A stretch of DNA of 64,000 nt, taken from Octopus vulgaris. Taxonomy: Eukaryota. The translations under genes and the position numbers were made by a program. The notes beneath the pieces were generated by a model. It was not told where the DNA came from and made no database searches. It worked only from the letters and a program-made list of their open reading frames with translations. Position 1 is the stretch's first letter. Each line of letters opens with the position of its first letter. The stretch lies in the NCBI GenBank assembly GCA_951406725.2, contig OX597823.1, positions 11,284,001-11,348,000 of the forward strand. Reading direction: 5' to 3'. Shown one piece after another: positions 1 to 64,000 of this stretch.

Positions 1-150
1 GAGTTAACTTGGGTATCATGAAATGAATTGCTTTGCTTATGAGCCCAACATACCACTCAGTCCAGGAATCAGCTCCGTGACCTTTTGATTTTAAGCCTAA
101 TATCCTAACCTCTAAGTTATTTGCCTTTGCTTTCTATCTGTCTGTCTCTC

Positions 151-154
<4 letters not shown>

Positions 155-185
<31 letters not shown>

Positions 186-420
186 TGAGAGAGACAATAT
201 ATATATATACTAAGAGAGACAATATATATATTTCCATAAACCTGCCTTCGTCTTTTGTCTATTTTCATAAAGCTTCCCGTTATATATATATATGTATGTA
301 TGTATGTATGTATATATATATATATAAATATGTATGTATGTATATACATATATATATATATGTATGTATATATATATATATATATATGTATATAAATATA
401 TATATGTATGTATGTATGTA

Positions 421-456
<36 letters not shown>

Positions 457-478
457 TATATATATATATGTATGTATA

Positions 479-510
<32 letters not shown>

Positions 511-513
511 GTA

Positions 514-604
<91 letters not shown>

Positions 605-720
605 GTATGTATGTGTGTATATATATATGTGTGTGTATATATGTATGTATATCTATATATATATATATTTATATACAGTGTGTGTGTGTATATATTATAT
701 ATACACACATACACACGCAC
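155..720. repeat. (TA)n/(TATG)n compound microsatellite
   Basis: Direct reading; the source of the overlapping YI/IH-rich pseudo-ORFs. Confidence 0.97.
231..281 (+). mobile_element. Terminal fragment of small repeat family P1 (same family as 4501-4582 and 59098-59240)
   Basis: cctgccttcgtcttttgtctattttcataaagcttcccgtt recurs near 4540-4582 and as a reverse complement from 59098; it always abuts (TA)n. Confidence 0.75.
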
Positions 721-1677
721 ATATCAATCTCTAAATAATTAATGACAACCACTTTCGATTTTACAACATAAGAGATTAATTATATTTGTCTTTTGTTATG
801 TTCATTATGAATATTCACAATTCAGTTTAGAATATTTATCGAAATAGTATCTAATGGTTAACTGACTTAACGAATGCAGGATTAATGAAAATCAGCCACA
901 GTAACCTATCATTGTCCAATTATTCCCATCCTTGCCAGTCTTTCTTGCCCCTTCTACTGCCACTCTAATGCAGATATGGAACAAGTATTATGGCTGTTGT
1001 CAATTTTATTTTGTGATAAATGTGATAAATTTCACCTACCATATATTCTGTTTATTAACAATGATATATTTTATTCAACCAAGTAATATATTTGTGAAAA
1101 ATTTACACCACATTCACCACCATAACTGGAAATAAAAGTGGCCGGGTACCATAAATATCTCTATCACATTATAGTCTATCACTCATAATTTAAGGTAAAA
1201 GTAGGTCATATTTAGAATTATTCTTTCCATTATATAAAGATAATTGTCTTTTTCTTGCAAAAAATGAAAATATAATAAATTTGGCATTTAATTTTGTGTT
1301 AAATTTCTATTTCAAAATTGGAGTGTATGTTAAGATTAAATAGTTTATTTCACTTGGTATGAAGTTTCTAATCTCTCTCACTCCCTCTCTCCCTTTCCCC
1401 TCTCTCTCTTTCTCCCTGTCTCTCTCTGTTTTTTTGAAAATCAAAATAGATATTTTGTAATTACAATATCAATGAATACTTGCACTATGATAGATATTAC
1501 CCTGTATTTTACAAATTCATCATCATTAAGTAGAATTAATTGTAATTGTGATCATTTTGTTTTATTTAATTATGCTCTCCATACAGGTAAATCAGTCAAA
1601 GTCAAACCCCAAAATATTGATTTATAATTGATAACTAAGGTGACCATCATATCTACTGAAACGAATCACGTGCATGC

Positions 1678-1702
1678 ACACACGCACACGTTCTCTCACA
1701 CG

Positions 1703-1778
<76 letters not shown>
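1678..1778. repeat. (CA)n microsatellite
   Basis: Direct reading. Confidence 0.97.
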
Positions 1779-1781
<3 letters not shown>

Positions 1782-2893
1782 ATTTACACATACACTCAGA
1801 CATATGTATGTATACACATGCATCCAAAACCTCTCTGCATGGTGGCAGATCATAAATCATCATTAATGTTGTCGTATATGTATCATTTTATTTAATATAT
1901 GATGGGGTGTATTTATTTAAGGCAATAACCATATCAAGCTTAATATTTTTATACATTTTTCATCAATGATAGATTTGATGAACTTGTAAATTACAGGTAT
2001 TCAAGAGATGTTTTTACAGTATAAGAAGTATTGCTAAATCAAAAATGATTAACTGCTTCATGACAGCACCAAATTTTAAGCATGTAAAATAGTAGAAAGA
2101 CTACAGCAATGACTGCTACACTAAAGTATGAGCATGGATTGTCTGTACATTAAGTAGTAGCAGTAGTAAGACTAAAAAGGCGACCAATACAAAACAATAT
2201 ACCACAGTGAATGTATTGATGGAAATATACATCTTGAACTCTCGCTTTAGTGCATTTAATATAAAAATTATAGTTCTAACCATGATGCTTTAATTTAACA
2301 ATGCATATCCGAAATGCTTCAGAAATGCTACTCGTTCGAGTAAAATTTTCTTTTACAACATTAAAAAAAAATTGATGATGTTTTTATTGATTTGAATACA
2401 ATAGAAAGAAAATAATATAGTGATTGAAGTTTAAAAACATAACTTCTCCTTAATCTAATCTGAGGACATTGTGAAAATAAATTCCTTTGAAGTAGCTATT
2501 TAATAAGTGATGCTAAGGACAGCTTTAATTTATGTATTATTCAATTATATAAATATCACTGATTTATATGTTGTCCTTAACTCCAGGACAACATACAGAC
2601 CATGAATACTGTAATATGTTAATATTACTCTGAAGGAATACTGTAGTATGTCTATAGTTTTGTAGCTGTGTTCGTAATGAAGCACACTACTTGTGTATTT
2701 CAAATAATTTCAAGAATAATCTAGAATTTGAATGATTTTAATAAAATTAAATGAATTTGCTATAATTAAGTTGGTGCTTGAAACATAATTTAGCAAAGAG
2801 ATTTGGCATAAATTTATGAAGAAATGTTTTAATCTAAATAGGAACATCTAAATGAGGTGTTTTGTAACAGAGGTGGTCTTGGGTAGGTTGGTA

Positions 2894-3310
2894 TACTCTT
2901 ACTCTTTTACTCTTTTACTTGTTTCAGTCATTTGACTGCGGCCAGGCTGGAGCACCGCCTTTAGTCGAGCATATCGACCCCAGGACTTATTCTTTGTAAG
3001 CCCAGTACTTATTCTATCGGTCTCTTTTGCCGAACCGCTAAGTGACAGGAACGTAAACACACCAGCATCGGTTGTCAAGCAATGCTAGGGGGACAAACAC
3101 ACAAACATATACACACACATACGTATATATATATATATATATACATATATACGATAGGCTTCTTTCAGTTTCTGTCTACCAAATCCACTCACAAGGCATT
3201 GGTCGGCCCGGGGCTATAGCAGAAGACACTTGCCCAAGATGCCACACAGTGGGACTGAACCCGGAACCATGTGGTTGGTAAGCAAGCTACTTACCACACA
3301 GCCACTCCTG
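2894..3310 (-). mobile_element. tRNA-derived CORE-type SINE, family A
   Basis: A/B-box-like head (TGGCTGTGTGG ... GGTTCAGTCCC), CORE-like gtggcatcttgggcaagtgtctt, internal (TA)(TG) microsatellite and (GTAAAAGA)n tail; about 20 near-identical copies in the window. Confidence 0.93.
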
Positions 3311-3777
3311 GTATAAAAGCATTTAATATAAATAGCTACTTGGATATATACATAAATACACATACACATGCACACAGACACATACACGCAGATACACACA
3401 GGCACACACTGCACAGACATGTGTACAGAGAGATGGATAAATAGATATCATCTACTATCATTGTCATCATCATTATCATGTTCATCTTTCTATGCTAGCA
3501 TAGATTGGAAGGGTCTTCACAGTCCAAGTTGTCTCTCATTGAGAGTTACAGCTTACGATGACTAGGTACTCATAAGTAAAATTTAGTTTGGTTTCTGTGA
3601 CTGGATGCCCTTCTTAATGTTAAACACTTCACAGAGTGTGCAGTGTGCATGCACTTATGCCATTATCACAAAAGAAGTTGATTAGTCCTTAATGATACAG
3701 GACTAGAAAGACCTCGTAACTTTACACTTTCAATGCTGATTTAGCCAATCACTTTACTTTACAGTGTGAAGAGTAAA

Positions 3778-3947
3778 GGCGCAGGAGTGGCTGTGTGGTA
3801 AGTAGCTTGCTAACCAACCACATGGTTCCGGGTTCAGTCCCACTGCGTGGCATCTTGGGCAAGTGTCTTCTGCTATAGCCCCGGGCCGACCAATGCCTTG
3901 TGAGTGGATTTGGTTGACGGAAACTGAAAGAAGCTTGTCGTGTATAT

Positions 3948-3987
<40 letters not shown>

Positions 3988-4177
3988 TTGTGTGTCTGTG
4001 TTTGTCCCCTAGCATTGCTTGACAACCGATGCTGGTGTGTTTACGTCCCTGTCACTTAGCGGTTCGGCAAAAGAGACCGATAGAATAAGTACTCGACTAA
4101 AGGCGGTGTTCCAGCATGGCCGCAGTCAAATGACTGAAACAAGTAAAAGAGTAAAAGAGAGAGTAAGAGTAAAGAGT
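3778..4177 (+). mobile_element. SINE family A (small internal deletion)
   Basis: Same consensus; the 5' flank aagagtaaag matches the tail (TSD or microhomology). Confidence 0.93.
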
Positions 4178-4500
4178 AGATGAAGTGGGGCGAGCTTGTA
4201 CACAGGTAAATGTGAATCTGGAAAGAGAAAGATGATAGAACACCCACACAGAAGGGGATGGAATGATTATTGCAGAATTAGGAATATAGGAGTGAATGTA
4301 GTCATAGAAAGTTCTAGACAGATTAGAGCATATGATCAGAAAGGGGAATTGGAAAGATAGAAGATAAAGCACTATGATATGCAAAGAATTAAGGTAAGCA
4401 CCAAGCATATAAGTGTGTGTGTGTGTGTGTATAATAATAATGATAAGAGGTGACAATTAAAAGACTGAGACCTCGATATTAGGTAAATAGAGGATTATTG

Positions 4501-4581
4501 TTTGTATTCCACCTGCCTTCGTCTTTTGTTTATTTCCGTAAACCTGCCTTCATCTTTTGTCTATTTTCATAAAGCTTCCCG

Positions 4582-4582
<1 letters not shown>
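4501..4582 (+). mobile_element. Family P1 terminal fragment with short internal duplication
   Basis: acctgccttc(g/a)tcttttgt occurs twice, then cataaagcttcccgtt runs into (TA)n. Confidence 0.7.
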
Positions 4583-4645
<63 letters not shown>

Positions 4646-4647
4646 AA

Positions 4648-4880
4648 AGTTAATCCAAACAAGAAAACACAAAAAAAAACCCACAAAAAAACACAAAAAA
4701 AAACACAACAACGCGAGGACGTGGAACAAATAAAGTATTATTGGACGCTCAGGAAAGAAGGGAAGAAGGAGGGTTTAACGTTTCGAGCGGAGCTCTTCGT
4801 CGGAAACATAGGAGAAGGAAAGATCCCGAGAAGGGAAGACAGAGGGAAAAAATCGCCAGTGGTACTCACGAGGTCACATT
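4648..4880 (-). mobile_element. Small Penelope-like-type repeat (P2) carrying a hammerhead motif
   Basis: GC-richer insert between microsatellites; shares gtggaa...gtatta...ctcagga and the ribozyme motif with P1. Confidence 0.6.
4773..4807 (-). ncRNA. Minimal type-I hammerhead ribozyme-like motif (U4C core variant)
   Basis: Minus strand GTTT CCGACGA A GAGC tcc GCTC GAAAC GTT AAAC: stem I GTTT/AAAC, stem II GAGC/GCTC, GUU site. Confidence 0.65.
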
Positions 4881-5008
4881 TACCCACACATATGCACATA
4901 CACACATATGGTTGTGCGTGTGCGTGTGTGTGCATATATATATATCATTACTTAATGTCCTAGTTCCATAATGTTTTAGGTTGTGTGCTTTGGCATAGAT
5001 AGATAGAT

Positions 5009-5039
<31 letters not shown>

Positions 5040-5084
5040 TAATAGTAGTTATAATTATGTTATTAATACATATGTAGGGCTCAG

Positions 5085-5352
5085 GTCTGGCAATAGCAGT
5101 AGGACTCATAATGCTGAAGAACCCGGTTTCCATGGCATTTTAGTAACTGAGATTACAACACACCCCACTGAATGGGATACAGATCCATTGCAGTGTTAAC
5201 ACCCACTCCCCACCACTATTGCTGGTACTCATTTTTAGCTGAGTGGACAGGAGCAATGTGAAATGAAGTGGTTTTGCTGAAGGCCACAATGCACCACCTA
5301 GTCCAGGGATCTTACGATTGTGAGTGCAATGCCCAAACCAGTAAGTCCTGCA
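5085..5352 (-). mobile_element. Old tRNA-derived SINE (family F)
   Basis: cacttcatttcacattgctcctgtccactcagct motif; related copies at about 20-125, 10910-11200, 33775-33978 and 41720-41850. Confidence 0.65.
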
Positions 5353-5444
5353 GCTTCATAGTATATGTAAAATATATATAAAAAGATATATTAATATATA
5401 TAAATATATCTTTACATAATATATACAAATAGTGTATATACAGA

Positions 5445-5785
5445 GGTGCAGGAGTGGCTGTGTGGTAAGTAGCTTGCTAACCAGCCACATGGTTCCGGGC
5501 ACAGTCCCACTGTGTGGCATCTTGGGCAAGTGTCTTCTGCTAAAGCCCCGGGCCGACCAATGCCTTGTGAGTGGATTTGGTAGACGGAAACTGAAAGAAG
5601 CCTGTCGTATATATATATATATCATCATCATCATCATCATCATCGTTTAGCGTCCACTTTCCATGCTAGCATGGGTTGGACAGTTCAACTGGGGTCTGGG
5701 AAGCCAGAAGGCTGCACCAGGCCCAGTCTGATCTGGCAATGTTTCTACGGCTGGATGCCCTTCCTAACGCCAACCACTCCATGAG

Positions 5786-5822
<37 letters not shown>

Positions 5823-6038
5823 TTGTGTTTGTGTGTCTGTGTTTGTCCCCCTAGCATTGCTTGACAACCGATGCTGGTGTGTTTACATCCCCCGTCACTT
5901 AGCGGTTCAGCAAAAGAGACCGATAGAATAAGTACTGGGCTTACAAAGAATAAGTCCCGGGGTCGATTTGCTCGACTAAAGGCGGTGCTCCAGCATGGCT
6001 GCAATCAAATGACTGAAACAAGTAAAAGAGTAAAAGAG
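5445..6038 (+). mobile_element. SINE family A with a nested family B insertion
   Basis: Full family A consensus interrupted within its central microsatellite. Confidence 0.92.
5622..5786 (-). mobile_element. Family B 3' end (probable RTE-type LINE 3'UTR or dependent SINE)
   Basis: ggcgttaggaagggcatccagc ... ccatgctagcatgg hairpin ... (GAT)n tail. Confidence 0.85.
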
Positions 6039-6456
6039 TATACAATATATATAGTATCGCATCATCATTTGCAGCCCCTTTACCCTACTGGCATGGGTTG
6101 CATGGTTCAGCAAGAAAAGGCAGGTCAGAAGGCTGCACCAGGTTCTATGTCTGCTAGATGTCCTTCCTAATGTTGACTTAAGAGTGTACTGGGTGCTTTT
6201 TATGTGGCACCAGCACCAGTGACATCACCAAGTACCCACATGACAGGGCCCATCAACTAAATGTGCTATTAAATAGAGGGATAGGAGTAAGTGTCTTGCT
6301 GAAGAGGTGAATAGATAACTTGTTCACCTGAAAAGAGAGAGAAAGTGATGTGAGGAACAGGTACATAGTGAATATGAGACAGAATAGGATATAGAACCAG
6401 AAAAAGTGGATGTGTAGGTAAGTTCACTGAGTGACTGATGATGAGATATAGGGAAT

Positions 6457-6813
6457 GCATGGTTCTTTGGGCAAGTGTCTTCTACAATAGCCCTGCTCCA
6501 ACTGAGGCTTTTTAAGTGGATATGGTGGACAGAATCCCATCTTTCTCTCTCTCTCACTCTTTCTCTCTCTATCTTACACACACAGAGATAGGTGAGTTTA
6601 TGTTACTGTTCCCTTACCTTGACATGAACGTGATAGTTGTAATCAAGCGTCACCATCGTGCTGGTGGTATCCTTTGTTTCCTATCTTCTTATATATATTT
6701 TGTCATTGGGAAATATTACTTTTCTTGCAAACACATGAGGGTTGGTGACAGGAAGTGCAACCATCTATAGAAAATCCCCCTCAACAAATTTCATCTGACC
6801 CATGCAAGAATGG
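6457..6813 (+). mobile_element. Degenerate SINE (family G) with CORE-like body and family-B-like tail
   Basis: tttgggcaagtgtcttctac ... ggttggtgacaggaag ... gacccatgcaagaatgg; second copy at 44568-44990. Confidence 0.6.
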
Positions 6814-7079
6814 CACTCATACTTTAATGATTAAATATACAGTATTGTATAAAAGAAAATAGATAAAAGTTGTTCTATTACCTGTAAGATTTGAATGCTG
6901 CATTTACTCTAAGCTGTATATTTTTTCTAACCAAAATGTCATAAACAACATTGACATCACTCCAGGGCATTCAAGAACATCTGTTTCCCATTTGTCCTTA
7001 GTGTTTCTTGGTCTTGTGCTTCTGCTACATGCAAAATTTACTTTCTATGTCAACTTTCCTGTGATCCCAATGAACCTTT

Positions 7080-7302
7080 CATGTTGTACTCGGCTTTTGT
7101 AAATCTTGAGAAAGCCTACAATAAGATTTCTTTCTTGATCTAATGATCACAATGAAAACTAAGAATACCTGGAGAGGGCCATCCTAACCATAAGTAGAGG
7201 TGCTGTTAGTAAGCTGGGAGTTAATGAGAACCACAACAAATTTATTGTGTTAGTAGGAGTTCACAAGAGCTTCACTCTCAGTGCCTCACTATTTATCATT
7301 GT
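7080..7302 (+). pseudogene. RTE-type reverse transcriptase fragment
   Basis: Translates AFVNLEKAY ... VGVHKSFTLSASLFIIV (decayed RT motifs). Confidence 0.65.
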
Positions 7303-7304
7303 CA

Positions 7305-9290
7305 AGTCTTTTGTCATTTCCTCCATTTGCTCTTTGTCGTATGTGCATTATAACACTTCACATCAAGCAGAATATACAAGCTTCATTCTTTTCTAGCTTT
7401 TTAATGTCTTCTGCATTTAGGGTTCATGTCTTGCTACTGTGTTGCATTACTGTTTGTCCACAAGTATACAATTTGCTTTTCTTTTTCGCAAGAAAGAACT
7501 TTTGTTATCAACAGAGGTAATAATTCTCTTAACTTTCTCCATTTGGTTCTCCTTCTAGCAACTATCTTTTGAGAACATCTTCCACTGCTGATTAGGTCAC
7601 CTAAGTAGCAGAAACTAGCTACTACCGCCAGTAAATCTTCTAGGCATTCAAGGGAATCTATTTCTGTGTGTGTTCTTAGTGGTTATTGCTTTTGTACATT
7701 TGCCACAAAGTCTGCTTTCTCTGTAACCTTCTTATGATCCAACTGCACCTCTTGTTTGTCCATAGCTTGCACTGAATACACTTTATGGAACTTCTGCATA
7801 CACCTTTCTATATAAGGTGTGGAGCTATTTTCCTGAAGGGAGAAGAGTCTTATGTGTTTTCCTGCTGACTAGAAGTTTGATTTTTCTCTAAGTTAATTCT
7901 AAGCCCCTTTCATTCCAGGTTTTGCTTCCACACCTGGAATTAATTTTCTTAATCTGTTTCAGATTCCACTATAAGAATGGTTATCAGTATATAGTAGTTC
8001 ACAAAACGGCTACCAGTCTTTAATTTCTGTTATGGCTGGAAGGATTATAATGGAAAGGATGGGACCAAGCACCAATCCTGGTGAACTCCTATCTTTACGT
8101 TGAATCTGTTTCTGTACTTGTAAACACACATCTTACTGACACCATCCCTGTCAATACGTAGCTTCCTCAGAGACCAGTAGATCGCAACATCAGAAAGCCT
8201 GTAAAAATCTTTCTTTAGATCATTGAATGCAAGGTACAATTGTTTTATGTGAGCTAAATACTTTTCCTGAAGTTGTCTTACAAGAAAGAGGGTATCGCTA
8301 GTACTTATCTTTGACACAAAATCAATCTGTATCTTATCTAATCTGATTCTCTTCCTAATTAATTGGGCTATAATTTTTTTGGTAACTTTTGTGACCTGGT
8401 TCAACAATTTTATACCTCTGTAATTACATCTCAGACATCTCCTTTATCCCTATAACAGTTGACTTTAATGCTGCTATGCCAGTTTGTGTATAACATCTTC
8501 CTGTATGACCTGATTAACTATATGAATGACTAGGCCATATTCCACACTGGCAGATATTTCAAGCATCTCAGTGATGCTTCTTGATGGACTAGTGGCTTTC
8601 TCCACCTTCATATCCTTAATTGCCTTATCAGTAACACTACAGTTGATAGATGGTCCCTCTGTTGGGTTCATATTGGAAAGACCCTCTTTCTCTCATGGAT
8701 TGGCCATATTTAATAGCCTTTATAGTAGCAATTTCATGCTTCTTTCTTCTCAGTATCCCTGTCTGCAAGTGTACCATTATTCATCAACACACTTCTCACC
8801 CACATCTTGGACCCTCAAGTCTCTTTGATACAGTTTTCCAATCTGGAACACTATATGCCTCAGAGCCTCTCACTTTAAAACTTTGGCAAACCTTTTCCTT
8901 TCTAATTCTTCCATTGCTATGTACACCTCTTCTAGCTCCCTGATATAATTCTTTCATGCCTTCATTTTTCTAGTGTTTCCATTTCTGACTCTTTGCTTTA
9001 ATGGCTCTGTTTACCTCACTATTCCGCCACTGTGTCACCTTTGATCTGGCTAGAACTTTGCACAAGCCTCTGATTTGCTCCATTGCTCTCAGCGGGTTGT
9101 CATGTCGGAGCTTCTAGTTCTCCTCTGAGTTATATACATCCTTATCATCTCCTCTTTTTCAAATGCACCAACTATTACTTCTCTAAATTTATGACTGTTC
9201 ACTGTACATTTATGCTTCCATAATTTTCTTTTCCACACTGGTTTGTGTCTCTGAGTCCTTTAAACTCTATATCTGAAATCACTAACCACT
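7305..9290 (-). pseudogene. Decayed RTE-clade LINE ORF2 (RT region)
   Basis: ORF 8045-8407 (FLVRQLQEKY..LYLAFNDLKKDFYRL..IYWSLRKL..VKIGVHQ) and ORF 8474-8671 (AIKDMKVEKATSP); many stops and frameshifts. Confidence 0.88.
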
Positions 9291-9344
9291 AAACAATAGT
9301 GGGTTCTACATTTTTCACCTATGTAGGACTTTGCATTCACAAGC

Positions 9345-9439
9345 ATACATACAGACATACAAACATACATATATACATACATACATATACACACACACAT
9401 GTACATGCATATATATATATGTATATATATGTATGAATA

Positions 9440-9503
<64 letters not shown>

Positions 9504-9572
9504 TATACAAGTACATACATACATATGTATGTATGTGTATAACTGTGTACGTATATGTGCATGTACATATGT
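9345..9572. repeat. (TA)/(CATA) microsatellite
   Basis: Direct reading. Confidence 0.95.
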
Positions 9573-9961
9573 GTATTACTTATACAGTATTGGTCTCATA
9601 ACAACTGATTCATATTACCAAATGGTTTGATGTTAAAGAACATTCCAAGTATAAAAATGTAAATTTAGGGAGATCAGACGTGACAGAAAGCATGAATGTA
9701 GGTTGGTGTCTTTTTTACTTGAGATCTGAAAATGCGACATTTCATTTATGAGTTGGAGTGATGTCAAAAAGAAAACTGGGATGAAACTCGCGGATGAAAA
9801 AACACAGTCAACATCCACATCTTTGAATATATATAAATGGCTTTTTTTTTTTACTTGAGCAAAACTTATTGGACAACTATATACATTCAAACAGCGGTGC
9901 ATCAGCATGGCCACCGCAGCTCTGAGATGAAACTGCAGAAGAAAAAAATTTATCTGCCTAA

Positions 9962-9999
<38 letters not shown>

Positions 10000-10012
10000 A
10001 TGTATTTATCTA

Positions 10013-10069
<57 letters not shown>

Positions 10070-10160
10070 ATAGATAGATTTATACGTATGTGTAGATAGA
10101 TATAGACATATATGATGTGTATGTATGTGTGTGTATATATATATATATATATATAGAGAG

Positions 10161-10213
<53 letters not shown>
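9962..10213. repeat. (CT)(CTAT)(TA)(GATA) compound microsatellite
   Basis: Direct reading. Confidence 0.95.
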
Positions 10214-10214
<1 letters not shown>

Positions 10215-10230
10215 ACAGGTGTATTTATAT

Positions 10231-10440
10231 ATCTTTTATTTTTTACAAGTTTCAGTCATTAGATTCTAGCACTGCCTTGAAGAATTTTTAGTCGAATCTA
10301 TCAGCTCCAGTACTTAGTTTTTTTTAAAGTCTGGTTACTTATTCTATCAATTTCTTTTGCCAAACCTCTAAGTCACAGGGATGTAAACACACTATCACTG
10401 GTTGTCAAGTGGTGGTGGGACAACAGAGACACAATGACAT
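10231..10440 (-). mobile_element. Older SINE family A 3' half
   Basis: Diverged match to the family A tail region. Confidence 0.75.
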
Positions 10441-10460
10441 ACATTCATATATATACTATA

Positions 10461-10875
10461 GGCACAGGAGTGGCTGTGTGGTAAGTAGCTTGCTAACCAA
10501 CCACATGGTTCCGGGTTCAGTCCCACTGCATGGCATCTTGGGCAAGTGTCTTCTGCTATAGCCCCGGGCCGACCAATGCCTTGTGAGTGGATTTGGTAGA
10601 CGGAAACTGAAAGAAGCCTGTCGTATATATGTATATATATATATGTATGTATGTGTGTGTATATATTTGTGTGTCTGTGTTTGTCCCCCTAGCGTTGCTT
10701 GACAACCTTGCTGGTGTGTTTACGTCCCCGTCACTTAGCGGTTCGGCAAAAGAGACTGATAGAATAAGTACTGGGTTTACAAAGAATAAGTTCCGGGGTC
10801 GATTTGCTCGACTAAAGGCGGTGCTCCAGCATGGCCGCAGTCAAATGACTGAAACAAGTAAAAGAGTAAAAGAGT
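10461..10875 (+). mobile_element. SINE family A
   Basis: Full consensus. Confidence 0.93.
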
Positions 10876-10909
10876 ATACTTGTGTGTGTGTGTGTGTGTG
10901 TGTGAATGT

Positions 10910-11200
10910 GCATGGCTTAGTGGTTGGGATGTTGTGCTCACAACTGTGCGATCATGGGTTTGATACCCAGACTGGATGTTGCATTGTGTTGTTGAGCAAA
11001 GCACTTCATTTCATGTTGCTCTGTGATCATTTCATCATCTGACATGTGGTACATGGTGTGCCTGTACAGGTCATGTCGATATGATGGAGGGAGTGAGCTT
11101 AGGTGAACACAACCATTTGATCACTATAAACAAATCATCTGTGTAGTTGATGGGAAACTGCCGAACCCTCATTCATCATCCAACACTGGGAGAGTCCATG
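10910..11200 (+). mobile_element. Old tRNA-derived SINE (F-like head)
   Basis: A box tggcttagtgg, B-box-like gggtttgatacc, and gagcaaagcacttcatttca. Confidence 0.6.
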
Positions 11201-11259
11201 ATATATAGACATATACATATATTCGGTGGGCCTCTTTCAGTTTCCATCTGCCAAATCCA

Positions 11260-11301
11260 TGCTTTGTGAGTGGATTTGTTAGATGGAAAGTGAAAGAAGC
11301 T

Positions 11302-11368
<67 letters not shown>

Positions 11369-11468
11369 CTTTACTTTGATACTTTGATACTTTGATAGGT
11401 TTCGGCCATTATTGGCCCAGACCATGTCTAACTTAATAGCACCACCTGGTAAATATACACCACCTGTG

Positions 11469-11499
<31 letters not shown>

Positions 11500-11557
11500 A
11501 TATATAAATATATATATATATATCATCATCATCATCATCATCGTCGTTTAACGTCCG

Positions 11558-11623
<66 letters not shown>

Positions 11624-11855
11624 CTATGTATGTATATTAATATATGTGTGTGTTTTTCCCCCACCCCAATCGCTTGACAACTAATGCTGGTGTGTTTATG
11701 TCCCTGTAACTTAGTGGTTCAGCCAAAGAGACCAATAGAATAAGTGCTAGGCTAACAAGGAATAAGTAAGTCCTGGGGTCGATTTGCTCAACTAAAGGTG
11801 GTGCTCCAGCATGGCCACAGTCAAATGACTGAAACAGGTAAAAGAATAAAAGAAT
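11260..11855 (+). mobile_element. 5'-truncated SINE family A with an expanded, invaded microsatellite
   Basis: Family A mid-body and tail flank about 330 bp of microsatellite containing two foreign fragments. Confidence 0.8.
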
Positions 11856-11912
11856 ATATACATGATATTATATGATATATATATATACATACACACACAT
11901 ATATACATATAT

Positions 11913-12075
11913 AGGGTGTGGTTGGAAGGTAAGAAGCTTGCTTCCCAGACACATGGTTCCGGGTTCAGTCCCACTGCATGACAACTTGGGTGAATGTCTT
12001 CTACTATAGCCTCAGGCTGATCTAAGGCATGTGAGTGGATTTGGTAGATGGAAACAGAAAGAAGTTTGTTGTATG
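11913..12075 (+). mobile_element. SINE family A 5' half (diverged)
   Basis: Head and CORE-like region only. Confidence 0.8.
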
Positions 12076-12114
<39 letters not shown>

Positions 12115-12119
<5 letters not shown>

Positions 12120-12416
12120 AGGGACTAAAGCCATCTGAATATGGCTAGGGACAGGGCAGGGTGGTGGGGGTGTTACTGTTGCATTTAGCCCCAGGCGAAC
12201 ATCGACGTCACCAGAAAGGCTCGACACCGTCACGGTGCCCTAAACCTGCAAAGGGAGGTAATTCCCCGATTACCTCCCTTTGCAGGTTTAGGGCACCGTG
12301 ACGGTGTCGAGCCTTTCTGGTGACGTCGATGTTCGCCTGGGGCTAAATGCAACAGTAACACCCCCACCACCCTGCCCTGTCCCTAGCCATATTCAGATGG
12401 CTTTAGTCCCTTATGT
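12115..12416. repeat. Perfect palindrome with 148-bp arms and a 6-bp spacer
   Basis: Arms 12115-12262 and 12269-12416, spacer tccccg; the ORF track shows the same 40-aa peptide on both strands. Confidence 0.96.
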
Positions 12417-12461
12417 TATCGAGCAGTTACTGTCTATATCCCTTTTAGAGAATTATTATTG

Positions 12462-12498
<37 letters not shown>

Positions 12499-12502
<4 letters not shown>

Positions 12503-12723
12503 CTTTACTTTTACTTTTACTTGTTTCAGTCATTTGACTGCGGCCATGCTGGAGCACCGCCTTTAATCGAGCAACTCGACCCCGGGACTTATTCTTTTGT
12601 AAGCCCAGTACTTATTCTATCGGTCTCTTTTTGCCGAACTGCTAAGTGACGGGGACATAAACACACCAGCATCGGTTGTCAAGCAATGCTAGGGGGGACA
12701 AACACAGACACACAAACATACAA

Positions 12724-12762
<39 letters not shown>

Positions 12763-12927
12763 CATACGACAGGCTTCTTTCAGTTTCCGTCTACCAAATC
12801 CACTCACAAGGCTTTGGTCGGCCCAAGGCTATAGTAGAAGACAATTGCCCAAGATGCCACGCAGTGGGACTGAACCCGGAACCATGTGGTTCATAAGCAA
12901 GCTACTTACCACACAGCCACTCCTGCC
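12499..12927 (-). mobile_element. SINE family A
   Basis: Full consensus. Confidence 0.93.
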
Positions 12928-13562
12928 ATATATATATATATGTTCTAGAAATCAGAAGAACAATTAGAAAGTCATGTGAACAATGTATATTTTTTCAAAT
13001 AGTTTGCTCATTATGCAGTCTACTTGATTAGGTTTACTCATGTATGTGTGTGTGTGTGTGTGTAGTAAGAAACACAAAGGGATACTGAGCAGCAGCAGGC
13101 CTAGGGTGAGCATTAAGCAAGCCTTAAATGTGACTGACCTACCTTTTATTTCTGATATTTAGCGAATTCATTGTCTCTGCATTACTAATGTCTTTCAAGA
13201 AGACACAGAAGATTACACACTCTCATTACTTCTTTGCTGGCAATTTTCGGCTCTTTTATGCCTATGTAATAAATCAATAATAAATGAGAATTCAGACTGA
13301 TAGATTTTCATTCACACCATTTGCATTCGATATCTTCTTCAAACAACATGCAATGAAAATTCAATAAGTCATATGACTTGGAAAGCCAACTGCATAAATT
13401 CTCTTTTACACTTTTGCTGCTTTCAACCAGTTTGTGGTGGTCATGTTGGGGAACTTTCATTGATGCTGTTGGAGCCTTTGTTCTCAATTAAATAATTGAT
13501 GAATGAGGGTGTTTAATATTATTTCTTTTATATCAATCTCTTATTGTGTTGCATGTTCATTT

Positions 13563-13949
13563 GGAGGCGCAATGGCCCAGTGGTTAGGGCAGCGGACTCG
13601 CGGTCATAGGATCGCGGTTTCGATTCCCAGACCGGGCGTTGTGAGTGTTTATTGAGCGAAAACACCTAAAGCTCCACGAGGCTCCGGCAGGGGATGGTGG
13701 TGATCCCTGCTGTACTCTTTCACCACAACTTTCTCTCACTCTTACTTCCTGTTTCTGTTGTACTTGTATTTCAAAGGGCCGGCCTTGTCACTCTCTGTGT
13801 CACGCTGAATATCCCCGAGAACTACGTTAAGGGTACACGTGTCTGTGGAGTGCTCAGCCACTTACACGTTAATTTCACGAGCAGGCTGTTCCGTTGATTC
13901 GGATCAACCGGAACCCTCGTCGTCGTAACCGATGGAGTGCTTCCATCAT
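13563..13949 (+). mobile_element. tRNA-derived SINE family C with 13-bp TSD
   Basis: A box TGGCCCAGTGG, B box GGTTTCGATTCC; catgttcatttgg at 13552-13564 and 13950-13962. Confidence 0.92.
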
Positions 13950-14252
13950 CATGTTCATTTGGGCTCTTTTACCATACAATTTTTAAGTGTTGTTTCTCTT
14001 TCACTCATCGGTATTTACTCCATGCAGATCCTCATGTTTTGCAGAAAGATACTAAAGAAATACGATGCTTTGAACCTCTGCTCCTAACTCAGGTTGAAGA
14101 GAGTGGGACTTTAGGCACTCTGAAGTTGCTTGTACTATACAGTGATGTTCAGGGCAATATGCAATTTATAAAGACAGTTTTGCTCAGTTTTAAATTTGAA
14201 GCTATTTTTATACTTAATTGACGAGGCACCATCAATAAGAGTCTTATTCTTA

Positions 14253-14414
14253 GGTGCAGGAGTGGCTGTGTGGTAAGTAGCTTGCTTACCAACCACATGG
14301 TTCCGGGTTCAGTCCCACTGCATGGCACCTTGGACAAGTGTCTTCTGCTATGGCCTCGGGCCGACCAAAGCCTTGTGTGTGGATTTGGTAGACGGAAACT
14401 GAAAGAAGCCCGTC

Positions 14415-14451
<37 letters not shown>

Positions 14452-14677
14452 TGTATGTTTGTATGTCTGTGTTTGTTCCCCTAGCATTGCTTGACAACCG
14501 ATGCTGGTGTGTTTATGTCCCTGTACTTAGCGGTTCGGAAAAAAGAGACCGATAGAATAAGTACTGGGCTTACAAAAGAATAAGTCCCGGGGTCGAGTTG
14601 CTCGATTAAAGGCGGTGCTCCAGCATGGCCGCAGTCAAATGACTGAAACAAGTAAAAGAATAAAAGAATAAAAGAAT
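14253..14677 (+). mobile_element. SINE family A
   Basis: Full consensus. Confidence 0.93.
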
Positions 14678-15281
14678 TCTCTGGAACATTCAGAATCAGT
14701 TAATATTTCATTTCATAAATGTCATCTCTCAAAGTGTTCACACACTAAAACTTAACAGTTACATCTTATCTTTAAAATATAAGAATCACTGTTTCAGTCT
14801 CAGAGAAAATGTTTCCATGGTATTTAATCTGTCAGTATCTAATTGTGATATATGCATCAGTATCTCTGTTTAGAAATGAAGTTTTGAATCCAGACAGGTA
14901 CTCTTCACATATCCAGAAATTAGATATTTAATGATAATTGAAGATCAAACCAATCAAAATGCAATCTGATGATATCAATACTAAAATAGCTCTTCATATC
15001 TAAACATAGGTTTGTCTGAAAAATTATCATTGTACTAATTGATGATAATTTTAGACAAAATTGTTCTCCATCCTCTTTGTCTTTATATCTCTAGAAAAAT
15101 CTTGAATTTTAGCATACATCACAGTAGCAACGGAATAAAGCCTCAGTTTTGAATGAGCTTATGTGAATAAATTCTTCTAAATATTCTTTTTGTATTTGTA
15201 CATCTAAATATGTGTGCATGTAAAGAGAGAGAGACACACACACACACAAAATTAGATAAAAAAAAACCAATAAACAATATA

Positions 15282-15703
15282 GGCGCAGGAGTGGCTGTGT
15301 GGTAAGTAGCTTGTTTACCAACCACATGGTTCCGGGTTCAGTCCCACTGCGTGGCACCTTGGGCAAGTGTCTTCTACTATAGCCTCGGGCCGACCAAAGC
15401 CTTGTGAGTGGATTTGGTAGACGGAAACTGAAAGAAGCCCGTCGTATATATGTATATATATATATGTGTGTGCGTGTATGTGTTTGTGTGTCTGTGTTTG
15501 TCCCCCTAGCATTGCTTGACAACCGATGCTGGTGTGTTTATGTCCCCGTTACTTAGCGCTTTGGCAAAAAGAGACCGATAGAATAAGTACTAGGCTTACA
15601 AAAGAATAAGTCCTGGGGGTCGAGTTGCTCGAGTAAAGGCGGTGCTCCAGCATTGCCGCAGTCAAATGACAGAAACAAGTAAAAGAGTAAAAGAGTAAAG
15701 AGT
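15282..15703 (+). mobile_element. SINE family A
   Basis: Full consensus. Confidence 0.93.
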
Positions 15704-16627
15704 ATTCTAAATAAAGAATTCCTATGTTTTTGGTATTCTGAGATCATAAATTAGCCTTGTTTTTTGTTTTTTTTTGTTGAAGTCATTTCAAATCGAATAA
15801 ATTGCTAATGCTATGAAGATCACAACTTTCACTTTTCTTTTCCAAAGATCTTGGTTTATATTTTTATAGATGCAAACACATAAACATACTAAAATGTAAA
15901 TGTCAGATAGGTATCACTGGATGGTATATTAGCGCAAGATAAAAAAAATAAGAATTTCATTGCCATATTTTGATACTATTGATCTGTAAAAATCATTACT
16001 TTGGTAATCCATGGAATATAATCAATTTATGTGTATTATGGAAGAGTATCTAATATATTTGATTTAGTGAAATTATGATAAGAGTTGCCAAGTGGGATTT
16101 TGGGAAAATATTGTTTATTGATTATTACTATTATCAGAAGTGTTTTGGTAGGTGTGTAGATAATGAATATTGATTGCATAGCTTTATAATTTTCTTGAAA
16201 TATTTAGCATTTCGAACATGTCAATAAGATGTATACATTTGGAAGTTTGCTATGAGTAGAGTCTTTTCAAATGGTAATGCAAGTTGATAATATACATTTG
16301 AGCTTAATATCTGTTATATTTTATCAGCTAAAAATTTCCTCCTTTTCATTTGATATCAAAGATGGAATGGATTTTATATTCCTAACTATTAGGAGTTTAG
16401 TCACTGTTTCAGAATAGTTTTTTGTGTGTGTGTATGTGTGTGTGTGTGTGTGTGAAAAAGCTAGGAACTGGTGAAAAAGCTAGGAACTGATGTGAAATTC
16501 TACTCAGGTTATTGTTTATTAGATTTCTGAATTTATGACTTTGATATAACTGTCAGAGAAGCTAAGAGAACCCTCCAAAAAGGATTTACTCAAGTAAACA
16601 TAATAATTTTTCCAGTTCTATATTTAA

Positions 16628-16847
16628 CCCTTTAGTATTTAAACCGGCCATATCCGGCCAAAATAGTTAATCTGTTTTATGTTCAAACTGACCAGATCCA
16701 GGTCCCTCACACCTACCCTACAATGTTATACTACGTTAAGTAATTATACCATCAACATCTTGAAGATATGAGATAATGCATGATTAATTGAAATCAATGT
16801 GTATCAATAAGCATTATGTTTGATAGAATAATCTGAACACTAAAGGG
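16628..16847. mobile_element. piggyBac-type MITE
   Basis: TTAA|ccctttagt ... actaaaggg|TTAA. Confidence 0.85.
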
Positions 16848-16851
16848 TTAA

Positions 16852-17310
16852 GGGATGAAGAATTATGTACATTATTTACATTATTTACATTTGATGGATA
16901 TTTGTCCTCATCTTGTTGTTAACACAACGTTTCGACTGATATACCCTCCAGCCTTCTTCAGGTATCTTGGGGGGAAATTTCAAACCTGGGTTCTCATTCC
17001 TAAGGTATTTTTCGATGTTATTATTATTATTATTATTATTATTGTTATTGTTCAAGTCACTGCTTGGAATCAAACTCAGAATCTTGGGGTTAGTAGCCCA
17101 TGCTCTTAACCATTATGCCATATGCCTGTGGGCATAATAATAATAATAACATCGAAAAATACCTTAGGAATGAGAACCCAGGTTCGAAATTTCCCCAAGA
17201 CACCTGAAGAAGGCTGGAGGGTATATCTGCTAAAACTTTGTATTAACAACAAACAAGATGAGGACAAATATCCATCGAATGTAAACAATGTAAATAATAT
17301 AAAATAATTT
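16852..17310 (-). mobile_element. tRNA-headed small element with a Penelope-type hammerhead tail and an inverted upstream copy of that tail (P3)
   Basis: Inverted arms at about 16860-17035 and 17134-17310 flank a tRNA-like head at 17056-17126 (A box TGGCATAATGG, B box GAGTTTGATTCC). Confidence 0.75.
16921..16966 (-). ncRNA. Minimal type-I hammerhead ribozyme-like motif (canonical core)
   Basis: GATAC CTGAAGA A GGCTG gagggtatat CAGTC GAAAC GTT GTGTT; decayed copy on the plus strand at 17199-17244. Confidence 0.72.
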
Positions 17311-17469
17311 TTTATTCTGCATTTTGATAAATACATTTTAACAGGGAAACTGAAACATTCTTATTCTTATAATTTGAATAATTTTAACACTGTAATAAAC
17401 AAGATGATGTATTCAATTTTGTCATCATTTAGTTTTTATTTGTTATATCTCTTAACACCTTCAAGATTC

Positions 17470-18874
17470 GAGTTGATAGCAGTATGGCTGCAAGCACAAT
17501 TAAGGAAATGAAGGTAGAGAAGGCAGCTGGTTCTTCAGGAAACGTTGATGAATGATTAAAACATCTCACAAAATAAATCACATGTTAGTCATTCACATAA
17601 GTCAATCAGGTATTATAGAAAAGTGTTGTACCCAATGATTGGCTAAGCAGTATCATTATCCTCTGCTATAAGGGCAGAGAAGATGCTCTTGAGAAAGAAA
17701 TTACTGGAGCATCAAATTGTTACACCAGGTTAAATTAGTTAAGGAAAGAGTTATAATATAATTGCCTAAGAAGAGAATTAGCTTAGACAAAGTGCAATTC
17801 AGTTTTGTGCCAGGATATGATACTATCAATGCCACCTTCCTACTGAGACAACTTCAGAAGTCCCTAGGTAGAAGTAAAACCCTATGCCTAGCATTTGTTG
17901 CTCTGGTGATGGCTTTGTCAGAGTTACACATTCTATAATCTGATGGTTTCTAAGAAAGCTAGGAATAGAGAACTGGCTTGTGTAATCCATACAAGCCATG
18001 TACTGAGGTACAGTATGTAAAGTGAGAGTTTCCAATGAATTCAGCAATGTGTTTAGTACATATGTAGGGTCTATCAGGGTTCATTCATCAGCCCCTACAT
18101 GTTTATAGTAGTCTTACAGATCATGACAGTAGAATTTAAAACTGGCTCTCTATATAAAGGTCTTTAAGTTAATGACATATTTCTTACAGCTGAATCTGGA
18201 TAAGATTTAGATAAGAAATTTCAGATCTAAAAACAAAATCTAGAGGCAAGAGACTTCACAGTAAACCTTTAAACACTAAACTTTTAATAAGTAGGAAAGA
18301 ATATAGAATCCTGTTACCATCAAGTAAGTTGCTGTGCGTAATATGAACAAGTAGGTAGGAATTTCATACTTTGTACGTAGTGTGAACTGTGGGCACATGC
18401 TGTAAAATAGAGAAGGTAGACTTTGTATGTGACAGACGCACAGGAGTATTTAGTAATAACACTATGCCCAAAATAAACTCCTTCCAGTGATCAGAAAGAT
18501 TACTGGTATGTGACAGGAGATGCACAGGAGTATTTAGTAATAACACTATGCCCAAAATAAATTCCTTCCAGTGATCAGAAAGATTACTGTAACTGACAGT
18601 TTTTGTTACCTACATGACCTAATGACCAGTAGGGGTAGGAATTATGAAGGTACAGTATTCAGAGTAAGAAGAAGTTGGGAGAAGTTCAGGGTGATATTGC
18701 TTTTACTGGCAACAAAGGGAATGTCTGTTAAATGTAAAGAGCAGATTGCGTGCTGATTTTGTACAAAGTCCAATTGTACATGTTAGCAAGATGTGGGCCT
18801 TAGATACATAGGATTTGGAAAAACTAGAAAGAAATGAAGTGAATATAGTCTGCTGGATGTGTAATGTTAGAGCG
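17470..18874 (+). pseudogene. Decayed RTE-clade LINE ORF2 (second copy)
   Basis: KEMKVEKAAGSSG, FLLRQLQK and LERNEVNIVCWMCNV segments are collinear with the 7305-9290 copy; an 81/84-bp tandem duplication lies at 18425-18589. Confidence 0.85.
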
Positions 18875-19369
18875 TGTAGCAGTAGCTAGATAGTTGAATG
18901 GTTGTCTTGCAAGAACCTCCCTTTCTAAGTTTCTTGAAGCATCTGTGTCATGAGACATGATTCTTAATTATTCAGAGTAAGGATAAGCTTAGCGTTTCTC
19001 TTGGAAGTTTCTAGAATGTCTAGTGTTTCATTAATAAATAACAGCTTGCTAACCCTTCTCTTCGCTTCTTATTCAGTTAGACTTAGAGCCATTCATGTCA
19101 TTGCTTTGTCCATCTATTTCTCTACACAACATGACTGAAAGTCACCTCTTAGCTGTTATTTCTATATTTCCTATCTCTGAATGTTCTTGCATAGATTACT
19201 TCATTCAACTAGATTCTACACCTGTACCAAGTTTCATCTTGATTTTGTTCATATTGTAGGGGATTAGTACTTGTGGTACATCCCTCTCACATGATGAATG
19301 GAATAACCTAGTCACTATAAGTAAAGAGAAGTATGTGAGGTATCAGAGTATATCATAGGTGGTCAGAGA
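18875..19369 (+). mobile_element. Probable LTR (TG...CA) followed by a PBS-like sequence
   Basis: Starts tgtagc where the LINE ends, has an internal AATAAA, ends tatca at 19355, then taggtggtcagag (resembles the TGGTGTCAGAAG PBS). Confidence 0.45.
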
Positions 19370-19439
19370 TAGTTATGTCTTTGCTGGTTTTACTAAGTAT
19401 ACTGTATACTGAAGTAGGTATTATAACTGTGGCAATGGA

Positions 19440-19628
19440 TTGAAACGACTCACGAGGAATTAATAAACTCAATGAGGATATAAACAACTCACAAGGAATT
19501 AATAAACTTGATGAGGAATTAAACAACTCACAAAGAATTAATAAACTCAACAAAGATTTAAACATCTCTACGAAGAATTAATAACTCATGAGGAATTAAC
19601 AACTCCCGAGAAGTTAACAAAACTCACT
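19440..19628 (+). repeat. About 20-bp degenerate tandem repeat (aactcaNgaggaattaata)
   Basis: About 9 units seen directly, upstream of gag. Confidence 0.85.
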
Positions 19629-19678
19629 AAGTTTTGTTGTATGAATTTTGCAAAAAAAAAAAAAGAATCATAGAAATT

Positions 19679-20578
19679 ATGGAAAATTTGTTGGCTGGTT
19701 TGCTCAAGTTCCAAAAACAGCAGCAACAACAACAACAACTGAAAGAAGCACAATTACAATTACAGAAACAAATGCTGCAATTAATGAAGTATTCAGGAAC
19801 TTCAGAAAGAATGTTTTCATCAGACTATGTTGTGAACTCCATAAAAGAGTTCAAATACGAACCTGACAAAGGAGATACCTTTGAAGCATACTACTGAAGA
19901 TATGAGGAAATCTTTGAGAAAAGATGTAAAGATTGGGATGATGAGATGAAAACATGCTTAATCTTGAGAAAACTGGTGGCAACATAACTTTAATGATACA
20001 GTAATTATGTACTCTCAAGAAAACCTTTGAACATAAACTTTAATGATGCAGTAGATATCATCATCATCATCATACATCCGTTCTCCATGCTAGCATGGGT
20101 TGGACGGTTCGACCGGGGATCTAGGAAGCCAGAAGGCTGCACCAGGCTCCAGTCTTATCTGACAATGTTTCTACAGGTGGATGCCCTTCCTAACGCCAAC
20201 CACTCTGTGAGTGTAGTGGGTGCTTTTTACGTGCCACCCGCACAGGTGCCAGGCGAGGCTGGCAACGGCCACGGTCGGATTGGTGCTTTTTTCGTGCCAC
20301 CGGCACGGAAGCCAGTTGAGGCGGCGCTGGCATCAGCCGATTGTGTAAAATTTCCAGTGAAAAATGCTCATTGTTCGGTAACTATTGGAAGTGTCTGAAC
20401 ATAGAGAAAAACAATGATGAGGACTCCATCACATGTGCTGGTAGAGTAAACAGGGAATGCAAGAAGTTTAAGCTGAATGAATTAACACCAGATATGTTCA
20501 AATGCCTGATTTTTACAGGGACTTACTGTTGAAAAGGACGCAGAAGTTAGAACTAGAATTCTTGCAAAGCTGGAATAA
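19679..20578 (+). pseudogene. gag: Ty3/Gypsy-type gag remnant split by a family B insertion
   Basis: polyQ ... NSIKEFKYEPDKGDTFEAYY*RYEEIF ... LILRKL ... AGRVNRECKKFKLNELTPDMFKCLIF ... DAEVRTRILAKLE, typical of invertebrate Gypsy gag N-termini. Confidence 0.8.
20058..20341 (-). mobile_element. Family B element
   Basis: (CAT)n start on the plus strand; 2 internal repeat units. Confidence 0.88.
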
Positions 20579-22035
20579 AAAAAGGATGTAACTCTACTGG
20601 GTTTGCTAAGTATACTGTATACTGAAGTGGGTGTTATAACAATCCGACTTTATAAGGATATAACAGTTCACAAATCGGGTTAAATACTATTTCATACTTT
20701 CAGTCATTGATATATCATCAGCATCTTTTGGTGGCTGATAACAGCAAAATATACAGGATGATTTCTAAAAATTGTTTTAGTATTCCTGGATATAAAGATT
20801 CTAAAAACAAATCTGCCTAATCATCTTGATTTATTAAGTTCTTGATCATTTAGACCTAGATTGTAGTCAAAATTTGTGACAAAACATTGAAGGTTATTAT
20901 TCAAACAATATATTTTTTGATTTCTAACTGATTATTCCTTTTCTTCTCACCTATATCTTTATTTCTATTCTGACAATTTCTACAGTACTAAATGACATTT
21001 AAAAAATCTCTGAAACAAGCATTTGTTTTTTTCCCCAGCATATTTGTTTATGTAGCAATATTAAAACCTTAAAGATGTTTAACATATAATTAGTTTCAAG
21101 AATTAACAAATGAAATAACCTTCACTACTTCAGACTTCATCATTTACAGAATATTGGTAATTCTAGTTTTTTTTTTTCTGACAGATTTTTTAATTTTGTT
21201 ATGGAGAGCTTTCGCTGATATTAATTCTTGAAGGATTTGTCAAATGGTTTTATGTTATCTGGATCAAAGGCATTGATTTTTATCCTTTCGTTGACACCCT
21301 ATAAGATTCTGTCATGGTATTAGATTAGCTGAATAAGAGTTAGTTGTTCCTTCTTGAATGATAAGTAGCATTGAACATGAATGAATCAGCTTTGATGATG
21401 TTCAACAATTGCTACATTTACAAATGTCTCGTATTTTGTGTGGGTAATTGAATTGCAATTTTTCAAATTATTCCGTATTCTCCTCAGATATAATATCAGT
21501 ATAATAGGATTATTATTGAATTTATGAGAAATCTCAGTGTAGTCACTTAACTTGCTGGAAACAAATGCCATATTTCTGTCAAATCAAATTCTACCATTCA
21601 ATAAATGCAAAACAAGGAAGGACATATTGTGTAATATCATCATACAGTATACACTATGCTGGAATGTCTTCAATCATAAGTTTCCTCATTCAGAGCTGAT
21701 TTGGGATTTAAACAGTTGCAACAATCTAGGATCTCTATTTGAATTCCTAAATTTCTAAACTTGTGGTTGGTTCAGTTATTCAGGCACAGCAAGCAACAGA
21801 ATACAATAAAATTGTACACAGCATGTGTATCTAACGTACCCAGGTATTATGCTCTATGGATCAGAGTGATATGTTTTTTTCAATTTGAAATATAGTATTA
21901 TGAAAATTATCAATTTAATTCATAGATCATAAAACCTGAATATCTTAGAAAATATAAACAAACTTAAATGTGAAATAAACCAGCAATAAATTTTTTTCTA
22001 ACTTCTATGGTATGTGAAACTATATCTAGCTATAT

Positions 22036-22475
22036 CTGCTATATCTAGCTGGACAAAGAATCACATAGAAGATCCTTATTTTGTCTGACTGATGTAGACT
22101 TATAATATGTGCAACAACACCAAGACTAAATACAGATGTGACTGACTGTATACTTCACTTTCATTGTATTAGTACAGTAGTAATTATTGTTTTGTCTCCA
22201 TCAATCTTGAAACAATAAGTAAATAAAAGATGTGTACATACACCGATATTAACATTTTGATAAATAGTTTTACTAAAGGTGGCCAGAAGCTCATGTTATG
22301 CAACAATGAAATTGTTTGGATCAGTTTCCACTCTAAGATACTAAAAAGGCTTGCATGGAACCTTATTTAACAAAGAAGCTAAATACATTCTAATTTCATG
22401 TCATATATTTATATATCACTAATATATTCAAATTTAGTCTTATAGCATTTATGTAAACTATTACTAGTTTGATTA

Positions 22476-22530
<55 letters not shown>

Positions 22531-23563
22531 CTGTAAAGACAAATGAGATTAATGCTTCATGAAATTATAGTCTCAAAGTCAATATGACATCTTACTCATT
22601 TAAACATTTGAGAAGTTTTTGTTGATGGCTTATTCGAGTGGGCTGCTATAGAACATCAGTAGTTTCCTCAAACTCTGGGTTGTTGCTGTTATTGTTTAAC
22701 CCTAGACCAGTCCTGAGCAAAAAAAAAAATTCTATATTTTTGTATATCAGGGATTACAATATCCAGTGTATTGTCCTAACTGCTTTTAAGATCATAGAGT
22801 GTGGTTTAGAGAGATGGATTGCGTAGTTTAGATGGTAGACCAACAGCTCCCTTACTAGTCATAGAATTTGTCCATTCTTTCTCTCTTTCCTTCTTTCTTT
22901 CTTTCTCCCCCCCCCACACACACTTATGATACTATTAATCGGAACCATATGTGCTGTTGATTCCTTATTTTCAGGTATGACTAGCAGAAGTGAGTTATGA
23001 TTTGGATGTGGCCCAGCCCTCTTTGAGTGTAAGACGTTAAGGGCTGAAACACTAGGCTCAGCAGGGTTTTCTTCTCAGAAGATTCTCTGTTGTTCAGCTA
23101 ACTCTCCAAAGAATTTCTTACCATTGAAGTTGAAAAAAAAAAATGTTATTGCAGTTTTCAGTATTTTATTGCAGTTTAGATTATTATAGCTCAACCCAGA
23201 GTAAATTTTATTAATCAAACTAGTAATAGTTTACATAAATGCTATAAGACTAAATTTGAATACATTAATGATATATAAATATATGACGTGAAATTAGAAT
23301 GTATTTAGCTTCTTTGTTAAATAAGGTTTCATGCAAGCCTTTTTAGTATCTTAGAGTGGAAACTGAACCAAACAATTTCATTATTGTTTCAAGATTGATG
23401 GGGACAAAACAATAATTACTACTGTACTAATACAATGAAAGTTAAGTATACAGTCAGTTACATCTGTATTTAGTCTTGGTGTTGTTGCACATATTATAAG
23501 TCTACATCAGTCAGACTAAATAAGGATCTTCTATGTGATTCTTTGTCCTGCTAGATATAGCAG
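22036..23563. repeat. Local inverted duplication (arms 22036-22478 and 23209-23563)
   Basis: High-identity reverse complement; the right arm lacks about 88 bp; 730-bp spacer. Confidence 0.93.
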
Positions 23564-23750
23564 CCAAATCACTAAAAAAACACCTTTTTACCATCTTTAA
23601 AATGAAGGGAGACATATGTATTGAAGATAGTGTAGTCCTAGAAATTGTGTTTCTTAAAAAAAAAAAAAAAACAGACAGGATGGTCATTTATGGCATGCTT
23701 TTGATTATAAGTCTGCACAGTTAGGACTACCTTAGAGCTAAGCACAACTA
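23545..23750 (+). mobile_element. Old dispersed repeat (family D), representative copy
   Basis: ctagaNatagcagccaaatc ... gtagtcctaga ... ggatggtca ... tttgatNata motifs recur near 22.7, 24.1, 24.7, 30.8, 31.4, 51.2, 51.9 and 56.6 kb. Confidence 0.6.
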
Positions 23751-25961
23751 TAGTGCAATTGGTACATTTTGTTTGCTTAGTTCAGACAGGAAAAAAAAAA
23801 ACTTAAATAACTAGAAGGAACTTTTAGATCAGCCCTTTTTTCTAAGTGCCCTCTCCAATCAACAGGCATGCACTTAGAGCCTTCACTATCCTTATTTTCA
23901 GGACTCTATCCCACCTTTCATTAGATTCACTTTCAAGATAGCATTCCCACTCTACCATCACTTTCCTTTTCATGATAATACTGTACAATTCAATAATCAC
24001 TGCCAGCTTTTATGAAGTTCATTGGTTACAGTGTATAAGATGTCTTTTAGTCATATGTCATGAACATTTTTGGTGCTGTTGTTATCTTAAATCAGCCCTC
24101 ATCTAGTATATCTAAGATCAAATGCATTCCAGTTATGACCATCCTACCTGTTATTCAGACATTATATCTAGAACTACATTATCCAATATATTCTTCTTTT
24201 TTTTAAGACAATGGGGTATGATTTGAGGGAAGTTAAGAGGCTATTTCTAGCAGATTGATCTACCACTTAAAGATTCCCATATTGGCTCTCTACATTTTGT
24301 GCTAATTAAAACGAAGAAACTGTGATTGAAATTCAGGGAAAAAATAGTCATAGAACATTATTTTTAATTGAGCATCTTAACTCTTTATCTGTTTCTATGT
24401 TATTAACTTGAGAGTGACAAGAAGCTAAATTGAACCTATCACTTCTCTCAAATCTATGAAACTCATTAAGTATACAGTAATATATTTGTAAGCTTATGTT
24501 GAAAGTCACTCATGAACTTTTTGAAAATAAATCATCTCTTGCAAATTTAAATACAAGAATTCTCTTACATTACGTTTAACTCTACATACACACCTTATAT
24601 GGCTTATCTTTAATATTTCTTACTTTCCACCCACTTTCATAACAAAATATATTCATCATAAAAGAGCTTTTACATGGTCACTCCACCTGCTAGAGATGAC
24701 GGCCAAATTTTGCTCAAATCATACATTATCATCTTCAAAAAAAGAAAGATAAATTAGAAACTATAGTTTTAATGAACAGAGAGCATGTATAGCTGGAAGG
24801 TTTTAATCAGAAGTTGACTCCAAAATGGCTAAATAACAACAACAGTCTTATTATAATAATCACTAAAGAGTGACATTTTAAAATCCTATTCTAACATTTT
24901 GGATGGTTTTTATTCATGTGTGTGTGTCTGTGTGTGTGTGTATTGCATTCGCATTGATTTGCTTTTGCGATGTCCACCTCTCATGCAAGAAGAATAGCAA
25001 CAGAAAACTGCATAGTAGTAGTAGCATCATCTACAGTAAAGTAAGCAGTTGTTCTGACAATTTGGCTATCACATTAATGGATAGTAAAACAATCCAAATA
25101 TGCCAAAATATTGTTATGCTGTATATAGATTGAGTGACAATGTGAGTCATCCAGATTTTCATTTTCGTCTTCCGACAGTTCTTCACCACTATGGTTATAT
25201 GAGAAAATGAGAAGAAAAAGCAAAAGAAGGTCATTGAATGTAATTAAAACAGTTTAGATCGATAATATGGGTAGAATTTAAATAAACAATTGTCTTGAAA
25301 TATAGAGCATTTCTGCTTATTTCAAATACATTATAAAGAGAAAGAAAGAAAGAGAGAGAGAGGGAGAGGGAGAGAGACAAACAGATAGACAGAGACAGTG
25401 ATAGAAAGAAGGAGGATGGTAAATTTTTTAAACCAGTCCAGACTATCTTTTGGATTTTAGTTCCTTAGAAAGTATAGTTCGTTTCAACAAGTTTTAATTG
25501 TTTACTCATTATGGGGTAGATAGTTTTAAAGGACTATTTAGTAGAGAGGAATAAGACTAGAGGATCTAGTTAGTGTCTGTCTTTCTCTTGGTTCCAATTT
25601 CCATGCCATGTGCTCTTAATTCCTTGATGGAATTGTAAGAGTGCCATCATAACATATGACATGTCTTGGATATTTTAGATGTGGCAGATCCCATCCTTCT
25701 CCATTTTTAACCACAGTCAATTTCTCCTAGGAGAGAAAGAAATAGAAAGATTAACAGAAAGTGAAGAACTGATACTGTTATAAAACAGTATCTGACCCCA
25801 AAAGGATGAGAGGCAAAGCTTGTTTTGGTGGGATTTGAACTTAGGGTGCTGAGAGTCAAAACAATTACTGCAAAGCAATCTACCTGACACTCCAGTAACT
25901 GTGAATTGGCTACATAGGTTCTTGTATCCCTTGGTAACTAAATACAAGAAGAAGAAGAAGC

Positions 25962-26021
<60 letters not shown>

Positions 26022-26362
26022 TGTAGCATCTTAATTCTAAAACAGACTTATTCATGGAGGTCTATGATTGAAGACCTTCTAGTCATAACAGACTTCTTTT
26101 TTTTTTTTAATTTTAGTATTGTGTATCTAGGATTATGTTAATGGTTAGCAATGAGAAACCTGTAATTGGTTGGCTGTCTGTTTGTGTGAAGCATCTATGT
26201 TATGAGTGGTGCTGCTTCAAAGTAGAGTTATTATCACCAATGAACCCAGTAAAGCACTCTGTTTATAGTTTGGCACCTTGAGAATTTCTACTTTCAGACT
26301 ATTTCTCTTCATTCTCAAAAGTATCCTGTACAGGGATCCCTGTATATTATTATGTCAGGGTA

Positions 26363-26746
26363 TACTCTTTAACTCTTTTACTTGTTTCAGTCATTTGACT
26401 GCGGCCATGCTGGAGCACCGCCTTTAGTCGAGCAAATCGACCCCGGGACTTATTCTTTGTAAGCCCAGTACTTATTTTATCGGTCTCTTTTGCCGAACCG
26501 CTAAACACACCAGCATCGGTTGTCAAGCAATGCTAGGGGAACAAACACAGACACACAAACACACACACGCATACATATATACGACGGGCTTCTTTCAGTT
26601 TCCGTCTACCAAATCCACTCACAAGGCATTGGTTGGCCTGGGGCTATAGCAGAAGACACTTGCCCAAGATGCCACGCAGTGGGACTGAACCTGGAACCAT
26701 GTGGTTGGTTAGCAAGCTACTTACCACACAGCTACTCCTGTGCCTG
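26363..26746 (-). mobile_element. SINE family A
   Basis: Consensus with a small deletion. Confidence 0.92.
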
Positions 26747-27490
26747 TATATTAAAGAATTATAAAAAAAATAGTCTGAAACTTGAAAGTATGACCCGAAT
26801 GTTAATATTACTAATAATCAAAGGGAAATGTGTCTCAGTCAGAATTTCTGACTGTGAGTTTCCTTTTGTTGAATCAACTAAGTTCTTAGGCTCATTAAAT
26901 GACTGAATATTCCACCAGTACTTAATGTAGTCCCTAAGCAAATTTAGTGTGACAAGGCTAGACCTTTTGATTTACAGGTACAATCCACTGATGGGCTTCT
27001 ATACAATTTCCATCTGCTCATTTTCACTCATTTTCACTTAGATTAACCTGAGGTTACTGTAAAAGATGCCCTCCCAATACGCTACAGAGTTGGAGTGAAT
27101 GTCAACCTTGTGACTAAAAAACAAGTTTCTTAATTATCCAACCATCCTGATTATAATTACTGTCATTACCATTTTCTTCATGTTGTCTTGGTTTGGATGA
27201 GGGCAGCAGTTCTGTGTCATCTTGTCCTGTGAGAACCAGCATCCTTAGAACTCATGTCTTTCTTGATCTTCCTTTTTTTCGGGGATACTTTGCACTCTGA
27301 GCATGCAGCAATTGTTTATATAGATATTATAGTCCATTTACAATACATGTCTATACAAGTGCAATCATCTCTGCTTGACTAATGTCTTTAATTCCTTTTT
27401 GCTAGCTCACTTGTATAGTAACTTATGTATTACACATCTAATACACCATTCAGTTTTAAGCTGTACACATATTCCACATTTATGTAGATA

Positions 27491-27888
27491 CCGGCAGTAT
27501 CGCCTGGCGTTGCTTGGGTTTGTAAGGGAAATAACTATATAAGCATTTTTAGAGATGTAAAGTATAATAGCCATCTCAATATGGCTAACCACAAAGGGGG
27601 GGGGTGTTACTGTAGCCTTTTACGTTCTGAGATTTAATAATAAATTTTTAGAGAGTTACTTCCCTTATATATGCCAAAAATGCATTAAAAATGGGAATAA
27701 TTGATGGTAAATTTTTTTTTAAATCGTAGACTCATCGTAGACGTGCGCTAATACCCAGAAGGGCTCGATATGAATCACGGCTATAAGATACCCGGTTTTG
27801 GTTAAACTGCACCGCAAAATGTGGGAGTAGTTAGGAATCTAAATCGTAGGAGACAGACAGCACACAACCTCTCTTTTATATATAAAGA
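27491..27888 (-). mobile_element. Non-autonomous Helitron-like element
   Basis: Minus strand begins A|TCtttatatataaaag; subterminal ccaagcaacgccagg (decayed hairpin); ends CCGG|T (CTRR-like); no TSD. Confidence 0.7.
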
Positions 27889-29070
27889 TATGTACATGTG
27901 TATACATATGCACATGCTGATACATTCTTTTGTTTCGTTCTTCTGCTGGTATTAGTTGTTGGATGGACTATGGCCATGTTGGGGCACCATGTTTAATGGT
28001 ATAGTTGTCTGTATCAACCCCAGTACTTGCAGATGGGAACATTTTTTATAGATCTTGTTTTCATCTTCCATCATATTTCTGTTCACATCTAGCCTGTATT
28101 ATCGAAATGTAAGTTATTCCATTACTTGACTGGTATTTTCGGTCTTACCCCTGGAAGGATGGGAAGCAGAAATTGACCTTTGTGAGGTTTGAACTCAGTG
28201 ACTATCCAAATAAATACAATGTATTTTGCTTAGTACTCTATCTCATCTATCACACACACACACACACACATGCATGCACATGTGTGTGTGTGTGCATGCA
28301 CATGTGTGTGTGTGTGCACACACACATAGGCACATGTGTGTGCATGCACACACAAACACAGATATATGTGAATTTCAATTATCTTTTTATAACCTTGATT
28401 ATACTTGAATGTGTTTTGTGAATAGGTCTAAATTACAACCTTGTGTTTGGTCAATATAATGATTTTATTGGAATTTGAATATTAATTTCAAATAATCTGA
28501 GTAAATAAATATGAAATAAATCCTTAAAGTACCTACCCACTGTGAGATCAACATTATATCAATATCAGTGTTTAGACTTTTATATTTACTTGATGATTCA
28601 TTCATCACTGTTTTGGTAACTAAGGTGAAGAAAAGCTATCTTCAACAAGGTGATTAAAATAAGGCCAAAACAAAATATTTATCAGGATAATGAAAATAAT
28701 GTTATCCAATCATTCATTCATTCTTTATCATCATCATTGTCATTACCATCATCCTTATCATTTTTCAGTCTTTTCCTTATTTTTCCATGCTTGCAATGGT
28801 TGAACGGGTCTCCCAGCATTGTGACATTCATTGGAAACAATCAATCTTCTTTTTTTCCTTTTTTTTTTTGTGTCGTTTCTAAGGCTGGATGCTTTCTATC
28901 ACCAACTATTTTATAAAATGGACTAATTTAATGTTTTTCTTGTGTATGTTCACACTCACCAATTTACCTACTGTTTTACATAAAGTTCTATTTTCCTTCT
29001 GCCATAACCATCAATCTTTTATCTTTTACTGATTCAGTCAACATTACCTTTAGCAAATAGAGTGAAAGCT

Positions 29071-29480
29071 ACTTTACTCTTTTACTTGTTTCAGTCATTT
29101 GACTGCAGCCATGCTGGAGCACTGCTTTTAGTCAAGCAAATCAACTCCAGGACTTATTCTTTCTAAGCCTAGTACTTATTCTATCGGCTCTTTTGCCGAA
29201 CTGCTAAGTTACAGGGATGTAAGCACACCAGTATCGGTTGTCAAGCGATGTTGGGAGGGACAAACACAAACACACAAACATATACACACACACATACACA
29301 TACATATATATATACATATTACGACAGGCTTCTTTCAGTTCCTGTCTACCAAATCCACTCACTAGGCTTTGGTCGGCCCAAGGCTATAGTAGAAGTTACT
29401 TGCCCAAGGTGCCATACAGTGGGACTGAACCTGAAACCATGTGGTTGATAAGCAAGCTACTTACCACACAGCCACTCCTG
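29071..29480 (-). mobile_element. SINE family A
   Basis: Diverged full copy. Confidence 0.9.
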
Positions 29481-29587
29481 CTGAAGAGGTCAGAATAAAA
29501 TTGAATCATATCCTGAATTGTTTATCATAATTGCTGGCAAAATATCATATTATTCACTGACTGACTTTGTATTCCCCCATCCCACAA

Positions 29588-29616
<29 letters not shown>

Positions 29617-29618
<2 letters not shown>

Positions 29619-29948
29619 CATCATCATCATCATCATCGTTTAACGTCCGTTTTCCGCGCTAGCATGGGTTGGACGGTTCGACCGGGGTCTGGGAAGCCAG
29701 GGTCTGCACCAGGCTCCAGTCTGATCTGGCAGTGTTTCTACAGCTGGATGCCCTTCATAACGCCAACCACTCCGTGAGTGTAGTGGGTGCTTTTTACATG
29801 CCACCTGCACAGGTGCCAGGGGGGGCTGGCATCGGCCATGATCGGTTGGTGCTTTTAATGTGCCACCGGCACGGAAGCCAGTCAAGGCGGCGCTGGCATC
29901 GGCAACGTTCGGATGGTGCTTTTTATGTGCCACCGGCACAGAAGCCAG
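29617..29948 (-). mobile_element. Family B element
   Basis: 3 internal units; inserted next to (TA)n. Confidence 0.88.
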
Positions 29949-30966
29949 GTGTGTGTGTGTGTGGTGTGTATGTCTATTTGTATGAATGTATGTGTTATGT
30001 TGAGTGCACTCAAATTACCTTGATCAGTCACCTCTATACTTCCCTGCTGTCTAGCAACTGCTGCATAAATGTTTTAAAAGTTCTGCATTTCCTTCTTTTA
30101 CCATGTTCTGTTCCTCATAGTAATAGCTGATGTTTAGCTTTGTTGTTTCTTGCAACCAGTGTCCCACAAGCTATATATATACATATATCAATTAGGTTTG
30201 AGCTCACTGTCACCTTTAAAAATATTTAAAGTTCAGGAAATACCCAGCCCTATGAAAAGCTAAAATTCTTTTGTATATTGAAAAGTACTGCAGTAACTGT
30301 AACTCTATCAGTCTATCAAATATTCTCATAGCCCACTGACATTGAAGTTTTTGATATTTATAATTCAAAGGGTAGATGAATAGCAAAAACAACTGACAGT
30401 TGGATTAAATACCTCACCGTATTTAGATTTTTTCCTCCGAAATCCAAGGTTCAGAACTTCAGAAATAGCTTTGCTATGAGTTTCAAGATTTTCTACAATT
30501 TTGATCTGTGCCCAAGCAATTGCATATAAGTTATCTTGTCTCAGTCTTTTGGTTGACAAGTGTGTCACATTTTGTTTTTGCTTTTTTTTAAATCAATACA
30601 TCGAAGCTACAATTGGAAAAATAGATACAAAATAGTGAAAAGATACAAAGATCTAAGGTATATTATGTATCTGAATGAATTTGAAGGTTTATTAAAATAA
30701 CGAATAAAGAACATTTTTCATTTAACTCTCACCTTGGTTCGATACTTCTTTCTCACTTGTTGTAGTGTTTGTTTTGCTATAAGCCATCAAAAGGGTTCCT
30801 ACATCATTGCATGATCTGTTAGAAATAGCAACTAAGTTTCCCACAAATCATACTATCATCAAAAAGGAAATGCATATTTGATATGTATCCCTAGATACTC
30901 TATGTCAATGATAGAGCTTCTATGCAGTCTTTCAACCTAGAAAAGTGATCAAATTTTACTCAAATA

Positions 30967-31375
30967 GGCACAGGAGTGGCTGTGTGGTAAGTAGCTTGCT
31001 AACCAACCACATGGTTCCGGGTTCAGTCCCACTGCGTGGCATCTTGGGCAAGTGTCTTCTGCTATAGCCCTGGGCCGACCAATGCCTTGTGAGTGGATTT
31101 GGTAGACGGAAGCTGAAAGAAGCCTGTCGTATATATGTTTATATATATATGTATATATGTGTGTGTGTGTGTGTGTGTTTGTCCCCCTAGCATTGCTTGA
31201 CAACCGATGCTGGTGTGTTTACGTCCCCGTCACTTAGCGGTTCGGCAAAAGAGACCGATAGAATAAGTACTGGGCTTACAAAGAATAAGTCCCGGGGTCG
31301 ATTTGCTCGACTAAAGGCGGTGCTCCAGCATGGCCGCAGTCAAATGACTGAAACAAGTAAAAGAGTAAAAGAGTA
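30967..31375 (+). mobile_element. SINE family A
   Basis: Full consensus. Confidence 0.93.
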
Positions 31376-31825
31376 AATAATGTGCCAAAGACACATTGGT
31401 TATGTAGTCCTAGATACAGTATTTCTATGATGCTTCTACTCAGTCACTCAACGTGCTAGAAATAGCAAATCTCCCCCTTTTGGTTTAAATGAAAAAGGGC
31501 ACATTAGATAAGCATGATATAACACACACACATATACGTGCATGACATAAAACATGTATCCATATTTATAATCCATGTGTACACAAATGCACTTACACGT
31601 GCACACACATACTCGGCAAATTTAACACTTACAAAGAGCATTTCATCCATTATTTGGGAAGTTGTTAAAATAGAAGAAAATCATTCAGGTTATAGATGCC
31701 GCTGCTGGCTCTTAGGAGGCTGACAGTACAAACAACAAAGTAAGGTCTTTGTTGTTTTTGTTGTGACTGTTGGTTAGTTTCCAGTCAGCTTGATCAAAAG
31801 CATAACCATCTTGATATTTTTGTAT

Positions 31826-32246
31826 TCTCTCTTTACTCTCTTTTACTCTTTTACTTGTTTCAGTCATTTGACTGCAGCCATGCTGGAGCACCGCCTTTAA
31901 TCGAGCAAATCGACCCCGGGACTTATTCTTTGTAAGCCCAGTACTTATTCTATCGGTCTCTTTTGCCAAACTGCTAAGTGACGGGGACGTAAACACACCA
32001 GCATCGGTTGTCAAGCAATGCTAGGGGGACAAACACAGACACACAAACATATACACACACACTTATATATATATACATCTATACGACAGGCTTCTTTCAG
32101 TTTCCGTCTACCAAATCCACTCACAAGGCATTGGTCGGCCCAAGGCTATAGCAGAAGACACTTGCCCAAGATGCCACGCAGTGGGACTGAACCCAGAACC
32201 ATGTGGTTGGTTAGCAAGCTACTTACCACACAGCCACTCTTGCACC
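31826..32246 (-). mobile_element. SINE family A
   Basis: Full consensus. Confidence 0.93.
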
Positions 32247-32467
32247 TGAGATATATTGTCCAATGTGTTCTTTATCTGTGACAGTGGAATGTGGACTTAG
32301 GTAAATTTGGCCTGCTATTTCTAATAGATTGCATGATCATATATAGTCTTCCTTAATGTTGATGATTGCTGCAGTAAAGCTTCTCACTCATTGTTGCTGA
32401 TAATATACACCAAACACACCACCTCAAAGATGATGTGATGATTGGCTTAGTTAATAATATCTTATAT

Positions 32468-32863
32468 TCGTGCAGGTGGCACGTAAAAAGCATCATCCGA
32501 TCGTGGCCGTTGCCAGCCTTGCCTGGCCCCCAGCATCGCCCCGACTGGCCTCCCGTGCCGGTGGCACGTAAAAAGCACCATCCAATCGTGGCCATTGCCA
32601 GCCTTGCCTGACCCCCATGCCGGCGGCACGTAAAAAGCACCATCCGTCCGTGGCCGTTTGCCAGCCCCGTCTGGCACCTGTGCGGATGGCACGTAAAAAG
32701 CACCCACTACACTCACGGAGTGGTTGGCGTTAGGAAGGGCATCCAGCCGTAGAAACACTGCCAGATCAGTCTGGGCCTGGTGCAGCCTTCTGGCTTCCCA
32801 GACCCCAGTTGAACCGTCCAACCCATGCTAGCATGGAAAGCGGACGCTAAATGATGATGATGA
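32468..32863 (+). mobile_element. Family B element
   Basis: 4 internal units and a (GAT)n tail. Confidence 0.88.
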
Positions 32864-33774
32864 GGATAGTAGATTCAATTTGTTTGAATTTTACTAGATC
32901 ATGTGTCCCTCCTAACTTTTCAGATATTTTAATACTAGCTATAATGGTATTACTCTAGTAAACCTCGGACATAATAACTAAATTGGTGATGTGATGAAGG
33001 GGAGGGGACAGACATGCATACAATACATAAAGACATAGTAACAGATGTTGAGGTTGCACACAATAATTAAACAAACTAATTAAGTGAATATGTAAAATAC
33101 AGATATAATTTTAACATGTATAATATAAAGGAAATAAAAAATAATATAGATGAGAAACTTACACCTGGGTCATATCAAAAAAGAGGTGAAGGATAGATTT
33201 GTGATATTGGCACAAGGCCACAAATCTTGAAGAGGACAGAGAATAGCTGATTTAATCAATCGCAATAATTGGATTGTACTTATTTGTTTTGACCTTGGAA
33301 GCCATGCAATACTAATGACTTGTATACGGTAATTATTTAAGCAATATAATTACTTCAGTATATCTTACTAATTAGTAAATTAGTAATTTATGTTGAAAAT
33401 GGATAACACTCCTTAATAGGGAAGCCATTTAACAATTAGAAGAACATTAATATAAAAATAAATGATTTCCACAATATGCAAAAAGTGCACATTTGCAATA
33501 ATCATTCTATCAATGGCAGCATAGTTCTTAATTATCATTTTAAAAGACTGATTATCTCAATTGGTTAGAACATAGTGCTAATTACACAAGTTTGTGTGAG
33601 CCGTTTTAGAATAGTTGGTTGCTAGAATTTGTAGGGTGACTAATTTGATACTTTGTAGTATTTTAAGTCTTTTTATGCTTTGACTTCAGTGTCTGCTAGA
33701 GTCAAATTTCATACTTCTAGCTTGATAAACATCAAAAACAGAGCAAAGGTCCTTCCCAAGCAGTTGGTCCCATA

Positions 33775-33978
33775 AGACCAGTTTTTCCAGATTCTGTGGT
33801 GTATATATTCCCACCCTGGACAGGACACCCATTTGTCACATGGTCACTGAGTGGAGTGGAGCAATGTAAAATGAAGTGTTTTGCTCAAGAATACAACACA
33901 TTGCCTGGTCTGAGAATCGAAACCACAATCTTATGATCTTGAATGCAACACCTTAATCATTATGTCACGTGCCTCCAC
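33775..33978 (-). mobile_element. Old SINE family F
   Basis: tRNA-like head similar to family C, plus cacttcattttacattgctccactccactcag. Confidence 0.65.
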
Positions 33979-34004
33979 ATACTGGGGTTGATACAGTTGA
34001 CTGT

Positions 34005-34407
34005 AAGGTGGCAAACTGGCAGAAACGTTAGCACACCGGGTGAAATGCTTAGCGGTATTTCGTCTTTCTTTACGTTCTGAGTTCAAATTCTGCTGAGGTC
34101 AACTTTGCCTTTCATCCTTTCGGGGGTCGATAAATTAAGTACCAGTTACGTACTGGGGTCGATATAATCGACTCAATCCGCTTGTCTGTCCTTGTTTGTC
34201 CCTTCTGTGTTTAGTCCCTTGTGGGTAGTGAAGAAATAGGTATTTCGTCTTTCTTTACGTTCTGAGTTCAAATTCTGCTGAGGTCAACTTTGCCTTTTTA
34301 TCCTTTCAGGGTCAATAAATTAAGTACCAGTTGCATACTGGGTTGATCTAATCGACTGGCGCCCTCACCCAAAATTTTGGGCCTTGTGCTTAGAGTAGAA
34401 AAGATAT
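34005..34407 (+). mobile_element. SINE family E with a duplicated Nin/Deu-like central domain
   Basis: ggtatttcgtc...gcctttcatcctttcggggtcgataaattaagtaccag occurs twice (from about 34053 and 34239); the domain name is from memory and unverified. Confidence 0.8.
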
Positions 34408-34675
34408 AGTTGACTGTAGTAGTAGACAAATTTGAGGCCTTCTGACTATGTAATACATTAATAATAATCATGTCAAAGGAAGTGGATGGCAGTAATAATA
34501 GTGTGATAGATGTTATACCTGTGGTATCCATTTACGTAGTGAGTTCAAATTCTTCTTTAGTTGTCTTGGCATTTTATTCTTATGGCCCAGATGAAATGGA
34601 TGTACACTTTCCTCCAAGTCTGACATTATTCAACATCAGTAATTAATGGTTCATAAAAAGATATTTAAGAATATA

Positions 34676-34814
34676 TATTTCTTTACTACCCACAAGGTGC
34701 TAAACACAGAGGGGACAAACAAGAACAGACAAAGCGATTAAGTTGATTCCATCGACCCCAGTGCGTAACTGGTACTTAATTTATCGACCCCGAAAGGATG
34801 AAAGGCAAAGTCGA
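34676..34814 (-). mobile_element. SINE family E fragment
   Basis: Reverse complement of about 34097-34240. Confidence 0.8.
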
Positions 34815-35122
34815 ATATAGTTAAATTTATTGTCTGCTTATGAACACATGCACACGTTTGCACATACACTCACTCACTCTCTCTTTCACACACACACAGT
34901 ATTTTGGAGTATGATTAGAAAAGAAGCAAATGATGATTTGTGTTGACCAAAGTCTTACGTGAATACTGGTTAACATGGAATGGCTGTTGCAATTAGTGTT
35001 GATTAGAATATGTGCTGGGCAAAGTTCAACGAAGAGAATTCATACATACATACATACATACATACATACATACATCTGTGTGTGTATTTATGTGTATACA
35101 TGTATGTATTTTAATCTATTTA

Positions 35123-35158
<36 letters not shown>

Positions 35159-35527
35159 TCTGTGTTATGTACACATATAAGTATACGTATATTTGCATTT
35201 GAAAGTGTCAAAAAATGTCAAAATATCAGCTTGGAACAAAAGCTGTGTGACTCATGGCACGTACATGCAATTGCATATTGTCAGTGGGTGTAAATGTGTT
35301 GGGTGACCAAAATTGTTTGTTTTGCTGTCAAAGTTGGTGTGTGAATAAGTGCAGATCAGCACAAATCTTACTAGTGGTGTATAATATAGTTCAGATTGGC
35401 AGAGTGAGGGTATGGGTGCATTTAGGAACTTTTTTCATCTTCATCCACTTTCTCTTCTTACATCACCTCTTCTTTCCTTAAGTTCTCTACTTACTTACTC
35501 TCCTCTTTCTCTTACATATCACCTTTA

Positions 35528-35529
<2 letters not shown>

Positions 35530-35559
<30 letters not shown>

Positions 35560-35817
35560 ATCATCATCATCATCTTTATCATCATCATCATCATCTTCTT
35601 CTTCTTCTCGTCTTCTTCTTCTTCTTCTTCTTCTTCTTCTTCTTCTTCTTCTTCTTCTTCTTCTTCTTCTTCTTCTTCTTCTTCTTCTTCTTCTTCTTCT
35701 TCTTCTTCTTCTTCTTCTTCGTCTTCTTCTTCTTCTTCTTCTTCTTCTTCTTCTTCTTCTTCTTCTTCTTCTTCTTCTTCTTCTTCTTCTTCTTCTTCTT
35801 CTTCTTCTTCTTCCTCC

Positions 35818-35861
<44 letters not shown>

Positions 35862-35905
35862 TTCTTCTTCTTCTTCTCTCATTCTTCTTCTTCTTCTCAT
35901 TCTTC
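35530..35905. repeat. (TTC)n/(TCA)n trinucleotide tract
   Basis: Direct reading; gives the polyF/polyE/polyK pseudo-ORFs. Confidence 0.97.
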
Positions 35906-36296
35906 AACAACAAACACACCCCTATGACAGCTCTTTCATACAGGTATTAGTCTGGCATATCTGTAATGTGAAATTTTCTCCATTGTAATCTTCTCCGTCA
36001 TCTCCCCTCTCTGCTGACTTTAATGATTTCTTCTTTACCCAACCATTCTTTGATCTACCTTTACAGAAATAACCTGCTTGTTCAGCGCCAATCACTCATT
36101 CCTGTTATGTATCCTATACCAGCATACATATATCTCTTATTTACATTGGTCAAAGTCTTTCACATATCCAGCTGCACTTTTAACAGCCTTTCATCTAAGT
36201 TAATAGTCCACATCAAAAAAAGACCATTGCTTCTTCTGTAGCTACAACAGCAACCTCTGCTATTCTGAATTAGATAATTATGTACCTTCCACCCAA

Positions 36297-36676
36297 GCAA
36301 TGGCCCTGTGGTTAGGGCAGCGGACTCGCGGTCGTAGGATCGCGGTTTCGATTCCCAGACCGGGCATTGTGAGTGTTTATTGAGCAAAAACACCTAAAAG
36401 CTCTACGAGGCTCCGGCAGGGAGGTGGTGGTGATCCCTGCTGTTCTCTTTCACCACAACTTTCTCTCACTCTTACTTCCTGTTTCTGTTGTACCTTGTAT
36501 TTCAAAGGGCCGGCCTTGTCACTCTCTGTGTCACGCTGAATATCCCCGAGAACTACGTTAAGGGTACACGTGTCTGTGGAGTGCTCAGCCACTTACACGT
36601 TAATTTCACGAGCAGGCTGTTCCGTTGATCGGATCAACCGGAACCCTCGTCGTCGTAACCGACGGAGTGCTTCCAC
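36297..36676 (+). mobile_element. SINE family C
   Basis: Near-identical to 13563-13949; ccaccca on both flanks. Confidence 0.92.
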
Positions 36677-36863
36677 TATAACCACCCATTCTTTCTCCTC
36701 TTCCCATTGCTCCAACTGGATCCCACATTTCTGACCCTGTGCTCACCAAGTTTGTCATTCCCGGAATTGCAAATGTCTAGAATTCTCACTCTGCTCGTAA
36801 AATGTTTTTTTTCAATTGTTGATCTACAGATGTTTAAGATGTTTTTGAATTACTGTATGTATA

Positions 36864-37022
36864 CAGGAGTGGCTGTGTGGTAAGTAGCTTGCTTACCAAC
36901 CACATGGTTCTGGGTTCAGTCCCACTGCGTGGCACCTTGGGAACATGTCTTCTGCTATAGCCTCGGGCCGACCAAAGCCTTGTGAGTGGATTTGGTAGAC
37001 GGAAACTGAAAGAAGCCCGTCG

Positions 37023-37078
<56 letters not shown>

Positions 37079-37298
37079 AGTGTTTGTGTGTCTGTGTTTG
37101 TCCCCCTAGCATTGCTTGACAACCGATGCTGGTGTGTTTATGTCCCCGTTACTTAGCGGTTCGGCAAAAGAGACCGATAGAATAAGTACTGGGCTTACAA
37201 AGAATAAGTCCCAGGGTCAAGTTGCTCGATTAAAGGCGGTGCTCCAGCATGGCCGCAGTCAAATGACTGAAACAAGTAAAAGAGTAAAGCGTAAAGAG
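36864..37298 (+). mobile_element. SINE family A
   Basis: Full consensus. Confidence 0.93.
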
Positions 37299-37400
37299 AT
37301 ATATATTCCAGCCATCATTGGCCAAAAGATGTATAATTATCATATCAAACATATTTGGCTTAGATAACAGTCACAATCACATTTACCCTGGCTCACATAT

Positions 37401-37585
37401 ACTCTCTTTTCTCTTTTACTCTTTTACTTGTTTCAGTCATTTGACTGCAGCCATGCTGGAGCACCGCCTTTAGTCGAGCAAATCGACCCCGGGACTTATT
37501 CTTTGTAAGCCCAGTACTTATTCTATCAGTCTCTTTTGAGACGTAAACACACCAGCATCGGTTGTCAAGCAATGCTAAGGGACAA

Positions 37586-37650
<65 letters not shown>

Positions 37651-37815
37651 TACGACAGGCTCCTTTCAGTTTCCGTCTACCAAATCCACTCACAAGGCAT
37701 TGGTCGGCCCGGGGCTATAGCAGAAGACACTTGCCCAAGATGCCACACAGTAGGACTGAACCCGGAACCATGTGGTTGGGTAGCAAGCTACTTACCACAC
37801 AGCCACTCCTGCGCC
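37401..37815 (-). mobile_element. SINE family A
   Basis: Full consensus. Confidence 0.93.
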
Positions 37816-37899
37816 TATGAAAAAAAATATATATATTCTTTTCAGTTCTTGCTGACTGCCTATATTCCATGCTCATGTTACATTCATATCAGTGACTTA

Positions 37900-38800
37900 T
37901 TGAAGTCAACCTTTCATTTGAAAACCTCTTTAATTGGAGTAATGCCACTCTTGATTCTTGCACCAGTAAAAGAAAACATATATCAAGAAAAATTATTGCA
38001 TCCCGTCCACCTCCCAAGATGATCTGAATGCAACTAGAGCCCTCATTAGGCTTCACTATCAAATACGACCTCCTTTTTTGAATGCACATCTTCAGCATTA
38101 CAAAGACTTTATATGGAAGATAGCTTTCCCCTTCGGAACCATTATTACAGCATAAAAATCTACTAACCCTCTACAAAACTCATGAGCTATTCCTAGTGGA
38201 GTACTGCTCCCACATATGGAACAGTTCTCCTCTAACACATGCAATCGTCCTAATCTCCATTTAAAAGAAAAGTTATGTGAGTAATTAGCATGAAGTTACT
38301 CACGAACACACTTTAGCATCTAGACCAGAGGTTCTCAAACTGTTTGGGCCACTGCCCCCCACCCCACCCATGGGCACATAATACCCCAGTGCTCCCACCC
38401 TTATTTTTATGTATAAATAAATATTTTTATATTTTAATAATTTATATATACTATAAATTATTTGATATTTAATAGAATATTATATAATTTGTATGCAGTA
38501 CTATAAATAATATTATAATAAATTTATAGTGTTCCCCAATCAGCTGCCTTCCTCCCAACACCTTTTTCTCTACCCATCCCACTAGGCACCAGCACCCATC
38601 TGGACTGTCTCAACGCCCACTCTGTGTGTGTGTGGGGGGGGGGGGGCAGTAGCACCCACTTTGAGAACCTATGATCTAGACCACAAACATCTTCCCAGAC
38701 TTTTCTATAGCTAATACAATGGCTTCTACTCCTCAGAGCTGACCAATCTTGTGTCATTTCCACTCAGATACTCCTGACCCGCTTGGCTTTCTTCCTTTTA
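37900..38800 (+). pseudogene. Decayed CR1/Jockey-group LINE ORF2 C-terminal region, interrupted by a MITE
   Basis: LLTLYKT ... EYCSHIWNSSP before the MITE and LFYS*YNGFYSSELTNLV after it. Confidence 0.65.
38326..38673. mobile_element. hAT/Charlie-type MITE
   Basis: TIRs cagaggttctcaaa / tttgagaacctatg; 8-bp TSD atctagac at 38318-38325 and 38674-38681. Confidence 0.92.
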
Positions 38801-39441
38801 TTATTCGTATTAAGGTTAATGTTTTTTTCCTGCACCTATTGATTTACAACCCCTCAAAGGGAATGTTAATAGTATCAAAATCATTGGTACTGAAGGATCT
38901 GCAAAAGCCCTACATGCCTGCATGTATGGCTTTTGCCAATGTATATTGGTGACAGATATAAACATAAGCAACAAGATGGGGAACAACTACTGCTCTAAGA
39001 ATGAAGTGTTCTGATGTATTTTTCAACACTGTGTTGCAGATACTCTCTTGTTATTCTCCTCATTAAAAGCTGAGTAAACCATTAATTGGCCCATTGGAAG
39101 CCTGTGACTAACAGTACTATTGTTCACAAATTCTTATAAATTATGTAACTAAATAATTGGCTAGATTTCTTTCAACCCATTTTGATCTTTGGTGCTAGTT
39201 TGTCATTCATTCCATCCCATTTGTAATTAATTATATCCCTTTGATAGCTGATTTCATCTACTAGTTCCAGTCATCCATTCAAGTTGTTCATGGCTCCTGA
39301 TGCAGACTAGTAGAATCAAATCAGATGACTGGGGAAAGTATTCAGTCACCTATTCATGGACAGCAAATTCATATCCTCTGTAAACATTTTGCTGTATTTC
39401 TGAACAAACAACTTTGTTCTACATTGCTTTAGTTTACTTTG

Positions 39442-39645
39442 CATCTGGAAAGAGGTATCAGATCATCTAATAAGTATCACATCATCTGGACGTGGACATC
39501 AGATCATCTGATAAAAAAATATCAGATCAACTAGGAATATGTATCAGATCATCTGGGAATATACGTTGGGTCACCCAATAATAATTGTCTGATTTTCTGG
39601 TTATAGATATCAGATCATCTGGAAATAGTTATCAGATCATCTGAG
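39442..39645. repeat. About 22-bp-period array of ATCAGATCATCTG cores
   Basis: Cores at 39457, 39476, 39498, 39521, 39543, 39609 and 39631. Confidence 0.85.
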
Positions 39646-40373
39646 AATATTAATTGCAATAGACTGCAACTCTCTGAGGACTACAACATATAACTTGAGC
39701 TAAGCATTTACCTTGAAAAGATTCTTGAGTCTTAGAAGCCATGCTGTTAACTTTTTCAGTGCAGATAAAGAGTCAGTTTGCTGCTTTTGATTCTTTGATA
39801 GTACATTTTGTATTGTCTACTGTTTGAAACTATACATAACATGGAGTTGCCATTAAGTTACTCTGGAATGAGAACAAATTTTTTTTTTTCTAAACACAAG
39901 ATTGAGCTTGTCTGACTTGATTGAAGATGTTTTGTGATCCTTTAAAGATTAGCATAAAGAGCTGACCATTGCTTATCAACGTTTTATGCTATCTTTCTTA
40001 ATATAGCACCATCATATTAATATGTTTGTCCTATTAATACAATGTCATTTGAAGTATTTAACTTCTGCATATTTGATTTATCTATGTTTTCACACTTGAA
40101 TACTTTTCTTATCAGTAAATATAGATGTAAAAATGACTGAGTAGCTATCGAATTTGCTTTGAATCCATGTTATTTCATATTCAGTTCCACTGTGAAGCAT
40201 TTTGAACAGTTCTACCAATGCCATGTGAGAAGAATTTTAAGTCTGTTATTCACACTATGATATTTAATGAAAAATGTTTTCAAATTGAGTAGCTGATGAT
40301 GGGATATCTTTGTCTATTTAGAATAAATTGTTATCGTGATGTTTAAGTTGATTTTTTTTTATGTTCTTTGGGA

Positions 40374-40865
40374 TCATCATCATCATCATCATCGTTTAAC
40401 GTCCGTTTTCTGCGCTAGCACGGGTTGGACGGTTCAACCGGGGTCTGGGAACCCAGGGGCTGCACCAGGCTCCAGTCTGATCTGGCAGAGTTTCTACAGC
40501 TGGATGCCCTTCCTAACGCCAACCGCTCCGCGAGTGTAGTGGGTGCTTTTTACGTGCCACCTGCACAGGTGCCAGGGGGGTCCGGCATCGGCCACGATCG
40601 GTCGGAGCTTTTAACGTGCCACTGGCACGGAAGCCAGCCAAGGCGGTGCTGGCAATGGCCACATTCGGATGGTGCTTTTTATGTGCCACCGGCACAGAAG
40701 CCAGTCGGGGCGGCGCTGGCATCGGCCACGTTCGGATGGTGCTTTTTATGTGCTACCGACACAGAAGCCAGTCAAGGCGGTGCTGGCATCAGCCACGTTC
40801 GGATGGTGCTTTTTATGTGCCACCGGCACAGGTATCACAACTACTATTTCCATTGATATTTATTT
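40374..40865 (-). mobile_element. Family B element (longest internal array)
   Basis: 5 internal units; the last three are spaced 67 bp apart. Confidence 0.9.
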
Positions 40866-41864
40866 CGATGTTCATGTTCATATAGACATTATTCCCAATT
40901 GTTCTAATTATCTAGGGTTCTTCCATTGTCTGGTATGGGATCAGTTTAAAAGTTTCCATTGTCTTATATTTTTATATTAATGTTTGTATTGGTCATATTT
41001 TTAATTGCATTTAACTCGGTTTTATTTTGCTATTACCACCAGCTCATCAGAAATTTAGTAGTTTACAGGATTTATTGGGTTACATATTTGCTAGTAATTA
41101 TGCTATGCTATATATATATATGCATGCATGAGTGTGTGTGTGTGCATTAAGTAATTAGATGCACATTAAGCAGTGATGATTGAATACAGGTGTGTACAAT
41201 TGTTTAACACATTTGTATACACCTAAACCAGGAAAGACCTCTGCTGCAAACACTGTCTCTAGAGGGCAATTCTCTTTACAGACAATATGTGTGAAAAAGG
41301 TGTCAATAGTCCTTGAATGATGTCACTGGACTATAGGATATGTTTCACTTTGTTACACTGCATCAGCTATAAACACTAAATCCATTGTTCATTGCCCACT
41401 AGGAACTGTCTTTCTCATATTTAAACAGCAAATAAATCATTTACTGATACATGCAAAGCTTTGTCTAGCTGGAATTATTAATTATAGGGGTAAATTAAGC
41501 AGTGATGAGTGATGGTGTGTGTGTGTGCAACTGTGTTTAGCATGTTTGTGTGCACTCAAATATGGAAAAACCTTCACTGTATGTAATTACACAGAGGTAG
41601 GTGTCCTACAGTCCAGTGATATCATTCAGTGGGGTATTTTCCACACATTGTCAATGGCAACAGTTTTTGCAGCAGAAGTCTTTCCATGTTTGGGTGCACA
41701 CGAGTGTACTAAACATTTCAGCTGAGTACACTGAAGCAATATGAAATGAAGTGCCTCACTCAAGGATACAATATGCCACCCAGTCTAAGAACCTGTAACA
41801 TTATAATTGTGAGCCTCAAGACTTTAACCAATAGGCTATATGCCCTTACCATTAAATTACTTAA

Positions 41865-42085
41865 CCCTTTCGTTACTGCATTTATTTTGAGATGCTCTGT
41901 TTTCTTTCAATTACTTTAAATATAACAAAAAATTTAGTAAAATAACTTAGTTATCATTCAGCTAGTGTTAGGAACATAAATTGTGACTAAGGTTTGGTGG
42001 AAGATTTTAATTCAAAACTTATGAAAACAAGACATTTGTACTCAGAGTCAGAGAGCTGGTTTCAGCTGGGTTGGTAATAAAAGGG
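41865..42085. mobile_element. piggyBac-type MITE
   Basis: TTAA|ccctttcgttac ... gtaataaaaggg|TTAA. Confidence 0.8.
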
Positions 42086-42572
42086 TTAATCCTAGAGAAA
42101 TGATTAAATTAGGAAAAAAAGTCCAGGACTTAGGATTATGAAGAGCTAAACACATATTTTGAGGTCTATTTGTTTTTCCTCTATTAAACATTTTCGTAAA
42201 GTCTGCCACCTAACTTCATCTCAATAATTCTTTTCTTTAACAAGTATCACTGGCTTGATACTTAATTCTGGATTATGCAGCATTAAATGTGGAAATAATC
42301 TCCTCTTCTTCTGCCAGATTTTCTCTAACAGTTTTATTCTATTTCCATATACACAATGTAACTGGATTGATGGCGGAATTGTTCAGATTGCAATACAGTA
42401 ATGTTTTTGGATTCACTGCTTCTATAAATCTACGACCTATACAAATATGACTTGTACCTGCCAAATGATGATGTAACCCTCTATCCATCCCTTCAACTGT
42501 CACAGTCTGAATATTCCTCTGGGTCAAGACTGTTTTAAATGCCTATCTAGCTATGAGTTGATATAGATTCTA

Positions 42573-42987
42573 TTCTCTTTCTCTCTTTCTCTTTTACTTG
42601 TTTCAGTCAGTTGACTGCGGCCATGCTGGAGCACCGCCTTTAGTCGAGCAACTCGACCCCGGGACTTATTCTTTGTAAGCCCAGTACTTATTCTATCGGT
42701 CTCTTTTGCCGAACCGCTAAGTAACGGGGACGTAAACACACCAGCATCGGTTGTCAAGCAATGCTAGGGGGACAAACACAGATACACACATACACATACA
42801 TACATATATATATATACATATATACGACGGGCTTCTTTCAGTTTCCGTCTACCAAATCCACTCACAATGCTTTGGTCGGCCCGAGGCTATAGTAGAAGAC
42901 ACTTGCCCAAGGTGCCACACAGTGGGACTGAACCCAGAACCATGTGGTTGGTAAACAAGCTACTTACCACACAGCCACTCCTGTGCC
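42573..42987 (-). mobile_element. SINE family A
   Basis: Full consensus. Confidence 0.93.
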
Positions 42988-43100
42988 TATGTCAGCTCAG
43001 CTATATAGGCGCCTAAAACAATTCATGGGAATATGGTATATGATGTGGTATGTGCTTAATGATATCCTTAATTTTAAAATTACTTAATTATGCACATTCA

Positions 43101-43303
43101 CGGGTTGCGGATCCGTGGAACAAGCTGCCAGACGAGATGGTAAAGATGCCGACGGCCGCTTTGTTCAAAGTCTCCCTTGACCTCAAGTGGCCTGAACTCT
43201 TTACATGAACACCACCCTGTACATAACTCCATGTCCCCCTACATGGCCTTGCTTTTTGCTTTTTGAGCCAAAAAAATTAATTAACTAACTAACTAACTAA
43301 CTT
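43101..43303 (+). mobile_element. 5'-truncated CR1/L2-group LINE 3' end
   Basis: 43101-43208 translates RVADPWNKLPDEMVKMPTAALFKVSLDLKWPELFT* (WNxLP...FK..LD motif), followed by a short UTR and a (TAAC)n tail. Confidence 0.85.
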
Positions 43304-43904
43304 ATAGAAGTAAAATAGTGGTTGCTAGTCTTCTAGTGCATATGTGTCCAAGATAATGTAACCCCTAATAGTAATGGCATAGGAGCTTGGAAAATATAAT
43401 ATTATGCACAATACATTATATTTTAATAACTATTGGGTGTGGGCTCTTCTAAATTTTATTGAATTTGTGATAAACTGTAAGATTTTATAACATACTGTGT
43501 CAAAAAGAAAGTGTTTGATTTTTCATGTTTAATTCCCAGAAAGAAATTAATATGAATAATAGTTGATATATATTTGCATAAATGATCCATTTTCTCTGCA
43601 AGTTCTTTAAAGGAAGCTTTATAGTATTTACATTAAAGAAATTAAGTTGTTTAAGAATGAAAGTTATCTCTTGGCAATAATTCTCTTTATTGCCAAATTA
43701 ATTTATACAGTTAAACAATAATTGTCCAAAGATATTGTCATTGATTTAGCCATTAACAAGCTTTGTATTAAACACTTCTCTGAAATTCTTAATAGTTAAT
43801 ATTAAAATCTCTCACCCTCTGTCTTTGTCCCTCTCTCTCTGTCTCTCTCTCTCTGTCTCTCTCTTTTTCTCTCACTCTCACACTCTCTAATAAGTGTGTG
43901 CATG

Positions 43905-43939
<35 letters not shown>

Positions 43940-44059
43940 ATATGACTGATTGAATAAGCCATGAAATCTGAATCAACTTTACTGTATATGTGCTTCTGTG
44001 TGTGCGTGTGTGTAATCATTTATATGTATACATCAGTTTGTATATGCATGCGTGTGTGT

Positions 44060-44092
<33 letters not shown>

Positions 44093-44273
44093 AGTAGCTT
44101 GTAAATATTTCATATTTTCTTTATATGCTATATCTGAAGTCCAAAAGTTTAGTTTCTTCAATTCATATGAAGCCATAGCATTGATGACTTATGTCATCAT
44201 GAGTTTCCAATGATTAAATATCTCACTTTGATTAACTAAAATTATATTAGCTATGACCATGTGCATCTTACTG

Positions 44274-44313
<40 letters not shown>

Positions 44314-44567
44314 ACACACACACACACACACACACAAATATATATGTATGTTCTTGATGGTAATATAACTGAAATTAAGGCACCCAATATTAATTAGACA
44401 TAAAATTTAACTATATGTGATACATTATCTATACATCAAAACTGGATATACAGGATGAGTAGTAAATTGTGTATGTGGATATATATATATATATCCATAA
44501 ACATACACAAATGCATGCATACATATATGTATATACACATGTCTGTCCATACACACACACACATACA

Positions 44568-44725
44568 GGTGCAGGCATGGCTATGTAGTTAACAAATTTA
44601 TTTCCAACCCATGTGGTTTTGGGGTTGGGCCCATTCTATGGCAACTTCAGCAAGTGTCTTCTACTATATCACTGGTTAAACTAAACTGGAAAGAAGCTTG
44701 TTGTGTGTGTGTGTGTGTATGTGTG

Positions 44726-44771
<46 letters not shown>

Positions 44772-44990
44772 ATGTGTGTGTGTATTTGCATCTCCTTGTC
44801 AAGGCATTGCTTGGCAGTTGTAGATAAATTTCTTCATCATACACAATGTGTAGTTCATTTCAAATATTCCAATAATAAAGAGATATGACCTTGGTTGGTG
44901 AGAGTTGTGGACAGGTAGAGTATCAAGCGATAGAAAATCTGCTTCAATGAATTCCACGTGACCCTTGCTAGAATGGAAAAGGTGATGTTA
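44568..44990 (+). mobile_element. Degenerate SINE family G
   Basis: A-like head, microsatellite and B-like tail. Confidence 0.6.
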
Positions 44991-45059
44991 GAATATATAT
45001 ATTCTAACCTCTCACCTGGCACAAAACTACTTCTCAGCTGAGAGGTCTTTATCTTACTT

Positions 45060-45275
45060 GGCCACCCCACTGGTGTTGGTGCCATATAAAAGGCACCAGT
45101 GTTGGTGTCACATAAATATCACACAGTGCACTCTGTAGAGTGGTTGGCATTAGGAAGGGCATCCAGCTGTAGAAACCATGCCAAAACAGACAATGGAGAC
45201 TGGTGCAACTCTCCAGCCTGCCAGCTCCTGTCAAACCAGTTAACCTATGCCAGCATGGAAGACAATGATGATGAT
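45060..45275 (+). mobile_element. Diverged family B element
   Basis: ggcattaggaagggcatccagctgtagaaac ... gatgatgatga. Confidence 0.75.
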
Positions 45276-46350
45276 GAGAGTATGTTTGTGAGAGAGAGAG
45301 AGAATGAATTAGATATTTTGGCTGATAGACAGCCAGATAAATAAAATGAAAGAAATGGTTCACTGTCAGTTTTCTCTGTAAGTATTCAGTTGTCTGATCA
45401 ACTGAACTAGCTGCTTATTGTTGGGTGAGTGGCTGAGTATTCTCCTGTCACATATTCTTAATGTAATTTGCCGATAGATTCAGTATATCATGTGAGAAGA
45501 TTGAACTTTTGAATTGCAGTTTCCAATCCATCTGGTGAGCTTTTAAATAATATGTCTCACCGTGTTTCACTCACTCACAAGGCTTGGAATCAACTTGAAG
45601 CTGTTGTAAATTACACGTGCCCGAGATGTCAAGTAGTTTAATTAAACACAAGATTTTGTAATTGCAAGTAAACTTCCTAACGAATTGGCCATGCTACTTT
45701 TACAATTTTTAGCAATTTATTCATAGAATAATAACAGCTGAATGTATAAATTAAAGGATTATGAGGTTACAGATTTGTCTAGATCATGTGCTATTAAATT
45801 TACCTGTACAGATTTTCACATCTCATTAGCAAATACGAAAAATAATTTTTAAAAAGTAATAAGCAATAACAAAAAATTTAATAAATGCTTTTATATATAA
45901 GCTATGTTCATTAATTGAAAAACAAAATTATAACAATCTAACAAATTAGTTATAAATTTTACCAATCAACACATTAGGAATACCTTTACACAATGGCCTG
46001 CAAGCAATTAATATATGTAATTTTTAATAAAACATTCAATGGTATCATTATACTTATAGTTAATGCCGATATTGTACTCATAATATACTGTAGAAAAGTT
46101 GAAATACCTGTTATATTCAAAAGGAAAAAAGAAAATATATATTTGCATAGGGGTTATTATGCTTTGTAATTACATTTAACCATACTTCTGTCTTGTAAAA
46201 ATTAATAACACTTGTATTTTATTTTAAGAAATAAATGTAAAATGAGGTAAAAAATTTTATTTCTTCAATATTTCTTTTATAATCCTATTATTGTAAAATA
46301 GGCGTATTCTTCATTGATTATTTTTGTTAACAGAACTCTAGTCTAGATGA

Positions 46351-46408
<58 letters not shown>

Positions 46409-46709
46409 CTCTATCTCTCTATCTATCTATCTATCTATCTATCTCCCCCCTCCCCTTCCTGAAGCTCTATAATACATGCATTGTACTATTGCCACTCAGT
46501 GTCCCCTTCGTTCTAATGGATTGAACTAATGCTTCCAGTGCCTCTACTTTTACTGTACATCATTGATGCATACTGACAGAGAAGCACTGCTGCATAAAAT
46601 TCCTTTGAACACAACAAGGCTATCAACATATGTAACTGAATATATCTATTATTATTATAAGACTTTTATTTATTTATGTAGGATGAAATGTTACAATGTA
46701 AAAATGGGG

Positions 46710-47262
<553 letters not shown>

Positions 47263-49263
47263 AGTATGTATATTTCAGTATATAAACACTTCCTAGAAAA
47301 CTATTTTTACTAAGATGAAAACTAGGCAGTAAGCTGAATAATGAAGAAGGCACAATAAATGGAATATATAGATGTAGAATGGAATATTAATGACCTAATT
47401 TTTGCTAAATTATGATACAGCAATATTTTAGCTAATCTATATTCTTTTACTCTTAATGTTTCAATTCCTTCTAGTATTAAAATTCTTGAAATGGTAGAAA
47501 ATAAGAAATGGAGAGAAATGTTATGTGTATAGGAAAGTATTATCAGTACCAGACTACCATTGTCATAGGTATATAAGTGTGTGTATGTGTGTGTGTGTGT
47601 GTGTGTTTGTGTGTGTATGCTTGTGTGAGTGTGTGTGTATGAATTTGTGTTTATGGTGAAACTGATTTGTATGAATATGTAATAAACAGCAAAATGTCTG
47701 TTCTAACCATGAAAGAGTTCTTTTTTTGTTTTTCCTTATTCTCTATCAACTGATTTCTCTCAAATGCATTCACTACATGCATACATACATACATATACAT
47801 ATTCCCCTTTCATCTAACAATAATTTTAATTTTGTAAATAAGTAATTTTCCCCTTTTAATATTTAGAGATATATTTAATTCAGAATTAAATTTATACTAT
47901 TTCACCAACTCAGCAATACAAATCATTGTCAGTTAAAATTTTTATTTAACAAAATAAAAATCAATTATCGACAACTGAAATAATTATTTTTAAATGTCAT
48001 ATGATTGAATAGGTCCTTAGTTTTGTTGTAAATAGTTGTAAATGGAAATATGTAAAGAGAAGTTCAATAATGTTTGATTTACTATATGTATTTCTTGTTA
48101 TAGGAGAAACATGAGTCAAAAAGCCAACTATTCTAGATAGTTGGTGGTTGTTAGGATAGAGAGAATGTGATAGCTTTGTGTTCAGTTACTGTCTATAATA
48201 ACACAGTAAAGATGGCTTGATTTAAAGCCATTTGCATACGATGGATGGATGGATGGATGGAAGAACAGATGAAAGGATAGATGGCTAGATGGATGGAAAC
48301 CTGTAATGGTAGTAGCATTAGAGGAAGCCTGGAGCTGAAAATGCCCAGCAATAGCATAGAAGTTGCAGTTCGCATTGGTTGCTGAGTTGGATTGTCGATG
48401 TGATGAACAATTATCTTTTCCACTGTCTACCCAGGAAAAATAAAATTGATTTAATGGATTCAGAGAAAGAAATTAACAAATCATCTTAAAGTAGGACTTG
48501 TGAGAAATACGCACAACTTGCATTTTTCATTTTTATACAGAGGCTTGCTGTTGCTATGTTCTAACTAGGGAAATTTTGATGCTAAATTAGAATCATACAT
48601 AACACACACATACACATATAATTTCCATTTATATATATATATATATAATTACTATTTTGGATTCTAACCTCCTTGTCTATACTCAAATATCTTCCTAATA
48701 GTTTCAATAGTTTCCTTTTATGACTGGTAGAGTGTAACCACTGGCTTATTACTTGGATGACTTTCCAATATAACCCCTTATAGAAGTAATAAGCTGAGGT
48801 TTAACATTACTGATCTTATCCTTATTGTTGTTGTTAGTAGGTTGAATCTGAGGCAGTTGATAACTTTTTAGGTTGTAGAAAAGCAAAATTTGTTCCTCTG
48901 AAGTTAAAGGGCTTCAAATAAGGAAAAGGAATGTATAAAACGCAGCTGTACACTTTAATACAATGTCTAGCCAACAAGAGGCTTTTTTTTTTTCCAAAGG
49001 ATATTATGATCTTCATGAATTTTTTTACTTCTTATACACACTGATCCTTATACACAATTATGTAAATGTAATAATCTCTATCTGCTGGCCAGGCAATATC
49101 AGAAATACAGGTTTCTCTGGCTAAGGATCTGTCAACTATTTGTTGCACAAAAGATAATGATGGGATAGAGATGGATTGGGTACACATACAAACCAGTAAT
49201 TGAGAATGACCAGAGAGGACCTTACATAGAACCCTTTAGGAAAACAGTTACATCAAATTTGAG

Positions 49264-49660
49264 ATCATCATCATCATCATCATCGTTTAGCGTCCGCTTT
49301 CCATGCTAGCATGGGTTGGACGGTTCAACTGGGGTCTGGGAAGCCAGAAGGCTGCACCAGGCCCAGTTTAATCTGGCAATGTTTCTACGGCTGGATGCCC
49401 TTCCTAACGCCAACCACTCCATGAGTGTAGTGGGTGCTTTTTACGTGCCAGACGAGTCTGGCAAACGGCCACGATCGGATGGTGCTTTTTATGTGCCACC
49501 GGCATGGAGGCCAGGCAAGGCTGGCAACGGCCACAAACGGATGGTGCTTTTTACGTGCCACCGGCACGAGGCCAGTTAGGACGGCGCTGGCAACGGCCAC
49601 ATTCGGATGGTTCTCTTACGTGCCACCGGCACTGGTAACTCAGCTGCAATTTCCATTGAT
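49264..49660 (-). mobile_element. Family B element
   Basis: 4 internal units. Confidence 0.88.
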
Positions 49661-50447
49661 CGAAACAAAAAAAAAATGAACATTAGAAACAAATTCGCTT
49701 CTTCTTTTAATGATTTCACTCATTAAACTGTTTGGCGATGGGTTCATGAGTTAACTTGAATGACATGGTATTTACATTATCAATTGATCACTTGATAAGA
49801 AATCTTCAAATATAAATGTCATTTAGTAGTTAAAAACTTTATTTTGTTAATTCTATAATTTCCTCAATCTTCATCTCATTTACCTTCACCTTTGGTCAGT
49901 TTAATGATAATCAACAATTTTGCTTTCTTCTAATGATCTTATCCATAATTCCATAATATTTCCCAACACCATCTTACTCTTGCACACTTTGTAACCTTTG
50001 CAACCAAATGCTCATCAGATGTCAGCATCTTGCCTTAATTGGGAATAGCGTAGACATTTAATGAGTCATGACATCTTAGCATTGATGATAAAAATCATAA
50101 GAAATTTGGATGAATTCTTTAGATTCAGTTTTCAACAAGATTTGTCTGAAAAAAACACAGTAGCTTTCAGTGCAATAACAACAGAGAACACAAGCAAAAT
50201 GATGACATTTCAAAAATGTAAATGTTGATGGGTATTTTTGTATGAAAACAAACACATATAATGCATACCTATCAGTTTGCCTATCTATCTATACATATCA
50301 ATCTATTTGTCTGTGTGTCTAGAGAAAAAGGAAGAGTGAATGAAAGAAAATGGGGGGGGGGGTCTCAGTCATTGGAGTGCAAGCATGCCATACACTGTCT
50401 TTAGTTGATTATATAAACCTCAATACTTATTTTAGTGAATTATATTT

Positions 50448-50766
50448 ATTGACTGGCCTCGTGCCGGTGGCACGTAAAAAGCTCAATCCGTCCATGGCCG
50501 TTTGCCAGCCTCGCCTGGCCCCGTGCCGGCGGCACGTAAAAAGCACCATCCGTCCGTGGCCGTTTGCCAGCTCCGGGTGGCACGTAAAAAGCAACCACTA
50601 CACTCACGGAGTGGTTGGCGTTAGGAAGGGTATCCAACCATAGAAACACTGCCAGATCAGACTGGGCCTGATGCAGCCTTCTGGCTTCACAGACCCCCAG
50701 TTGAACCATCCAACCCATGCTAGCATGGAAAGCGGACGCTAAATGATGATGATGATGATGATGATG
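50448..50766 (+). mobile_element. Family B element
   Basis: 3 internal units and a (GAT)n tail. Confidence 0.88.
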
Positions 50767-50868
50767 AACAGCTAAATTACATTATATTTACACAAAATGT
50801 AAATATAAGCGCATAGAAAAATCTGGACACAATGCACACTCACACACACATACCATATATGAATATAT

Positions 50869-50975
<107 letters not shown>

Positions 50976-52191
50976 CATACATACATATGTATGTGTGAGA
51001 GAGAGAGATAGGCTTCCACACAAATTCTGTCTACTAAGTCCACTCAGGATGTATTAGTCAACACAAGGCCGCAGTCAGACATGTATCCAAGGAGCCAGAC
51101 AGTGGAATATTCCACTATTTTATTTTTGTAACAAATTTATTTCAGCAAAAATCTTTACACTTTATGATTTGATATCTCCATGCAGTCATTCACCCTGTTG
51201 CAAATGGTAGCTAAATATCCCTCTTAAGCATACTCTATTAACTTAAAATTAAAACAGTTTAATGCCAGATATACAACATTACTGGATGGTCACTGCCAGA
51301 ATCGCTTTGATCATAAGCCTTCTAAGTCAGGAATCATTTAGGGCTTAAAACAACAATAATATCAATATTGAATCACAGGTAAAACTACTTTTTTTTTTTT
51401 GCCGATGAATCATTACTATTAAGTAACAAGTAAATTAATTATTCATCTAGCTTTTCACTTCATATCTAATTTATAAATGAAACAAAGGATAACTCTTGTG
51501 CTTGAGTAAACATAATGTGGGTGGGTGGGCAGTGATAGGGTGGATGAATGGTGGTGATGGGCTGAAGGCTCGTTATGGGGATTAATTATGGGTTGGTGAA
51601 CAAAGTTAGGAATGAGGCTAGAGGAACTTCCGAGAGAAGTACTGCTATGATATAAAACTAGCTTGATAAAATAGTAGTGGTGATGGAAGTGGTGGTGGTG
51701 ATGGAAAAGAGAAACACTAGTTAGTTACTTGGTTAATCAGCTTATTTTCATTTAACTGATTTTGCTCATTGAACTATGGGGGATGCTGGGGCATCACCTT
51801 CAAAGATATAGTTCTTTAAACCACTTTCCCCCACTTCTCCATATCCCTGATCCAGCTGACTTATGATCCGAAACATCCCAGTCATGAACCTCATGCTATT
51901 TATTAAGATACAGTGAACTTTGCACAACATTATCTAATTTGTCTTCCAGTTTCTTTTAAAGATAGCTAGGTGTAATTTGAGGGAGATTTCGATGTTATTT
52001 AGTTTAGCCCAAAGTTTAACCCTTATTGAACAAATTTACTGCCAATGGTGTTCCACTCATGACCATTGTGTGTTTTTATACATTTGGGTCTGTACTGTCT
52101 CAATGTATCTTTTTTGGAAGGAATTGATTAGGAAGCTATTTAGATGCTAATTCTAGAAGTTGATGGATTGCTTAGTGGTAGTCATATAGGA

Positions 52192-52536
52192 ATTACGGAG
52201 GTGTACTCGCATAGCAAGTGATTTGATCTGAGATCGTGTGCTGGAACGAAAACAATTGCAGCGTGGAAGGTGTTTGTAAGCCATTTAAGAAACACACAAA
52301 AACCGTTAGATTCACTTCAACATTTAAATTTGATTTACCAAAATATTTTCGTCACTAAAATCCGTGACCTGTTCACTGACAAAAATCCATGCAGCACGGA
52401 TTTTTGTCAGTGAACAGGTCGCGGATCTTATAGCGACGAAAATATTTTGACAAATTAAACTTAAATGTTGAAGTGAATCTAACGGCTTTTGTGTGTTTCT
52501 TAAATGGCTTACAAACACCTTCCACGCTGCAATTGT
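52192..52536. mobile_element. Palindromic Penelope-like-type insertion (P4) with 13-bp TSD
   Basis: Arms at about 52252-52392 and 52394-52536; TSD tagtcatatagga at 52179-52191 and 52537-52549. Confidence 0.85.
52403..52454 (+). ncRNA. Hammerhead ribozyme-like motif with a G3-C8 core variant
   Basis: TTTGTCA GTGAACA G GTCGC ggatcttata GCGAC GAAA ATAT TT TGACAAA; mirror copy on the minus strand at 52334-52383. Confidence 0.6.
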
Positions 52537-53060
52537 TAGTCATATAGGAGTTTTTATCGTAACCAAGTAGAAAGAACTTCAATAGGACATGATAAATAGA
52601 TGAAGTGAAGGTTTCCTTATGTTCTGAAAAGGAAGCCCAACATGTGTTGTATTTGAGGTAACCAGTATAATGTAAACTGGTATGCAATGATTCACTGAAT
52701 GCTCTTATTGAGCAGATCTCTGCTCTTTAAATGCATTTAAGCCCTTTTCTGTTTTAAGGCAGTAGGTTGCAATTTAAAAGAGATTCCATTGCTATTTCTT
52801 TGAGATTCAGCAACAATGCTGAAACTTTGGCTTGAATAGTAGTTGGTTGTGATGTTCTGTCTTTAAGTTATTTAATTAGGTTTGATTATCAAACTTTTGA
52901 TAGGTTAAAAACTCCTTGGATGAAAAATGGCTGAATGCTACTTGCTGGACTCAAGCCACGGTTCTTCTGTAACACATACAGATATGCTACCAATTACACT
53001 AAAACAGCCTACCTTTTTGTTTCTATTAAATTTAATAATTTAATCTTACCAGTGAAAATG

Positions 53061-53463
53061 TTTTACTCTTTTACTTGTTTCAGTCATTTGACTGCAACCA
53101 TGCTGGAGCACTGCCCTTAGTCGAACAAATCAACCCCAGGGCTTATTCTTTGTAAGCCTAGTACTTATTCTATCGGTCTCTTTTGCTGAACCACTAAGTT
53201 ACGGGGACATAAACACACTAGCATTGGTTGTCAAGCGATGGTGGGGGAACAAACACAGACACACAAGCATACATGCACGTGCACACTCATACACACACAC
53301 ATCGGGCTTCTTTCAGTTTCCGTCTACCAAATCCACTCACAAGGCTTCAGTAGGCCCGAGGCTATAGTAGAAGACACTTGCCCAAAGTGGCACACAGTGG
53401 GACTGAACTTGGAACCATGTGGTTGGCAAGCAAGCTAATTACCCACATAGCCATTCCTGCACC
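53061..53463 (-). mobile_element. SINE family A
   Basis: Diverged full copy. Confidence 0.9.
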
Positions 53464-53479
53464 TATGCACAAAGTAACT

Positions 53480-53615
53480 TTTCAACCATATGGTTTCTGG
53501 TTCAGTCTCATTGTGCAGCATCTTGGGAAATTAAATCTTCTACTACAGTATGGGGCCAAGAAATGCCTTGTAGGTGAATTTGGTTGACAGAAACTGTGGA
53601 AGCCTGTTGTATGTA

Positions 53616-53652
<37 letters not shown>

Positions 53653-53895
53653 GTGTGTGTGTGTGTGTGTTATAAATGTCTGTGTGTCTTGGTGTTTTGT
53701 CTCCCTCCCAGTCAGTGTTCACTTACCTATGTTCCTGTAACTTAATAATTTGGCAAGAGAGACAAATAGAATAGTTATCAGACTTTAAAGATACTGTTGC
53801 AGTCAACAAAGATACTGTTGTTGTTCAAATAAGATCTTCAAGGCAGAGCCCCAGCATGACTATAGTCCAGTGACTGAAATAAGTAAAAGGCAAAG
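53480..53895 (+). mobile_element. Old SINE family A-related copy
   Basis: Degenerate head, (TG)n and tail tgactgaaataagtaaaag. Confidence 0.7.
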
Positions 53896-54422
53896 GGTTT
53901 TTGAAACAGAACAGATCACCTCTTGTAACAACATACAAACCTATCTTATTTTAGGAATTGAACTGGTTAGCTAGGAAACTACTATTTTCAATTTTTTTAA
54001 AAATAATCACAAAATCGTTTTTGTCTTCTGACACTAGTGATATCATGAAAAAAAAAAACAATTGTAATTAAGACATTTAATTGAGATTTTTAATGCATGA
54101 TGGATAAGGTATTTATCATGAGAGGCCAATAGACAGTGTTCGGTGAAAGATCCAGGGACAGATGGATGGGTCAACCAAATAGTATAAAGCTAAGCATCAC
54201 AGATATCACATAGTCAAGTGGCAGATTAATACATTTGCATTGTTGTAAAGGACAAACTAGTAGTGATAGATGAGTAATGTATCACATCTGAATCAATGTT
54301 ACCATTTGATGATCTCTGTCAAGATTTTTGACTTAGAAACAAGACCACATACATTTTTTTGGGGTGGTTTTTTTGGATGAGAGAAGTATAATTGATTACA
54401 TCATCCCAGTACATATGGTAGT

Positions 54423-54798
54423 GGAGGCGCAATGGCCCAGTGGTTAGGGCAGCGGACTCGCGGTCATAGGATCGCAGTTTTGATTCCCAGTTTTGAGTGT
54501 TTATTGAGTGAAAACACCTAAAGCTCCACGAGGCTCCGGCAGGGGGGGGGGGTGATCCCTGCTGTACTCTTTCACCACAACTTTCTCTCACCCTTACTTC
54601 CCGTTTCTGTTGTACCCGTATTTCAAAGGGCCGGCCTTGTCACTCTCTGTGTCACGCTGAATATCCCCGAGAACTACGTTAAGGGTACATGTGTCTGTGG
54701 AGTGCTCAGCCACTTACACGTTAATTTCACGAGCAGGCTGTTCCGTTGATTCGGATCAACCAGAACCCTCGTCGTCGTAACCGAAGGAGTGCTTCCCA
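54423..54798 (+). mobile_element. SINE family C with 12-bp TSD
   Basis: agtacatatggt at 54408-54419 and 54799-54810. Confidence 0.92.
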
Positions 54799-57475
54799 AG
54801 TACATATGGTTAGTACTTTATTTTATTGCCCCCTCTTGCCTGTGGAATTTGAACTTATACCATAAAGTACTGCAGTTGGCTTAATTGACCATAGTGTTTA
54901 CATCGAAATATGTGATGTTATTGCCTATGCATAAAAAAAAATTATTACTTCAGTAAATAATGAAAGAACAGTTTAATGTGCAGATACTAATTTACAAGCC
55001 AAGCTTTGGATCAATTACCAAATACATCGATAAATTTACTAATGAAGCATCCATGAGTTTGAAGTAACTATGAAGTTAGATTGTCAAATTATTGTAGTCA
55101 ATATATCACAGAATTATAACTGTCAATTTATTTGGATAAAAATATTAAAAGATTGTAAGTTATTTTAATATAAATTAATTTTTTGCTCAATTATGTTTAT
55201 TATTTCAATAATATAAAACAATTTTTATAAATAATAACTAAAAATTGAAAAAAAAACAGTCATTCATATTGCTTTGTTGTTATATGCTAGACAGACTCCA
55301 CGAAGTATAAGTTGTAGGTTCAATATCACTTTATGGCAAAAATAGCTTGTAAATTTTAGGTTGAAACATTCTGATTTGATATACTAAGTCTAAACGTGTA
55401 ACTAAGTTTAATAATAATTTACAACTAAATTAGAAGGAAATTGCCATTATGTGTTTTTTACTGTGAAGTAACTTATTTAAGAAAGTAAAGAAGAAACTAA
55501 ACATTGTAATATATTTCTGAAACCTTATTGCCTTTATTTTCATCCCATCTGTTTAGTTGAGGGAGCTATGATAATGAGGGAGCTATGATAATGAATATAT
55601 AGCTATAAATCTATTGGTAGTATTTGAGAAAAGAAATCACTCAGAGATGCTATCCACCTGAAAATCAATGGTTTAGTTAGTGTTAATATAATTAGTGTGT
55701 CCACATTTAACTATGGTTTATGCACACTAACTTAAATATATTAACCACATATGTAGACTAAAGTAACTATTGTTTTTCATGGCATCTCTAAGTTACTTAT
55801 CCTTTAAATAATTCTACTTTTCTATGCGAACCAATCTTGTAGACTTAATGATTCTCCTGTAACTACTTCAGCAAATTGGTTAAGTCTGTACTTCACTGAT
55901 GAGTTTATAATATTCAAACATACATGTAGTTATTTCCCTTACTTGATACACTATTTAAAATATTATTTAGTTATTAAATAAAATTATTTTTTCCTCATTG
56001 CTTAATTATTTCCAGCTTGAGTCAAAATTGTTCTGTCCATAAATTATTCCAAAGTAGATTAGATCTAAGCCACATTGATGCCATTTATTATTCAGAGACT
56101 GATGCCAAGTTATAATTTTCAGAGTTTTGTTAACTAAGTTGTTATCAACTAAATATTATATCCATTGTTAGTTTTATTTCTTTTAGGTTGTCAATACTTA
56201 ATGGTTATTTTTATAACAAATGTATTGATTGGAATTATAAAATATTTAACTCACTTTTCTAATTAAAAAATGTAATGAACCAATTTTTCACATGAATATT
56301 TCATAATAAAGACTTAAAAACCTTTTATACGTTTGGCCAAACAAGCTTTACAGATTCTAGATCTGTATTAGAGACATGATCAACAATTAAAAAAAGAAAA
56401 TCCTTTTAAAAATTCTGCAATCTATTTTTGTTGCAAATGGATCTTTCCATTTTTATAAACATCAAGTATAATTCGAGAGAAATGTTGCTGCTACTTTTAG
56501 TAGATGGAGTAACATGGGAAAAGTTTAATGACTGGTTAGTTGAATCAGTTTAAGGACTGGAAATCTAAAATATAATCAGATACTCTCTCATGTTTTTTAC
56601 AATGTAGGGCCACTCTAGAAATAGCAGCCAAATCTCTTTCAAATCACATCTACCATTTAAAATCTGAAGGAAGGAAACATTGGAATATTTGTTCTACATG
56701 CATTTGTGTTCAACAAAAATATTAGCAGCTAATCACAGCTGGAATGTTTTGTTATAGGTTTACCCTATCAGGGTTGAACTAAAAGACAACATCAGCAATT
56801 GAGGTTTTACAGCTGAAACTAAATTGTGTCATAGCTCTGTTTTATGTAATAACTAACTGCAAAATGGATTCTCGTGAGAGAAAATCAAGCAATGAACATA
56901 AGTAGTGGACTTCCCTTTTCTTATTATCTTGTAGATGTGTGTTTTTATGACAACTTCATGAATGTGTTGCCTTAGGCTAAATACATACCATGAGATTAGA
57001 TACCATATCATCTTCTCCAAATCAATATATGTGTGTATGTGTGTGTGTATATATATATATATATATGTAACCTATATTGGCTTCTAGCATCATATTTCTG
57101 ACAGTTGAGGTAGTCTGGAATTTACTGAATCATTGGCGATATTTACAGATGTCCTAAACATTTAGCTAGGTTTCTTTGATATCCTACATGGCTATATAGG
57201 ATTGTTGACTCAATAGGATTCGTGATAATGCATATCACATGTATTGTATATTTCATTTTAAATAGGCTCTGTGTTATAATAAAGAAGCTTTGATGTAAGC
57301 TCAGCCAATAATGTAAGTTATACTCTAGGCTTTATGATGGACATTATTTTTTGTTTTTGTTTTTTTTTACTGGGAAATGAAACATAGGCAACTTGGTAAA
57401 TTTTGTATATTGCTATGCAATTATTTTTAAAATCTCAAACAACATGACTCATTATATTGGGCCATATTTGATGTT

Positions 57476-57776
57476 CATCATCATCATCATCGTCGTTTAA
57501 CGTCCGTTCTCCATGCTAGCATGGGTTGGACGGTTCCACCGGGGTTCTGGGAAGCCAGAAGGCTGCACCAGGCTCCAGTCTAAATTTGGCAATGTTTCTA
57601 CAGCTGGATGCCCTTCCTAACGCCAACCACTCCGTGAGTGTAGTGGGTGCTTTTTACGTGCCACCTGCACAGGTGCCAGGCGGGGCTGGCAACGGCCATG
57701 GTCAGATTGGTGTATTTTATGTGCCACCGGCACGGAAGCCAGTCGAGGCGGTGCTGGCATCGGCCACGAGTCGGAT
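57476..57776 (-). mobile_element. Family B element
   Basis: 2 internal units. Confidence 0.88.
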
Positions 57777-58884
57777 AAAAAAAAAAAACATGTAATTTAT
57801 ATACAAAGATTTAAAGTAAATAACTACTAACATGAAATGAATCCTTCTATTTGATGACATAAAATATGAGAATTTGTTTTAGAAACCATCATTAGATGAA
57901 AATTAAATAAATAGTAATTTAAATTACTCTACCATATAGTTAACTCAATGATGAGGTCAGTTTACATGCCATTGTCACTTCTTACCATAAAGACATTAAA
58001 ATTGCTTATATAGTTTTTTTTTTTATTCTTTATAAAGTTGCAGTGAATTTAGATACAGAAATAATGTGTTGTTCAAATATATCTCACCTTAATTATTGGC
58101 TGTCATCATAGAGAGAAGCTCAGATCAAAACCAATTAGATATCAAAGAACTTTGTTGAAGTCATTTCTAAATTTGTTGATATGTTTATAAACCAAAATTT
58201 TGAACAGTAAAAACCGAATGAAATCTGATTTGTGTATCCAATGCTTCTGTTGACAATATTCTTCACTTAACTCTAATATTCAACACTAAGAATTTTCCAT
58301 ATTAAATGTTGTGTTCTGCTAGCAAAGCTACACACACATATAACTTGACATGGCAAATATTTGTGAAGAAATCATTATACTAAGGTTTCCTTCCATTGGC
58401 CAATCTCCACCATACAGCTGCATATATATATATATATGCTGAATGTGCAAGTTGGGAGTAAATTTTTTTGAGTAATACTCCTAGCAACCCATGCATACAA
58501 GGCTTCCTTCTCCTTGTCATTGATGCTTATCCAAGAAAAAAGCTTTTAACTTAAACTGATACAGTTTGGCTAAGCTGGAACAGATACTGGAAAATTTCTC
58601 ACAAGATTCTTTGACAGTTCTGCTGATCTGTTAACCCAGATTGGTACTTTCTTTTATGGACTCTGAAAGGGTGAGAGGCGAAATTTACTTTGTGGGATTT
58701 ACACTCTGAGTATAAAGAGTTTGAACAGATATTTATCCAATGCTCAGATGATTCAAACAGTTTTACTGAGTCACATATATATTATTATATAAACACAATA
58801 TTAGATACCTACATATTGAACTCATTTGTTTTCATATTTCATGTTGTTTACTGCTGGTGATGTCCTGTACCCATATATGCATGC

Positions 58885-58931
<47 letters not shown>

Positions 58932-59097
58932 GATATGTATATATATATGTATATATGTGAATATATGTATGTGCCTATATGTATATATATATGTACATAT
59001 ATGTATATATATATGTGCATATATGTATATATATATGTGTATATATGTATATATATATGTGTGTGTGTATATATGTATATATATATATATATATATA

Positions 59098-59238
59098 ACG
59101 GGAAGCTTTATGAAAATAAACAAAAGACGAAGTCAGGTGGAATACAAACAAACAATTGTATTAGTATGGCACTCAGGAATATAAATAAAACAAGTCTTTT
59201 ACGTTTCGAGCCTATGCTCTTCAACAGAAAGATACACA

Positions 59239-59240
<2 letters not shown>
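59098..59240 (-). mobile_element. Family P1 small element with hammerhead motif, embedded in (TA)n
   Basis: Longest P1 copy; (TA)n on both sides. Confidence 0.75.
59195..59232 (-). ncRNA. Minimal type-I hammerhead ribozyme-like motif (A6U core variant)
   Basis: TCTTT CTGTTGA A GAGC atag GCTC GAAAC GTA AAAGA. Confidence 0.62.
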
Positions 59241-59286
<46 letters not shown>

Positions 59287-59293
59287 GTATGTA

Positions 59294-60461
59294 CAGGGTG
59301 CATAAGATATTTGAGGACAGGTTTATGCTTATAAAAAAAGCTAATATATAATAACAGGTAATAGCTTCATCAAAAAATGCTATGAGGATAAAAATAAACC
59401 TTCTTTTCTATAATGCTATTCAATAAAGCCACCTGTCGTTTCTTCTGTTAACATTTTGATCTTGGTCGAAGTTTTTCTCGTTTGAGAAAAACCAAACTGA
59501 ATCTTCTGCTGGATTTTTCAGTTTATTTAAGAGCCTTTTAGATCTGATGTTTTTTATCTTTTATCTTTTACTTGTTTCAGTCATTTGACTGCGGCCATGC
59601 TGGAGCACCGCCTTTAGTCGAGCAAATCGACCCCGGGACTTATTCTTTGTAAGCCCAGTACTTATTCTATCGGTCTCTTTTGCCGAACCGCTAAGTGACG
59701 GGGACGTAAACACACCAGCATCGGTTGTCAAGCAATGCGAGGGGGACAAACACACAAACACACACACATACACACACATATATATATATATACATATATA
59801 CGACAGGCTTCTTTCAGTTTCCGTCTACCAAATCCACTCACAAGGCATTGGTCGGCCCGGGGCTATAGCAGAAGACACTTGCCCAAGATGCCACGCAGTG
59901 GGACTGAACCCGGAGCCATGTGGTTGGTTAGCAAGCTACTTACCACACAGCCACTCCTGCGCCTATAGTGTAGTGATTTTCTTTTGCTTTTTCAGACAAA
60001 TTGACCTTTCCTCATCATATAAGACTTATATCTGGTGTCTTCATGGACAACATTTCTGACTGTTCCTTCCAACACATGGAGTTCTTTTGCAATTGACCTC
60101 ATGGACTTTCTGGGATTGTAATCAAGGGTCTGTTGAACTTGCTAGATAAATTCAGGTGTTCTGATGATTTCAGATCATTTAGAATACTTTTTATACTTTG
60201 ATACTAGTGATACATTTCCATCTTCAGTCTCTAGCTCCTCACAAACATTGTAGCCGAAAGATCTGGCAACTTTTAAAAATTGAGATATTTCTAAATTACT
60301 ATGCTCAGCGTTTATAACCACAATAACAGCGTGCCTCTCAATTTCCTGACTAAGTTGAGGGTCTACCATTATTATTTTCTGAAACAAAGATTATGCAGAG
60401 TTAGCAAAAAATGCAGCAATGACCCAAAAAAGGTATATCCTCAAATAGCTTACGCACCCTG
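59294..60461 (-). mobile_element. Internally deleted Tc1/mariner-superfamily transposon
   Basis: TA|cagggtgcataagatatttgagga ... tcctcaaatagcttacgcaccctg|TA. The minus-strand HTH remnant reads RTPEFI*QVQQTLDYNPRKSMRSIAKELHV..TVRNVVHEDTRYKSY; no DDE/D domain is seen. Confidence 0.9.
59552..59963 (-). mobile_element. SINE family A nested in the mariner element
   Basis: Full consensus. Confidence 0.93.
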
Positions 60462-61214
60462 TATATAAACTGAAAATGTTTCATAAAATATTAGCTAGTT
60501 ACACTTAGAAACTTAACTTACCCATTTCATTTGTCTTACTGCATACATATACATGCATCAGTCTGTGTGTGTATATATGTGTGTAAATGTCCATATATAA
60601 ATGCAGGCATGGCTATGTGATTAAGTATCCCACTCTCATGGTTTCAGTTTCAATCCTACTGCATGGTTCCTTGAGTGACTGTTTTATACTATAGCATTAG
60701 GTCAACCAATACTTTGTGAGTGGATTTAGTAAACAGAAACTGAAAAAAGCTTGTGTGTGTCCATATTTTGGCATTGTACAATAATTGCTTATGAACCAGT
60801 CTCTGCTAATCCTGGTCAATATAAACCTGGGAACAGAAGTAGCTAAGAAATGGTTTCAAATTACTCAAGAGCCTGGAAATCCCAAACCAGGTTACTCTCA
60901 TGTGCTACTGGTAACATGTAACCCAATACAATCTTTTGCATGATTGGGACATCAGTGACTAAAATGGCAATCCCACCAAGGTCACTTGGTAAAGAGAATA
61001 ACTTTTTGGATGCCCTGCAAAATGTAAAACAAAACCCATCTAAGGGTGAAGGAACTCATATGAGTTTCTTCACATTTTGATGGGTTGATAGGGTTCTTTA
61101 GTTATATTAAGAGACTGTGAAGCCTGGCACAGGCAGTACCAAAGAGATCAAAACCCACAACAATAAAACATGTGGCCTCCATAATCATTCAGTCATCTTT
61201 TGCTTGGCACTAGA

Positions 61215-61560
61215 TATTACATTTTGAAGAAGAAGAGGGTACTGTACATGTCATACATGTATGCAGCATTGTGATTAAAATGTAGAGCTATCTCTTCAAA
61301 TGTCATTGCAATGGAGTAGTATAAAGAAGTGATACACAATGGTTGTAAAGCATTTGAGACACAGAGAATCAAACTATCCATCTCGGAATGAACATTTTGT
61401 AAACAAGACTTGACTTCAATCCGAGAAATTTTTCTGTCTGAAAATGTTTGTAACATCTGTTGTTGGGTCTGTTTGTCCATGACACCACATTTGATTAGCA
61501 AGCCATGTGAGATCTCATTATGGTATTTTGCTCATTGAAGAGATGGCCTTCTTCTGTCAC
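61215..61560 (+). pseudogene. Decayed RTE/BovB-like LINE ORF2 C-terminus
   Basis: Plus frame ...IHNGCKAFETQRIKL...NVCNICCWVCLSMTPHLIS resembles the terminal Zn-knuckle region; in-frame stops. Confidence 0.45.
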
Positions 61561-61576
61561 CATGTAGACATACATG

Positions 61577-61624
<48 letters not shown>

Positions 61625-61858
61625 TACATATATGTATACATTGTTTGTTTTTATGTTGAGGTATAATGAAAACTGTTTTATATTAAACTAAAGGATTACA
61701 CAATACTTTTTGTAGAGAACATTTTTATTATGCTTTAACAAGAAGAATGTTGACAGTAACTTAAAAGTTTCAGCCTGGTTAGCCCTCATCAGCGAAGGCT
61801 AAGCTGGCTGAAACTTCTCAGTTACTGTCAACGTTATTATGAAAGAATGCCATATATA

Positions 61859-62029
61859 GGCGCAGGAGTGGCTGTGTGGTAAGTAGCTTGCTAACCAACT
61901 ACATGGTTCCGGGTTCAGTCCCACTGCGTGGCATCTTGGGCAACTGTCTTCTGCTATAGCCCCGGGCCGACCAATGCCTTGTGAGTGGATTTGGTAGACG
62001 GAAACTGAAAGAAGCCTGTCGTATATATG

Positions 62030-62062
<33 letters not shown>

Positions 62063-62259
62063 TTGTGTGTCTGTGTTTGTCCCCCTAGCATCGCTTGACA
62101 ACTGATGCTGGTGTGTTTATGTCCCCGTCTCTTGGTGGTTCGGCAAAAAGAGACCAATAGAATAAGTCCTGGGGGTCGATTTGCTCGACTAAAGGCGGTG
62201 CTCCAGCATAGCCGCAGTCAAATGACTGAAACAAGTAAAAATAAAAGTAAAAGTAAAGT
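61859..62259 (+). mobile_element. SINE family A
   Basis: Full consensus. Confidence 0.93.
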
Positions 62260-63299
62260 ATATACATATATATATGCGTGTGTGTATGTTCTAAATTTGT
62301 TTGTAGTTTATGATTGATTCTACAGGCAAAAACTTGTTGATCTTTAAGATTAGGTTTATTGGTTGTTTATTGTTAGACTAGTTCAACTTTGATATGAAAG
62401 TAATCTATATATCTTGAAACCCCAAAATGATTAATTCATTCTTTAATTTAGAAACTATATACATTTTAACTGTAGTGTTCATATATTTGAGAAAAATATA
62501 TTTTCAAAACTTTCAGCCTTTATTCCGGTTATAACATTTTATAATGTTTCCAAACAGGTTTTTTTTAAGCCCATAAAAAATTTTTTAATGAAAATAAATC
62601 TTGGAAAAATACTGTATTGGAAATGTAACCTAGGTGATAGTTCTTAAACATCAGAAAGCAAATGCTTTATTTTTCAGTTAGCAAGGAGAAAATAACTTCT
62701 TTTTTATATATGGCTTCAAATTTAACTGGTAAACCAACCAATATAAAGTAACATAAATTTAGGTCTTGACACTATAAATATGAAGTTATTAAAAGTTAAT
62801 TATTATAACTGGTAAATCATTACATAAGACTTTAACACTGAACTATTCTGTGCTTCATAATGCTAATATGATGGTAATGTTAGTTAATAAAATATGAAGT
62901 TCACAAAATACTACATTACACTATACTCAATATTAATTTATTCAGCATAATCTAATATTGAACAGTAATGAATTATAATGTAATAAATATTAATATTGTA
63001 TATATTAAACAATGTATATATGTATGTGTGTGTTTGTGTGTTATTCATTTAATGTCCATTTTTCCATGCTAGCATGGCTTGGATGGGAATTGATTCTGTG
63101 ATAGGATTTTTAGTGCCTTATTCTCTTCCTCTTGCCATCCCTCATATGTTTTTTTAGGTAAGGGATTTTTGTAGTCCCACAGGTAATTGAAAGTATGGAG
63201 TGACTGGTCATAATGTCAACACAGATAGAAACACCATGACTGTTTCCATCAAATGGTGACAAAGGAACCATTGACATAGATAATTGCTTATTATTCCTT

Positions 63300-63669
63300 G
63301 TTGGGGCAAGCGAAATCGAAATCGAATTGAACCAGCCAGGATCCCTGGTCTGGTGGTACGTAAAAAGCACCATCCGACTCGTGGCCGATGCCAGCATCGC
63401 CTCGAATGGCTTCCGTGCCGGTGGCACATAAAATACACCAATCCGACCGTGGCCGTTGCCAGCCTTGCCTGGCACCTGTGCAGGTGGCACGTAAAAAGCA
63501 CCCACTACACTCACGGAGTGGTTGGCATTAGGAAGGGCATCCAGCTGTAGAAACATTGCCAGATTAGACTGGAGCCTGGTGCAGCCTTCTGGCTTCCCAG
63601 ATCCCCAGTTGAACCGTCCAACCCATGCTGGCATGGAGAACGGATGTTAAACGATGATGATGATGATGA
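63300..63669 (+). mobile_element. Family B element
   Basis: 3 internal units and a (GAT)n tail. Confidence 0.88.
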
Positions 63670-63929
63670 TTCCTTTCTTCATTACAAAGATTATTACTTC
63701 AGTAGTTTCAAACCTCTTCCAACAATTCAATTGCATGGAATCAGTTTTTCTTCAACAAGTCCTCTGATTGCTCCAGTTCAATAATAAGCTTAGACGTCAT
63801 CTATGTCTGCTGTTTTCACTGTTCAAGAATTTCAATTTCCTCCTGACTGAGTGGTTTCCACATAGTTGTAGCATTGATTTCTGAGAAGGCCAGTCCTTGT
63901 GTGAAACAAAGAGAAAAATGATTACAAAA

Positions 63930-64000
63930 TGTTGGTGGATGGTATATCTTGGTTGTTGGTATATCTTGGTGGTTGGTATATCTTGGTGGATGTTGGTGGA
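63930..64000. repeat. About 17-bp tandem repeat (ggtatatcttggtNgtt) running off the window end
   Basis: 3 units seen. Confidence 0.75.

What the first reader, a model, noticed from the sequence alone, without database searches (positions are those of the whole stretch)
52192..52536. Hammerhead-fold RNA with a natural compensatory G3-C8 core swap, duplicated in a TSD-flanked palindrome
Seen: a 345-bp insertion with a 13-bp TSD, most of it a palindrome with ~141-bp arms. Each arm reads stem I - GUGAACA - stem II - GAAA - AUAU - UU - stem I'. The arms differ in stem II (GUCGC/GCGAC vs GUCAC/GUGAC) and in stem I (Watson-Crick vs G-U), yet pairing is kept. Established: the hammerhead core is C3 U4 G5 A6 N7 G8 A9, C3 and G8 form a tertiary Watson-Crick pair, and Penelope-like elements carry minimal hammerheads in pLTRs that are often inverted. 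Inference: GUGAACA is exactly the C3G+G8C double swap, so this may be a ribozyme variant that CUGANGA-based searches miss, carried by a small mobile family. The palindromic AAAUAUUU helix-III region suggests it works as a dimer.
Basis: partly seen in the sequence, partly recalled or inferred. Interest (0 to 1): 0.85.

Follow-up and report, generated by a model that had tools for sequence, protein, structure and literature searches.

The report
Penelope retrotransposon ribozyme with swapped core
This is a short back-to-back insertion of a Penelope-like retrotransposon whose roughly 8,000 genomic copies carry a hammerhead-shaped RNA with the core C3-G8 pair flipped to G3-C8, a likely but untested natural ribozyme variant that standard searches would miss.

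Summary
The 345 bp are two head-to-head, 5'-truncated ends of an autonomous Penelope-like element (PLE; RT plus C-terminal GIY-YIG endonuclease) in the same genome. Each arm is the end of the pseudo-LTR plus the first codons of the ORF, and one arm carries the 60-nt PLE 'tail'. That layout and minimal hammerheads in pLTRs are known. The G3-C8 swap holds up. The sister PLE family, found by protein search, has C3-G8 at the same place, and a model built only from C3-G8 relatives ranks both arms first in the window. The swap is derived on an RT tree and fixed across subfamilies (8,298 exact core matches). I found only U3-A8 reported as a natural swap, but four key papers were unavailable. Cleavage is untested. 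Side result: copy ends suggest priming at both DNA nicks on capped, uncleaved sense RNA.

The parts
52179..52191 (.). Target-site duplication, left copy (13 bp)
52537..52549 (.). Target-site duplication, right copy
52192..52396 (-). Long arm: 3' end of the PLE pLTR plus ORF start, ending at the downstream of the two family 3' ends (includes tail); 91% identical to both pLTRs of full element L117
52389..52536 (+). Short arm: same sequence, starting at the family 5' boundary (ATGCAGC) and ending at the upstream 3' end (GCAATTGT)
52192..52251 (-). PLE 'tail', 60 nt between the two preferred 3' ends (inferred RT start sites)
   Evidence: PMC11167929
52192..52284 (-). [quoted passage not shown]
52403..52454 (+). 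Minimal type I hammerhead motif: stem I 52403-09/52448-54, G3 52410, C8 52415, extra G 52417, stem II 52418-22/52433-37, GAAA 52438-41, AUAU, U16.1 52446, U17 52447; predicted cut 52447/52448
52334..52383 (-). Second hammerhead motif: G3 52376, C8 52371, predicted cut 52341/52340; stem I with two G-U pairs; its own predicted lowest-energy fold is not the hammerhead fold
52389..52396 (.). Head-to-head junction; about 8-nt self-complementary overlap; the junction differs from copy to copy

Best explanation
The 345 bp are two head-to-head, 5'-truncated ends of an autonomous Penelope-like retrotransposon, each carrying a hammerhead-shaped motif with a lineage-fixed G3-C8 pair that is predicted to self-cleave only weakly, as a dimer or with help from the element's protein. 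Shown: the parent element, the two 3' ends 60 nt apart, a sharp 5' boundary, TSDs of about 12 bp in AT-rich targets, and G3-C8 at the place where sister families have C3-G8. Inferred: the endonuclease nicks both strands about 12 bp apart. Each nick primes reverse transcription at one of two internal sites just inside the ORF. On a transcript that starts at the pLTR boundary the copy runs out after about 150 or 210 nt, and the two cDNAs join at their 5' ends by microhomology. The template was uncleaved, since both arms keep the whole ribozyme. Inferred: the swap keeps the 3-8 tertiary pair, and U rather than C at position 17 avoids a strong G3-C17 mispair. This genomic copy itself is probably inert.
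For: Parent: L117 has an inverted truncated copy, pLTR, ORF and pLTR with tail. The ORF shows YVDD, a CX3CxxC linker and GIY-YIG PF01541 at E 1.3e-05. Ends: in 100 loci chosen by core patterns (96 informative, 148 arms), 66 arms end at +140 to +154 and 70 at +195 to +214; 72 start within -5..+9 of the boundary; 51 of 96 loci hold both orientations. The base before AGATGCAGCA is C in 7 of 7 long copies and G in 14 of 18 short ones. Genome-wide, among non-C bases, the first 100 of 1,654 matches were G 63, T 27, A 10 (hand count; G vs A p about 1e-18), as expected for a cap-derived G. Swap: family B, found by protein (61% identity), has C3-G8 at the same place. In a 14-sequence alignment the 3-8 pair is CG 11 and GC 3, with none unpaired; 86% of cells pair, against 18-45% for slid controls. 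A covariance model from 14 C3-G8 sequences ranks both arms first in 64 kb (E about 2e-4; next 0.26). The RT tree puts A sister to B (100/99), with C3-G8 in 4 metagenome outgroups. In print: the engineered C3G/G8C double mutant is partly active in an anole PLE ribozyme (PMC11167929), and G3-C8 fares worse with C17 than with G17 (PMC3884650, 'data not shown').
Against: No cleavage data. The swap is a single evolutionary event (the 3 GC rows are one lineage). 13 of the 14 model sequences were retrieved with patterns borrowed from this family, so one search is partly circular. Only 3 of 148 arms start within 2 nt of the predicted cut, with no pile-up. The predicted lowest-energy fold pairs G3 with U17. 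The active dimer is barely more stable than two monomers (-27.4 vs -26.8 kcal/mol), and over-paired dimers are lower (-29 to -35; rough). The young sister family B is intact in many copies yet has C at position 9, so the core may be dispensable. PMC11167929 found cleavage unnecessary for insertion in vitro. The extra G could also come from microhomology or splicing, because the boundary also looks like a 3' splice site.
Confidence: 0.62

Rival explanations
1. Same retrotransposon origin, but the hammerhead is a dead relic or only a protein-binding structure. G3 and C8 were fixed by drift and their complementarity is a coincidence.
For: One event only. Copies derive from uncleaved RNA. Competing G3-U17 and 10-bp AAAAUAUUUU pairings exist. 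Family B thrives with C9. G3-G8 copies look over-represented: 26 of the first 100 of 553 position-8 variants, against 13 C3-C8 among the first 100 of 292 position-3 variants (hand counts; patterns differ in length), which may mean an unpaired intermediate once transposed. Naiad PLEs succeed without hammerheads (PMC8557442).
Against: Of 13 conserved core and closing positions, the family differs from the canon at exactly the two that form the known tertiary pair, and both changes are complementary (back-of-envelope chance about 0.4-1%). The core has one common allele across subfamilies while loop II has at least three with indels. Two decayed relatives only 70-80% identical read A3-C8 and G3-U8, each one transition from G3-C8, so the pair appears old (single copies). 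The 9 G3-G8 loci inspected share no clear subfamily signature.
Confidence: 0.3
2. The palindromes arise by self-priming (fold-back) on one template, possibly antisense, as proposed for rotifer Penelope elements, rather than by priming at both DNA nicks.
For: Arms usually share subfamily markers: loop II is the same in 9 of 10, 13 of 16 and 10 of 11 typed pairs in three locus sets. Junctions are self-complementary. The model is proposed in PMC3846280.
Against: A minority of pairs differ by multi-base subfamily indels (5 of 37 typed pairs, plus this copy), which needs two templates or later exchange. The two outer ends sit at two different fixed sites, and either arm, or both, can carry the tail. 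The anole PLE protein nicks and extends both strands in vitro (PMC11167929).
Confidence: 0.2
3. A self-contained non-autonomous unit (MITE, retrozyme or miRNA-like hairpin) that is copied as a 345-bp whole.
For: Many copies share the same length and layout. Rfam gives weak miRNA hairpin hits, far below gathering scores.
Against: The centre junction varies between copies. Solo arms, unequal arms and kilobase arms occur. The sequence is continuous with an RT-EN ORF. TSD length is variable.
Confidence: 0.03

Closest known systems
Minimal hammerheads of metazoan PLE pLTRs (Cervera & De la Pena 2014, PMC4209133; read: results, discussion, supplement file 2 parts 1-2 of 3)
   Same: Type I; extra nucleotide between 9 and 10.1; G10.1-C11.1; palindromic mini helix III; mostly dispersed truncated copies; opposite-strand pairs 100-700 bp apart.
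   Different: The core is G3-C8. The paper reports U3-A8 as its core covariant, and none of the 56 motifs in Fig. S3 starts with G3. Supplement file 1 could not be searched.
Anolis Poseidon PAc (Frangieh et al. 2024, PMC11167929; read parts 1, 2, 4 of 4)
   Same: Two RT start sites inside the ORF define the tail; AT-rich targets; both strands nicked and extended; uncleaved RNA is the template.
   Different: There C3G/G8C is an engineered rescue; here it is the natural family sequence. The tail is 60 nt, the ORF starts about 57 nt downstream of the cut site, and the protein has a CX3CxxC linker.
Neptune/Nematis-type C-terminal EN+ PLEs (Craig et al. 2021, PMC8557442; passages, section 11, supplement search) and Adineta Penelope (PMC3846280; passages)
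   Same: RT + C-terminal GIY-YIG, CX2-5CxxC linker, (TA)n bias, inverted 5'-truncated copy, optional tail, 8-10 bp TSDs in Adineta, Inr-like motif in the pLTR.
   Different: Clade not assigned (no reference set to tree against); DKG reads DKSG; TSD mode is 12 bp.
Natural hammerhead core variants (Perreault et al. 2011, PMC3088659; section 8 and passages)
   Same: Natural covariation at the 3-8 pair.
   Different: Only U3-A8 is named in the text read; the figure itself was not visible.

Membership tests
EN+ Penelope-like element | Single ORF with RT and C-terminal GIY-YIG endonuclease | tested here: met
   (GIY-YIG above Pfam cut-off; RT recognised by YVDD motif and homologs; RVT_1 only weak, on sister protein P0001)
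EN+ Penelope-like element | pLTRs overlapping the ORF start; tandem and inverted 5'-truncated copies | tested here: met
   L117, L118; L079-L086
EN+ Penelope-like element | Optional tail between two 3' ends | tested here: met
   136 of 148 arms end at one of two sites
EN+ Penelope-like element | Variable TSD, AT-rich or (TA)n targets | tested here: met
   19 of 30 with 9-14 bp TSD, 9 of 30 in (TA)n
Neptune or Nematis clade | CX2-5CxxC linker before GIY-YIG | tested here: met
   CQSNCAVC
Neptune or Nematis clade | RT phylogeny with named references | not tested
   No named reference proteins obtained (one search gave only EN fragments)
Minimal type I hammerhead | Stems I and II with covariation; U4 G5 A6, A9, G12 A13 A14, A15.1-U16.1, H17 | tested here: met
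   stem I is only 71% paired across single decayed copies
Minimal type I hammerhead | Canonical C3 and G8 (CUGANGA) | tested here: not met
   G3 and C8 instead; Watson-Crick 3-8 pair kept. Filed as a variant, not a canonical member
Minimal type I hammerhead | Palindromic helix III allowing a dimer | tested here: inconclusive
   AAUAUU palindrome present; active dimer only about 0.6 kcal/mol below two monomers
Minimal type I hammerhead | Self-cleavage after N17 | not testable with these tools
   No raw RNA reads; no pile-up of genomic 5' ends at the site
Non-LTR retrozyme | Head-to-tail tandem monomers | tested here: not met
   Short copies are head-to-head or solo

The most novel reading that the evidence does not exclude
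The first natural, catalytically active G3-C8 hammerhead, fixed in a retrotransposon lineage of about 8,000 copies and invisible to CUGANGA searches. Its sister families (C3-G8, C9 variant) form a natural experiment on core evolution. Its short palindromes record double-sided target priming on capped sense RNAs, sometimes two different molecules, which would explain how Penelope inverted ends form.
Probability: 0.3. Interest if true: 0.7.

Novelty: new variant of a known kind. Interest (0 to 1): 0.45.

Why it matters
If active, it widens the natural hammerhead core beyond C3-G8 and U3-A8. PLEs reported to lack ribozymes, and genome-wide ribozyme counts, were screened largely with CUGANGA-type descriptors and would need a re-run with any Watson-Crick pair at 3-8. 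Compensation of a tertiary pair in a transposon would also be rare evidence that PLE hammerhead function is selected in vivo, which is an open question. The thousands of short copies give base-level statistics on PLE priming sites, RNA 5' ends and template number.

Tried and rejected
Rfam: no hammerhead hit in 50000-55000. This is uninformative, because Rfam also missed canonical C3-G8 minimal motifs in 4 of 4 such test loci, and the C9 variant in L200. Sequencing runs: no RNA holder on record; contigs only. Laying four runs showed the core in loose-end letters of runs under two other organism labels, but nothing on starts, cleavage or splicing. PDB: one weak RT hit only. Earlier scan findings: none. 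Arm-to-arm stem II covariation was rejected as CpG decay. A G3-G8 intermediate subfamily was sought and is inconclusive. Metagenome scan: 31 loci, 5 with a scanner hit (4 C3-G8, 1 doubtful U3-A8 with C9), none G3-C8; many are short contigs. Literature: full-text searches for G3-C8/G3C8, C3G+G8C, GUGANC and related terms found only engineered cases. Lunse et al. (short-stem-III PLE hammerheads), Przybilski & Hammann 2007, Seehafer 2011 and Hammann 2012 were not held, so prior report of natural G3-C8 is not excluded. The bioRxiv retrozyme preprint was checked by passages only; its supplements were not seen. An octopus repeat-annotation paper lists active Penelope families and does not contain the word ribozyme (passages).

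Full report
Observation. The insertion, the 13-bp duplication, the long palindrome and both hammerhead-like readings are in the sequence as stated. One extra G lies between A9 and stem II. The two motifs point outward from the centre on opposite strands. The minus arm has a 60-nt extension.

Family. The genome (2.8 Gb; a database protein named for Octopus vulgaris matches it at 100%) holds thousands of copies: 8,298 exact matches to the core 15-mer against 3 for the control. The 30 best copies share the layout, but their centre junctions differ, and 2 of 30 have the extension at both ends. Nineteen of 30 have 9-14-bp duplications and 9 sit in (TA)n. Solo arms and long arms exist. So each palindrome is made at insertion, not copied as a unit.

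Parent. [quoted passage not shown] L117 is an inverted truncated copy, a pLTR, the ORF and a second pLTR with the extension. The extension runs directly into the ORF, whose first 31 codons lie at 52284-52192 on the minus strand. No fully open family-A copy from the start codon was seen: L117 and L118 stop early, and L099 has an open frame of 1,011 codons but lacks the start. This is the Penelope-like architecture described in PMC8557442 and PMC3846280 (passages). The CX3CxxC linker is of Neptune/Nematis type; the clade was not determined.

How the palindrome forms. I used 100 loci chosen by core patterns, not by ends (96 informative, 148 arms). 136 arms end at one of two sites 60 nt apart, 72 begin within -5..+9 of one boundary, and only 13 reach more than 10 nt upstream. 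Another 24 begin at +10..+14, partly an alignment artefact of subfamily indels. The two 3' ends match the two internal RT start sites shown for the anole element, which also nicks and extends both strands and uses uncleaved RNA (PMC11167929). At the 5' boundary long copies have C and short copies mostly G (14 of 18; 63 G, 27 T, 10 A in the first 100 of 1,654 non-C matches). This suggests a capped RNA starting there (inference). The site also resembles a splice acceptor, and microhomology could explain part of the G excess. Arms usually share subfamily markers (32 of 37 typed pairs), but 5 of 37 and this copy differ by subfamily alleles, which points to two templates at least sometimes. I infer priming at both nicks and joining of the two cDNAs at their 5' ends. 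Fold-back self-priming (PMC3846280) remains a rival.

The core swap. Family B was found by protein similarity alone (61% over the RT region). It has, about 100 nt before its start codon in both pLTRs, the same motif with C3 and G8, and different but pairing stems. Pattern searches found more C3-G8 relatives: 93 of the first 100 of 2,018 matches (hand count), including L192, which has the same stem I as family A. On 14 aligned sequences the 3-8 pair is CG in 11 and GC in 3; 86% of cells pair against 18-45% in slid controls; 5 pairs change on both sides, which 43 of 500 shuffles reach. A model built without family A ranks both arms first in the window, though 13 of its 14 sequences came from patterns borrowed from family A. 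The RT tree (19 rows, none dropped; L216 is a long branch, L214 partial) makes A and B sisters among C3-G8 outgroups, so G3-C8 is derived. It is constant across subfamilies whose loop II varies, and two decayed relatives fit an old origin. It is still one evolutionary event.

Against activity. Only 3 of 148 arms start near the predicted cut. The predicted fold extends stem I with G3-U17, the left arm misfolds, and over-paired dimers are more stable than the active one (the energy model included one U-U position and is rough). Family B is young and intact yet has C at position 9. G3-G8 copies may be in excess, but no subfamily was evident.

Literature. Minimal, dimer-type hammerheads in PLE pLTRs, the extra base after A9 and opposite-strand pairs are known (PMC4209133). 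Natural U3-A8 is known (PMC4209133; PMC3088659). C3G/G8C is known as a partly active engineered rescue (PMC11167929; PMC8495972 passage). I found no natural G3-C8 in six searches or among 56 motifs in the Cervera supplement. Four central papers were not held, including the survey of short-stem-III PLE hammerheads by Lunse et al., so novelty is uncertain.

Verdict. An ordinary Penelope insertion product carrying a real and possibly unreported core variant of a known ribozyme: new variant of a known kind, interest 0.45. PLE origin about 0.97; true homologous G3-C8 swap about 0.9; measurable cleavage about 0.6; not previously reported about 0.5.

Noticed in passing
L125, L200 (family B; G000:C5:115840523-115845895): Young sister PLE family with many open frames of about 1,310 codons, an asparagine-rich insert, and a hammerhead with C at position 9 (CUGAUGC); older copies (L235, L238) have A9 and UC at the cut site. 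A second possible core variant.
   Followed up: partly
window 12115-12416: Another palindrome, 302 bp and 98% perfect, next to (TA)n; no match to families A or B. Possibly a different PLE or a MITE.
   Followed up: no
window 16961 (-) and 61792 (-): Two canonical CUGANGA minimal-hammerhead-like motifs, probably from other PLE families.
   Followed up: no
window, e.g. 30964-31380, 10458-10876, 59550-59966; 52936-53008: A ~420-bp SINE-like repeat in more than a dozen copies at 85-96% identity, and a tRNA-like Rfam hit just above gathering score at 52936-53008.
   Followed up: no
L324:1545 (-), L325:1495 (+): Decayed relatives 70-80% identical to family A with A3-C8 and G3-U8 cores and a short loop II like the sister families.
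   Followed up: partly
L205:2497: Metagenome PLE relative with a U3-A8-like core and C at position 9.
   Followed up: no
P0119: A database protein named as a dynein regulatory subunit-like isoform contains a stretch 66% identical to this PLE RT: misannotation or exonised element.
   Followed up: no
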